From: Acidobacteriota bacterium
Lineage (GTDB): Bacteria > Acidobacteriota > Thermoanaerobaculia > Multivoradales > UBA5704
NCBI GenBank assembly: GCA_040005235.1
Contig: JBDTZG010000047.1
Span: forward strand, 1 to 41,915
DNA length: 41,915 nt
Direction: 5' to 3'
Below the pieces are notes generated by a model. The model had not been told where the DNA came from. It ran no database searches and saw nothing but the letters and a program-made list of their open reading frames with translations. Positions 1 to 41,915 of the stretch are shown in pieces; position 1 is the stretch's first letter; each line of letters begins with the position of its first letter. Position numbers and translations under genes: made by a program.

Positions 1-552
1 ACCGAGAGCCCCGATCTGGCGATCGCCTGCGTGGGAGGCGGCAGCAACTCGATCGGCCTGTTCACCGCATTTCTCGCCGACCCGAAGGTTCGAATGATCG
101 GCGTCGAGGCGGGCGGCCGGGGGAACGGCCCGGGGGAGCACGCCGCCCGTTTCGGGGGTCGGAGCCATGGCGGCAGCGCTCTCGGCGTGCTCCACGGCAC
201 GAGGACGATGGTGATTCAGGACGACGAAGGGCAGATCGGCCTCACCCATTCGGTTTCGGCCGGCCTCGACTATCCGGCGATCGGCCCGGAGCACGCTTGG
301 CTCGCCGAACGCGGCCGGATCGAGTACACGTCCGCCACCGACGCCCAGGCGATCGCGGCGTTTCATCGCACCGCCCGGACGGAAGGGATTCTGCCCGCGC
401 TCGAAAGTGCCCATGCGCTCGCCGAGACGATCCGCCGCGCGCCGCTGCTCTCGCGCAATGCGGTGATCCTGGTGAACCTTTCGGGGCGCGGCGACAAGGA
501 TCTCGATTCGGTGATCGAGTTCGATCGTACCCACGCGGAGGTAGCGTCATGA
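1..552 (+). CDS. trpB: Tryptophan synthase beta chain, C-terminal part (5' truncated by window edge)
   Basis: Frame open from base 1 ([16 protein letters not shown]). Motifs [44 protein letters not shown]. Confidence 0.97.
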
Positions 553-1364
553 AGGCTCCCGTTCGAGCGATCGAGAAGGTGTTCGCGACCTGCCGCCGCG
601 AAAAGCGCGCGGCGTTCATTCCGTTCCTGATGGCGGGCGATCCCAGCCTGGCGATCACCGGCGAGCTGATCGAGGCGCTGGCCCGCGGAGGGGCGGACAT
701 CATCGAACTCGGCCTGCCGTTTTCCGATCCGATCGCCGACGGTCCCGTAAACCAACGTGCGGCAAATCGGGCGCTGGCGGCCGGCACCACCCTTTCCGCC
801 GTGCTGGAAACGGTCGCCAGGCACCGTCGGCGGGTAGGGGTACCGATCGTCCTCTTCACCTATTTCAACCCGCTCCACGCCCGTGGGCTCGAACGCTTCG
901 CCGAGCAGGCCGCGGGTTCCGGCGTCGATGGCGTGCTCTGCGTCGATCTCCCGCCGGAAGAGGGGGAGCGCGAGCTGGTGCCGATTCTCGACTCCCAGGG
1001 AATCGACTCGATCTACCTGCTCGCGCCGACCAGCACCAAGGAGCGCATCCGCCGCGCGGCGAAGGCGTCTTCCGGATTTCTCTACTACGTGTCGCGCACG
1101 GGGGTGACCGGCGAGCAGAAGGCTCTGGCCGGAGATCTCGCGGACGAGATCCGGCGCATGAAGAAAAAGCTGCCGCTGCCGCTGGCGGTCGGTTTCGGCA
1201 TTTCCACCCCGGAGCAGGTGCGGGAGGTGGGCGAGATCGCCGACGGCGTGGTGGTCGGGAGCGCCCTGGTTCGGCTGGTCGAAGAGTACGCGGAAGATCC
1301 CGATCTGGCCGAACGCCTCGAAGCGCGCGTCCGCGAGCTTTCCGCACCGCTCCGGCGCCGGTAG
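549..1364 (+). CDS. trpA: Tryptophan synthase alpha chain
   Basis: ATG at 549 overlaps the trpB stop (ATGA). Motifs [50 protein letters not shown]. Confidence 0.97.
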
Positions 1365-1399
1365 GAAGTCCGAATTTTGAAACCCGACAGGAGAACGAG

Positions 1400-2080
1400 A
1401 TGCCTGAAGCTGTGACCCACACCCTCTCCGTTCCGGCGCGCGTCCACGGCACGGTGCTCTGCCGCGAACCGCTCGAAGAGAGGGGTACGGCTCCGCTCCT
1501 GGTCGGGTTCCACGGCTATGGCGAAAGCGCCGAACGTCATCTCGCAGAATTGGTGCGCATTCCCGGCACCGAAGGCTGGCGCGTGGCGGCGGTTCAGGCG
1601 CTCCATCCTTTCTATACCCGAACCCAGGAGGTGGTGGCCTCCTGGATGACCCGCTTCGACCGCGAGCATGCGATCGAGGACAACATCGCGTATGTCGTCG
1701 CGGCCATCGATCGTCTGCGCGAACGAAATCCCGGAGGCGAAGAAGGAAGACTGGTGTGCGCCGGATTTTCCCAAGGGGTGGCGATGGCCTACCGCGCGGC
1801 GGCCAAGCTCGGCACCCGCGGTGATCGCTGCGATGGAGTGATCGCGCTCGGAGGAGACGTGCCGCCCGAAATCTCCGATCGTGAGCTGGCCGGGCTCCCG
1901 GTTGTTCTCTTAGGCGCCGGAGTCGGCGAACCGTTCTACACCCCGGGCAAGCTCAACGCCGACATCGTCCGCCTTCGCGCCGCCGGAGTCGACGCCCGCC
2001 CCGCGCCGTTTGCCGGCGGGCACGAATGGACCGATGAATTCCGTGCGATCGCCGGGCGGTTCCTCGCGGAGCGGCTCTAG
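1400..2080 (+). CDS. Phospholipase/carboxylesterase-type alpha/beta hydrolase
   Basis: AGGAG RBS; FHGYG, nucleophile GFSQG, C-terminal GGHEW. Confidence 0.85.
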   Translation: MPEAVTHTLSVPARVHGTVLCREPLEERGTAPLLVGFHGYGESAERHLAELVRIPGTEGWRVAAVQALHPFYTRTQEVVASWMTRFDREHAIEDNIAYVVAAIDRLRERNPGGEEGRLVCAGFSQGVAMAYRAAAKLGTRGDRCDGVIALGGDVPPEISDRELAGLPVVLLGAGVGEPFYTPGKLNADIVRLRAAGVDARPAPFAGGHEWTDEFRAIAGRFLAERL

Positions 2081-2083
2081 ACG

Positions 2084-2659
2084 CTACTCGAAAGAAATCT
2101 TCGCGTAGACCTCGGATAGCGCAAGCCGCGCGCCGATCGACGACAGCTCGACTTCGGCCTCCAGACCGCGCGCCGTGGAATACAGCCAGATGCCGCTCTC
2201 CTGGCGGAGGAAGCGATCGATCAGCGGACTCTCCTGCGATACCAGCAGGTACTCGCGAAACGAAGGAATCGCCCGGTAGTGCTCGAACTTCTTGCCCCGG
2301 TCGTAGGCTTCGCTCGACGGTGAAAGCACCTCAATGAGGAGCGTCGGGTTGCGCAAAATGTCGCGCCGCCCGTCGGGACCGAAGAGCGGCTCGGCGCAGA
2401 CTACAGAAAGGTCGGGGTAGGTGTAGAGCCCTGACGCTTCGACCCAGACGCGCATGTCGCTGCCGTAGGTTTCGCAGAGACGCTCCCGCAGCTGGCTACT
2501 CAGTTCGCGAATGAGGTTCGCCGCGATCAGCGCATGCTCCCGGCTGCCGCCGGACATCGCGAACATCTCGCCGTCCAGGTATTCGCTTCGTTCCTCGGCC
2601 GCCCGGTCGAGGGCCAGGTAATCTTCAGGGGTGAGGTGCGGCTTGGGCTCAGGCAGCAT
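2084..2659 (-). CDS. Uma2 (DUF820) family PD-(D/E)XK endonuclease
   Basis: Real gene is the last 191 aa of the 965-aa ORF (ATG at 2659). Motifs TPEDYL, RSEYLDGEMFAMSGGSREH, YPDLSVVC, NPTLLIEVLSPSSEAYDRGKKF, EYLLVSQE. Confidence 0.92.
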   Translation of the reverse strand: MLPEPKPHLTPEDYLALDRAAEERSEYLDGEMFAMSGGSREHALIAANLIRELSSQLRERLCETYGSDMRVWVEASGLYTYPDLSVVCAEPLFGPDGRRDILRNPTLLIEVLSPSSEAYDRGKKFEHYRAIPSFREYLLVSQESPLIDRFLRQESGIWLYSTARGLEAEVELSSIGARLALSEVYAKISFE

Positions 2660-2712
2660 GGTGCCGGTGATTTTCGCACGAAGTGCGCCCGTTGGGCTTG
2701 GGGCGCTCCTCG

Positions 2713-4089
2713 CTACCCCAAGAACCCCAAGTCCGGCCGCGCGAAGCGGCCGAGGTTGGGGAAGACGTCGGCCAGGTTTCCCGGCGCCACGCCGAACCAT
2801 TTGGCGAGCGTTGCCGAATATTCGTCGACCGAGGTAGAGGGAATCCAGCGGCCCTGCTCGGTGTCGTCCGGTCCTTCGATCGCGAGAGTGGGCATCGCGC
2901 CGTAAATGTCTCCTCCCTGCACCGCGCCGCCGAGAATGAAGTGGTGGCCACCCCAGCCGTGGTCGGAGCCGTCGTCGTTGGCGGGGTAGGTGCGTCCGAA
3001 GTCCGAGGCGGTAAACGACGTCACCTGTTGGGCGATGCCCATCTCGACCGTCGCCTGGTAAAACGCGGTGAGCGACTGGTCGAGCTCTGCCAGCAGATCG
3101 GCCTGCGGGTTCAACTGGTCGCCATGGGTGTCGTAGCCGCCGGTCGCGACGAAGAAGATCTGGCGCTGCTGTTCGAGCGGGCTTCGCGCGCCGATCAGCC
3201 GGGCGACCATGCGCAGCTGGCGGCCGAGGTCGGTGTCGGGAAACTCGGTCGCGAGCGGCGGGATGCCGTTGATCGCCGCGCCGAGCATCTCGCCGTTGTC
3301 GATCGCCCGCTTTTTGATGCCGGCGTAGGCCCGCTCCAAGAGGTTCGAGTAGGGGGTTTCGAGCAGGCTCTTGATCGCCCTGGACGACGGATCGGCGAAC
3401 GGGCCGGAATCGTAATTGTCGAGGCCGAGCGCCCCTTCGGTCGAAACCTGATATTGCGTCACCTGGTTGCCGACCTGGAAGGTGTTCGTGCCCGCGACCG
3501 AAATGCTCATCGAGATTTGGGCGTTCGCATTTAGATTGCGCAGTAGGTCGGCCACCCGGCCGCCCCAGCCGGAGAGCGCCGGCCGGTCGGGGAGCGAGGT
3601 CATCCAATGCACTGTCTGGTCGCTGTGCGAAAAGAGCTGCGGCGGCAGGGCCGCGCTCCCCATCAAGTAATCGTCGCGCGTCACCGGGGCGACCAAGGGG
3701 CCCACGTTCGCGAGGATCGCGGCGTGCCGCTGGGCGAAAAGGTTGCGAATGCCGCCAAGGCTTGGGTGCAGCCCCCAGGAACGGCCGTCGGAATGAAGCG
3801 GCGCGATCGGCAGCAGGCTTGCGCGGGGGAGTGCGAGCGTGCCGCGCGCCGCAGCGTAATCGTTGTAGTCGAGCGTGCCCGTCGGGACGATCGTGTTGTT
3901 GCCGTCGTTGCCGCCGTAGAGGAAGACGCAGACGAGAGCCTTGTAGTCCCCCGCGTTGAACCGGGGCAGCGACGCGGCGGCGGCCACGCGGGTCAGATCG
4001 AAGACGGTGTTGGCGAGCGCCGCCGTGCCGACCGCAGTGCAGGCGGTGCGGAGGAATTCGCGGCGGGAGAATTCGGCTCGGGATTTCAT
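2713..4089 (-). CDS. DUF1501 domain protein with Tat signal peptide
   Basis: SRREFL twin-arginine motif; YKALVCVFLYGGNDGNN, LFSHSDQ, GGYDTH, SDFGRT, GSDHGWG. Lies downstream of DUF1800, as is typical. Confidence 0.92.
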   Translation of the reverse strand: MKSRAEFSRREFLRTACTAVGTAALANTVFDLTRVAAAASLPRFNAGDYKALVCVFLYGGNDGNNTIVPTGTLDYNDYAAARGTLALPRASLLPIAPLHSDGRSWGLHPSLGGIRNLFAQRHAAILANVGPLVAPVTRDDYLMGSAALPPQLFSHSDQTVHWMTSLPDRPALSGWGGRVADLLRNLNANAQISMSISVAGTNTFQVGNQVTQYQVSTEGALGLDNYDSGPFADPSSRAIKSLLETPYSNLLERAYAGIKKRAIDNGEMLGAAINGIPPLATEFPDTDLGRQLRMVARLIGARSPLEQQRQIFFVATGGYDTHGDQLNPQADLLAELDQSLTAFYQATVEMGIAQQVTSFTASDFGRTYPANDDGSDHGWGGHHFILGGAVQGGDIYGAMPTLAIEGPDDTEQGRWIPSTSVDEYSATLAKWFGVAPGNLADVFPNLGRFARPDLGFLG

Positions 4090-4101
4090 CGGCGGCGGCT
4101 C

Positions 4102-6846
4102 CTACTTCTGGATCACGAACTCGGGCGAGGTGGCGATCAGGTGGACGGCGGCCATCACCCGCTCTTGCGTTTCGGAAGCGGGGATCTCCGTGATCGCTTG
4201 GATCAGAATCGTGCGCATGGTCGAAGACATGCCGTTCGCCATCAACAACAGGTTCAGGCGATCGATCAACTGGGTGGGGTTGCCGGCGAGCGGCAGGACC
4301 TCCGAGTAGTCGGGCGTGACCTGATCGAGATCGTAGGAGACGCCTCGATAGACCGTGTCGCGGAAGAAGTTGGCGTTGCCGATCGCCGTGGTCTCGGTGG
4401 TGATCTTGAACTCGGGCGCCACCAGTCCGGCATCCGCGGTGGCGCCGGGCAGGACGTAGTTCGGCTCGAAGAAATTGAACACCGTGGGCGCGCGCAACGG
4501 GTTCTGCCCAAGCCCGTATTCCGGGCTTTCGAGGTTCCAGATCCGGAACTTGGCCGAGGGCGCCGTCGCGCGGAACGCGCGCAGGATCTGGCCGAGGCGG
4601 ACGATCGGCTCCTTCTGTTTGCCGAATCCTTGTTGCGTCGTCACCGTCTCGGCGCGCGCCTCGTAATCGAGCAGGATCGCTCGGAGCACCGCCTTCATGT
4701 CGCCCCGCACCCCCGCTCCGTTGTCGGCGAAGGCCTGGGCGCAGCGGTAGAGATAGCCCGGGCTCGGGTTGCTGGTAACCAGCCGTTGGATCAATCCGTG
4801 GCAGAGGAACGGGCCGACGTTCGCATGGGCGTAGATCGCGTCGAGCGCATCGCGCAGGTCGTCCTCCGGCGACTGGCCGGGCGGTAGAGTCTGGCCGTCC
4901 AGCAGGAGCTTCTGGCCCGGCGAATGATGGTCGGGCCAGGCCTGCATCGGCTCGCGCCACTCCTCGTTCGGCCAATACCAACCGTCGTCGTCGAGCGGGT
5001 TGCCGGCGAAATTCCAGCCGGTGAAGACGTGGGCGAAGCCCATCACCACCGACTGGTCGTAGGTCGGGATCGGCTGCACCTGGCCGTCGAGCGCGAGCGT
5101 GCCGTCCGGATTCAGCTGGTAGAGGCCGATCGAGAAGAGCTGCAGGATCTCTCGCGCGTAATTCTCGTTCGGGCTGCGCATCGCCTCAAGATCTTCCCGA
5201 TCGTTCCCCCGCATGTTCAGGAACTCGCCCATCGCCGGGGAAAGCGTCACGTCTTCGAGCAGCTGGCGGAAATTGCCGAAGGCGTCGTGCTCCAGCACGT
5301 CGAGATACCCGGCCACGCCGAACGGCTGGTTCTGAAGCGCGCCGCTGTCGTCCGAGACGACGAAAATCTCGGAGAGCGCGAGGGCGGTCCGCTGGCGCAG
5401 TTGATCGTGGCGGGTGAGCGCCTGCTCCCAGAAGCTCTCCATCACCTGGTTCGAATAGATGTCCTCGCCGGCCGCCGCCGCGGCGTCGAGATAGGCGAGG
5501 TGCGAGGCACCGATCGGGTCGTCGAACTGGTCGGCGAGCCAGGTGTTGTAGCCGCGCGTCTGGACGTCGGTGATGTCCTCGAATCGCGGTCCGTAGGTCG
5601 CCTGGGTGAGAAACCGCGCGGCGTCGCGCGCGCTGGGGGGGCCGGGCGGAAGCGAGGGCGGCGGGAGCGGCGGCACGAACACCTGGGAACCCGCCGCGAG
5701 CCGGTAGTGACCCCGGATCTCGCCGTTCGGATAGCGCGAGCTATGAAGGTTGATGTAGAGCCGCCCGGCGCGCAGCGCTTCGACGATCTGGGCGACGGTG
5801 GTGGGGCCGGCGGGAGCGAAGACCCAGATGCGCGAGCCGTCGGGTTGGGTCGGCGCGGTGTCGAGGTCGAACAGAATCGGACCTGAGGTCCCGGGGTCGG
5901 CCGGGCCGTGAATGTGGCCCGCGATGCGCGGCGTCGTCAGGTTGGAGAAGTTGAACTGCACGCGCGCGGAGAGCGCATCCGCCGAGAGCAGCAGCGTCGA
6001 GGTGCCGGTACCGGCCGAGATCGAGCTTCCCTCGGGCGCGAGCGTCGCAATGTAGAGCGTCGGCTGGCCGAGCAGGTTGTAGAAGCCGGAGACGGGTGCC
6101 GAATCCGCGAGACCGTCGAGATACGCGATTGCGCGCACGGTGGCCGGCGTGCCGAGCGCCACGGGACCGGTATAGACCTGGCCGACCGTCCGGGTTGGAA
6201 CGGTGCCGTCGGTCGTGAATCGGATCGTCACGCCGGGGGTGCTCGAAAAGATCTGGATCGACTGCGCGCCCGCATAGGTGCCGGGCGGAGGCAGGAGCGC
6301 CGGGGCGGCCGCCGTTCCCGGGGCTACGCCCGAATCGGTGAAGTAGCCGTTCACGTCGAGGATCAAATGCGCCGCGCCGCTCGCCTGGCCGAGATAGATC
6401 TCGACGCCGCCGCCGGGGCCGAGCGCCAGGATCGCGTTGTTGGTCCGCGTCTGCCCTGCCCGGTAGTTGAGCTGCGACGTGACCGGCCGCACCGTGCTCG
6501 CCGGATAGGCGGTGACGAAGCCGGCGGTCGTCGGAGCGGTGATCGTCAGGTTGGCCGAGATCGCCGCCGCATCGGTCGCGATCCCGCACCGCCCGGCAAA
6601 CGTGAAGGATCGCGAGATATTGAACGACAGAGACGGCCCGCCGAAGGCGCCGCCCGGATCGCGGGTGTCGAGCAGCCGACAGGGTGCCACGGTATAGAAG
6701 TTTGAGGCCTGAGCCCGGAGGGGGTGAGGGGCGAGCGCAAACAGCAACGACAGCGAAAGGGAGGCGAGCAGGGTGAGCCCCGGGGCGGAAGCCGCCCGGC
6801 GGAACCAGAAGGCGAACGTCCTGCTTCGCGCGGGCCTCTCGCACAT
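4102..6846 (-). CDS. Secreted DUF1800 family protein with N-terminal beta-rich domain, chitobiase/FN3-associated domain and CHRD domain
   Basis: Signal-like N-terminus; TVAPCRLLDTR...LILDVNGYF; PPPGTY...IRFTTDGTVP; CHRD motifs GHIHGPA and LYINLHSSRYPNGEIRG; DUF1800 motifs AARFLTQATYGP, QLRQRTALALSEIFVVS, PNENYAREILQLFSIG. Confidence 0.88.
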   Translation of the reverse strand: MCERPARSRTFAFWFRRAASAPGLTLLASLSLSLLFALAPHPLRAQASNFYTVAPCRLLDTRDPGGAFGGPSLSFNISRSFTFAGRCGIATDAAAISANLTITAPTTAGFVTAYPASTVRPVTSQLNYRAGQTRTNNAILALGPGGGVEIYLGQASGAAHLILDVNGYFTDSGVAPGTAAAPALLPPPGTYAGAQSIQIFSSTPGVTIRFTTDGTVPTRTVGQVYTGPVALGTPATVRAIAYLDGLADSAPVSGFYNLLGQPTLYIATLAPEGSSISAGTGTSTLLLSADALSARVQFNFSNLTTPRIAGHIHGPADPGTSGPILFDLDTAPTQPDGSRIWVFAPAGPTTVAQIVEALRAGRLYINLHSSRYPNGEIRGHYRLAAGSQVFVPPLPPPSLPPGPPSARDAARFLTQATYGPRFEDITDVQTRGYNTWLADQFDDPIGASHLAYLDAAAAAGEDIYSNQVMESFWEQALTRHDQLRQRTALALSEIFVVSDDSGALQNQPFGVAGYLDVLEHDAFGNFRQLLEDVTLSPAMGEFLNMRGNDREDLEAMRSPNENYAREILQLFSIGLYQLNPDGTLALDGQVQPIPTYDQSVVMGFAHVFTGWNFAGNPLDDDGWYWPNEEWREPMQAWPDHHSPGQKLLLDGQTLPPGQSPEDDLRDALDAIYAHANVGPFLCHGLIQRLVTSNPSPGYLYRCAQAFADNGAGVRGDMKAVLRAILLDYEARAETVTTQQGFGKQKEPIVRLGQILRAFRATAPSAKFRIWNLESPEYGLGQNPLRAPTVFNFFEPNYVLPGATADAGLVAPEFKITTETTAIGNANFFRDTVYRGVSYDLDQVTPDYSEVLPLAGNPTQLIDRLNLLLMANGMSSTMRTILIQAITEIPASETQERVMAAVHLIATSPEFVIQK

Positions 6847-6992
6847 GCCTCTCGACCTCCGACGCCTCCTCGTGGGAAGCGGACTCGAACAGGATTCGAG
6901 CCCCGATCATCGCGGTTCGGCGGGGGCAAGTCAAATTATTTGCATGGGTGTATTTCTTGCGAGACGCGGCTCGCCGGGTTCTCTTCGATGCC

Positions 6993-8657
6993 CTAGGTCT
7001 GCAGCACCCCGGTCCGGAACTCCGGCAGGTTCGGATTGCAAGCGACGGCGGCGAGCGACCTGGCGAGGACCTCGCGGGTCTCGGCGGGGTCGATGATCGC
7101 GTCGACCCACAGGCGGGCCGCGGCGTAGCGGGGGTTCATCGCGGCGTCGTAGCGGGCTTTGATCTCACGCAGGCGCTCGGTCTTTTCCTCTTCGGACACG
7201 TCCGCGCCGCGGTTCTTGAGCTGGATCGAAAGGAGGGTCTTGGAGGCTTGCTCGCCGCCCATGACCGCGATCGACGCCGAGGGCCAGGCATAGAGGAAGC
7301 GGGCGCCATAGGCTTTTCCGCACATCGCGTAGTTACCCGCGCCGTAGGAGTTGCCGACGAACAGGGTAATCTTTGGCACGACCGAGTTGGCAACCGCGTT
7401 CACCATCTTGGCGCCGTCCTTGATGATCCCGCCCCGCTCCGCGCGGCTGCCGACCATGAAGCCCGTGACGTCCTGGATAAACAGCAGCGGAATCCCTTTC
7501 TGGTTGCACAGCTCGACGAAGCGGGCGCCCTTGGCGGCCGAGTCCGAATAGATCACGCCGCCGATTTGCAGCTCCTTGTCGGCCTCGGCTGTCCCCGTCT
7601 TCCGCGCCACGATCGAGCGCTGGTTCGCGACGATCCCGACCGCCCGGCCGCCGATCCAGCCGGTTCCGCAGACGAGAGTTCGGCCGTGGGTCGCCTTGTA
7701 TTCGTCGAAGTCGCTGCCGTCGAGCAGCCGGGCGAGCAGCTCGTAAGTGTCGTACGGCTTGTTCCGTTCGACCGGCATCACACCGTACAGCTCCTCGGTC
7801 GAATAGAGGGGCGCCTGTGCCTCTCTGCGGGCGAACGGCGCCGTGGCGCCTACGACCAGCTGCGCGAACTGGCTGCGGATCTTCGCCAGGCAGGACGCAT
7901 CGTCCGGGTGGCGGTGGTCGACCACGCCCGAGATGTCGCACTGGACGAGCGCCCCTCCCAGCTCCTCGTTGTCGATCTTTTCGCCGATGGCGGCCTGCAC
8001 CAGATGGGAACCGGCGAGGAAAATCGATCCGGTCCCTTCGACGATGTGCGACTCGTCGCTCATGATCGGCAGGTAGGCCCCTCCCGCGACGCACGAGCCC
8101 ATGATCGCGGCCATCTGGAAGATACCTTCCGCCGACAGCCGCGCGTTGTTGTAAAACGCCCGGCCGAAGTGGTCGCGGTCGGGAAAGATCTCATCCTGCA
8201 TCGGCAGGAAGACTCCGGCGGAATCGACCAGGTAGACGATCGGCAGGCGATTTTCGAGCGCGAATTCCTGCGCGCGGAGGACCTTCTTGGCAGTGAGCGG
8301 AAACCACGCCCCCGCCTTCACCGTGGCGTCGTTCGAAACCACCACCACGTCGCGGCCGTGGATCGAGCCGAGGCCCGTCACCACCCCCGCGGCCGGAGCG
8401 CCGCCGTATTCTTGGTAAAAGCCGTAGGCGGTCCAGAGCCCCAACTCCAGAAACGGCGCGCCTGGGTCGCACAGGGCGGCGACCCGCTCGCGCGCGGTCA
8501 TCTTTCCCTGGCCACGCTGTTTCGTTTGCGCCTTCTCGCCGCCGCCCAGGCGGATCTTCGCCTCTTCGCCGCGCAGCCGTTCGACCTCCGCGCGCCAGTG
8601 GGCCGCGTTTCGATCGAACGTCTCGTTTTTCGCCAGCTTGCTCTCGATGATCGCCAC
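6993..8657 (-). CDS. Acyl-CoA carboxylase carboxyltransferase (beta) subunit, methylcrotonyl-CoA carboxylase-like
   Basis: GKMTARER, NDATVKAG, YLVDSAGVFLPMQDE, GSCVAGGAY, QDVTGFMVG, SYGAGNYAMCG, AARLWVDAIIDP. GTG start with GGGGAG RBS. Confidence 0.92.
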   Translation of the reverse strand: MAIIESKLAKNETFDRNAAHWRAEVERLRGEEAKIRLGGGEKAQTKQRGQGKMTARERVAALCDPGAPFLELGLWTAYGFYQEYGGAPAAGVVTGLGSIHGRDVVVVSNDATVKAGAWFPLTAKKVLRAQEFALENRLPIVYLVDSAGVFLPMQDEIFPDRDHFGRAFYNNARLSAEGIFQMAAIMGSCVAGGAYLPIMSDESHIVEGTGSIFLAGSHLVQAAIGEKIDNEELGGALVQCDISGVVDHRHPDDASCLAKIRSQFAQLVVGATAPFARREAQAPLYSTEELYGVMPVERNKPYDTYELLARLLDGSDFDEYKATHGRTLVCGTGWIGGRAVGIVANQRSIVARKTGTAEADKELQIGGVIYSDSAAKGARFVELCNQKGIPLLFIQDVTGFMVGSRAERGGIIKDGAKMVNAVANSVVPKITLFVGNSYGAGNYAMCGKAYGARFLYAWPSASIAVMGGEQASKTLLSIQLKNRGADVSEEEKTERLREIKARYDAAMNPRYAAARLWVDAIIDPAETREVLARSLAAVACNPNLPEFRTGVLQT

Positions 8658-8736
8658 GCCACCTCCCCGGAGGAAAAGACGCTGGATTCTACGTTCCGGC
8701 GGGGGGTGGGCACCAGCGGTGCGGCCGAGGGAACTT

Positions 8737-9297
8737 TTAGGCGGCCGGCCAGAGCAGCCGGAAGACCAGGCCGGTGGTTACGCCGTAGATCAGGCCGTCG
8801 ATGAACCCGCGAATCACGTTTCCCAGTGGCTCGCCTTTCCAGATCCCCGCCTGGAGACTGCTGAATCCATAGGCGGCGAACGACACGGCGCCGGTGATCC
8901 GCAGCACTTCGAGTGGATCCGTTCCGGGCGAGAGGGTGTGCCGGGCAACATAGGCGGTGACGACGCTCGCTAACAGGCAGAATCCCAGCCACTGGCCAAG
9001 GTACTTGCCCATCGCGGGCGGACCGTTTTTCATCACAGTGAGCAGTCCGACCGGGCCGTCCGTGTACTTCTTCTGGAACGCGGGGTCTTTCATCTGCTTG
9101 CCATCCGTGCAATACGGGATGGGGTAGATCCCGGGCGAGGGCGCCACGCCGCGGATCGCCGAAGCGATGCCGTCTTCATTCGAGAGCCGTTTGTAGTCGG
9201 CCCGATGGTATTTGAGCACCATGTGAAGGATGGCGCTGACGATCCAGACCGCGATAGCCGAAACGACGACGGGCAGCCACAAGCTTCCGAAGGGCAT
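8737..9297 (-). CDS. Conserved hypothetical membrane protein (about 4 TM segments)
   Basis: GAGGAG RBS before ATG 9297; hydrophobic segments LWLPVVVSAIAVWIVSAIL, WLGFCLLASVVTAY, DGLIYGVTTGLVF. Confidence 0.8.
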   Translation of the reverse strand: MPFGSLWLPVVVSAIAVWIVSAILHMVLKYHRADYKRLSNEDGIASAIRGVAPSPGIYPIPYCTDGKQMKDPAFQKKYTDGPVGLLTVMKNGPPAMGKYLGQWLGFCLLASVVTAYVARHTLSPGTDPLEVLRITGAVSFAAYGFSSLQAGIWKGEPLGNVIRGFIDGLIYGVTTGLVFRLLWPAA

Positions 9298-9395
9298 GAC
9301 GGGCTCCTCAAAGGTGGGAACAGGTTGTGCGGCGATCTTGCCACAGGATCGGACGAAAGATCTCAAGCGCTTCGCGCGCTATCCTTTCGCCCACG

Positions 9396-10109
9396 ATGCG
9401 CATTCGCCTGCTCGCTTTCGCCACCGCCGCCGACGCCCTGGGCTCTGAGCGGGACCTCGATCTACCGTCCGGAGCGACCGTCTCCGTCCTCCGAGACCTC
9501 CTGATCGCCGACTTCCCCGCGCTCGGCCGCCTGTGGCCTCGCCTGGCGATCGCGATCGACGGCCGCTTGGTGCAGTTGGAAGAAGAGATTCCGGAAGGCG
9601 CCGAGGTGGCGCTGCTCCCTCCGGTCTCGGGAGGCGCGCCCGATGCCGAGCCGGCGGGAAACCGAGCGGCGCTCACCGACGAGGCAATCGACGTCGCGTC
9701 GATCTCCGCCGCCGTCTCGGGACCGGGTCGCGGCGCGATCGTCCTCTTCCTCGGTACCGTGCGAAACGCCCACGCCGGGCGCGAGGTGACGGCGCTCACC
9801 TACTCGGCCTATCGCAGAATGGCGGAACAAAAGCTCGGAGAGATCGTCGCCGACCTTGAAGCGCAGGGAACGGACCTGCGCGCGTCCATCGTCCACCGGC
9901 TGGGCGACGTGCCGGTGGGAGAACCGAGCGTAGTCATCGCCATCGCCTCTCCCCACCGCGCCGCCGCTTACGAGGCGAGCCGAACCGCGCTCGAACGCTT
10001 GAAGGCGGAAGTGCCGATCTGGAAACGCGAACGCTACGCCGACGGCTCGGAGGTTTGGCGCGAGGAAGAGCCGCTGGGGGAGGGGAGCGTCCCGTCAGGG
10101 ACGCCGTAA
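9396..10109 (+). CDS. moaE: Molybdopterin synthase MoaD-MoaE fusion (MoaX-like)
   Basis: Ubiquitin-like N-terminal part ending in EVALLPPVSGG (aa 80), then MoaE motifs GAIVLFLGTVR, HRLGDVPVGEPSV, SPHRAAAYEA, LKAEVPIWKRE. Confidence 0.92.
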   Translation: MRIRLLAFATAADALGSERDLDLPSGATVSVLRDLLIADFPALGRLWPRLAIAIDGRLVQLEEEIPEGAEVALLPPVSGGAPDAEPAGNRAALTDEAIDVASISAAVSGPGRGAIVLFLGTVRNAHAGREVTALTYSAYRRMAEQKLGEIVADLEAQGTDLRASIVHRLGDVPVGEPSVVIAIASPHRAAAYEASRTALERLKAEVPIWKRERYADGSEVWREEEPLGEGSVPSGTP

Positions 10110-10113
10110 TCTA

Positions 10114-10176
10114 GCGAGGGATTTCAATCCCTCGCGGGGCTGGAAGGCCGATCGCGAGCGATTGAAAATCCCTCGC
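10114..10176. repeat. REP-like palindrome doublet in inverted orientation
   Basis: GCGAGGGAT-TTCA-ATCCCTCGC (10114-10135) and a near-identical inverted copy GCGAGCGATTGAAAATCCCTCGC (10154-10176), 18 bp apart, between convergent genes. Confidence 0.7.
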
Positions 10177-10218
10177 GGCGATCTGGAAACGTCGGCGGTG
10201 CCTCGTCGCCGCGGCCGC

Positions 10219-11145
10219 CTACGCGAGCCCCAGCTCTTCGAGCGAGCTCGCGGTCAACAATCTCTCGGCCAGCGAGCCAAGCTCATCGGTCGAGGTGATC
10301 GCCTGGACGCGCTCGACCGCGCGGCGGGGGAGAGGAGGAAAACGCCGCTTCAGAAGGCGCAGAAGCACCTCACGCATGCCCTTCTCTTGACCTCTAGCCA
10401 AACCTCTCTCAACGCCCAGCTCTACCCCCCGCGCTTCTACCTTCTCTTCCCAGGTGATCGGTCGCATCTTTGCCTCCGGGCCGACTTCGGCCGCCCGTAA
10501 CGCCGCGTATTCCTCCGCGGCACCGCCGTCCAATTCTAAATAGGTTGCCACGCCGTTGAACAGTCGGAAGCGCGACGCGTCGTCGAGCCCCTGGGCCGCC
10601 GCGATTTCCGAGAGACATTTTCGCCGCAAGGAGCGTCGGTCCCGGCCCTGCGGCCGCGCGAGCGCCGCGCAAACCCAGGCGAGCGGTTCGGGACGTGCGA
10701 GGAAATCCTCCGCCCGAGACCGCGAGAGCCCGAGGCTTCGGTAGTGGAAGCGATTGGCCGTAAAGCCCCGCGCCTCCTCGGTGTGCTCGACCACCTGCGC
10801 TCCTCCAGGGCCTCCTTGGAGATAGAGCACCATCGTCTGCACTGGCAGCCCGAATCGCAGCGCGAGCAGGCGGTTGTACGCCAAGAGGCGCGCCGCCGTC
10901 GCCGTACGGAACTCCAACTCGATTTCGAGGTGGAGCAGTGCCCGCTCGCCTGCCTTACTTTCAATCCATGCGATCAGGTCGAGCCTTCGTTCCTTACCGC
11001 GAAGTGCGCCCGAGGGCGATTCCAGCGGCCGGAACTCGATCGCGCCGAGGATCAGAGACGCGAGATCCGGAGCCGCCAGCCCGACGAAATCGGCCGGAAA
11101 CGCCTGAATCAGATCCTTCCAAAGTTGATCGTGACCACCCGCCAT
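10219..11145 (-). CDS. Rpn/YhgA-like recombination-promoting nuclease (putative transposase) with DUF4351-like C-terminus
   Basis: HDQLWKDLIQAF start; RRLDLIA...LLHLEIE PD-(D/E)XK-like core; G-x-E-x-G repeats followed by LLRLLKRRF...LAERLLTASSLEEL. Confidence 0.8.
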   Translation of the reverse strand: MAGGHDQLWKDLIQAFPADFVGLAAPDLASLILGAIEFRPLESPSGALRGKERRLDLIAWIESKAGERALLHLEIELEFRTATAARLLAYNRLLALRFGLPVQTMVLYLQGGPGGAQVVEHTEEARGFTANRFHYRSLGLSRSRAEDFLARPEPLAWVCAALARPQGRDRRSLRRKCLSEIAAAQGLDDASRFRLFNGVATYLELDGGAAEEYAALRAAEVGPEAKMRPITWEEKVEARGVELGVERGLARGQEKGMREVLLRLLKRRFPPLPRRAVERVQAITSTDELGSLAERLLTASSLEELGLA

Positions 11146-11263
11146 TTGGGTCCTCCCGAGGGCTTCGCTCCGGCGAAACCGCTGTTTGGACCTATAAGAC
11201 GTAGTTGGAGGCGTTCATCCCGATGATTCGGGCGATCGACTTTCAGATGTCGGGCCGGGATCC

Positions 11264-12439
11264 CTATTCCGAGAGCCCCACCACCCAAACCCGAAAACCA
11301 GCCTCCAGCTCCGGCCAGTTCTTGCCGAGCGACTTTTCGAGCGCGCCGGCCGAGGGCTCGCCGCCGTCGGCCACGGCGTTGAGAAACGCTCGAAGACCGG
11401 GGGCGAGGGTGCCGTTTTCGCCACCGAGGAGGTAGCGGACGAAGAACGACGCCTGGGCGTAATGGAGGTCGGCGCCTTCGGCAACGAAGGTCTCCCAGGG
11501 CATGGCGAACAGGTCGGGCAGGCTCGGGGCAGTCCCTTCGCCCTGGGCTTCGACCAATTGGCGTAGGGCGGCCTTGGCGCCGAAGTATTGGATTCTCCCG
11601 CCGGCTCGAAACGCCGTGCCGCCGAGGGTCGATGGATCGAGCGCGCCGTCGTCGCCGATCTTGGAATGGGCGAGGTCGTCGGCGATCCCTTCGTCGAGCC
11701 AGGGGGGAAGCTGCGGGCCGATCGCTCGCCGGTTGAGCAGGTGGACGATCTCGTGGACCAACGTCTCGGCGATTTCGCGGGTCGGCCGGCCTCCATCCCA
11801 AATCGCCACCAGGCCGTAGCCGGAGTGGCCGCTCGCCTCGGCTCCGGCGAGCGCGCCTTCGGCGTCTTGATAGACGCGGTAGGCCCCTTCGTTCTCGAAC
11901 AGCAGCACGGTTTCGGCCGGAGCGCCGATCGGCGTCCGGCCGTAACGCTCGCGGTAGGCCGTCTCGACCTGGCCGGCGGTCCGATCGAGAAACGCGATCC
12001 GCTCGGGGGCCGCGACATTGGTGAGCAGGGGATAAGGGCCGAGATGGGAGCCGGTCTTAGCGGATTTCGGCAAAGCCGAGCCGAGCAGGCCGCGGGCGCG
12101 GGCCAGGCGTTCGGGGTCGGGCTTCCGCGCGGCGACCGGATGCGTCGGCTCGGGGGCGGAGCCGAGCAGCGGCTCGGCACCTAGGACGCCCGCGAGCCCG
12201 GCGAGCGAAACCCATCCGGTCGCCTTTTCCCATCGAACCTCGACCCATGCGCCCTGTTGGCCAATCCGCGGCAGGTCGGTTTCTTCGGCGAGCACCGCCA
12301 CCCGTGGGGCTGTGGCTTTCGGCGCCCTGCGAATCACTGTACCGCCGCGGACGTGGAGGGTCGGCTCGTCCGCTCGACCCAGCCCGGAACCGAGCAGCGC
12401 GAACACGAAGGCGAGCGGACTCAAGTGCCGCCGGAGCAT
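11264..12439 (-). CDS. Secreted putative zinc metallopeptidase (peptidase MA-like) with N-terminal SH3b-like segment
   Basis: Signal peptide; GAWVEVRW...GWV; HEIVH zinc motif followed by PPWLDEGIAD; YAQASFFVRYL. Confidence 0.7.
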   Translation of the reverse strand: MLRRHLSPLAFVFALLGSGLGRADEPTLHVRGGTVIRRAPKATAPRVAVLAEETDLPRIGQQGAWVEVRWEKATGWVSLAGLAGVLGAEPLLGSAPEPTHPVAARKPDPERLARARGLLGSALPKSAKTGSHLGPYPLLTNVAAPERIAFLDRTAGQVETAYRERYGRTPIGAPAETVLLFENEGAYRVYQDAEGALAGAEASGHSGYGLVAIWDGGRPTREIAETLVHEIVHLLNRRAIGPQLPPWLDEGIADDLAHSKIGDDGALDPSTLGGTAFRAGGRIQYFGAKAALRQLVEAQGEGTAPSLPDLFAMPWETFVAEGADLHYAQASFFVRYLLGGENGTLAPGLRAFLNAVADGGEPSAGALEKSLGKNWPELEAGFRVWVVGLSE

Positions 12440-12463
12440 TTCAGCCCTGCTCTCGCCCTCGGC

Positions 12464-14644
12464 TCATCGCCCGGCCGCCCAGAGCGCTGCGGCGTCGAAT
12501 AGCGCGGCACCGTCCTCGGTCCAGCTCGCCGCGGTAGCATCGCCCAGGAAGTACCCGACGCGCCGGGCGGGGGCGGTGAGGCCGACCTGGGCGTCGCCCC
12601 GCTCGTAGGTGAAGACCAGCGGCCGCCGCGCCGCGCCGATGCTTTGGAGCACGATGTGCGCCGAGGATTTCGGCCGCCCCCAGGCGAACGGCGAGGCTAT
12701 GTTGGCGATCTTGACGTTGCCGGAAAGCCCGGCCGCAAGGGGACTGGTTGGATCGAAAACGAACGCCAGCGTCTGGCCGCCGATCCGGCCGAAGTCGCGG
12801 CCGGCCTGGGCGCCGGTGAGCCCCAGATCGTCAAACAGATCGGACTCCCAGATTAGCACCGGCGCGAGCGAGGTGCGGAATTTGACCCCCACGTCCGAGT
12901 CGGAGACGGTGGACGAGATCGCCACCAGCGCCTTGCCGCGCGCGTCGCGGGCCACCGAGGCGTCCGCCGTGCGAGTGGTGACCGCGAAACCGAGGCTCTC
13001 CAAACGAGCCTTGACCGCCTGGTCGCCCGGGCCGAGCGTGGTGGAACCGGTCACCAGCAGCGCGGGAGGAAACAGCACATCGGCCGGAACGAGGCTGCGC
13101 CCGGCGCCCGGCGGTTCCCAGGAGAGCCGGATCTGGGCGTCGCCCGCGTCCTGGCGATAGTCGAGCCGGACGGCATAGCGCTGCCCCGCCTGAAGCGCCA
13201 CGGAACCGGAATCTTCCTCCACCCCGTGCGAGCCCCAGTTGTCGACCAAGCGTTGGCCCGCCACCCAGAGTCGCACGCCGTCGTCCGCTTGGGTGATGAA
13301 CCGGTAGGTGCCGGAGGCGGGGACCTGGATTTGACCCACCCAGCGGATCGAATAGCTCTCGGGCTGGATGCCCGGCAGCGGCGCTCCCGTGCCGAAGGCG
13401 AAATCGATCGGCCCGTCGAGCCGTTCGACCGCCGTGCCCGAAAATGCCGGCCCGTCGAAGTAGTTGCCGGCCAGGCCGCGGACATTCCGGGGACCCGGAG
13501 GTGCGACCGCGTGACGAATCCGCACGAGCGATCCGCCGCCATAGGCGAGCACCCAAAGGCTGCCGTCGGCGCCGGTCTTCAAGTCCACCGCGAATTCGAC
13601 GTCGGTGGCGAACGGGATCGCGTTGCCGGTCGCCAGATCCAGGCGCCGGATCCAGCCGTTGCAGAAGTCGGCGAAGAAATAATCGCCGCGGTAGTCGGCT
13701 GGAAACTGCTCGGTCGGCGGATCGTAGAACGTGCCGCCGGTGATCGCGCAGCCCCGCGTTCCGCCATCGCCGTGTTGATAGGAGAACCGCGGAGAAACGA
13801 ACAGCGGATTGTCGGTCGGCCCTTCCGTGGTCGGCCAGCCGTAGTTGGCGCCCGGCGTTCCGTCGTCGATCTCTTCCCAAGTGTTCTGGCCGACGTCGTT
13901 GATCAACATCCGGCCGTTCGCCCGCCCGAACGCGAAGGTATAAGGGTTGCGCAGGCCGAGCGCCCAGATCGCCCGGTTCTTGCCTTGCGCCTGGCCGAAG
14001 AACGGGTTGTCGTTCGGAATCGATCCATCGGTATTGATCCGCAGGATCTTGCCGAGCAGGTTCGAAAGAACCTGGGAGTTGCTCGAATTCGCGTTCTCGC
14101 CGACCCCGATGTAGAGCTTGCCGTCCGGGCCGAAATGGAGCGCGCCGCCGTTGTGGTTGGTGGCGGTCGAAAGTTCGTCGAGATCGAGCAGGACCGTTTC
14201 GCTAACCGGTACGACGGCGTTGCCGTTCGCGGTGAAGCGCGAAACCCGGTTGTGGTTCGGCGCCGCGGCGACCGTGTAATAGACGTAGAGGAAATGGTTC
14301 GACGCGAACTGTGGATCGAGTGCCACCCCCAACAGGCCGCGCTCGCCGCGGCTGTCGACGTCGAGCTGCAGGAAGGGCGCGGCGAGCAGCGCGTCGTCCC
14401 AGAGCCGCAGGTTGCCGCCCTGCTCGGTGATGAAGATCCGCCCATCCGGCGCGAGCGCCATCGAGGTCGGATTCGCGAGGCCGGAGGCGGCGACGGTCTG
14501 GGTGAATCCTTCCGGAAGCGTGAGGGCCGAGAGCCGGCCGGAAGCGAAGCCGGCGAGCAGCGCGCCGAGAAAGAGAACCGCGGCGAGCCGCGGGATCGAA
14601 GCAGGAAGATTGCGAGGGGTGATGTTCCGATCGAGGTCGGTCAT
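12464..14644 (-). CDS. Secreted PQQ-dependent glucose/sorbosone dehydrogenase-like propeller with PA14 domain and C-terminal domain
   Basis: GGAGG RBS before ATG 14644; GERGLLGVALDP, NHNGGALHFGPDGKLY, GLRNPY, NYGWP. PA14 motifs YSIRWVGQI and ADDGVRLWV. Confidence 0.88.
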   Translation of the reverse strand: MTDLDRNITPRNLPASIPRLAAVLFLGALLAGFASGRLSALTLPEGFTQTVAASGLANPTSMALAPDGRIFITEQGGNLRLWDDALLAAPFLQLDVDSRGERGLLGVALDPQFASNHFLYVYYTVAAAPNHNRVSRFTANGNAVVPVSETVLLDLDELSTATNHNGGALHFGPDGKLYIGVGENANSSNSQVLSNLLGKILRINTDGSIPNDNPFFGQAQGKNRAIWALGLRNPYTFAFGRANGRMLINDVGQNTWEEIDDGTPGANYGWPTTEGPTDNPLFVSPRFSYQHGDGGTRGCAITGGTFYDPPTEQFPADYRGDYFFADFCNGWIRRLDLATGNAIPFATDVEFAVDLKTGADGSLWVLAYGGGSLVRIRHAVAPPGPRNVRGLAGNYFDGPAFSGTAVERLDGPIDFAFGTGAPLPGIQPESYSIRWVGQIQVPASGTYRFITQADDGVRLWVAGQRLVDNWGSHGVEEDSGSVALQAGQRYAVRLDYRQDAGDAQIRLSWEPPGAGRSLVPADVLFPPALLVTGSTTLGPGDQAVKARLESLGFAVTTRTADASVARDARGKALVAISSTVSDSDVGVKFRTSLAPVLIWESDLFDDLGLTGAQAGRDFGRIGGQTLAFVFDPTSPLAAGLSGNVKIANIASPFAWGRPKSSAHIVLQSIGAARRPLVFTYERGDAQVGLTAPARRVGYFLGDATAASWTEDGAALFDAAALWAAGR

Positions 14645-14722
14645 GGCGAGGGCCTCCACGCGAGTAGTTTTGATGACCGTGAGTCGTTGAGTCCGCCGCG
14701 GTCGTGCTACTGGGAACCGCGC

Positions 14723-15070
14723 CTACCCGGCCCCGGGCAGGTCCCCGAGGACGTCTTCGAGCGGCAGCAGGATTTCGTCGATCGAATCTTCGTGGATCAT
14801 CGCCTCGACCGCCGATTCGATCGTCGCGGGGGCGAGGTTGCGGACCACGACGAGATCGCGGCACGAGAAGTACTGGCCTCCGCCGCTCTCGCCCGAGATG
14901 CGGTCCTGCTCCATCTGCTTTTGAATGTTGCGCAGGGTGAAGAACGTCGCGCCGAAGCGCCTGCCGTCCCGGAACGCGACCTCGACGTCGACGTTGCCGT
15001 TGTCGATGTCGTAGGGATCGGGGCCGGTATAGATCGTTACCTCCCAACCGGGATGTGTGCGGACGATCAT
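14723..15070 (-). CDS. Hypothetical 115-aa acidic protein, possibly an orphan immunity-type protein
   Basis: Natural-looking globular sequence NVDVEV-F-DGRRFGATFFTLRNI...GGQYF...VVVRNL that fills the gap between genes. Confidence 0.7.
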   Translation of the reverse strand: MIVRTHPGWEVTIYTGPDPYDIDNGNVDVEVAFRDGRRFGATFFTLRNIQKQMEQDRISGESGGGQYFSCRDLVVVRNLAPATIESAVEAMIHEDSIDEILLPLEDVLGDLPGAG

Positions 15071-15202
15071 GTCGAAGAGTCTCGGGGGCGTTCGAACGAG
15101 GAGCCAAGCTAACGGAGATATCGAGCCGCGTCAATGTTTGCGCTCCGGCGTCGACATCCGAGACCGGTTATCATCCGGCCTCGTCCCCGTAGCTCTTGGC
15201 CC

Positions 15203-16828
15203 ATGCATCGACCCGCTCTCACCGCCTTGGCGCTCCTTTCGCTTGCCGTGCTCGCCTGCGGCGGCCCCGGGGGGAAGCCCGCCGCGCCAGCCGTGTCGAA
15301 GGCTCGCCCGGTCGAGGCCGCCTGGGTCACGCGCTACGACCCGGCAAGCGCCAGAAACGGCTACACGCTCACCCTCCACGACCTGCGCATCCCGATCCTG
15401 CTCGACATGAACGGCCGGCCGGTCCACGCCTGGCGCGCGGCGCGGATCAAATCGCGCGTGCGCCTGCTGCCCGACGGCTCGATCCTAGGGATCGGTCTCG
15501 GGCACCAGGTGGTCGAATACGAATGGGACGGCCGGCAGACTTGGGAATGGAACGTACCGCACGGATTTCCGCACCATGACGTGATCCGCTTGAAGAACGG
15601 CAACACCCTGGTGCTCGCGATGGAAGAGCGCGCCAAAGGCGACACCCTGTTCGAGGTGACCCACAAAGGGCACGCCATCTGGACCTGGCGCGCGGCGGAG
15701 CACCTCGATTCGATCCTGCCGCCCCAAGCAGCGCACCCGAACGACCTCACCCACGTCAATTCGCTTCAGGAGCTGCCGGAAAACCCTTGGTTCGCCGCCG
15801 GTGACGCGCGCTTCCGGCCGGGGAACCTTTTGCTTTCGGCGCGCAACCTGAACACGATCTTCGTCGTCGATCGGGTGAGCGGCGCGATCGTCTGGTCGTT
15901 CCGCGACGGTCTCGACCGCCAGCACGAAGCGGCGATGAACGGACCGGGATTGCCGGAACCGGGGAAGATCCAGGTCTTCAACAACCGCCAGCGGAGCTTC
16001 GCCTCCGACCGGCAGAGCGAGATCCTGGAGATCGATCCGCGCGACGGCAAGGTCTCCTGGCGCTATCGCGCGCCCGGATTCTTCACGCCGACCGGCGGCC
16101 TCCAGCAGCTCCTGCCGAACGGCAACGCGCTGATCACTTCCACCCGCGGCGGCCGGGTGTTCGAGATCACGAGAGCGGGCAAGGTCGTCTGGGAATGGAC
16201 GCCCCCCTACGAGCCGGTGCGCGCCGTGCGCGTTGCGCGCGACGCCTGCCCGCAGCTGGCGAAAATCGCCGGGGACCCGCCGCGTCCGGTCGTGCCCCCC
16301 GCGGGCTACGGCTATGTCGATCGCGACGCCTACCGCTTCGCCCGCAAGGGGGCTCGCGCGGAGGTCGTGATCGAAGGAAAGTCGCGCACGGTGCTCGCCG
16401 AGGAGAGCGCCTGCAGCGATCTCGTATTGCCGTTCGGCGCGCGGGCCGAGATTGGATTCGGCGTCGACGCCGCGCAGTGGAACGGCACCGAATCTCCGCC
16501 GGTCTTCGCGATGCACCTGACTCCTGCCGGCTCGCCGAAGAGAACCGTCCTTCTGCGCGAAACGATCGGAGCCGACGGCGAGTCCTGGCGCCGCCGGACG
16601 GTTCCGCTCGGCGCCTACGCCCTCCGCTCGGTGCGCCTCTGCGTCGAGATCGAAGGAGCCTCGGGCGACGGCGTCCGCTGGGCCTGGTGGGAGCAGCCCT
16701 CGATCCGCTCCGCGGGAGATGTAGGCCGCGCCGAGGACGAAGAGGACGAAGCCCTCGGCGGCGACCTGACTCCGGAAGAGCGCAAGGTGCAGGAGCAGCA
16801 CCTGAAATCGCTCGGCTACGTGAACTGA
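15203..16828 (+). CDS. Arylsulfotransferase (ASST) family lipoprotein
   Basis: Lipobox AVLAC after ATG 15203; HHDVIRLKNGNTL, THVNSL, LLLSARNLN, QHEA, QLLPNGNALIT, VFEITRAGKVVWEW; C-terminal LKSLGY. Confidence 0.85.
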   Translation: MHRPALTALALLSLAVLACGGPGGKPAAPAVSKARPVEAAWVTRYDPASARNGYTLTLHDLRIPILLDMNGRPVHAWRAARIKSRVRLLPDGSILGIGLGHQVVEYEWDGRQTWEWNVPHGFPHHDVIRLKNGNTLVLAMEERAKGDTLFEVTHKGHAIWTWRAAEHLDSILPPQAAHPNDLTHVNSLQELPENPWFAAGDARFRPGNLLLSARNLNTIFVVDRVSGAIVWSFRDGLDRQHEAAMNGPGLPEPGKIQVFNNRQRSFASDRQSEILEIDPRDGKVSWRYRAPGFFTPTGGLQQLLPNGNALITSTRGGRVFEITRAGKVVWEWTPPYEPVRAVRVARDACPQLAKIAGDPPRPVVPPAGYGYVDRDAYRFARKGARAEVVIEGKSRTVLAEESACSDLVLPFGARAEIGFGVDAAQWNGTESPPVFAMHLTPAGSPKRTVLLRETIGADGESWRRRTVPLGAYALRSVRLCVEIEGASGDGVRWAWWEQPSIRSAGDVGRAEDEEDEALGGDLTPEERKVQEQHLKSLGYVN

Positions 16829-16832
16829 CCGC

Positions 16833-18188
16833 CTACGGCGACTTCTGGATCCACACCAGCAGATACGGGTCGTTGCTCGAAGCTTCGGTCGAATTCGCGA
16901 CGAAGTCGTCGCTCGACCTGCCGACGAAACGGAAGGTTGGGTACGTTTTGTAGGCGGTCGTCACGTCGTAGCCCGTCCAGACGCCGGCCGACACGTTCGC
17001 ACCGCCGCCCGAGAGGCTGCTCCCGCTGGCGCATTGCGGCGCGTTGTTCCAGGTCACGCTCGACTGTTGCCAGCTGGTATTTGTGCTGCCGCAGAAGTCC
17101 GGCGAGGCGGTCGTGCCGTCGGTGACGTAGAGCACCAGGCGCACGCGTGCCACCTGGCTCGCGGTGGCGGGCGAGGCGAAACGGATCAGGAAGTTTTTGA
17201 CCTCGGCGCTGGTATCCGTCGTCAGAGTGGTCGCGGTGCCGTAGTTCTGAGTCGGGTTGTTTTTGTTGATCGTGGCGTCGGCGCCCGGCGCGAGCGAGGT
17301 GGCGCAGAGCTCGGGGTAGCCGGTGAACGAATAGACCCCCTGGTTCGACGCATCGCAGGCGAGGTAGATCGTGGTCGTCCCCGACGCGCAGTTCGGCAGC
17401 AGCGTCACCCCCTCCTGATCGGTGGGCGTACCGGGCAAGGCGTAGGTGGCAATCTTTTGATAGGCGGTGGTCGAGGTGTCGATCTCGATGAGCTGGTTCG
17501 CCGTGTCGTAGAGCACGTACAAGATCCGCTGGACCGGATCGAAATAAAGATCCGAGATATCGGTCTGGCTCGTGTCCGGAGTGAAGTGATCGATCGACGT
17601 GAGCGGCGTACTCGACCCTTGGGACAGGTTGACGTCGAAGACGTAGATCGTGCCGTTCTGTTGCGAGCTGGCGTAAAAGACTCCGCCCGAGCTGCTGTTC
17701 GGGTAGGGGTGATCGCCGTTCTTCACCCAGGTAAGCCCCTCCATGCCATGGCTCGAATCCGCTGGCATGGTGAGCCACCAGGTCTTGCCCGAAAGCGTCA
17801 TCGTCGAAGCGGTCAGCTCCCGAATCTGCGGCGAAGAGGGCGGGGTGGTCGAGCTGAAGTACTCGATCCCGGCGTAGATGTACGAACCCGAGCCGGTGGT
17901 CGCTATCGACTCCATGTCGAGCCCGGCCTGCACCTGGTGGTAGGTCACTCCCGATCCATTGCTCGCCATGCTGGCCATCCAGCCTTCATCGTCGACCGCG
18001 TAGAGCTTGCTCGTCCCAGGGTTCCAGACCACGCCGCTAGATTCGAAAGAGGTGGGCGCCGGGCTCTGGTTGCCGAGCGGGATCTGCGTACCGGCAGCAT
18101 TCCCAGGCCATGCTGTGGCGGCGGTGGCCGCATGGCAGACGGCGAACGAGCAGGCAAGGACTGCGACAGTGCCGGCAAACGGTTTCAT
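16833..18188 (-). CDS. Secreted protein: SdiA-regulated/YjiK-like beta-propeller plus DNRLRE (CBM96-like) domain
   Basis: Signal peptide; blade motifs ESSGVVW, DMESIA, GMEGLTW, DISDLYFD, DQEGVT; C-terminal ADATI-NNPTQNYG...LIRF...SVTWNNAP...PYLLV. Confidence 0.75.
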   Translation of the reverse strand: MKPFAGTVAVLACSFAVCHAATAATAWPGNAAGTQIPLGNQSPAPTSFESSGVVWNPGTSKLYAVDDEGWMASMASNGSGVTYHQVQAGLDMESIATTGSGSYIYAGIEYFSSTTPPSSPQIRELTASTMTLSGKTWWLTMPADSSHGMEGLTWVKNGDHPYPNSSSGGVFYASSQQNGTIYVFDVNLSQGSSTPLTSIDHFTPDTSQTDISDLYFDPVQRILYVLYDTANQLIEIDTSTTAYQKIATYALPGTPTDQEGVTLLPNCASGTTTIYLACDASNQGVYSFTGYPELCATSLAPGADATINKNNPTQNYGTATTLTTDTSAEVKNFLIRFASPATASQVARVRLVLYVTDGTTASPDFCGSTNTSWQQSSVTWNNAPQCASGSSLSGGGANVSAGVWTGYDVTTAYKTYPTFRFVGRSSDDFVANSTEASSNDPYLLVWIQKSP

Positions 18189-18394
18189 GACGACGCTCTC
18201 CTCAGGGTTGGGCGAATTAGATGTTGGCGGCGGCCGGATGGCCGATCGCGGCTATCGCCGCAGCGAACCTCTGGCTTGCCTTTAGGTAGCAGGAGTGTAC
18301 GCCGTCGGCGGGTTTGGGCGGTGAACTTGGCCGAGTCCACTCAACTGGGGCTTTGGTTCAGTTGGTTTTGCGCCGTGCCCGCCGGACCGCTGCA

Positions 18395-18403
18395 TGCTAG
18401 TGT
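18395..18403 (+). promoter_or_regulatory. Putative extended -10 box of a leaderless transcript
   Basis: TGcTAGTGT lies 7 nt upstream of ATG 18411, and no Shine-Dalgarno sequence is present. Confidence 0.45.
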
Positions 18404-18410
18404 TTTGCCC

Positions 18411-18731
18411 ATGAATCTTCACCGCTTGGCCGAAGAAAGAAGCATCGCCTATCACCGGGCGATCGCGAATCGTTTACGCCTTCGGCCGGAGGTCTTGGAC
18501 ACAGCGCGCGAAAGGGTGCAGGGTTGGATGGCGGCGAGTACCGCTCCGCCGTTTTACGCCCGCCAATGGGCCGAGAGGCTCGCGGGAGACCTCGAGTCCA
18601 TCGAGGCGTTCCTGGTTGATCGAAGTGAGCTTGCCATCGAACTTCGTCAGTCAAGCCCGTTCGCCGGTGCTCTGAGCCCGGTCGAGCGGTGGGAAATCTG
18701 GCGGCGGACTCGGGAGGCTTTCGAGTTGTGA
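18411..18731 (+). CDS. 106-aa hypothetical protein, putative antitoxin partner
   Basis: Real gene is the tail of the 565-aa ORF (MNLHRLAEERSIAYHRAIA...LRQSSPFAGAL). Its stop overlaps the next start (GTGA). Confidence 0.8.
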   Translation: MNLHRLAEERSIAYHRAIANRLRLRPEVLDTARERVQGWMAASTAPPFYARQWAERLAGDLESIEAFLVDRSELAIELRQSSPFAGALSPVERWEIWRRTREAFEL

Positions 18732-19261
18732 CCCGTGCACAGCTTGAGCACTTGATTCGTGCCGCCGCCGTGATCGCCGACGAAGATCAGATCGTCGTCA
18801 TTGGCAGCCAGGCGATCCTCGGTCAATTTCCGAACGCGCCCGAAGCAATGCGGCTCTCGATCGAGGCCGACCTTTTTCCACTCCAGAACCCCGAGCGCGC
18901 CGACATCATCGACGGAAGCATCGGTGAGCTTTCGCCCTTTCACCAGAGCTTCGGCTATTACGCTCACGGGGTTAGCGAGAAGACGGCGGTTCTACCCGAA
19001 GGCTGGCGAGATCGCCTCGTAGTGGTGCAGAACGAAAATACGCGGGGTGCGAAGGGGCTCTGTCTCGAAGTTCACGATCTTCTCGTGGCCAAGGCGATCG
19101 CCGGGCGAGAAAAAGATCTAGATTTCCTGGCCGAAGCCGCACGTCATGGAATGGCGGATCGGGAGACCCTTTTTCGGCGCCTGGAAAAGGTGGATGTAGA
19201 GCCTTTAATCCGGGAGGCGTGCCGTGCAGCCGTGGCGAGGGCTTTTAGTGCAGTGGTTTGA
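18728..19261 (+). CDS. DUF6036-like nucleotidyltransferase
   Basis: GTG at 18728; VVIGSQAIL...SIEAD (Pol-beta-type G-S...DxD variant), DGSIGELSPFHQSFGYYA, LPEGWRDRL, HDLLVAKAIAGREKD. Confidence 0.8.
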   Translation: MTRAQLEHLIRAAAVIADEDQIVVIGSQAILGQFPNAPEAMRLSIEADLFPLQNPERADIIDGSIGELSPFHQSFGYYAHGVSEKTAVLPEGWRDRLVVVQNENTRGAKGLCLEVHDLLVAKAIAGREKDLDFLAEAARHGMADRETLFRRLEKVDVEPLIREACRAAVARAFSAVV

Positions 19262-19319
19262 GTAGGAATGCCAGGACAAGCCGTGGGCGTGGAGCGCCAA
19301 AGGGACAGCCTTTGAACCG

Positions 19320-19865
19320 TTACGACTTCTTCGCGCGGGGAGCAGCTGCCCGGCTCTTGGCCGTCGGGGCCTTCTTCGCTTTCGGAGCGGTGCTCTTCGC
19401 GGCGACCTCGGCGATAGGTTCCGCCCGCTCCGGCTTCGGCGCGCTGCCGAGGGCGGCGAGCGCTTCGGTCATCGCGGCCCGGACGTGGCGTTCGAGGTCG
19501 GCGGGATCGATCAGCAGCGGCGCGGGCGGGGCAGCGATTGGCGGCACCGGAACGCCGGCTTCGTCGAGCGCGTCGATGTAGCGGTTGAGCACCGGACCTT
19601 CGGCGATGCCGCGGTCGCCCGGCTTGGGAAACAGGGTACGAAAGAATTCGCCGGGGGGAATGTGGATTGCTTCGAGCACGCGCAGGATGTGCTCGTAACG
19701 CATCGCGACGCGGCCGGTCAGCAGCTGGCTGGTTTGGCCGCGGCAGTTGTCGAGCAGCTCGTCGATCTCCTGCCGCGACTTGTTGGAGAGGTGGATCAGC
19801 GCGGCGAGCAGCTTGCGGGCGCGGTGAATTTCTCCTTCGCTCATGGTGGTCGGAGCATACTCCAT
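19320..19865 (-). CDS. Putative XRE-like helix-turn-helix regulator with Lys/Ala/Pro-rich tail
   Basis: SRQEIDELL-NCRGQTSQLLTGRVAMRYEHILRVLEAIHIPPGEFF fits an XRE-type HTH pattern; tail KSTAPKAKKAPTAKSRAAAPRAKKS. Confidence 0.7.
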   Translation of the reverse strand: MEYAPTTMSEGEIHRARKLLAALIHLSNKSRQEIDELLDNCRGQTSQLLTGRVAMRYEHILRVLEAIHIPPGEFFRTLFPKPGDRGIAEGPVLNRYIDALDEAGVPVPPIAAPPAPLLIDPADLERHVRAAMTEALAALGSAPKPERAEPIAEVAAKSTAPKAKKAPTAKSRAAAPRAKKS

Positions 19866-19920
19866 CGGTTGAATCCTGGCGTTTCCTCACGGACCGTGAA
19901 TTGAATCTACGATTCGACGT

Positions 19921-19957
19921 TCGGGCCAGAGGCGACGCCCCGTCGCCTCTGGCCCGA
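19921..19957. terminator. Perfect 17-bp stem-loop downstream of the 20373-19969 gene
   Basis: TCGGGCCAGAGGCGACG-CCC-CGTCGCCTCTGGCCCGA. No U-tract on the minus strand, so it may be a stability or processing element. Confidence 0.65.
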
Positions 19958-19968
19958 TCTGCAAAAGG

Positions 19969-20373
19969 TTAGGCTTCGGGGGCGGCGCCCTCCTTTGCAG
20001 CCGCCTTGGTGACCGCCGCCTTCGCGCCGTCGCGGACGCGGTTGGCCGCCTTCTTCTTGGTCCGTGCCTGCGGCCGGATGCCGAACTGGATCAGCTTCTC
20101 GTTGTCGAAGCCGAAGTGAGCCTGAAGAATCGCCCCCAGCTCACGGCGGATTCGGGCACCTTCGGCGGTCAGCTCGCGACGCTGCGCCGTCGTTTCCCGC
20201 AATCGACCGAGCAGCTGTTCCTCCTCGTCGTCCAACTGCTTGGCGCGCACGAGGAGGCCGTCCAACGCCGTATGTTTGTCTCTGCCCTGCGGCACTTCTT
20301 CCAGCACGGGGGTGAGGTTTGCGACCAGAAGCTCCATGCGGCGGATGTTCTCGGCGAACGTGGCGGTGGTCAT
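19969..20373 (-). CDS. Hypothetical coiled-coil protein with basic C-terminal tail
   Basis: GGAGG RBS; long amphipathic helices; FGFDNEKLIQFGIRP followed by RTKKKAANR. Confidence 0.82.
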   Translation of the reverse strand: MTTATFAENIRRMELLVANLTPVLEEVPQGRDKHTALDGLLVRAKQLDDEEEQLLGRLRETTAQRRELTAEGARIRRELGAILQAHFGFDNEKLIQFGIRPQARTKKKAANRVRDGAKAAVTKAAAKEGAAPEA

Positions 20374-20825
20374 TCTTTACAGCCTCCAGGGGAGCAGCCG
20401 ACCGGTTCGTTCCGGTCGAGCGGGTGGTGGGGATAGAGGGGAAATGTCTTGCGGAGCTTTCCCGCGACGTTCGGGTGGCTTCCCCGCCGCTCGAGGAACG
20501 CGCCCGAGCCGTCGGGGAAGGTTCCCGACAGGGCCGGGAAGCTTCCCGAACACTTGGGGAGGCCTCCCGAGTCGTCGGGGAAGCCGCCCGAGCGGTTGGG
20601 GAGGCCGCCCGAGCCGCTGGGGAGGCCGCCCGAGCCGCTGGGGAAGGTTCCCGAGCCGTCGGGGAGGCCGCCCCAAGCGTTCGGGAAGGCTCCCCCGGCG
20701 ACGGGGAAGCTTCCCCGCGCGTTCGGGCAGCCGCCCGAGGCATTCGGGTGCCATCCCGAGGTGCCCGGGTGGCTTCCCCAGGCGTTCGGGCGGGCTTTCG
20801 AGGCGCCGGACGCACGAGACTTCAC
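20370..20825 (-). CDS. Putative Pro/Gly heptad-repeat protein (P-x-x-S-G-x-F/L) encoded by the 21-bp array
   Basis: GTG overlaps the upstream TGA (GTGA) and its TGA overlaps the downstream ATG (ATGA). Pro occurs in 15/16 and Gly in 16/16 units, with synonymous variation (CCC/CCG, GGA/GGC). Confidence 0.55.
   Translation of the reverse strand: MKSRASGASKARPNAWGSHPGTSGWHPNASGGCPNARGSFPVAGGAFPNAWGGLPDGSGTFPSGSGGLPSGSGGLPNRSGGFPDDSGGLPKCSGSFPALSGTFPDGSGAFLERRGSHPNVAGKLRKTFPLYPHHPLDRNEPVGCSPGGCKE
20461..20796. repeat. Degenerate tandem array of 16 x 21 bp
   Basis: Units such as CCCGAGCCGTCGGGGAAGGTT and CCCGAGCCGCTGGGGAGGCCG. CCC at unit positions 1-3 and GGG at 13-15 are nearly invariant; no indels and no spacers. 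Confidence 0.95.
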
Positions 20826-21505
20826 TCTCGGGTGCCCTCCCCATCGTCTTCTTCGGGGAACTGCTCGATCGTCGGGATCTCGGCGGCGGGCAACTCCGGG
20901 ATCGGCCGCTCGGACCGATCGAAGCGGGTGGCGACGGTGGTGCCGGTTCGGACCATGTGGCCGTACTCGGCGAGCGCGGCGGTCAGACCGGGGCTCGCGC
21001 CAGCCGTTTGGATCGCACGGATCAACATTCCAAGCGCTGCGCGCAGGCCCACAGGTAGATCGGAAAGTAGGCGGATCTCGGCGCGCCGTGCGATCTCGGC
21101 CAGCGTCGCGTCGTCGCGGCCTAGCGCCGCCAGGGCGGCCCGTTCCAGGCCGACCGCCGCGGCGTCGATAGGAGATCCTGCCCGCACGAACGACCGCTCG
21201 GCTTGGTCGAGCCGCTCGTCGGCCGTCGCGACGTCTCCCATGACATAGGCGGAACGCGCCGCGGTAAGCGTAGTCTCGCCCGCCACCCAGTCGGCAAACC
21301 CGACCGCACCGGCCGCCGGCCGTCGAATCCGGTCGAGGCGGTCTCCGAGCTCGAGGTCGAGCGATCGATCGAGAGGGAGGACCAGCTCGTCGTCTTCGCG
21401 CGCCTTCTCTACTCGTTCCAGGCCGACCGGAGAATCCGGCGCGGGAAGGCGTTCGTTACCAGGATCGTGGCCAGGGCAATTTTGGTCAACGTATCGTTGA
21501 TTCAT
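20822..21505 (-). CDS. Hypothetical helical protein resembling the C-terminal part of the 22124-23452 protein
   Basis: ATG 21505 (start uncertain). ERSFVRAGSPIDAAAVGLERAAL aligns by eye with RRRFAARNLPFHVALVTLDYGAL; acidic tail. Confidence 0.65.
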   Translation of the reverse strand: MNQRYVDQNCPGHDPGNERLPAPDSPVGLERVEKAREDDELVLPLDRSLDLELGDRLDRIRRPAAGAVGFADWVAGETTLTAARSAYVMGDVATADERLDQAERSFVRAGSPIDAAAVGLERAALAALGRDDATLAEIARRAEIRLLSDLPVGLRAALGMLIRAIQTAGASPGLTAALAEYGHMVRTGTTVATRFDRSERPIPELPAAEIPTIEQFPEEDDGEGTRE

Positions 21506-21755
21506 GTGACAGAGGCTAGATGCCGGATCTTGCCCTGTCAAGCCTTTTCTCTACCGATCGTTGATTATGGGGAGGAAGCGTCGAGTAGCGAATGGAGCCG
21601 TGCGGATCACGCCTCCTCGGAAGCGGGCATCTCCCGCGCGACGCGGGCCAACTCCTGCGATGCTTCGCCTCAGCTGGCAACGCCCGAGCGTTGCCCCCGC
21701 GGGCGCGGGGGCCATCCCGGCACCCGCTCGACCCGCGGCACCGGAGGAAGAACCT

Positions 21756-22016
21756 ATGTCTCGCGCCGTCGGTCGCTGCCTAGTTTTCGCCGCCGTTTTG
21801 CTGCTCGCCCCGCCCCTCGCCGCCTCGGCCCGCCCGATTGAGGGGACGCCTGCGCCGAGGTTCCAGCTGGAGCAGGTCTGGACCCGCGTTCTGGAGTGGT
21901 TCGGTACGGTTGTTCCAAAAGCTGTCTGGGGGGAGCAGGGGACGGATGTCGATCCCTACGGTCGGCCGGTTCCTGTGCCCTTGCAAACGGACGGAGGATC
22001 GGCACCACTCTTGTGA
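21756..22016 (+). CDS. 86-aa secreted peptide (putative signalling or RiPP-like precursor)
   Basis: GGAGGAAG RBS; Sec signal MSRAVGRCLVFAAVLLLAPPLAASA; amphipathic LEQVWTRVLEWF; WGEQGTDVDPYG. Confidence 0.8.
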   Translation: MSRAVGRCLVFAAVLLLAPPLAASARPIEGTPAPRFQLEQVWTRVLEWFGTVVPKAVWGEQGTDVDPYGRPVPVPLQTDGGSAPLL

Positions 22017-22027
22017 TTTTCCAGCTC

Positions 22028-22063
22028 GTGGAGCGCTGCGGTCCTTTTTCCTAGGCGCTCCAC
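22028..22063 (+). other. Stem-loop between the peptide gene and the TPR-type gene
   Basis: GTGGAGCGC (22028-22036) pairs with GCGCTCCAC (22055-22063). Confidence 0.45.
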
Positions 22064-22123
22064 AAGACGCTCTGTGAGATAATTAGGTTCGCTATCGATC
22101 CTTCTACTCTTTGAGGTTCCGGG

Positions 22124-23452
22124 ATGAGCGAGACACGTTGCCTCGTGCCGAGTAATTGGGAAGCGTTCCTGCTCGGAAGGCTGTCCATGGAGGAGAGCAA
22201 AGTGCTGGTACGGCACCTGCTGCGCGGATGTGCCGATTGTTCCGACCAGCTTGCTGCCTTAAGCGCCCCACTCTTTGGACATGCCGATCCGCGTCCGCTG
22301 AGCCCCGAAACCTACGATTTTCCGGTCGAGCTAGGAATTCGGGGTGCCCTCGATTCGAGCAAAGGGCTGCGCGCCGCCCGCCGGATTGCACAGTCGGAAG
22401 TGTGGACGATCGCCGAGCTGGGCGAGGTACCGGCAGCGGCGCCTGCGGAGATCGAAGGACCGGATCTTTGGTGGGAGCAGGCGGCCGCGTGGCTCGCCCT
22501 TGCACGGCATGAGCGCCACCAGGATCCGGAGACCGCCCTGATCGCGGCTGCAATCGCCGAGGCGTGTTCCGTAAAGCTCCCCGGACGGGACTATCCGCAG
22601 GGTTCGCTTGGCGACTTGCGCTCTGAGATCTGGGCGGAGATCGCCAATGCGAAGCGATTGCTCGGACAATTCGTAGAAGCAGAAGGTGCCTTCGGCTGCG
22701 CGCTCGAATGCTGGCGGGCTGGCAGCCTGTCTGTCAGGCTTCTCCTCCGCTTTGCGGACATGCTGGCCCGCACCAAGCTCGACAGCCGTCAGTTCGACGA
22801 CGCATCGCGAATTCTTTCGACCTTGGAGCTTTTCTATCTGGGGAAAGGCTGGTTTGCCGCCGCAGGCCAGATCAAGATGGCACTCGCAAGCGTCGCAGGC
22901 TACCGTGGCGATAACACCCGCGCCGTGGTGCTCCTGCTCGAAGCCCTACCCCTCCTTGCGACCGGCAGCGATCCAAAGGCGCCTCTTTTCGCACTGCACA
23001 ACATGATGGGCCGCATGGTGGACCTTGGTCGCTTCACCTTCGCCGAGGAGATGCTGCACACGCTTCGTCCCCACCTGGAGCCTCTTTTTGGCGAGACCGA
23101 CCGCTTAAAGCTCTCGTGGGTCGAAGGGAAGATCGCCGCGGGCCTTGAACGCTGGTCGCTCGCGGAGCATGCGTTCCGTTCTCTGCGCCGTCGCTTCGCA
23201 GCTCGGAACCTCCCGTTTCACGTCGCCCTGGTCACCCTCGACTATGGCGCGCTTCTCCTTCGCTTGGGCCGCACCCGCGAACTGCGTCCTTTGATCGACG
23301 AGATGATCGCCACCTTCCTCGGCCTCGGCATTCAGCGCGAAGCGCTCGCTTCGGTTCTGCTGCTGCAAAACGCCCTCGCCGCCGAGCGCGCCACACAGGC
23401 CCTACTCGAAGCCGCCGTCCGGGAGATCCAAGCGCTTGAAGGGCGGGGGTAG
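22124..23452 (+). CDS. TPR-like all-helical protein with N-terminal anti-sigma-type zinc-finger-like motif
   Basis: EAFLLGRLSMEESKVLVRHLLRGCADC (H-x4-C-x2-C); TPR-like helices WAEIANAKRLLGQFVEAEGAF, LHNMMGRMVDLGRFTFAEEML, WVEGKIAAGLERWSLAEHAF. No signal peptide. Confidence 0.8.
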   Translation: MSETRCLVPSNWEAFLLGRLSMEESKVLVRHLLRGCADCSDQLAALSAPLFGHADPRPLSPETYDFPVELGIRGALDSSKGLRAARRIAQSEVWTIAELGEVPAAAPAEIEGPDLWWEQAAAWLALARHERHQDPETALIAAAIAEACSVKLPGRDYPQGSLGDLRSEIWAEIANAKRLLGQFVEAEGAFGCALECWRAGSLSVRLLLRFADMLARTKLDSRQFDDASRILSTLELFYLGKGWFAAAGQIKMALASVAGYRGDNTRAVVLLLEALPLLATGSDPKAPLFALHNMMGRMVDLGRFTFAEEMLHTLRPHLEPLFGETDRLKLSWVEGKIAAGLERWSLAEHAFRSLRRRFAARNLPFHVALVTLDYGALLLRLGRTRELRPLIDEMIATFLGLGIQREALASVLLLQNALAAERATQALLEAAVREIQALEGRG

Positions 23453-23519
23453 GGGGAGGGGCGTCGATCGGGGAAGGCAACGTGGAGATGCTGCGCTTCC
23501 GCATCGGACCCGGAAAGAG

Positions 23520-23717
23520 CTAAGCCCTTCGGGCCCCCAACACCCGGGCGGGTAGGAAGAGAATCGCGCGGAGCAGCTCGAAGACCGCCTCCAGAGTGAC
23601 GCCCAGAATCCGGAACGGTATCGAAAGCAGCCAGACCAGGGGATAAAGCACCAACGCCAGCAGCGCGAGCGGCCAGCAGAGCAGGAAGAGGATTAACCAG
23701 GCCAGGAACGTCCACAT
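23520..23717 (-). CDS. 65-aa small hydrophobic membrane protein
   Basis: AGGAGG RBS; MWTFLAWLILFLLCWPLALLALVLYPLVWLLSIPFR. Confidence 0.78.
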   Translation of the reverse strand: MWTFLAWLILFLLCWPLALLALVLYPLVWLLSIPFRILGVTLEAVFELLRAILFLPARVLGARRA

Positions 23718-23780
23718 CGCAGAAGCCCTCCTGGGGCGGACTACGCCTGTGGAGGGCTGGAAGTTTCTTCCCAGACTGGA

Positions 23781-24137
23781 ATGGCCGCTCGGATGCGGCC
23801 AAAAACAAGCAAAGGGGGCAGACGGAATACGGGTCCGGCCGATCTGGAGCACGAAACCGCTGCGCAAATATCCGGCAAGCGCGGGATTTCGGCTTCGGGC
23901 GCTGGAGTGGGGACCTTATTACTCGGCGCTGATGCGCCAGCAGTCACCCTGTTCGACGAAGTTGCTCTGTCCAATGACATCAGCGCCGGGTGTGGCGGCG
24001 CACAGGCCACAGTACATGCTCCGTCGCCTCTGTCCGTCGAAACACGTCTCGCCACGCTAGAAAGCCTTCGGGGCAAAGGCCTGGCGACCGAGGACGAGTA
24101 AGCTCAGAAGCGGAAAGAACTCCTTGCCGAGATTTGA
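23781..24137 (+). pseudogene. Remnant of a SHOCT-domain gene with a premature stop
   Basis: VETRLATLESLRGKGLATEDE*AQKRKELLAEI*: TAA at 24099-24101 sits where the SHOCT pattern has Y/F. The 5' boundary is uncertain. Confidence 0.65.
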
Positions 24138-24149
24138 GTGTCGGCCAGC

Positions 24150-24749
24150 TCATTCCGCCAAGTCAACCCGTAGGTCGAAGCTCTGCGTAGAAGCATCGAC
24201 CCCAAGTACCGAAACAACAAATTCCTTCGAGCCGACCGCGACCTCGAACCGTCCTCCTGCTGTAAGCAGCGCGTGGTCTTCGGGCTCCTTCCCTTTCGCC
24301 TGAAGATGAAGCGTAGGGACAACCATGTCGCCAATCTGGGTGAAATCACCGGACACGGAGAAGTCGCCGTGCGAGAAGATTTTTTGCTCACCGTTCTTGA
24401 GGGAGAAGAGGACCCGGTCGGGGTAAACGTTGGAGGCGGGCTTCTCGGTGACGAGAGGAGGCCGAACGAGTGGGACGGGTGACCCACCCTCTGGAACCGA
24501 TGGAGGAACCGACTGGCCTACCATGCCGCCCGGGTCGTTTTCAGGCGCTAGAGACTTGGTGGAGTCAGGGACGGCGATTAGCCCAACTGGCTTCTCGGCG
24601 CTCGAGAGGGGAGAGTTCGGAGAGCGCGGATCGAGCCACTGGAAAAGGAGTATGGCAGTACCTACGATGGTCGCGATCGCCGAGTACCGAAAGAGTCGGC
24701 CCTGGCCGCTGTCTGAGTTGGACGCGCTCATCTTTCGCCACTGCGTCAA
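24150..24749 (-). CDS. Hypothetical single-pass membrane protein with Pro-rich linker and beta-rich C-terminal domain
   Basis: TM segment YSAIATIVGTAILLFQWL. TTG start overlaps the upstream stop; an alternative ATG lies 6 codons later. Confidence 0.65.
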   Translation of the reverse strand: MTQWRKMSASNSDSGQGRLFRYSAIATIVGTAILLFQWLDPRSPNSPLSSAEKPVGLIAVPDSTKSLAPENDPGGMVGQSVPPSVPEGGSPVPLVRPPLVTEKPASNVYPDRVLFSLKNGEQKIFSHGDFSVSGDFTQIGDMVVPTLHLQAKGKEPEDHALLTAGGRFEVAVGSKEFVVSVLGVDASTQSFDLRVDLAE

Positions 24750-25774
24750 CGAATTTGGATCGGGACGTTCCGAAATCGAACGCTAAAGTTTTCATTAGGC
24801 GAATATGCGATAACCTCGATAAGAGATGCTATTGCTGCGGGTGTGGCTTGGCTGGCGGTAGGATTTTGGCCTCCCCATCGCGACCCTGCTTCGGGGGCGG
24901 AGAACGTAACGCTGCTCACCACTGGAACTCCTGCTACGAGAGTTGACAGTGCCTCAAATATACCTCCATTGACTCCTAGACTGATTTTTGACGCCTTAAA
25001 CTCATTGCCATTGGTATCTATAAGCCGTGAAGGAGAATGGGTTCGAAGTGCGCCGGAACCGCCTGCAAACAGCCTTAAGGACCGATCGGTCTGAGAGCTG
25101 GTGATCTGGAGATTGCATTCGACCGAAGTTCCCGTGGCTGAACAACTCTTGAGTTCAAAAGTGAAGCCGTTCGCCGCCTCGAGAAACCTACTCTTCTTGG
25201 ATGCTGTATCTTGCGTTTTTTGCGCCGATCCCTGATCGGGGTTGTCTTCAACCGGCTTGGCCGTCGCCATGATCTTGTTCACGTCCGCATCCTTGGCGAT
25301 CTTTACTCCGGCGGCACCCCGGACCTCGCCGGTCAAGCCGTCGATGATGCGGCAATTGACGCCGACATAGGTCGAGAGCTCGGTGATCGTCCCGGTAAGG
25401 ATGGCGTCCGCGCCGAGGAACTTGCCGACCTTCTTGGCGCTCTCCGCGTCGACCAATCCCGAACGGTCGAGCTTCAGCTCGGCGAGAATCCGATCGAGTT
25501 GGGACCGCTCGACGACCTGAAACGAACCTGCTTGGACCAAGGATGTCGTCAGTTCCTCGGAAAGGTACGCTCCGAGAAGGGTCGGCTGACCGGAAAGCTC
25601 GCGGAGGGGAACGATAGCGAGACGCTGCTTCTTCTCTTTCGTGACCGTTGCCGTGACTTGGTCGGATAGATCGCGGATACCGTCGGCGAGCAGCTTCTGG
25701 GCGCTAAGAGGGGCGGTGGATAGGACAACGAGGATTCCAAACAAGATCAGGCTTCGTCGAGAAGTCCGAACCAT
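24746..25774 (-). CDS. Secreted FlgO/CsgG-like domain protein with C-terminal Ig-like domain
   Basis: GGAG RBS, signal peptide; LGAYLSEELTTSL, FQVVERSQLDRILAELKL, AKKVGKFLGADAILTGTI, VNCRIID. Confidence 0.82.
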   Translation of the reverse strand: MVRTSRRSLILFGILVVLSTAPLSAQKLLADGIRDLSDQVTATVTKEKKQRLAIVPLRELSGQPTLLGAYLSEELTTSLVQAGSFQVVERSQLDRILAELKLDRSGLVDAESAKKVGKFLGADAILTGTITELSTYVGVNCRIIDGLTGEVRGAAGVKIAKDADVNKIMATAKPVEDNPDQGSAQKTQDTASKKSRFLEAANGFTFELKSCSATGTSVECNLQITSSQTDRSLRLFAGGSGALRTHSPSRLIDTNGNEFKASKISLGVNGGIFEALSTLVAGVPVVSSVTFSAPEAGSRWGGQNPTASQATPAAIASLIEVIAYSPNENFSVRFRNVPIQIR

Positions 25775-25870
25775 GGCGACTCCTTCTATTTCGAGATTGG
25801 ATTGATTAGGGCCTGGAGTGTATCAGCTTAAAGCGAAGAACTCCGGTGTTCGAAGCCACCCCCTTCCTGG

Positions 25871-25910
25871 CCTTCCCCCGGCGCCAACCCGCCCCCTCCC
25901 CGGGGGAAGG
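25871..25910. repeat. Short GC-rich extragenic palindrome
   Basis: CCTTCCCCCGG (25871-25881) pairs with CCGGGGGAAGG (25900-25910). Confidence 0.5.
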
Positions 25911-26022
25911 GACGCTCCGCCGAAGTGAAAGTGCCGAGCAAAGATGTTGCCCGTGAGGCGTTTCTCCTGGAATCGCCGGCGTCTCGTCGGTGTAGGCATC
26001 AAAGAGTGGCCAGAATGCCCCC

Positions 26023-26634
26023 CTACGTCAAGACCTTAGCCACCGCCTCCGGGTGGAAATTCCAGCCCAGGAAGCCGGCCATGCCGAAGAACAGGCCGCT
26101 GAGCGCGAAGAAGAGGGCGAGATAGACGAGCCATTTCTTGCGGGTCAAGGCGCTCACGCCGAGCAGGGCGATTGCGATGCTGAGAGCGGCTTCGGAAATG
26201 TCGAACTGGTCGTCGTGGACGCCGAGGCGGTCGTATTCGGCCTCCGCGGCTTCGGCTTGGGCTTTGATTTCGTCCTTTTCAGAGCCGTATTTCTTCGCCT
26301 TGGCCGCGTAGGTCTCGATCTTCTGGTCGAGGAGGATCGCGACCGAGGGAGAGAGGTGGTCCCCGGAGGATTCCTTCTGGAAGGTGAGTTGGTCGAGAAC
26401 GCTCTCCGCGAGGTTCTGCTTCATGCTCTTGGCCTGATAGTACGACCAGGAATCGACGGCTTTCGCCTGCTGCTGCGCCATGGTCTGGCAGATGTTTCCG
26501 TCTTTGATGTTGCAGACCGCCATGAACGTCGCGATCAGGGCCACCATCAGGGCGATCACGGAGTTTAGGGAGAAGCCGGAGTCGTCTCCGGCGTTGTCTA
26601 CCGCTTCGGCGATCGTCTCGGACAGGTCGCTCAT
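26023..26634 (-). CDS. DUF4337 family membrane protein
   Basis: IATFMAVCNIKDGNI, DSWSYYQAKSMKQNL, coiled coil, HDDQFDISEA, two C-terminal TM segments. Confidence 0.85.
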   Translation of the reverse strand: MSDLSETIAEAVDNAGDDSGFSLNSVIALMVALIATFMAVCNIKDGNICQTMAQQQAKAVDSWSYYQAKSMKQNLAESVLDQLTFQKESSGDHLSPSVAILLDQKIETYAAKAKKYGSEKDEIKAQAEAAEAEYDRLGVHDDQFDISEAALSIAIALLGVSALTRKKWLVYLALFFALSGLFFGMAGFLGWNFHPEAVAKVLT

Positions 26635-26779
26635 CGGAAAAGATCCTTCCAGGCCGGGGTACCGGCGGTGATGCGCAATTTTTTAGGGGGAGGACGTGGC
26701 AAGGAAGGGTAAGGCAGAGCGAGAGGGAGGGCAAGCGGCGCTCCTGCAACCTCTGTCCCCTGCGGAAGAGCCCCGGTCG

Positions 26780-27952
26780 TTACCTCTTCGACCTTTCCCC
26801 TCGGTTTCTCAGCCACCACCAGGCGCGGGTCGGGGCGAAGCTCCACGACTGTTCGATGCCGTGCAGCGTTCGGCCCAGCTCCGCGCCACGCGCTTCGGCC
26901 GCGGCGCATCGCTCGCGCTCTTCGATCAGGTGTTCGATCAACTCCTTGATCCGCTCCCGTTCGCGCAGCAGGGCGGCGGTCAGCTCCCGGACCTGCGGCG
27001 GACCTGTCTCCAGGGTGAATTCGAGCGCCACCGCGGCTTCGTCCTCCATTCGAATGCGGTGGTAGGCCTTGCGCTGTTCAAGCGTGGGCGTAGCGGTGGT
27101 TCCCTCACGGTCGCATTGTTCCAACAGCACGTAGAGCAGCGTTTCGCTCGCGCGCAGTAGGGCCAAGTCGCGGGCGGTGGACGGCGGGGTTTCCTTGCCC
27201 GCCTCGGGCTGTTTCTGCTCGGCCAGGTTCGCGGACCGATCGAGGCGGCGGTACAGCTCCAGGGCCTCGGGGATCAGGCTCTCCCAGGCCGGATTCGACG
27301 GTGCCTGCGGCGTCAGCTCTTCCGGGGCGTAGACCTCGGCCAGGGCACCCGCGTCGAGCGGGATTTGAAGCTCTTCGCGCAGACGGTGCACCCAGCCGCC
27401 CAGGTCGGCGGAGAGGGCGGGCACCTGCGCCAAAAAACAGCGTTCCGGGTGGCGGTCGCGGAATTCGAGCAGGCGGCGGTTGTAGACCTCCCAGGAGCGG
27501 ATCGTCCGCCAGGGGTCCTCGCGCAGCTCGAGGTCGCCGTTCCTTCGCCAGAGCGACAGGGCCACGTCGATCGGGCGGCGGTAGAGGAAGAGATAGCGCG
27601 CCTCCGGGAGGATCGTTTCCCAGAAATCGAGAAACAGGCAGGTGCGCGGGTCCTTCCATCCCCAAAGCGGCAGAGCGCGCCGGGCCGCGACCAGCTCCTT
27701 GGCTCGCCGGGCGAATTTGCCGTTCACCGGCGGGACGAAATTCTCGCCGATCGAAAAGCAGCTCTCACCCTCCGCGGCGAGCATCTCTTCGTGCAGGTCA
27801 AGGAAATCCGGGTCCTCGAAGTGGCCGCGCGGATTGCCGAGACCGGGGGCCGGTACGTCGCAGCCGATTGCGAGACCGGCTTTTTGCAGCACGCTTGCGA
27901 CCAGGGAAGTTCCCGAGCGGTGCATGCCGCAGATGACCAACGGATGAGACAT
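26780..27952 (-). CDS. PAPS-dependent sulfotransferase family protein with C-terminal coiled coil
   Basis: ICGMHRSGTS (5'-PSB loop), NPRGHFED, WGWKDPRT, YRRPIDVALSL; coiled coil ending in IEQSWSFAPTRAWWWLR. Confidence 0.88.
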   Translation of the reverse strand: MSHPLVICGMHRSGTSLVASVLQKAGLAIGCDVPAPGLGNPRGHFEDPDFLDLHEEMLAAEGESCFSIGENFVPPVNGKFARRAKELVAARRALPLWGWKDPRTCLFLDFWETILPEARYLFLYRRPIDVALSLWRRNGDLELREDPWRTIRSWEVYNRRLLEFRDRHPERCFLAQVPALSADLGGWVHRLREELQIPLDAGALAEVYAPEELTPQAPSNPAWESLIPEALELYRRLDRSANLAEQKQPEAGKETPPSTARDLALLRASETLLYVLLEQCDREGTTATPTLEQRKAYHRIRMEDEAAVALEFTLETGPPQVRELTAALLRERERIKELIEHLIEERERCAAAEARGAELGRTLHGIEQSWSFAPTRAWWWLRNRGERSKR

Positions 27953-28123
27953 GGATGGAGGCTCCGATGTGCTAGAGGAAGTCTGTCGGGATCGGGTTTC
28001 TACTTTGGTGGACCCCGCCCGAGTCGATTATCCTCTACCGCATGCGGGAAGAGATGCTGGAGTTCTACCGTTCGATCGGCTCGTGAAGTTGCGTTTGGCG
28101 GCAGGTGCGATGCGGGCGAGATT

Positions 28124-29131
28124 ATGCTCCATCCGAAGATGAGGGGTGGAAGCGAAATCGCCGCGCAGAGTTTTGACGACTCGCTCTCGGAGAATGAGGT
28201 GTCGTTCGTGATCTGCGTAGAAGCGAATCGGCTCGCGCCTCAGGCGCTCCTCCTGTGCGAAAGCTTGCGGACCTTCGGCGGCCGGTACCGGAACGCTCCG
28301 ATTCTTGCGATCTCGCCGCGGCCTCATCTCGCGATCGGGCGGACGGTCCGGTCGCGCCTCGAATCGCTCGACGTCACCTATGTTGCCGAGCCGCTGAACG
28401 AGACCGCGAGCGCTTACGGCTCGATCAATCGCATCGTCGCCGGTGCCTGGGCCGAGAAGTTCTCTCCGAGTCCCTTTCTGGTCCTGCTCGATACCGACAT
28501 GGTGGTGGTGGGCGAACCGGTCTTCGCGCGAGCCGACGCCGGGGTCCGGCCGGTCGACCTCAAAGGCTCGGCATCGAGCGGCGAGGGCGATCCGCTGGAC
28601 GCCTATTGGGCGCGCATCTGCTCGTTCGGCGGCATCGACCTCGCGCGCCTGCCGCGCCTGGCGACGACGATCGACGGCGTGTCGATCCGCGCCTCCTACA
28701 ACGGCGGACTCTGCGTCGTCCGGCGCGATCTCGGGATTCTTGAACGGACGCGGGAGGTCTTCTTCGCATCGCGGGCGACCCACCTGCGGCCGTGGGCCGG
28801 CGCGGCGCTCGACATCTTGGCCTCCACCGGTTTCGTCGGGCGTGCGGCCAGCGAATGGTGGGGATCGAGCCAGGCAGCGCTCTCCGTCGCGATCTGGAGC
28901 AAGACTTCCGACGTCATTCTCTACGATGAGCGGTACAACATCCCGCTCCACCTGTTGGTCGACCCCGATCGATCGTGGCCGCTCAAGGAGGGCTCGGCGC
29001 CGATCCTTCTGCACTATCACTACCTGGCCGAGGGGCGGTACCGGGAGCAGTTTCGGCAGGTGCTGCAACGGATCGGGTGTACTTCGGAAATACGGGCGTG
29101 GATCGAGGAGCGACTCATTCTATTCGATTGA
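28124..29131 (+). CDS. Putative GT-A fold glycosyltransferase-like protein
   Basis: ATG 28124 (or 28139); FVICVE...QALLLCESLRTFGG, LVLLDTD (DxD), SYNGGLCVV, YNIPLH, ILLHYH resemble GT8-type motifs. Confidence 0.7.
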   Translation: MLHPKMRGGSEIAAQSFDDSLSENEVSFVICVEANRLAPQALLLCESLRTFGGRYRNAPILAISPRPHLAIGRTVRSRLESLDVTYVAEPLNETASAYGSINRIVAGAWAEKFSPSPFLVLLDTDMVVVGEPVFARADAGVRPVDLKGSASSGEGDPLDAYWARICSFGGIDLARLPRLATTIDGVSIRASYNGGLCVVRRDLGILERTREVFFASRATHLRPWAGAALDILASTGFVGRAASEWWGSSQAALSVAIWSKTSDVILYDERYNIPLHLLVDPDRSWPLKEGSAPILLHYHYLAEGRYREQFRQVLQRIGCTSEIRAWIEERLILFD

Positions 29132-29229
29132 TGCCTATTACCGGGCGGTAATCTCGTCGGCCTTCAGAAAGCGGCGCCACGTCCCGCACCCGAAAAAGGT
29201 CGGGCGAAACGCTTACGCCGCACTGCGGC

Positions 29230-29258
29230 TTGACCGGTCGGCGCGGCGTCCCTACCAT
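29230..29258 (+). promoter_or_regulatory. Sigma70-type promoter of the TetR operon
   Basis: TTGACC (29230-29235), 17-bp spacer, TACCAT (29253-29258). Confidence 0.75.
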
Positions 29259-29272
29259 CCGCGCAAAACAAA

Positions 29273-29288
29273 CCGAACGTTCGTTCGG
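29273..29288. promoter_or_regulatory. Putative TetR operator
   Basis: Perfect palindrome CCGAACG-TT-CGTTCGG just downstream of the -10 box. Confidence 0.7.
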
Positions 29289-29308
29289 GATTCAACGTGG
29301 TGGGGACG

Positions 29309-30001
29309 ATGCGCAAACGGACGCAGGCCGACCGCAGCGACGCGGCGACCAAGAAGGTGTTGAAGGCGGCGCTGGCGCTTTTTTCGCGCCAGGGGTTTCG
29401 CGCCACCACGATGCGCCAGATCGCGAAGAAGTCGAACTTGTCGGTCGGCAACCTCTACCACCACTTCGGCGGCAAGGAGCAGATCCTCGCGGTCTTGATC
29501 GATCACTACTGGCAGGAGCTGACCGATCCCGATCTGCCGCTCAACAAAGTCTTTGCCGCGAATCGATTTCCCGACGACCTCGAAGAGCTGGCGGCGGCGA
29601 TCGAACAGGTGGTCGATCGCAACTCGCATTCGATCCTCTTGATCTACATCGACGTCATCGAGTTCAAAGGCAAGCATATCCACGAGTTCTACCGGCGGAT
29701 GGCGGAACGTTTCTCCGCCACCTACGAGGACAACTTGAAAGAGCGCCAGGAGCGCGGCGAGCTGGGCGAGCCGAGCCCGCTGTTCGGCGTGATGATGGCC
29801 ACCCGCTGGTTCTTCTATTACTTCACGGTCGAGAAATGCTTCGGCGTGCCGATGCACCTCGGCCTCGATTCCAAAACCGCCGTCGCCGAGTTCTGCCGCA
29901 TTCTGCGGCTCGGCCTGCTCCCTCGTTTTGATCTGCCACAGAGCGCGAGTCCGGCTCGTGCGCCTAAGAGTCTTCGACTGAAAAAAGGGGATGAATCATG
30001 A
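29309..30001 (+). CDS. TetR/AcrR family transcriptional regulator
   Basis: VLKAALALFSRQGFRATTMRQIAKKSNLSVGNLYHHFGGKEQI. Confidence 0.93.
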   Translation: MRKRTQADRSDAATKKVLKAALALFSRQGFRATTMRQIAKKSNLSVGNLYHHFGGKEQILAVLIDHYWQELTDPDLPLNKVFAANRFPDDLEELAAAIEQVVDRNSHSILLIYIDVIEFKGKHIHEFYRRMAERFSATYEDNLKERQERGELGEPSPLFGVMMATRWFFYYFTVEKCFGVPMHLGLDSKTAVAEFCRILRLGLLPRFDLPQSASPARAPKSLRLKKGDES

Positions 30002-32352
30002 ATCGTCACATCGAGGTTGCAGTTCCGAAAGGGCGCGCGTTTCTGCCTGCCGCTCTGCTCCTGATCCTCGCCGGAGGGCTCACCCTCTGGGGAGTTCCGG
30101 TGAGCGCCGCGAGCCCTGAGCCCGCCGTCCAGGAACCCACCGCCGCACCCGCCGAGGCAACCAAGAACGAAACCAAAAAGGAAGAGGCGAAGGCCGCGGA
30201 AGAAGAAACGCCGACGGTCTCTGACGAAATCATCGTCACCGCCCGGAAGCGCGAAGAAAATGTTCAAGAGGTGCCGGTGGCCGTCACCGTGGTCGGCGGC
30301 GAAGCGCTTCAGGAGACCGCCGCGTCGGACATCTCCGAGCTGCAATCCTCCGTTCCGAACCTGTCGATCTATCAGGGCCGCAACCAGACCACGACGCTCA
30401 CCGCGTTCATGCGCGGCATCGGCCAGGCCGATCCGCTCTGGGGCGTCGATCCCGGCGTCGGCCTCTACCTGGACGACGTCTACATCGCCCGGCCGCAGGG
30501 CGCGCTGCTCGACGTCTACGACGTGCAGCGGATCGAGGTTCTGCGCGGACCGCAGGGAACGCTCTACGGCAAGAACACGATCGGCGGTGCGATCAAGTAC
30601 GTGAGCCGCGAGCTGACCGACACGTTGGACGGCCGGCTGTCGATCTCGCCGGGTAGCTTTTCGAACGAGGATTTCCGCGCCAGCGTCTCGGGCGCTCTGA
30701 TCCCCGGCAAGCTGCGCGCGAAGATCGCCGCCGCCGCCTTGAAGCACGACGGCTACGGGACCAACCAGCTGACCGGCCGCGACGTGTCGGACAAAGACAC
30801 CCAGGCGGTTCGCGCCGCGCTCGATTGGCTCGCCTCCGATCGGGTGAAGGTCCAGGTAAGCTACGACAAGACCAAGGACAGCGCGGAACCGAAAGGTTAT
30901 CGCCGACTCGCGGCGAACCCGCTCTGCCCGTTGTTCCTCGGCCGTACCTGCCCGCCGCTATCGAACAACTTCGACACCGAAAGCGGTTTGGCGCCCAAGA
31001 ACAGCACGGACGCGAGCGGTACCTCGTTGGTCGTCAGTTGGAAGATCAGCGACCCATGGCAGTTCAAGTCGATCACCGCGCATCGCAAGTCCGACTCGGA
31101 CAACAACATCGACTTCGACACCACCCCGGCGCGGATCACCGACGTCATCGCGACCTACTTCGACAAGCAGACCTCGGAAGAGCTGCAGCTCAACTACGAC
31201 GGCGGCGGCAAACTGACCGGCGTCTTCGGCGCCTATTACTTCAAGGGCAAGGCGGGCGGTCTGGTCAAGAACATCTTCTTGAACCGGATTTTCGGCACCA
31301 CCCAAGGCGAAACGAACACCGATTCGATCGCGGTGTTCGGCGACGGCAGCTACCAGCTGAACCCGAAGCTGCGGCTGAACCTCGGCCTCCGGGCGACGCG
31401 TGAGAAAAAGAACGGCATCGCTTTGAACCGCGGTTTCACCAACGACACCTTCACCGTGGTCAACGCGGTGACATCCAACTACGACAAGACCGAGACCTTC
31501 AACTCGCTGGCGCCGAAGCTTGGATTGGACTACCAGGTCAATCCGAACGTGCTCGCCTACGTCACGCTCTCCCGCGGCTTCAAGAGCGGCGGCTTCAACG
31601 TCCGCGCCCAGGCGACGGTGTTCCCCGCCTCGGCGCTGCCGTTCAAAGACGAGGTGCTCGACGTCGCCGAGGTCGGCTTGAAGACGGTGCTCTTCGATCG
31701 CCAGCTGGTGTTGAACACGGCGGCGTTCTGGGGCAAGTACAAGGACATTCAGGTCAGCACGTTCACCGCTTACGACTCGAACGGCGACGGCGTGGAAGAC
31801 GCCTTCTTCGGAAACTTCATCAACGCGGGCGACGCGACGATGAAGGGGATTGAGATCGAGTTCGACGGCTCGCCGCATTCGGTCGCCTGGCTGCGTCTGG
31901 TCGGCAACGTCAGCTACCTGTCGGCCAAGCCCGACAAGTTCCTCGATGCGAACCGCGACCACTTCGTCGACACCCAGGTGATCACCAACGCTCCGGAATT
32001 CACCGGCGCTCTCCACGCGAACTTGAGTTTTCCGATCTCCAAGGGCCTGATCACCGGCTCGGTCGGCGTCGCCTATCGCGACGACTCGGTGTTGACGAAC
32101 GAAGGCGGACCGTACCCCGGCCGTCCGGGGCAGCCGCTGCTGCCGATCATCCAGCCGTCGTTCAGCCTGTGGGACGCTTCGATCGGTTGGCTGTCGCCGA
32201 ACGCCAAATGGCGCTTTGGCATCAACGGCAAGAACCTGGCCGACACGGGCTACGTGACCAACGGCTACAACATCCCGGCGCTCGGCATTCTGGTCGGCTC
32301 CTACGGCGCGCCGCGCACGGTGCTCGCGACGATCGACTACAAGTTCTTCTAG
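29998..32352 (+). CDS. TonB-dependent receptor
   Basis: Signal peptide; TonB box region DEIIVTARKREE; plug motif RIEVLRGPQGTLYGKNTIGGAI; SRGFKSGGFN; C-terminal Phe. ATGA overlap with tetR. Confidence 0.95.
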   Translation: MNRHIEVAVPKGRAFLPAALLLILAGGLTLWGVPVSAASPEPAVQEPTAAPAEATKNETKKEEAKAAEEETPTVSDEIIVTARKREENVQEVPVAVTVVGGEALQETAASDISELQSSVPNLSIYQGRNQTTTLTAFMRGIGQADPLWGVDPGVGLYLDDVYIARPQGALLDVYDVQRIEVLRGPQGTLYGKNTIGGAIKYVSRELTDTLDGRLSISPGSFSNEDFRASVSGALIPGKLRAKIAAAALKHDGYGTNQLTGRDVSDKDTQAVRAALDWLASDRVKVQVSYDKTKDSAEPKGYRRLAANPLCPLFLGRTCPPLSNNFDTESGLAPKNSTDASGTSLVVSWKISDPWQFKSITAHRKSDSDNNIDFDTTPARITDVIATYFDKQTSEELQLNYDGGGKLTGVFGAYYFKGKAGGLVKNIFLNRIFGTTQGETNTDSIAVFGDGSYQLNPKLRLNLGLRATREKKNGIALNRGFTNDTFTVVNAVTSNYDKTETFNSLAPKLGLDYQVNPNVLAYVTLSRGFKSGGFNVRAQATVFPASALPFKDEVLDVAEVGLKTVLFDRQLVLNTAAFWGKYKDIQVSTFTAYDSNGDGVEDAFFGNFINAGDATMKGIEIEFDGSPHSVAWLRLVGNVSYLSAKPDKFLDANRDHFVDTQVITNAPEFTGALHANLSFPISKGLITGSVGVAYRDDSVLTNEGGPYPGRPGQPLLPIIQPSFSLWDASIGWLSPNAKWRFGINGKNLADTGYVTNGYNIPALGILVGSYGAPRTVLATIDYKFF

Positions 32353-32367
32353 GGCTTTATGCATCTC

Positions 32368-32410
32368 GGCGGATGCCGTCGCGGGCAAGCGGCGGCATCC
32401 GCCTTTCCTT
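32368..32410 (+). terminator. Intra-operon stem-loop with short T-rich tail
   Basis: GGCGGATGCCGTCGC pairs with GCGGCGGCATCCGCC, followed by TTTCCTT. Confidence 0.6.
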
Positions 32411-32424
32411 CAAAGGATTGATTT

Positions 32425-33207
32425 GTGATCGAGACCGGACTGGCCGGAAAAGTGGTGATCGTCACCGGGGGCGCCGCCGGAATCGGCAAGAGCACGGCGC
32501 TGCGCTTCGCCGCCGAAAGGGCGCGGTTGGTGCTCTGGGATCGTTCGCCGGAAGCGGGGGAGGCGGCCGCGGCGGAGATCGTCGCGGCGGGCGGCGCGGC
32601 GGTCTTCGATTCCGTTGACGTCTCGCTCGAAGCGGAGGTGAACGCCGCGGTCGAGCGGGCGCTCTCCGCCGAGGGTCGGATCGACGTATTGATCAACAAC
32701 GCCGGCATCACCCGCGATTCGCAGCTTGCGAAATGGAAAGAGGGCACGCTGGTCGGATCGATGCCGTTGGTCGATTTCGACGCCGTGCTGGCGGTCAACC
32801 TGCGGGGGGTCTTTTTGCCCACCCGGGCGGTGGTGCCGGGAATGATCGAGAAGGGCGGTGGGGTGATCCTCTCGGCCAGCTCGGTCGTCGGTCTCTACGG
32901 CAACTTCGGCCAGACCAACTACTCGGCCACCAAGGCGGGGGTGATCGCGATGACCCGCACCTGGGCGCGAGAGCTGGGCCGCTACAACATCCGGGCAAAC
33001 GCCGTGGCGCCCGGCTACATCGCAACCGAGATGGTGGAAAAAATGCCCCAGAAGGTGATCGACGGCATCGCGGGGAGGACCCCTTTGGGCCGCCTCGGCC
33101 GGACCGAAGAGGTCGCGGCCGCCTATCTGTGGCTCGCTTCGGACGCCGCGAGCTTCGTCAACGGCGCCGTGCTTTCGGTCGACGGCGGTCTGGTGATCGG
33201 GACGTGA
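32425..33207 (+). CDS. SDR family oxidoreductase, 3-oxoacyl-ACP/CoA reductase-like
   Basis: TGGAAGIG, NNAGITRD, GNFGQTNYSATK, NAVAPGYI, VDGG. Confidence 0.93.
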   Translation: MIETGLAGKVVIVTGGAAGIGKSTALRFAAERARLVLWDRSPEAGEAAAAEIVAAGGAAVFDSVDVSLEAEVNAAVERALSAEGRIDVLINNAGITRDSQLAKWKEGTLVGSMPLVDFDAVLAVNLRGVFLPTRAVVPGMIEKGGGVILSASSVVGLYGNFGQTNYSATKAGVIAMTRTWARELGRYNIRANAVAPGYIATEMVEKMPQKVIDGIAGRTPLGRLGRTEEVAAAYLWLASDAASFVNGAVLSVDGGLVIGT

Positions 33208-34775
33208 TCGCGGGAGATCTTTTGGGCGAGCGCGCCCGGCTGACGCCGGAAAAGCTCGCTCTCGTCACCGTGCCGGAGACGCCCGGGGCGGAGCGGCTCA
33301 CCTACGCCGCGCTCGATTTTCGCGCAAGCCAGACCGCGCGGGTTTTGCGCGAGCGGCTCAGCCTCGCGAAAGGCGACCGCGTGGGCCTGCTTTCGACCAA
33401 CCGGGTGGAGTTCCTCGACGTCTTCTTCGCCTGCGCCAAGGCCGGTACGGTGCTGGTGCCGATCGGCACCCGGCTCACCGCGATCGAGATCGCCCATGTG
33501 ATCCAAGACAGCGGCCTCAATGTCCTGCTCTACGACGGCGACCACGCCGAGCACGTGCGGGAGCTGGCGAGCCTCGCCCCGATGCGGATTGCCGTTGCGC
33601 TCGATGCCGCTTCAAAAGCGAACCCGGACGATCTCGATCTACCTGCCGCCCTCGCCGAAATCGCCGCGCTTGCCGAAACGCCGTTCCAACCGGAGAAGCT
33701 GGAGCCGGAGGATCTCTGGGCGCTGCTCTACACGAGCGGCACCACGGGCAAGCCGAAAGGCGTGAGGATCCCGCACCGCCAGGTGCTGTGGAACGGTTAC
33801 AACACGGCGGTCTCCTGGCAGCTGCGCGAGGACGACGTGACGCCCATCTTCCTGCCGCTCTACCACGCCGGCGGACTGTTCGCATTCCTGGTGCCGATCG
33901 TCACGATCGGTGGCACGATCGTGCTTCATTCGGGATTCGACGCCGGCGAGATCTGGGATTCGATCGAACGTCAACGTTGCACCGTGGTGCTCGGCGTGCC
34001 AACGGTCTGGGAGCGTCTTTCCGAACACCCGAGTTTCGCGACGGCGGATCTTTCAAGCGTGCGCTGGCTGGTCTCGGGCGGCGCGCCGCTGCCGCGTTTT
34101 CTGATCGACCGCTACCAGGAGCGCGGCATCGTGTTCAAGCAGGGATACGGCCTCACGGAAGTGGGGGTCAACTGCTTTGCGATGACGGTCGAGGAGTCGA
34201 TCGCCAAAGCCGGCTCGATCGGCAAACCTCTGATGTTTTCCGAGGCGAAGCTGATCGACGCCCAAGGGCTCGATGTGGCGGACGGCGAGGTGGGCGAGCT
34301 CTGCCTTCGCGGTCCGCACGTCTCGCGCGGCTATTGGGGCAAACCGGAAGCGACGGCAGAGGCGCTCGATGCCGATGGCTGGTGGCGGACGGGCGACCTT
34401 GCGCGGCGCGACTCGGACGGTTTCTACACGATCGCCGGTCGGGCGAAAGACCTGTTGATTCGCGGCGGCGTGAACGTCTATCCGGCCGAAATCGAAGGGG
34501 AGTTGCTGCTCCACCCGGAAGTCCGCGATGCCGCGGTGATCGGCGTGCCGGACGAGAAGTGGGGCGAGGCGGGGGTGGCGTTCCTGGTCGCCGGCGAGCG
34601 GCAGCCGAACCGGGAAGAGCTGTTAGAGTTTCTCGGCAGTCGCCTCGCCCGCTACAAACACCCGAGCGTGTTCGTCTTCGTCGATGCCCTGCCCCGCACG
34701 GCGTACGGCAAGGTCGTCAAGGGTGAGCTTCGCGAGCGCTATCTGAAAGACCCGAAAGAAGGAGAAGCGAAATGA
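33204..34775 (+). CDS. Acyl-CoA synthetase (AMP-forming ligase)
   Basis: GTG 33204 overlaps the SDR stop; YTSGTTGKPKG, QGYGLTE, TGDLA, GRAKDLLIRGG, LPRTAYGKV. Confidence 0.93.
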   Translation: MIAGDLLGERARLTPEKLALVTVPETPGAERLTYAALDFRASQTARVLRERLSLAKGDRVGLLSTNRVEFLDVFFACAKAGTVLVPIGTRLTAIEIAHVIQDSGLNVLLYDGDHAEHVRELASLAPMRIAVALDAASKANPDDLDLPAALAEIAALAETPFQPEKLEPEDLWALLYTSGTTGKPKGVRIPHRQVLWNGYNTAVSWQLREDDVTPIFLPLYHAGGLFAFLVPIVTIGGTIVLHSGFDAGEIWDSIERQRCTVVLGVPTVWERLSEHPSFATADLSSVRWLVSGGAPLPRFLIDRYQERGIVFKQGYGLTEVGVNCFAMTVEESIAKAGSIGKPLMFSEAKLIDAQGLDVADGEVGELCLRGPHVSRGYWGKPEATAEALDADGWWRTGDLARRDSDGFYTIAGRAKDLLIRGGVNVYPAEIEGELLLHPEVRDAAVIGVPDEKWGEAGVAFLVAGERQPNREELLEFLGSRLARYKHPSVFVFVDALPRTAYGKVVKGELRERYLKDPKEGEAK

Positions 34776-35674
34776 TCGACGCACCGCCCGCGATCCACTA
34801 CGTCGTCCAAGGGGACCAGGCCGCCGCGCCGATCGTCCTGTTGAACGGCGGGATGATGACGACGTTTCACTGGGAGCCGGTGGCGGCGAAGCTGCGCGGC
34901 AAATACCGCGTGATCCTGCTCGACTTCCGCGGCCAGCTCCAGTCGCCGATCACCCCGGAGACCCCGGCGCCCAAGGATCTCGCCGGCCACGCGCGCGACG
35001 TAGTGGCGGCGCTCGACCAGTTGGGGATCAAGAAGGCGCACCTCGCCGGCACTTCGTTCGGCTCCTTGGTGGCGCTGGTGATGGCGGCCGAATACCCGGA
35101 TCGGGTCGCCTCCGTCGTCGCGTTTAACTCGACCGCGCGATTGAGCCCCGAGAACGTCGAAGGGACGAAGCTGCTGCGCCGATTCGCGCAGGAGGCGGTC
35201 GCCGGAGGCGATGGCGGCAAGGTGCTCGACACGATCGTTCCGACCACTTATTCGCCGGAGTGGATTGCTGCGAATCAAGAGGCGCTGCCGTTGCGGAGAA
35301 AGCAGGTCGCCGCCCTGCCCAAGAGTTGGTTTGCCGGGGTGGATGCCGTCCTTTCCGCGCTCGAGACGATGGATCTCACTCCCTACCTAGCGAAGATCCG
35401 CGCGCCGGTCACGCCGATTACGATCATCGCGGGAGAAAAAGACGTCACGTTTCCCGTGCCGCTCTCCGAAGAGCTGCACAAGGCGATCCCGGGCTCTCAA
35501 CTGGTGGTCGTCCCTGGCGCCTCGCACGGTTTCGTGATCGAACATCCGGACGATGCGGCGGCGCGAATCGAGAGCGCGGTCGAGGCGGCGATCGAGATGC
35601 AGAAGCCGGTCCCGATGCCGTTGGAAAACCCCCCGGCGCAGTCAGCCCCGGCCCCTCCGGGGAGTCATCTTTGA
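34772..35674 (+). CDS. Alpha/beta fold hydrolase
   Basis: GGAG RBS and ATGA overlap; LLDFRGQ, GTSFG nucleophile elbow, AGEKD, GASHG. Confidence 0.9.
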   Translation: MIDAPPAIHYVVQGDQAAAPIVLLNGGMMTTFHWEPVAAKLRGKYRVILLDFRGQLQSPITPETPAPKDLAGHARDVVAALDQLGIKKAHLAGTSFGSLVALVMAAEYPDRVASVVAFNSTARLSPENVEGTKLLRRFAQEAVAGGDGGKVLDTIVPTTYSPEWIAANQEALPLRRKQVAALPKSWFAGVDAVLSALETMDLTPYLAKIRAPVTPITIIAGEKDVTFPVPLSEELHKAIPGSQLVVVPGASHGFVIEHPDDAAARIESAVEAAIEMQKPVPMPLENPPAQSAPAPPGSHL

Positions 35675-36681
35675 TCCAAGCCCCGCGGTCCGCTCGCTAC
35701 GCCCGAATCGCCTCGACCGGCATGTATCTTCCGGAGCGCGAGGTCGGCAACGACGAGTTGCGAACGTTGCTCGCGGCGACCGCGCCGGAATACGTGGACA
35801 AGATGCAGGCCTCGACCGGCATCGTTCGCCGCTATTGGGCGCGCGAGACCCAAGCGACCTCCGACCTCGCGCTCGAAGCGGCGCGCCAGGCGCTCGACCG
35901 CGCGGGAAAGACCCCGGGCGAGGTCGATCTGATCGTGCTCGGCACCGACTCGCCCGACTACATCACCCCGGCGACCTCGGTCGTGCTTCAACACAAGCTT
36001 GGGGCAACGAACGCCGGAACTTTCGACGTCGGCTGTGCCTGCGCTTCGTTTCCCACCGGCCTCGCGGCGTCGGCCGGAATGATCGCGTCGAACCCGGCGC
36101 TTCAGACCGTGCTGGTGGTCGGCGCCTACCTCATGCAGCGGCTCGCGGCGCCGGACGAGCCGACGCGGTTTTTTTACGGCGACGGCGCGGGCGCGGCGGT
36201 GTTGATCGCGGGCGATGCTCCGGGTTTCGTCGCGGCGGCGTTCCAAGCCGACGGCGCTTTTGCGCGCCGATGGGCGATCCTTGCTGGCGGCACGGTCGAA
36301 CCGGCCTCGCAAGAGGCGATCGAGGCGGGGCGCACGACCGTCAAGTCGTACGAGCGCTATCCGGCGGAAGTGAACCATGAGGGATGGCCGCGTCTCGCCC
36401 GAAAGCTGGCCCAAGAAGGCGGCTTCGCGCTCGACGAGGTGAAGCTCTGGATCTTCACCCAGGTGAGGAAGCCGTCGATCGAGATCGTCATGGCCGATCT
36501 GGGATTGCCGATCGAGCGCGCACACCTGGTGATGGAGAAGTGGGGCTACACCGGCTCGGCCTGCATTCCGATGGCGCTCCACGACGCGCTCGAAGCGGGC
36601 AAGGCCGGGCCGGGAGATTTGGTGGTGCTGCTCGGCTCGGGTGTCGGCTACAACCAGGCCGGCACTGCTTTTGTGTTGTAG
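35671..36681 (+). CDS. KAS III (FabH-like) thiolase-fold enzyme with non-canonical active site
   Basis: TTG 35671 overlaps the previous stop; TGIVRR, TSDLA, FDVGCACASF, FYGDGAGAAV, GSGVG. FTQ replaces PHQ and GYT replaces GNT. Confidence 0.88.
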   Translation: MIQAPRSARYARIASTGMYLPEREVGNDELRTLLAATAPEYVDKMQASTGIVRRYWARETQATSDLALEAARQALDRAGKTPGEVDLIVLGTDSPDYITPATSVVLQHKLGATNAGTFDVGCACASFPTGLAASAGMIASNPALQTVLVVGAYLMQRLAAPDEPTRFFYGDGAGAAVLIAGDAPGFVAAAFQADGAFARRWAILAGGTVEPASQEAIEAGRTTVKSYERYPAEVNHEGWPRLARKLAQEGGFALDEVKLWIFTQVRKPSIEIVMADLGLPIERAHLVMEKWGYTGSACIPMALHDALEAGKAGPGDLVVLLGSGVGYNQAGTAFVL

Positions 36682-36692
36682 GGGGGAGTGAG

Positions 36693-38276
36693 ATGGCGGA
36701 CGACAAGAGAGACGAGATCGGCGGCCCGTACGCCCGTTACGTGCTCGCGGTGTTGGTGCTGGTCTACGTCTTCAACTTTCTCGATCGCCAGATCCTGTCG
36801 ATCCTGGCCGAACGGATCAAGGCCGATCTGGGCGCCACCGATGCGCAGCTCGGCTATCTCTACGGCACCGCGTTCGCCGTGTTCTACGCCCTGTTCGGCC
36901 TGCCGCTCGGGCGCCTGGCGGACGTCTGGGATCGCCGCAAGCTGATCTCGATCGGTCTCGGTTTCTGGAGCGTCATGACCGCGGTTTCCGGAATGGCCCG
37001 CTCTTTCACTCAGCTCGCGCTCGCCCGGGTAGGCGTGGGGGTCGGCGAAGCGAGCGCCTCGCCGGCCGCCTACTCTCTTCTCTCGGACTACTTTCCCCGT
37101 GCGCGACGGGCGACGGTGCTCGCGATCTATTCGAGCGGCATCTACATCGGCTCCGGGCTCGGCCTGTTCCTCGGCGGTTTGGTGGTCAATCGCTGGGATC
37201 TGGCGTTTCCCGGGGGAGCGGCAGGCGGCGCGCCGTTCGGGCTCCAAGGGTGGCAGGCGGCGTTCTTCCTCGTCGGCCTGCCGGGGATTCCGCTCGCGTT
37301 TTGGGCGGCCTCTCTCCGCGAGCCGAAACGGGGCATCAGCGACGGTATCGTGAGCGGTGTGAGCGCGGTGAGCGCCGCCGGGCCGAAGCCGCTCCCCGCC
37401 TTTCTGGCCGAGCTTTCTTCGGTGATCCCGCCGTTTACGATCTGGAACCTCGTCCGCTTGGGGGCCTCGGCCGGAATGATCGCCGCCAACTTCGTGGCGG
37501 CCGGCGCGCTGATCGGCGCGGCGTTCCTGCTCACCAGCGCCTTCGGCAACCCGGCGCAATGGGCCTCGCTCGCTTTGGGCCTCTACGCCGCAGTCTCGTG
37601 GGGGCAATCGCTCGCGCTCCGCGATCGGCCGGCGGCGGCGCTCATCTTCCGCACCCCCTCGATGATCTATTCGATCCTCGGCTTCGCGTTCCTTTCTTTC
37701 AACGGCTATGGCTTCGGCTTCTGGCTCGCGCCGTTCTTCGCCCGCGTCCATGGCATGCCGCTCGACCAATTGGGACTGATCGTGGGCGGAGCTGCTGCGC
37801 TGGGGGGATGGATTGGAGTGACCTCGGGAGGAGTGCTCGCCGACCGCTGGCGGCAGACCTCGCCCCGCGGGCGGCTCCATGTCGGGATGTTGAACGCGGT
37901 CCTCGTCATTCCCCTCGTCCTCGCCGTGGCCTGGACGCCGAACAAGACGATCGCTCTCTGCCTCGCGCTGCCGCTCTACGCCGTCTCCGCCCTCTGGCTC
38001 GGCCCCGGCACCTCGACGATCCAGGATCTCGTCCTCCCCCGAATGCGCGCCATGGCGTCAGCGGCGTTCCTCCTGGTCAACACCCTGATCGGTCTCGCCA
38101 TGGGTCCCTACACCATCGGCCGCCTGAGCATGGCGACCGGAGATCTGCGCGTCGCCCTCTCGATCGCCCTGATCGCAAACGTCATTTCGCTCGGTTTCTT
38201 CCTGCTGGCGGCCCGCACCCTCGGCCACGACGAAGCGACCCGGCTCGAACGGGCGCAGGCGGTGGGGGAGGGGTAG
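36693..38276 (+). CDS. MFS transporter (Spinster-like)
   Basis: GGGAG RBS; FNFLDRQILSILAERIKADL, GRLADVWDRRKL, RVGVGVGEAS; many TM segments. Confidence 0.92.
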   Translation: MADDKRDEIGGPYARYVLAVLVLVYVFNFLDRQILSILAERIKADLGATDAQLGYLYGTAFAVFYALFGLPLGRLADVWDRRKLISIGLGFWSVMTAVSGMARSFTQLALARVGVGVGEASASPAAYSLLSDYFPRARRATVLAIYSSGIYIGSGLGLFLGGLVVNRWDLAFPGGAAGGAPFGLQGWQAAFFLVGLPGIPLAFWAASLREPKRGISDGIVSGVSAVSAAGPKPLPAFLAELSSVIPPFTIWNLVRLGASAGMIAANFVAAGALIGAAFLLTSAFGNPAQWASLALGLYAAVSWGQSLALRDRPAAALIFRTPSMIYSILGFAFLSFNGYGFGFWLAPFFARVHGMPLDQLGLIVGGAAALGGWIGVTSGGVLADRWRQTSPRGRLHVGMLNAVLVIPLVLAVAWTPNKTIALCLALPLYAVSALWLGPGTSTIQDLVLPRMRAMASAAFLLVNTLIGLAMGPYTIGRLSMATGDLRVALSIALIANVISLGFFLLAARTLGHDEATRLERAQAVGEG

Positions 38277-38316
38277 GGAAGGCTTGCTCCAGCGCGGTGA
38301 GGCTCGATCGGTTGCG

Positions 38317-41300
38317 TCAACTCCTCAGGCGCGCGACTAAGGTGAGACTAAACTCTACAGCTTGTTTCCAGGTCATATTCGTCGAATCCAGCGCGGCGAG
38401 ACGCTTGTCGATCTTCAGGCTTTCCTGGGCGAACAAGAGAGCCAGAGGGCGATGGCCTTGATCTTCGTGAAATAGAGCAATTCGCGTGTGACCGAAGGCA
38501 AGGTCTCGTTGCCAAACGGCGTAGGAGGGATTGCTGGACGCCAAGCTGTGGATCACGACAAGCGACTCCAAGTAGGCGGCGAGGGCGCCGGTTAGATTGC
38601 CTTGGTCCTTGAGGATGTCGCCAAGCTTTGCATGGCTTACGCTAAGATCTCGCTGCCAACAGGCATTCGTGGGGTCGGCCTTCGAAAGCTGTTTTATGAT
38701 CGCCAATGCCTCTTGGCAGACTGTCATGGCTCCTGCCCTATCTCCTTGGGCGCGCAGTACCTCACCCACTTCGGCGTGGCTAACGCTCAGATCTCGTTGC
38801 CAACCCCTGTTCGAGGGATCTGTCGCAACGAGTCGTTGCATGACATCCAGTGCTTCTTGGCAGACGTCCAGAGCCTCGGCTACATTGCCTTGGGAGAGCA
38901 GTTCCTTTCCCACTCTAGCTTGGCTAACGCTCATTTCGCGCTGCCAGGCCTTGTTCGAAAGATCAGCTGCCGCCAATCTTTGGATAACCAATAGCGACTC
39001 ACGGTAAGACGCCAATGCTCCAGACAGATCGTATTGTTTCCGTAATACTTCGCCCACCTTTGTGAAACTGATGCTCAAGTCGCGCTGCCAAGCCGAGTTC
39101 AACGGATGAGTCGCAGCCAGCCTTTGCCTTACCCCCATCGCCTCCTTATATGAGGCAAGAGCCCCGACCAGATCGCCTTGGTCCTGGAGCACGTCGCCAC
39201 GCCGGTCGAGCAGCGAAGTTCGCTCTCGGAGCCAGACGGGCTTTTTGGCCTTTCTGTTCGGAAAGCGATCCAAGCAGCCGGCCACCGCGTTCAGAGCGAG
39301 GTTGGCAAGGGCCAATCGACCCAAATCTGCCAGGCGAGAGCAAGCGTCGTAAGCCAAATACCTGGCGAGCGGAATCCAAAGTTTCCGACCTTCGTCCGAT
39401 CGCAACAAGGCAGCGGCATGCTCTAAGGTGTGGGCTAGGACGATCGGCTCAGCTTCTCCGGTGTCAGTTGCCAATCCTGCGGAGAGGTGCCCCCAAAGCC
39501 AATGCGCCAAGCGTTTGTGAACGGCTAAGTCGGAGACAACCTCTTGCCGGGCGAAGCGATACCCGAGCACGTGTGTGAACTGCCAATGGTCCGTCCTTTC
39601 AGAGCGCCGCAACAGACTGCGCTGCACCAGGGACTGGAGAACCTCGCGAGCTGTTCCTTCGCCTGCAGGAGGCTCTAAGGCCGCTACGATGGCCGCGAGC
39701 GGGAAAGGTGCGCGAGCGAGGAGGCCGGCCGCCGCAAGTGCTTGGCGTGCGGGGCCTGCCAGCCCGCGGACGCTACGATCGAACAGGTGCTTCAGTGTGT
39801 GATCGGCCTGGGTAGGGTCGCTAAGGTTGGGCAGTGGTTTCGCCAACCAATCACGAACCAACCGCCCGGCGTCTTCGTCGTCGCGCGCGAGAAGGCTGCC
39901 GGCCCAAGTGAGCGCGAGAGGATGGCCCTCGAGCAGCTCCAACACGCAGTCCCGTTGTGCGCCGGTTACCCGTCCTAACGTTAGGGAGTCGAGCAACTTC
40001 GCCGCAGCCTCGGGTTGCAGAGCCTCCTTTAACTCAACGCTTTCAGCGGGGATCGCCTGTGTGCTCAGCCGGGTAAGAAGTAGCCGACGGTTCTGGGGTG
40101 AAAAGACGCTGAGCAATTTCCGGAGGTCTGAGCGGCCGTTCTTCCCGTCGGCCTCTTCGCCGCCTTCGATTACGATCAGAACGCGACGCGCCTGACAGGC
40201 CTCAATGGCGCGTTCCTCGGCAGGCGCTCGCTCCATAAGCTCGACTCCGCCCAGCTTGTTGGCGAGAGAGTTCCAGGCCGGTTCCATTTGGCCACGGAAG
40301 GTGTAGAGGTCGAGAAACACCACACCATTGGGAAACGGGCTACGGTCGAGTGAAGCTGCCGTTTCGCCGATAACCGCGCGGACCGCTTCGGCCGCCAAAG
40401 CGGTCTTGCCTAGGCCTGCAGGGCCTACGACGGCACTATTCTTCCCTGCGCGCAGTCGAGCTATGAGTTTTGTTAACTCCGCCGAGCGGCCAAAAAAAGT
40501 TTCTGCGGCGGGAGGCAGCTCGTGCGGAATGCGGTGGCAGGCCCCGTCGCCGGGCCTGATAAAGCTGGGAGGCGGCGCGGCGCGAGATGCCAGGACATGG
40601 CGCCGCAGCAGATCGCGCGCTGCGCCGCAGACCTGGACGTCAGGATCGCGAGGCTTGGCGATCGAGAGGTGGTTCTCATCCAGCCCGACGGGATCGGCGC
40701 CGACTCCTGGATGAGCGGAAGTCGGGTTAACGATTGACAGCACGCCGCCTACATTTCGCTGCTCGTAGTAGGTGACGGTTTCGATCTGAAGGTCCTCGGC
40801 GTGGTTGCGATACCAGTCGAAAAGGTCGCGTAGGTGGGCGTCGTGGGCGCGCAGATCTTCGAGGCTGACTGTCGCGCGGAAGACGGTGCGAAATGCGTTC
40901 GCTAGTGAGGCCAGCGTGGCTCCGGAATGGGGAGTGGCGAGGAACAGTACCGCGCGAGTATTGCGGGCTACCTGCTGTCGCCGCGCATCCTTTGAGTCAA
41001 CGGCCTTACGCAGGATTTGCTTGGCCAGCAGTCCTCCCAAGCTGTGGCAGGTGAACATCATCGGGCGCTCTCCGAGGCCGCGCTGCACCATCAGGTCGAG
41101 CACCTGCCCGGCACGGTCGGGGAGCGACATGCTGTGCCCGGCGTCGCCCTGACGCTCGGAAAGACACCCGAAGACCCGGGCCCATCGAGTCGGGCTAGCT
41201 GCGTAGCCGAGGGACCAAACGCCGATTTCTGGGAACTCCTTACCGAGCCAGTGAGGCCAGGAGCTTGAGGCGTCCTTGCCGTGGCGCCAAGTGGAGAACG

Positions 41301-41385
41301 CATCGCCGCCGAGGCCGTGGACGAAGATCACGTCGGCTTTCCGCTCGGTGTTTACACAGCCGGAGATCGGGTGCAGAGTGCTCAA
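38317..41385 (-). CDS. NLR-like STAND protein: alpha/beta hydrolase effector, P-loop NTPase and TPR repeats
   Basis: VIFVHGLGG, CHSLGGL, FLATPHSG, NHLSIAK; FFGRSAEL, Walker A GPAGLGKT, LLLTR, LEGHPLAL; six 48-aa repeats of WQRDLSVS type. TTG start. Confidence 0.9.
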   Translation of the reverse strand: MSTLHPISGCVNTERKADVIFVHGLGGDAFSTWRHGKDASSSWPHWLGKEFPEIGVWSLGYAASPTRWARVFGCLSERQGDAGHSMSLPDRAGQVLDLMVQRGLGERPMMFTCHSLGGLLAKQILRKAVDSKDARRQQVARNTRAVLFLATPHSGATLASLANAFRTVFRATVSLEDLRAHDAHLRDLFDWYRNHAEDLQIETVTYYEQRNVGGVLSIVNPTSAHPGVGADPVGLDENHLSIAKPRDPDVQVCGAARDLLRRHVLASRAAPPPSFIRPGDGACHRIPHELPPAAETFFGRSAELTKLIARLRAGKNSAVVGPAGLGKTALAAEAVRAVIGETAASLDRSPFPNGVVFLDLYTFRGQMEPAWNSLANKLGGVELMERAPAEERAIEACQARRVLIVIEGGEEADGKNGRSDLRKLLSVFSPQNRRLLLTRLSTQAIPAESVELKEALQPEAAAKLLDSLTLGRVTGAQRDCVLELLEGHPLALTWAGSLLARDDEDAGRLVRDWLAKPLPNLSDPTQADHTLKHLFDRSVRGLAGPARQALAAAGLLARAPFPLAAIVAALEPPAGEGTAREVLQSLVQRSLLRRSERTDHWQFTHVLGYRFARQEVVSDLAVHKRLAHWLWGHLSAGLATDTGEAEPIVLAHTLEHAAALLRSDEGRKLWIPLARYLAYDACSRLADLGRLALANLALNAVAGCLDRFPNRKAKKPVWLRERTSLLDRRGDVLQDQGDLVGALASYKEAMGVRQRLAATHPLNSAWQRDLSISFTKVGEVLRKQYDLSGALASYRESLLVIQRLAAADLSNKAWQREMSVSQARVGKELLSQGNVAEALDVCQEALDVMQRLVATDPSNRGWQRDLSVSHAEVGEVLRAQGDRAGAMTVCQEALAIIKQLSKADPTNACWQRDLSVSHAKLGDILKDQGNLTGALAAYLESLVVIHSLASSNPSYAVWQRDLAFGHTRIALFHEDQGHRPLALLFAQESLKIDKRLAALDSTNMTWKQAVEFSLTLVARLRS

Positions 41386-41549
41386 GAGGCAAGGCCCTCG
41401 TGGAACGCCGACGACGGAAAAGGAAACGTTCCGCTATTTTATCCAGATCCGGTGCATCGAGGCTCCGAAGGGGTGTTTCGGTGCGCGAGCCCGCTTTGTG
41501 GCGTCGCGTAAGCGGTTCGTCGGTTCCCGGGGGTGCTTCCTCGATACCG

Positions 41550-41861
41550 CCGCGCACCGCTGGGCAGGCCCCGCGCACCGCTGGACAGGTGCCGCGCACC
41601 GCTGGGCAGGTCCCGCCCACCGCTCTCCGGGCTCCGCCCACCGCTCTCGCGGCTCCGCCCACCGCTCTCGCGGCTCCGCGCACTCCTTCCGACATGCCGC
41701 GCACCGGTCCCGAGACGCTGCACACCCCTTCGCGCACTCTGCGCACCGGTCTCCAGAGGCCGTGCACTCCTTCCGGCGTTCTGAGCACCGGTGCCGTGAC
41801 GCCGCCCACCGCTTCGGGCACCCTACGAAGCGGTGTTGGGAATCCGCCCAGCACTTCGGGT
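41550..41861. repeat. Second degenerate 21-bp tandem array (about 15 units)
   Basis: Units CCGCGCACCGCTGGGCAGGCC and CCGCCCACCGCTCTCGCGGCT in strict 21-bp register up to the IS end. Confidence 0.92.
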
Positions 41862-41915
41862 TGTCACCGATCACCCTAAATTCCCCCCGTGCGATCACCT
41901 AAAAATCCCCCCCTC
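41862..41915. mobile_element. IS21-family-like terminal repeat (element truncated by window end)
   Basis: Starts TGT; two direct repeats CGATCACCCTAAATTCCCCCC (41868) and CGATCACCTAAAAATCCCCCC (41892), 24 bp apart, matching IS21 end architecture. Confidence 0.75.

Follow-up and report, generated by a model that had tools for sequence, protein, structure and literature searches.

A 21-bp tandem array upstream of a lineage-specific small helical protein family: candidate phased protein-binding sites in uncultured Thermoanaerobaculia

What is the role of a run of short direct repeats that lies between two bacterial genes and is open in every reading frame? We asked this of a locus in a 41,915-bp stretch of DNA from an Acidobacteriota bacterium, referred to here as the window. 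A preliminary description had read the repeats as a hidden gene that encodes Pro/Gly heptads and is coupled to both neighboring genes, and it had offered phased sites on the DNA as an alternative. Do the repeats encode a peptide, act as RNA, represent a repeat dispersed without function, or serve as DNA to which a protein binds?

The array and its reading frames

The 21-bp tandem array was confirmed. Seventeen units lie head to tail on the minus strand at 20448-20804, in register and with no spacers between them, starting 18 nt past the stop codon of the upstream gene (Table 1). Tandem Repeats Finder (TRF) reported periods of 21, 42, and 63 across 20486-20790. Each unit has two cores, TCGGG at unit positions 4 to 8 and CCC at positions 15 to 17, and the letters around and between them vary; the invariant letters are GGG (positions 6 to 8) and CCC (positions 15 to 17). 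The unit forms an imperfect palindrome, TCGGG-N6-CCC-N, with half-sites about one helical turn apart and a right arm that is CCCCA, not CCCGA, in this lineage. The pattern GGG-N6-CCC-N9-GGG-N6-CCC matched 12 times in the window, each time within the array, and never in 100 dinucleotide-preserving shuffles. Among the contigs of four DNA runs, only two identical contigs, probably the source of the window DNA itself, covered the locus, and they showed no variants within the array. The upstream gene abuts the array here, and in genome G005 a Pterin_4a-like gene intervenes.

Table 1. Positions of the array and of the genes and signals around it in the window
Feature	Position	Strand	Description
Upstream gene	20822..21541	-	~227-239 aa (start uncertain); single copy in genome
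Junction with upstream gene	20805..20825	-	Stop TGA (20824-20822) overlapped by GTG (20825-20823) of a 151-codon ORF
Tandem array, 17 x 21 bp	20448..20804	-	Minus-strand consensus GCCTCGGGAGGCCTCCCCAAC
Stem-loop	20399..20418	-	7 pairs and a 6-nt loop; between array and ribosome-binding site
GGAGG ribosome-binding site of 134-aa gene	20383..20387	-	9 nt before ATG; the gene's own translation signal
134-aa protein gene	19969..20373	-	Long helical hairpin, then basic tail
181-aa protein gene	19320..19865	-	N-terminal lambda-repressor/XRE-like helix-turn-helix (residues ~10-78), then basic Ala/Lys/Pro tail

Is the array translated? As the preliminary description stated, it is open in all six frames: three open reading frames (ORFs) span it on the minus strand (20141..20815, 20370..20825, and 20377..20844) and three on the plus strand (20240..21058, 20319..21248, and 20449..21171). 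An open frame across the array is not evidence for translation, since the unit holds no stop in any frame, as expected from its composition. The hidden gene had been placed in the frame that runs from 20825 to 20370, and the overlaps described for it are present in the window. Its GTG overlaps the TGA of the upstream gene (GTGA), with GGAGG 10 nt before it and within the upstream coding sequence, and its terminal TGA shares letters with the start codon of the 134-aa gene (ATGA). Within it, Gly as GG(A/C) recurs in 16 of the 17 units and Pro as CC(C/G) in 15. This frame also has the highest codon-usage score of the six (log-likelihood 15.7, about 0.10 per codon), and some ORF bridges the array in each of three orthologous loci. 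Read in this way, the 151-codon ORF would produce a Pro/Gly heptad-repeat protein or would serve as a translated spacer through which the 134-aa gene is coupled to the upstream gene.

Our main comparison was between the window array and that of ortholog L071, whose 134-aa protein is 88% identical. The two arrays align without gaps, with all 17 units in register, and differ at 115 of 355 positions. In the frame from 20825 to 20370, the substitution rates at the three codon positions were 0.36/0.30/0.31 (chi-square P = 0.54), and the codon changes were 17 synonymous to 59 nonsynonymous, within a six-frame range of 13:61 to 22:62. By the same test, the three flanking genes show a third-position excess (0.075/0.06/0.31, P = 1e-9; 0.10/0.10/0.27; and 0.20/0.16/0.30). 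In the orthologous arrays, neither a third-position excess, nor a synonymous excess, nor purifying selection was seen in any of the six frames, which argues against the hidden, doubly coupled gene. The invariant GGG and CCC each straddle a codon boundary in the proposed frame, and unit positions 6 and 15 are invariant third positions even though their amino acids vary (S/W/R/G/A and F/L/H/C, respectively).

The frame and its overlaps were not conserved either. The letters of the GTGA/GGAGG junction are identical in L071, where GTGA is kept as the end of the upstream gene, but ATGA is lost, with the stop of the frame 44 nt short of the ATG. The equivalent frame in G005 runs into the 134-aa gene with no stop in between, so the ORFs that bridge the orthologous arrays lie in different frames. 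Units of 20, 22, or 23 bp shift the frame in related arrays: the G005 ortholog holds one 20-bp and one 22-bp unit, a sister array on contig C39 switches frame internally, and the array of the closest paralog (C111) has units of 20 to 23 bp, as counted from its sequence. Many other related arrays, including some upstream of homologues, repeat every 20 or 22 bp. Moreover, no ORF was called across 9 of the 12 TRF-defined arrays linked to the 134-aa family, the 134-aa gene carries its own GGAGG, and three array translations matched no protein family (Pfam, E up to 0.1). Stops or frameshifts together with lost coupling in related arrays are the outcome that the preliminary description had itself named as refuting a coding role. 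Judged by these comparisons, a selected peptide from the array frame is largely refuted; the array is very probably non-coding, and translation of the ORF from 20825 to 20370, as a protein or as a spacer, is highly improbable.

What, then, has been conserved? The GGG and CCC cores account for 6 changes at 102 positions, compared with 109 changes at the 253 other positions of the array (binomial P = 3e-17). Measured against L071, the cores show purifying selection at their positions in the locus. That the cores of 17 units stayed in register while the other positions diverged by 43% requires selection at the locus.

Arrays across the genome and the 134-aa family

The 134-aa family has 27 copies in this genome. 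Between 7 and 34 copies were found in 22 of 24 related genomes and none in 316 other genomes searched, and public data hold about 1,050 cluster representatives. As far as searched, the family is confined to one taxonomic family of Thermoanaerobaculia. A locus search with the single 134-aa protein returned two genome loci and one metagenome locus. Comparisons of its fold found no Foldseek match in the PDB at E of 0.001 or below and, with VIA-align wide, only generic helical hairpins (Z of 6.9 or below). Its profile found nothing under E of 0.029 among PDB sequences, and matches in the ESM Atlas were confined to unnamed Acidobacteriota clusters. These structure and profile comparisons revealed no recognizable DNA-binding fold in the protein.

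The preliminary description had proposed looking for arrays upstream of homologues of the 134-aa gene, and they were found both in paralogs and in other genomes. A periodicity of 20 to 22 bp, or a multiple of it (40 to 44 bp), lies within 600 bp upstream of 17 of the 27 paralogs, counting only signals stronger than in 95% of 300 random windows. TRF-defined arrays lie upstream of 12 of the 27 family genes and downstream of none, whereas the corresponding counts for other predicted genes are 92 and 135 of 4,788 (odds ratio for the family, 41; P = 7e-14). Elsewhere in the taxonomic family, arrays of 20, 21, or 22 bp lie upstream at 11 of 18 loci from other genomes. Upstream arrays with a 20- to 22-bp period therefore recur with the 134-aa family across genera.

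Such arrays are common in the genome as a whole. We counted 154 with a period of 20 to 22 bp or multiples of it, 143 of them intergenic by crude gene calls. The base period was 21 bp in 83 arrays, 20 bp in 37, 42 bp in 16, and 41 bp in 5, irrespective of the unit sequence, and this distribution points to a helical turn of 10.4 bp. Unit sequences are diverse, with dozens of kinds overall, and several unit families have as many as 12 copies, placed at loci unrelated to one another. Arrays lie near contig ends in excess and break assemblies: 20 of the 154 are within 150 bp of an end, a zone that makes up 0.7% of the genome. A 400-kb sample of another genome of the same taxonomic family (G009) held eight loci with periods of 19 to 23 or 40 to 44 bp, and the outgroup G031 held three, in a small sample that pools coding and noncoding sequence. 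Literature searches found no published description of these arrays or of the 134-aa family. In a single uncultured taxonomic family of Thermoanaerobaculia, arrays whose period follows the DNA helical repeat number about 150 per genome and occur alongside a family of small helical proteins. For annotation, the arrays matter as a source of spurious low-complexity Pro/Gly or Arg/Pro "proteins", which their six open frames yield and which the crude caller used here produced.

Could the arrays be a dispersed minisatellite, similar to REP or MITE elements, that is functionless for the host at most of its sites, spreads or expands by some mechanism, and builds up wherever it can be tolerated? Their frequent occurrence upstream of 134-aa family genes would in that case stem from co-duplication or from preferential insertion, and related paralogs do bear related array units, as co-duplication would predict. 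The mainly intergenic placement and the many copies at unrelated loci agree with this reading. So does the placement of arrays relative to ordinary genes, which have them downstream more often than upstream. Sister arrays of the window unit type occur in unrelated, non-orthologous contexts (G000, G005, and G007), one of them between convergent genes, and genome-wide 36 arrays lie between convergent genes compared with 21 between divergent genes (crude gene calls). These contexts and the convergent excess fit repeat dispersal better than promoter control. Dispersal without function does not account for the in-register cores of the 17 window units amid diverged neighboring letters, nor for an upstream position that recurs in several genera with no downstream counterpart among the family genes. 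The flanks of arrays of the same family are non-homologous and revealed neither a leader nor a tail with inverted ends, and five strong Y1 transposase genes lack flanking array words. We therefore regard this explanation as unlikely.

Transcription, RNA folding, and candidate phased DNA sites

Does the array function as RNA? It is probably transcribed. It lies between two genes on the same strand, and no terminator-like site was found. A promoter-like site, TTGACA-N17-TAGTCT/TAATCT, precedes the array in the closest paralog and in the ortholog of that paralog. A strict sigma-70 pattern had no match in the window between 19200 and 22200 and matched upstream of the array at 1 of 10 loci scanned, that of the C111 paralog. 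The predicted fold of 20374-20825 (minus strand) has an energy of -266.7 kcal/mol (z = -6.2), which none of 100 shuffles equaled. A separate stem-loop precedes the ribosome-binding site; its stem is kept in L071, and a similar stem-loop is equally placed in many paralogs, which have AAGGAG or GGAGG at the equivalent place. The mean folding z was -1.24 for 24 paralog leaders, compared with -0.20 for 148 control genes. The array could on these grounds be an element of a transcribed intercistronic region or 5' leader in which self-complementary units form long duplex-like hairpins. Such an element could act on the stability or processing of the mRNA or on how the 134-aa gene is translated, or it could titrate an RNA-binding protein.

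Several results argue against an RNA element. The preliminary description had remarked that inner positions of the unit do not covary, and our analysis of 34 units (17 from the window and 17 from L071) agreed: the per-unit hairpin had 72.3% of cells paired compared with 73.6% in shuffled units, and the covariation score was 0.175 in both. With no covariation among units, per-unit hairpins are unsupported. A-C mismatches were as frequent as G-U pairs. The antisense strand folds equally well or better in 7 of the 12 family-linked arrays, so that the sense strand has no folding advantage, and a palindrome is absent from some family-linked arrays. A perfect inverted repeat of at least 5 was present in only 29% of 125 units (13% when shuffled), and a narrow period of 20 to 22 bp over unrelated units has no obvious RNA rationale. 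Searches of Rfam gave four matches with E values of 0.26 to 0.92, all far under the gathering scores. The base composition of the sense strand of the 12 family-linked arrays, C-rich in 9 and T-rich in 9, was not decisive. We doubt, for these reasons, that the array works at the RNA level.

The evidence instead favors the alternative offered in the preliminary description, a DNA role in which sites are phased every two helical turns. We infer that the array acts as DNA rather than RNA and that a protein binds it. The direct repeats of the window recur every 21 bp, close to two turns of the helix, and their cores are under purifying selection while the spacers are free. A gene for a predicted XRE-like helix-turn-helix protein lies two genes downstream of the array in the same operon. 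How might such an array work? Its 17 imperfectly palindromic sites, one per 21 bp and hence one every two turns, would be candidate sites for a DNA-binding protein that is sequence-specific and probably dimeric. Proteins on successive units would share one face of the helix and might bind cooperatively, and cooperative occupancy could then set the expression of the downstream operon. The likeliest binders would be products of that operon, namely, the XRE-like 181-aa protein, the 134-aa protein, or both, in which case the operon would be autoregulated. A phased protein-binding array in the control or leader region that regulates the downstream operon, probably through a dimeric binder and likeliest through the operon's own products, is the explanation we prefer, and we give it about an even chance of being correct.

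Of the two products, the 181-aa protein is the candidate to bind the palindrome-like units. Its model has moderate confidence, with a pLDDT of 66.9 overall and of about 85 in the helix-turn-helix domain. Its N-terminal domain resembles C.BclI, C.Esp1396I, and lambda cI, with target-normalized TM-scores of 0.76 to 0.80 over 66 to 76 columns and Foldseek E values of 0.1 to 1.5. The gene keeps its synteny in L014 and L071, and paralogs of it lie downstream of a 134-aa family gene on contigs C52, C132, and C67. However, a helix-turn-helix gene lies directly downstream of only 4 of the 27 paralogs, with one more upstream on C20, and this is too few for the 181-aa type to be a reader common to all arrays.

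Some observations run counter to the phased-site reading. The 181-aa gene rarely accompanies the paralogs, and the 134-aa protein has no recognizable DNA-binding fold. The array is probably transcribed, its strand folds strongly, and sister arrays occur in unrelated places.

Could phased sites at this locus be one instance of a broader scheme? More tentatively, the 134-aa family and the arrays may together make up an array-reading system that spans the genome and is specific to this lineage, in which each paralog, alone or with partners, would read its own 20- to 22-bp unit; we consider this possible but improbable. XRE-like and DCoH-like neighbors would be possible partners of the paralogs. 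The array before each paralog's gene would set its level, and sister arrays elsewhere might mark loci for regulation or for nucleoid organization. If this were true, one cell would hold dozens of orthogonal protein-array pairs. Arrays read by the 134-aa family would offer many parallel natural cases of protein-DNA recognition and a testable case of helical phasing shaping the evolution of repeats.

Comparison with known systems

Are arrays of this kind known from elsewhere? In plasmids and phages, iterons and tandem operator arrays are head-to-tail repeats of about 17 to 22 bp, spaced about two helical turns apart. They combine a conserved core with free spacer letters, and the array adjoins the gene of its reader protein. 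The window array resembles them in its 21-bp direct repeats, conserved core, and variable spacers. It differs in that it is chromosomal, with no Rep or partition gene recognized beside it, and in that about 150 arrays with dozens of unit sequences occur per genome and are linked to the 27 members of the small helical 134-aa family. We rejected iterons of plasmid replication, strictly defined; the three neighboring proteins (134, 181, and 239 aa) match no family in Pfam, NCBIfam, or PHROGs.

XRE-type repressors and the controller (C) proteins of restriction-modification systems act as dimers and tetramers on palindromic sites that precede their own genes. The predicted N-terminal domain of the 181-aa protein and half-sites about one turn apart recall such operators. 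Unlike them, the window has 17 sites instead of 2 or 3, the palindrome is imperfect, and the 181-aa protein has a long basic tail. Sponge RNAs of the CsrB/RsmZ type are about 350 nt long and carry some 18 short repeats able to bind many copies of one protein. The window array is similar in length and repeat number; unlike these RNAs, it has no GGA-in-loop design, Rfam match, or covariation, and a promoter and terminator of its own were not found. Nor is it a CRISPR array: its units abut with no unique spacers, and the true CRISPR arrays of the genome have a period of 65 to 66 bp.

REP and BIME elements are described as short, extragenic, partly palindromic repeats that are multicopy, are frequent at the ends of genes, and can occur in clusters (PMC3733652, PMC2613905). 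Window-type arrays differ from them in being strictly head to tail at a fixed period of 20 to 22 bp, and most of their units have no good palindrome. The alternating palindromes of BIMEs were rejected on the same basis, with all units head to tail and inverted repeats only as frequent as given above. REP/BIME elements mobilized with a RAYT were also rejected. Of 11 matches to PF01797 (5 of them strong), the 1.5-kb flanks share at most five 12-letter words with any array; a weak match on C35 is the one exception among these Y1 transposase matches.

BrickBuilt of Porphyromonas gingivalis consists of MITE-borne tandem repeats of about 23 nt that have no spacers, are always intergenic, are multicopy, and may influence adjacent transcription (PMC4596501). 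We rejected a MITE-borne minisatellite here: BLASTN of the 1.2-kb flanks of six unit families gave five short matches (29 to 161 bp), with none between the window and C39. Copies of BrickBuilt have leader and tail subunits in common, with inverted-repeat ends, whereas the flanks of same-family arrays in this lineage are non-homologous. The present arrays also differ from BrickBuilt in comprising many unit families rather than one and in being linked to a gene family.

Array structure and evolution by codon position

The array consists of 17 in-register 21-bp units on the minus strand (consensus GCCTCGGGAGGCCTCCCCAAC), and Tandem Repeats Finder (TRF) reports periods of 21, 42, and 63 over 20486-20790, which bears out the tandem array of the preliminary description. 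The invariant letters of the unit are GGG (positions 6 to 8) and CCC (positions 15 to 17), and the half-sites lie about one helical turn apart. A two-unit core pattern had 12 matches in the window, every one within the array, and none in 100 shuffles. An ORF scan of the window confirmed that all six reading frames are open across the array, and the minus-strand ORF 20825 to 20370 shows the features noted for it: a GTGA overlap, an ATGA overlap, and the GGAGG.

Does this ORF encode a hidden Pro/Gly heptad-repeat protein, as had been proposed? The per-position profile of the units already argues against coding. In the proposed frame, the GGG and CCC cores both straddle codon boundaries, mean information is highest at third codon positions (1.32 bits versus 1.16 and 0.99), and two third positions are invariant although the encoded amino acids vary. 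We then compared the window with L071, a metagenome contig that has the same gene order and an ortholog of the 134-aa gene (protein 88% identical). The two arrays align without gaps across all 17 units and differ at 115 of 355 positions, with rates by codon position of 0.36, 0.30, and 0.31 (chi-square, P = 0.54) and with 17 synonymous versus 59 nonsynonymous codon changes; the remaining five frames gave a similar picture. In contrast, the three flanking genes showed a third-position excess (0.075/0.06/0.31, P = 1e-9; 0.10/0.10/0.27; 0.20/0.16/0.30). The six core positions accounted for 6 changes in 102, versus 109 in 253 at other array positions (binomial, 3e-17), and divergence between cores (0.43) exceeded what the flanking genes show at third positions (0.27 to 0.31). 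Thus, the array is a 17-fold repeat of a conserved nucleotide motif and has been kept in place, unit by unit, since the window and L071 lineages split.

Neither the frame nor the coupling was conserved in related arrays. In the ortholog of a relative's genome, G005 (protein 74% identical), the 19-unit array includes one 20-bp and one 22-bp unit, so that the proposed frame is out of heptad for three units, and this frame reads on into the 134-aa gene with no stop. In L071, spacer indels of 4 nt and 1 nt bring the frame to a stop 44 nt short of the ATG of the 134-aa gene. The array on contig C39 of the window's genome, of the same unit type, has a 22-bp unit that changes its single ORF from ASGGCPx to LGRLPxR, and GGAAGGCC(A/C)TTCC palindromes at 20- to 23-bp spacing precede the closest paralog (C111, ∼70% identical). 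On the basis of the codon-position test, the synonymous counts, and the frame-shifting units in related arrays, we rejected the coding interpretation; frame breaks and lost coupling in homologous arrays are the outcome that the preliminary description itself had named as refuting it. The ORF at the window locus might conceivably serve purely as a translated spacer, but the openness of the array frames is uninformative on this. Of the three minus-strand frames, two close no more than 6 nt from the ATG of the 134-aa gene simply because the AT-richer sequence surrounding the ribosome-binding site supplies stops.

Linkage of arrays to the 134-aa protein family

The predicted structure of the 134-aa protein is a long helical hairpin with a basic helix (pLDDT 87.8), and no informative fold or family match was obtained in Pfam, NCBIfam, PHROGs, Foldseek PDB, or the ESM Atlas. 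The family has 27 paralogs in the window's genome. Of 24 other genomes in its taxonomic family, 22 have 7 to 34 matches each; none occurred in 16 genomes from the order's other taxonomic families or in a further 300 from the phylum. A profile matched 1050 cluster representatives among 1.84 billion proteins; among the matches listed, nearly all are 110 to 165 aa long and align from their first residues.

Relative to a 95th-percentile cutoff set by random windows, 17 of the 27 paralogs had periodicity of 20 to 22 bp or its multiples (40 to 44 bp) within 600 bp upstream. TRF arrays were found upstream of 12/27 paralogs versus 92/4788 other genes (odds ratio, 41; P = 7e-14), and downstream of 0/27 versus 135/4788. 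Units are alike in closely related paralogs. At 18 loci in other genomes of the taxonomic family, several of these loci being in other genera, a 20-, 21-, or 22-bp array lay upstream in 11, downstream in 3, and was lacking in 4; the proposed association with homologues thus recurred. In G005, an extra Pterin_4a-like gene sits between the upstream gene and the array, so that it is the 134-aa gene, rather than the upstream gene, that the array accompanies. A deletion at the G003 ortholog locus removed the array together with the 239-aa gene, part of the TPR gene, and the start of the 134-aa gene (24 codons).

At 15 to 25 nt before the ribosome-binding site, many paralogs also carry a stem-loop whose stem sequence differs from one to another (mean z, −1.24 in 24 paralog leaders versus −0.20 in 148 control genes). 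Several neighbors recur. A Pterin_4a (DCoH-like) gene lies directly upstream of the array or family gene at four paralog loci and the G005 ortholog; eukaryotic DCoH binds a helical dimerization domain of a transcription factor. An XRE-like helix-turn-helix gene lies downstream at four loci, sometimes with an unknown 170- to 194-aa gene in between, and the modeled N-terminal domain of the window's 181-aa neighbor resembles C.BclI, C.Esp1396I, and lambda cI. A 370- to 490-aa paralogous family also recurs near these loci, some members having an N-terminal helix-turn-helix domain and TPR repeats.

Arrays and recurrent neighbors (G000, the window's genome; G003, G005, and G007, relatives' genomes; C, contig; L014 and L015, ortholog loci in G005 and G003)
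Feature	Location	Remark
Window array	window 20448-20804, minus	
Leader stem-loop	window 20399-20418, minus	
Second array	window 41550-41840	21 bp (or 42 bp); CCGCGCACCGCTGGGCAGGCC type, unrelated to first; contig end
Hydrolase/NTPase/TPR gene	window 38317-41385, minus	1022 aa
Sister array	G000 C39:4470-4880	TCGGG-N6-CCC unit
Sister array	G005 C251:16814-17165	TCGGG-N6-CCC unit
Sister array	G007 C753:1218-1548	TCGGG-N6-CCC unit
Contig-end arrays (examples)	G000 C4:1-331; C78:1-191; C127:1-239; C132:106100-106204	
CRISPR arrays	G000 C45:5-504; C68:66895-68055	period 65-66 bp; repeat GTCGCCCCCTGCGCGGGGGCGTGGATTGAAAC
GTGGCTTCAGCGAATTTCTCG-type arrays	G000 C35:2888-3123 and C35:3587-3805; C74; C54; C7; C24	5 loci
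Pterin-4a-carbinolamine dehydratase (DCoH-like) genes	G000 C52:8150-8506; C10:20614-20961; C123:12258-12557; C69:23440-23844; L014 ∼650-1025	
370-490-aa family	window 22124-23452; G000 C10, C20, C8	
L015 deletion locus	G003 C25:74062-77391	

Arrays across the genome

The window is contig C139 in an assembly of 140 contigs (6.2 Mb), in which TRF gave 212 period-21 rows and 71 period-20 rows. Merging rows into arrays (minimum length, 55 bp; periods, 19 to 23 bp or multiples) yielded 156, two of which are CRISPR arrays. The other 154 total 26.6 kb, with base periods of 21 (83 arrays), 20 (37), 42 (16), and 41 (5). Their unit sequences vary, forming ∼20 multicopy families (12 or fewer arrays each) and 81 singletons, and 29% of units contain a perfect inverted repeat of 5 or more versus 13% of shuffled units. 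By a crude codon-usage caller, 143 of the 154 are intergenic or under a small ORF only and 11 lie within large genes; with such calls, arrays are found more between convergent than divergent genes. Twenty are no more than 150 bp from a contig end, a region making up only 0.67% of the genome; the arrays break the assembly, and their number and length are therefore underestimated. The second array in the window lies 165 bp upstream of the hydrolase/NTPase/TPR gene, in divergent orientation.

No homology was seen between flanks of same-family arrays, and no array words beside the genome's strong Y1 transposase genes. The GTGGCTTCAGCGAATTTCTCG-type arrays have homologous flanking ORFs and, on C35, lie ∼500 bp from a weak match resembling a Y1 transposase; unlike the other families, this one may belong to a larger repeated element.

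DNA and RNA readings and known systems

Action at the RNA level is less favored. The array is probably transcribed and has a strong predicted fold, through long-range pairing between units and not per-unit hairpins. However, units show no covariation (72.3% of cells paired versus 73.6% in shuffles), in line with the preliminary description's remark on unit positions 4 and 12, A-C mismatches are as common as G-U, the sense strand has no folding advantage, some family-linked arrays lack a palindrome, and no Rfam family matched. Moreover, the tight periods of 20, 21, 41, and 42 across unrelated sequences correspond to 10.4 bp per turn, as would be expected from helical phasing of bound proteins. 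On these grounds, we favor a phased array of putative protein-binding sites in the operon's control region, in which the half-site spacing of about one turn is what a helix-turn-helix dimer would need. The DNA role earlier raised as an alternative is favored as a candidate explanation.

Several observations weigh against the binding-site reading. The helix-turn-helix gene is missing at most paralog loci, and the sister arrays are non-orthologously placed in unrelated contexts in G000, G005, and G007: one precedes a secreted hydrolase gene, one separates convergent genes, and one closely follows a gene that has HNH-like motifs. Together with the convergent-gene bias, this placement makes a dispersing-repeat component likely for the class, though the window array itself is under selection in place.

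The literature searched contained no account of such arrays in this lineage or of the 134-aa family, and the wider pattern of arrays and gene family merits bench tests. Among the literature searched, BrickBuilt (PMC4596501) is the nearest published dispersed array. The window array did not pass the tests applied for plasmid iterons in the strict sense, REP/BIME elements, MITE-borne minisatellites, CRISPR arrays, or, by Rfam, known structured RNAs. By analogy, it would work like iterons or tandem operators.
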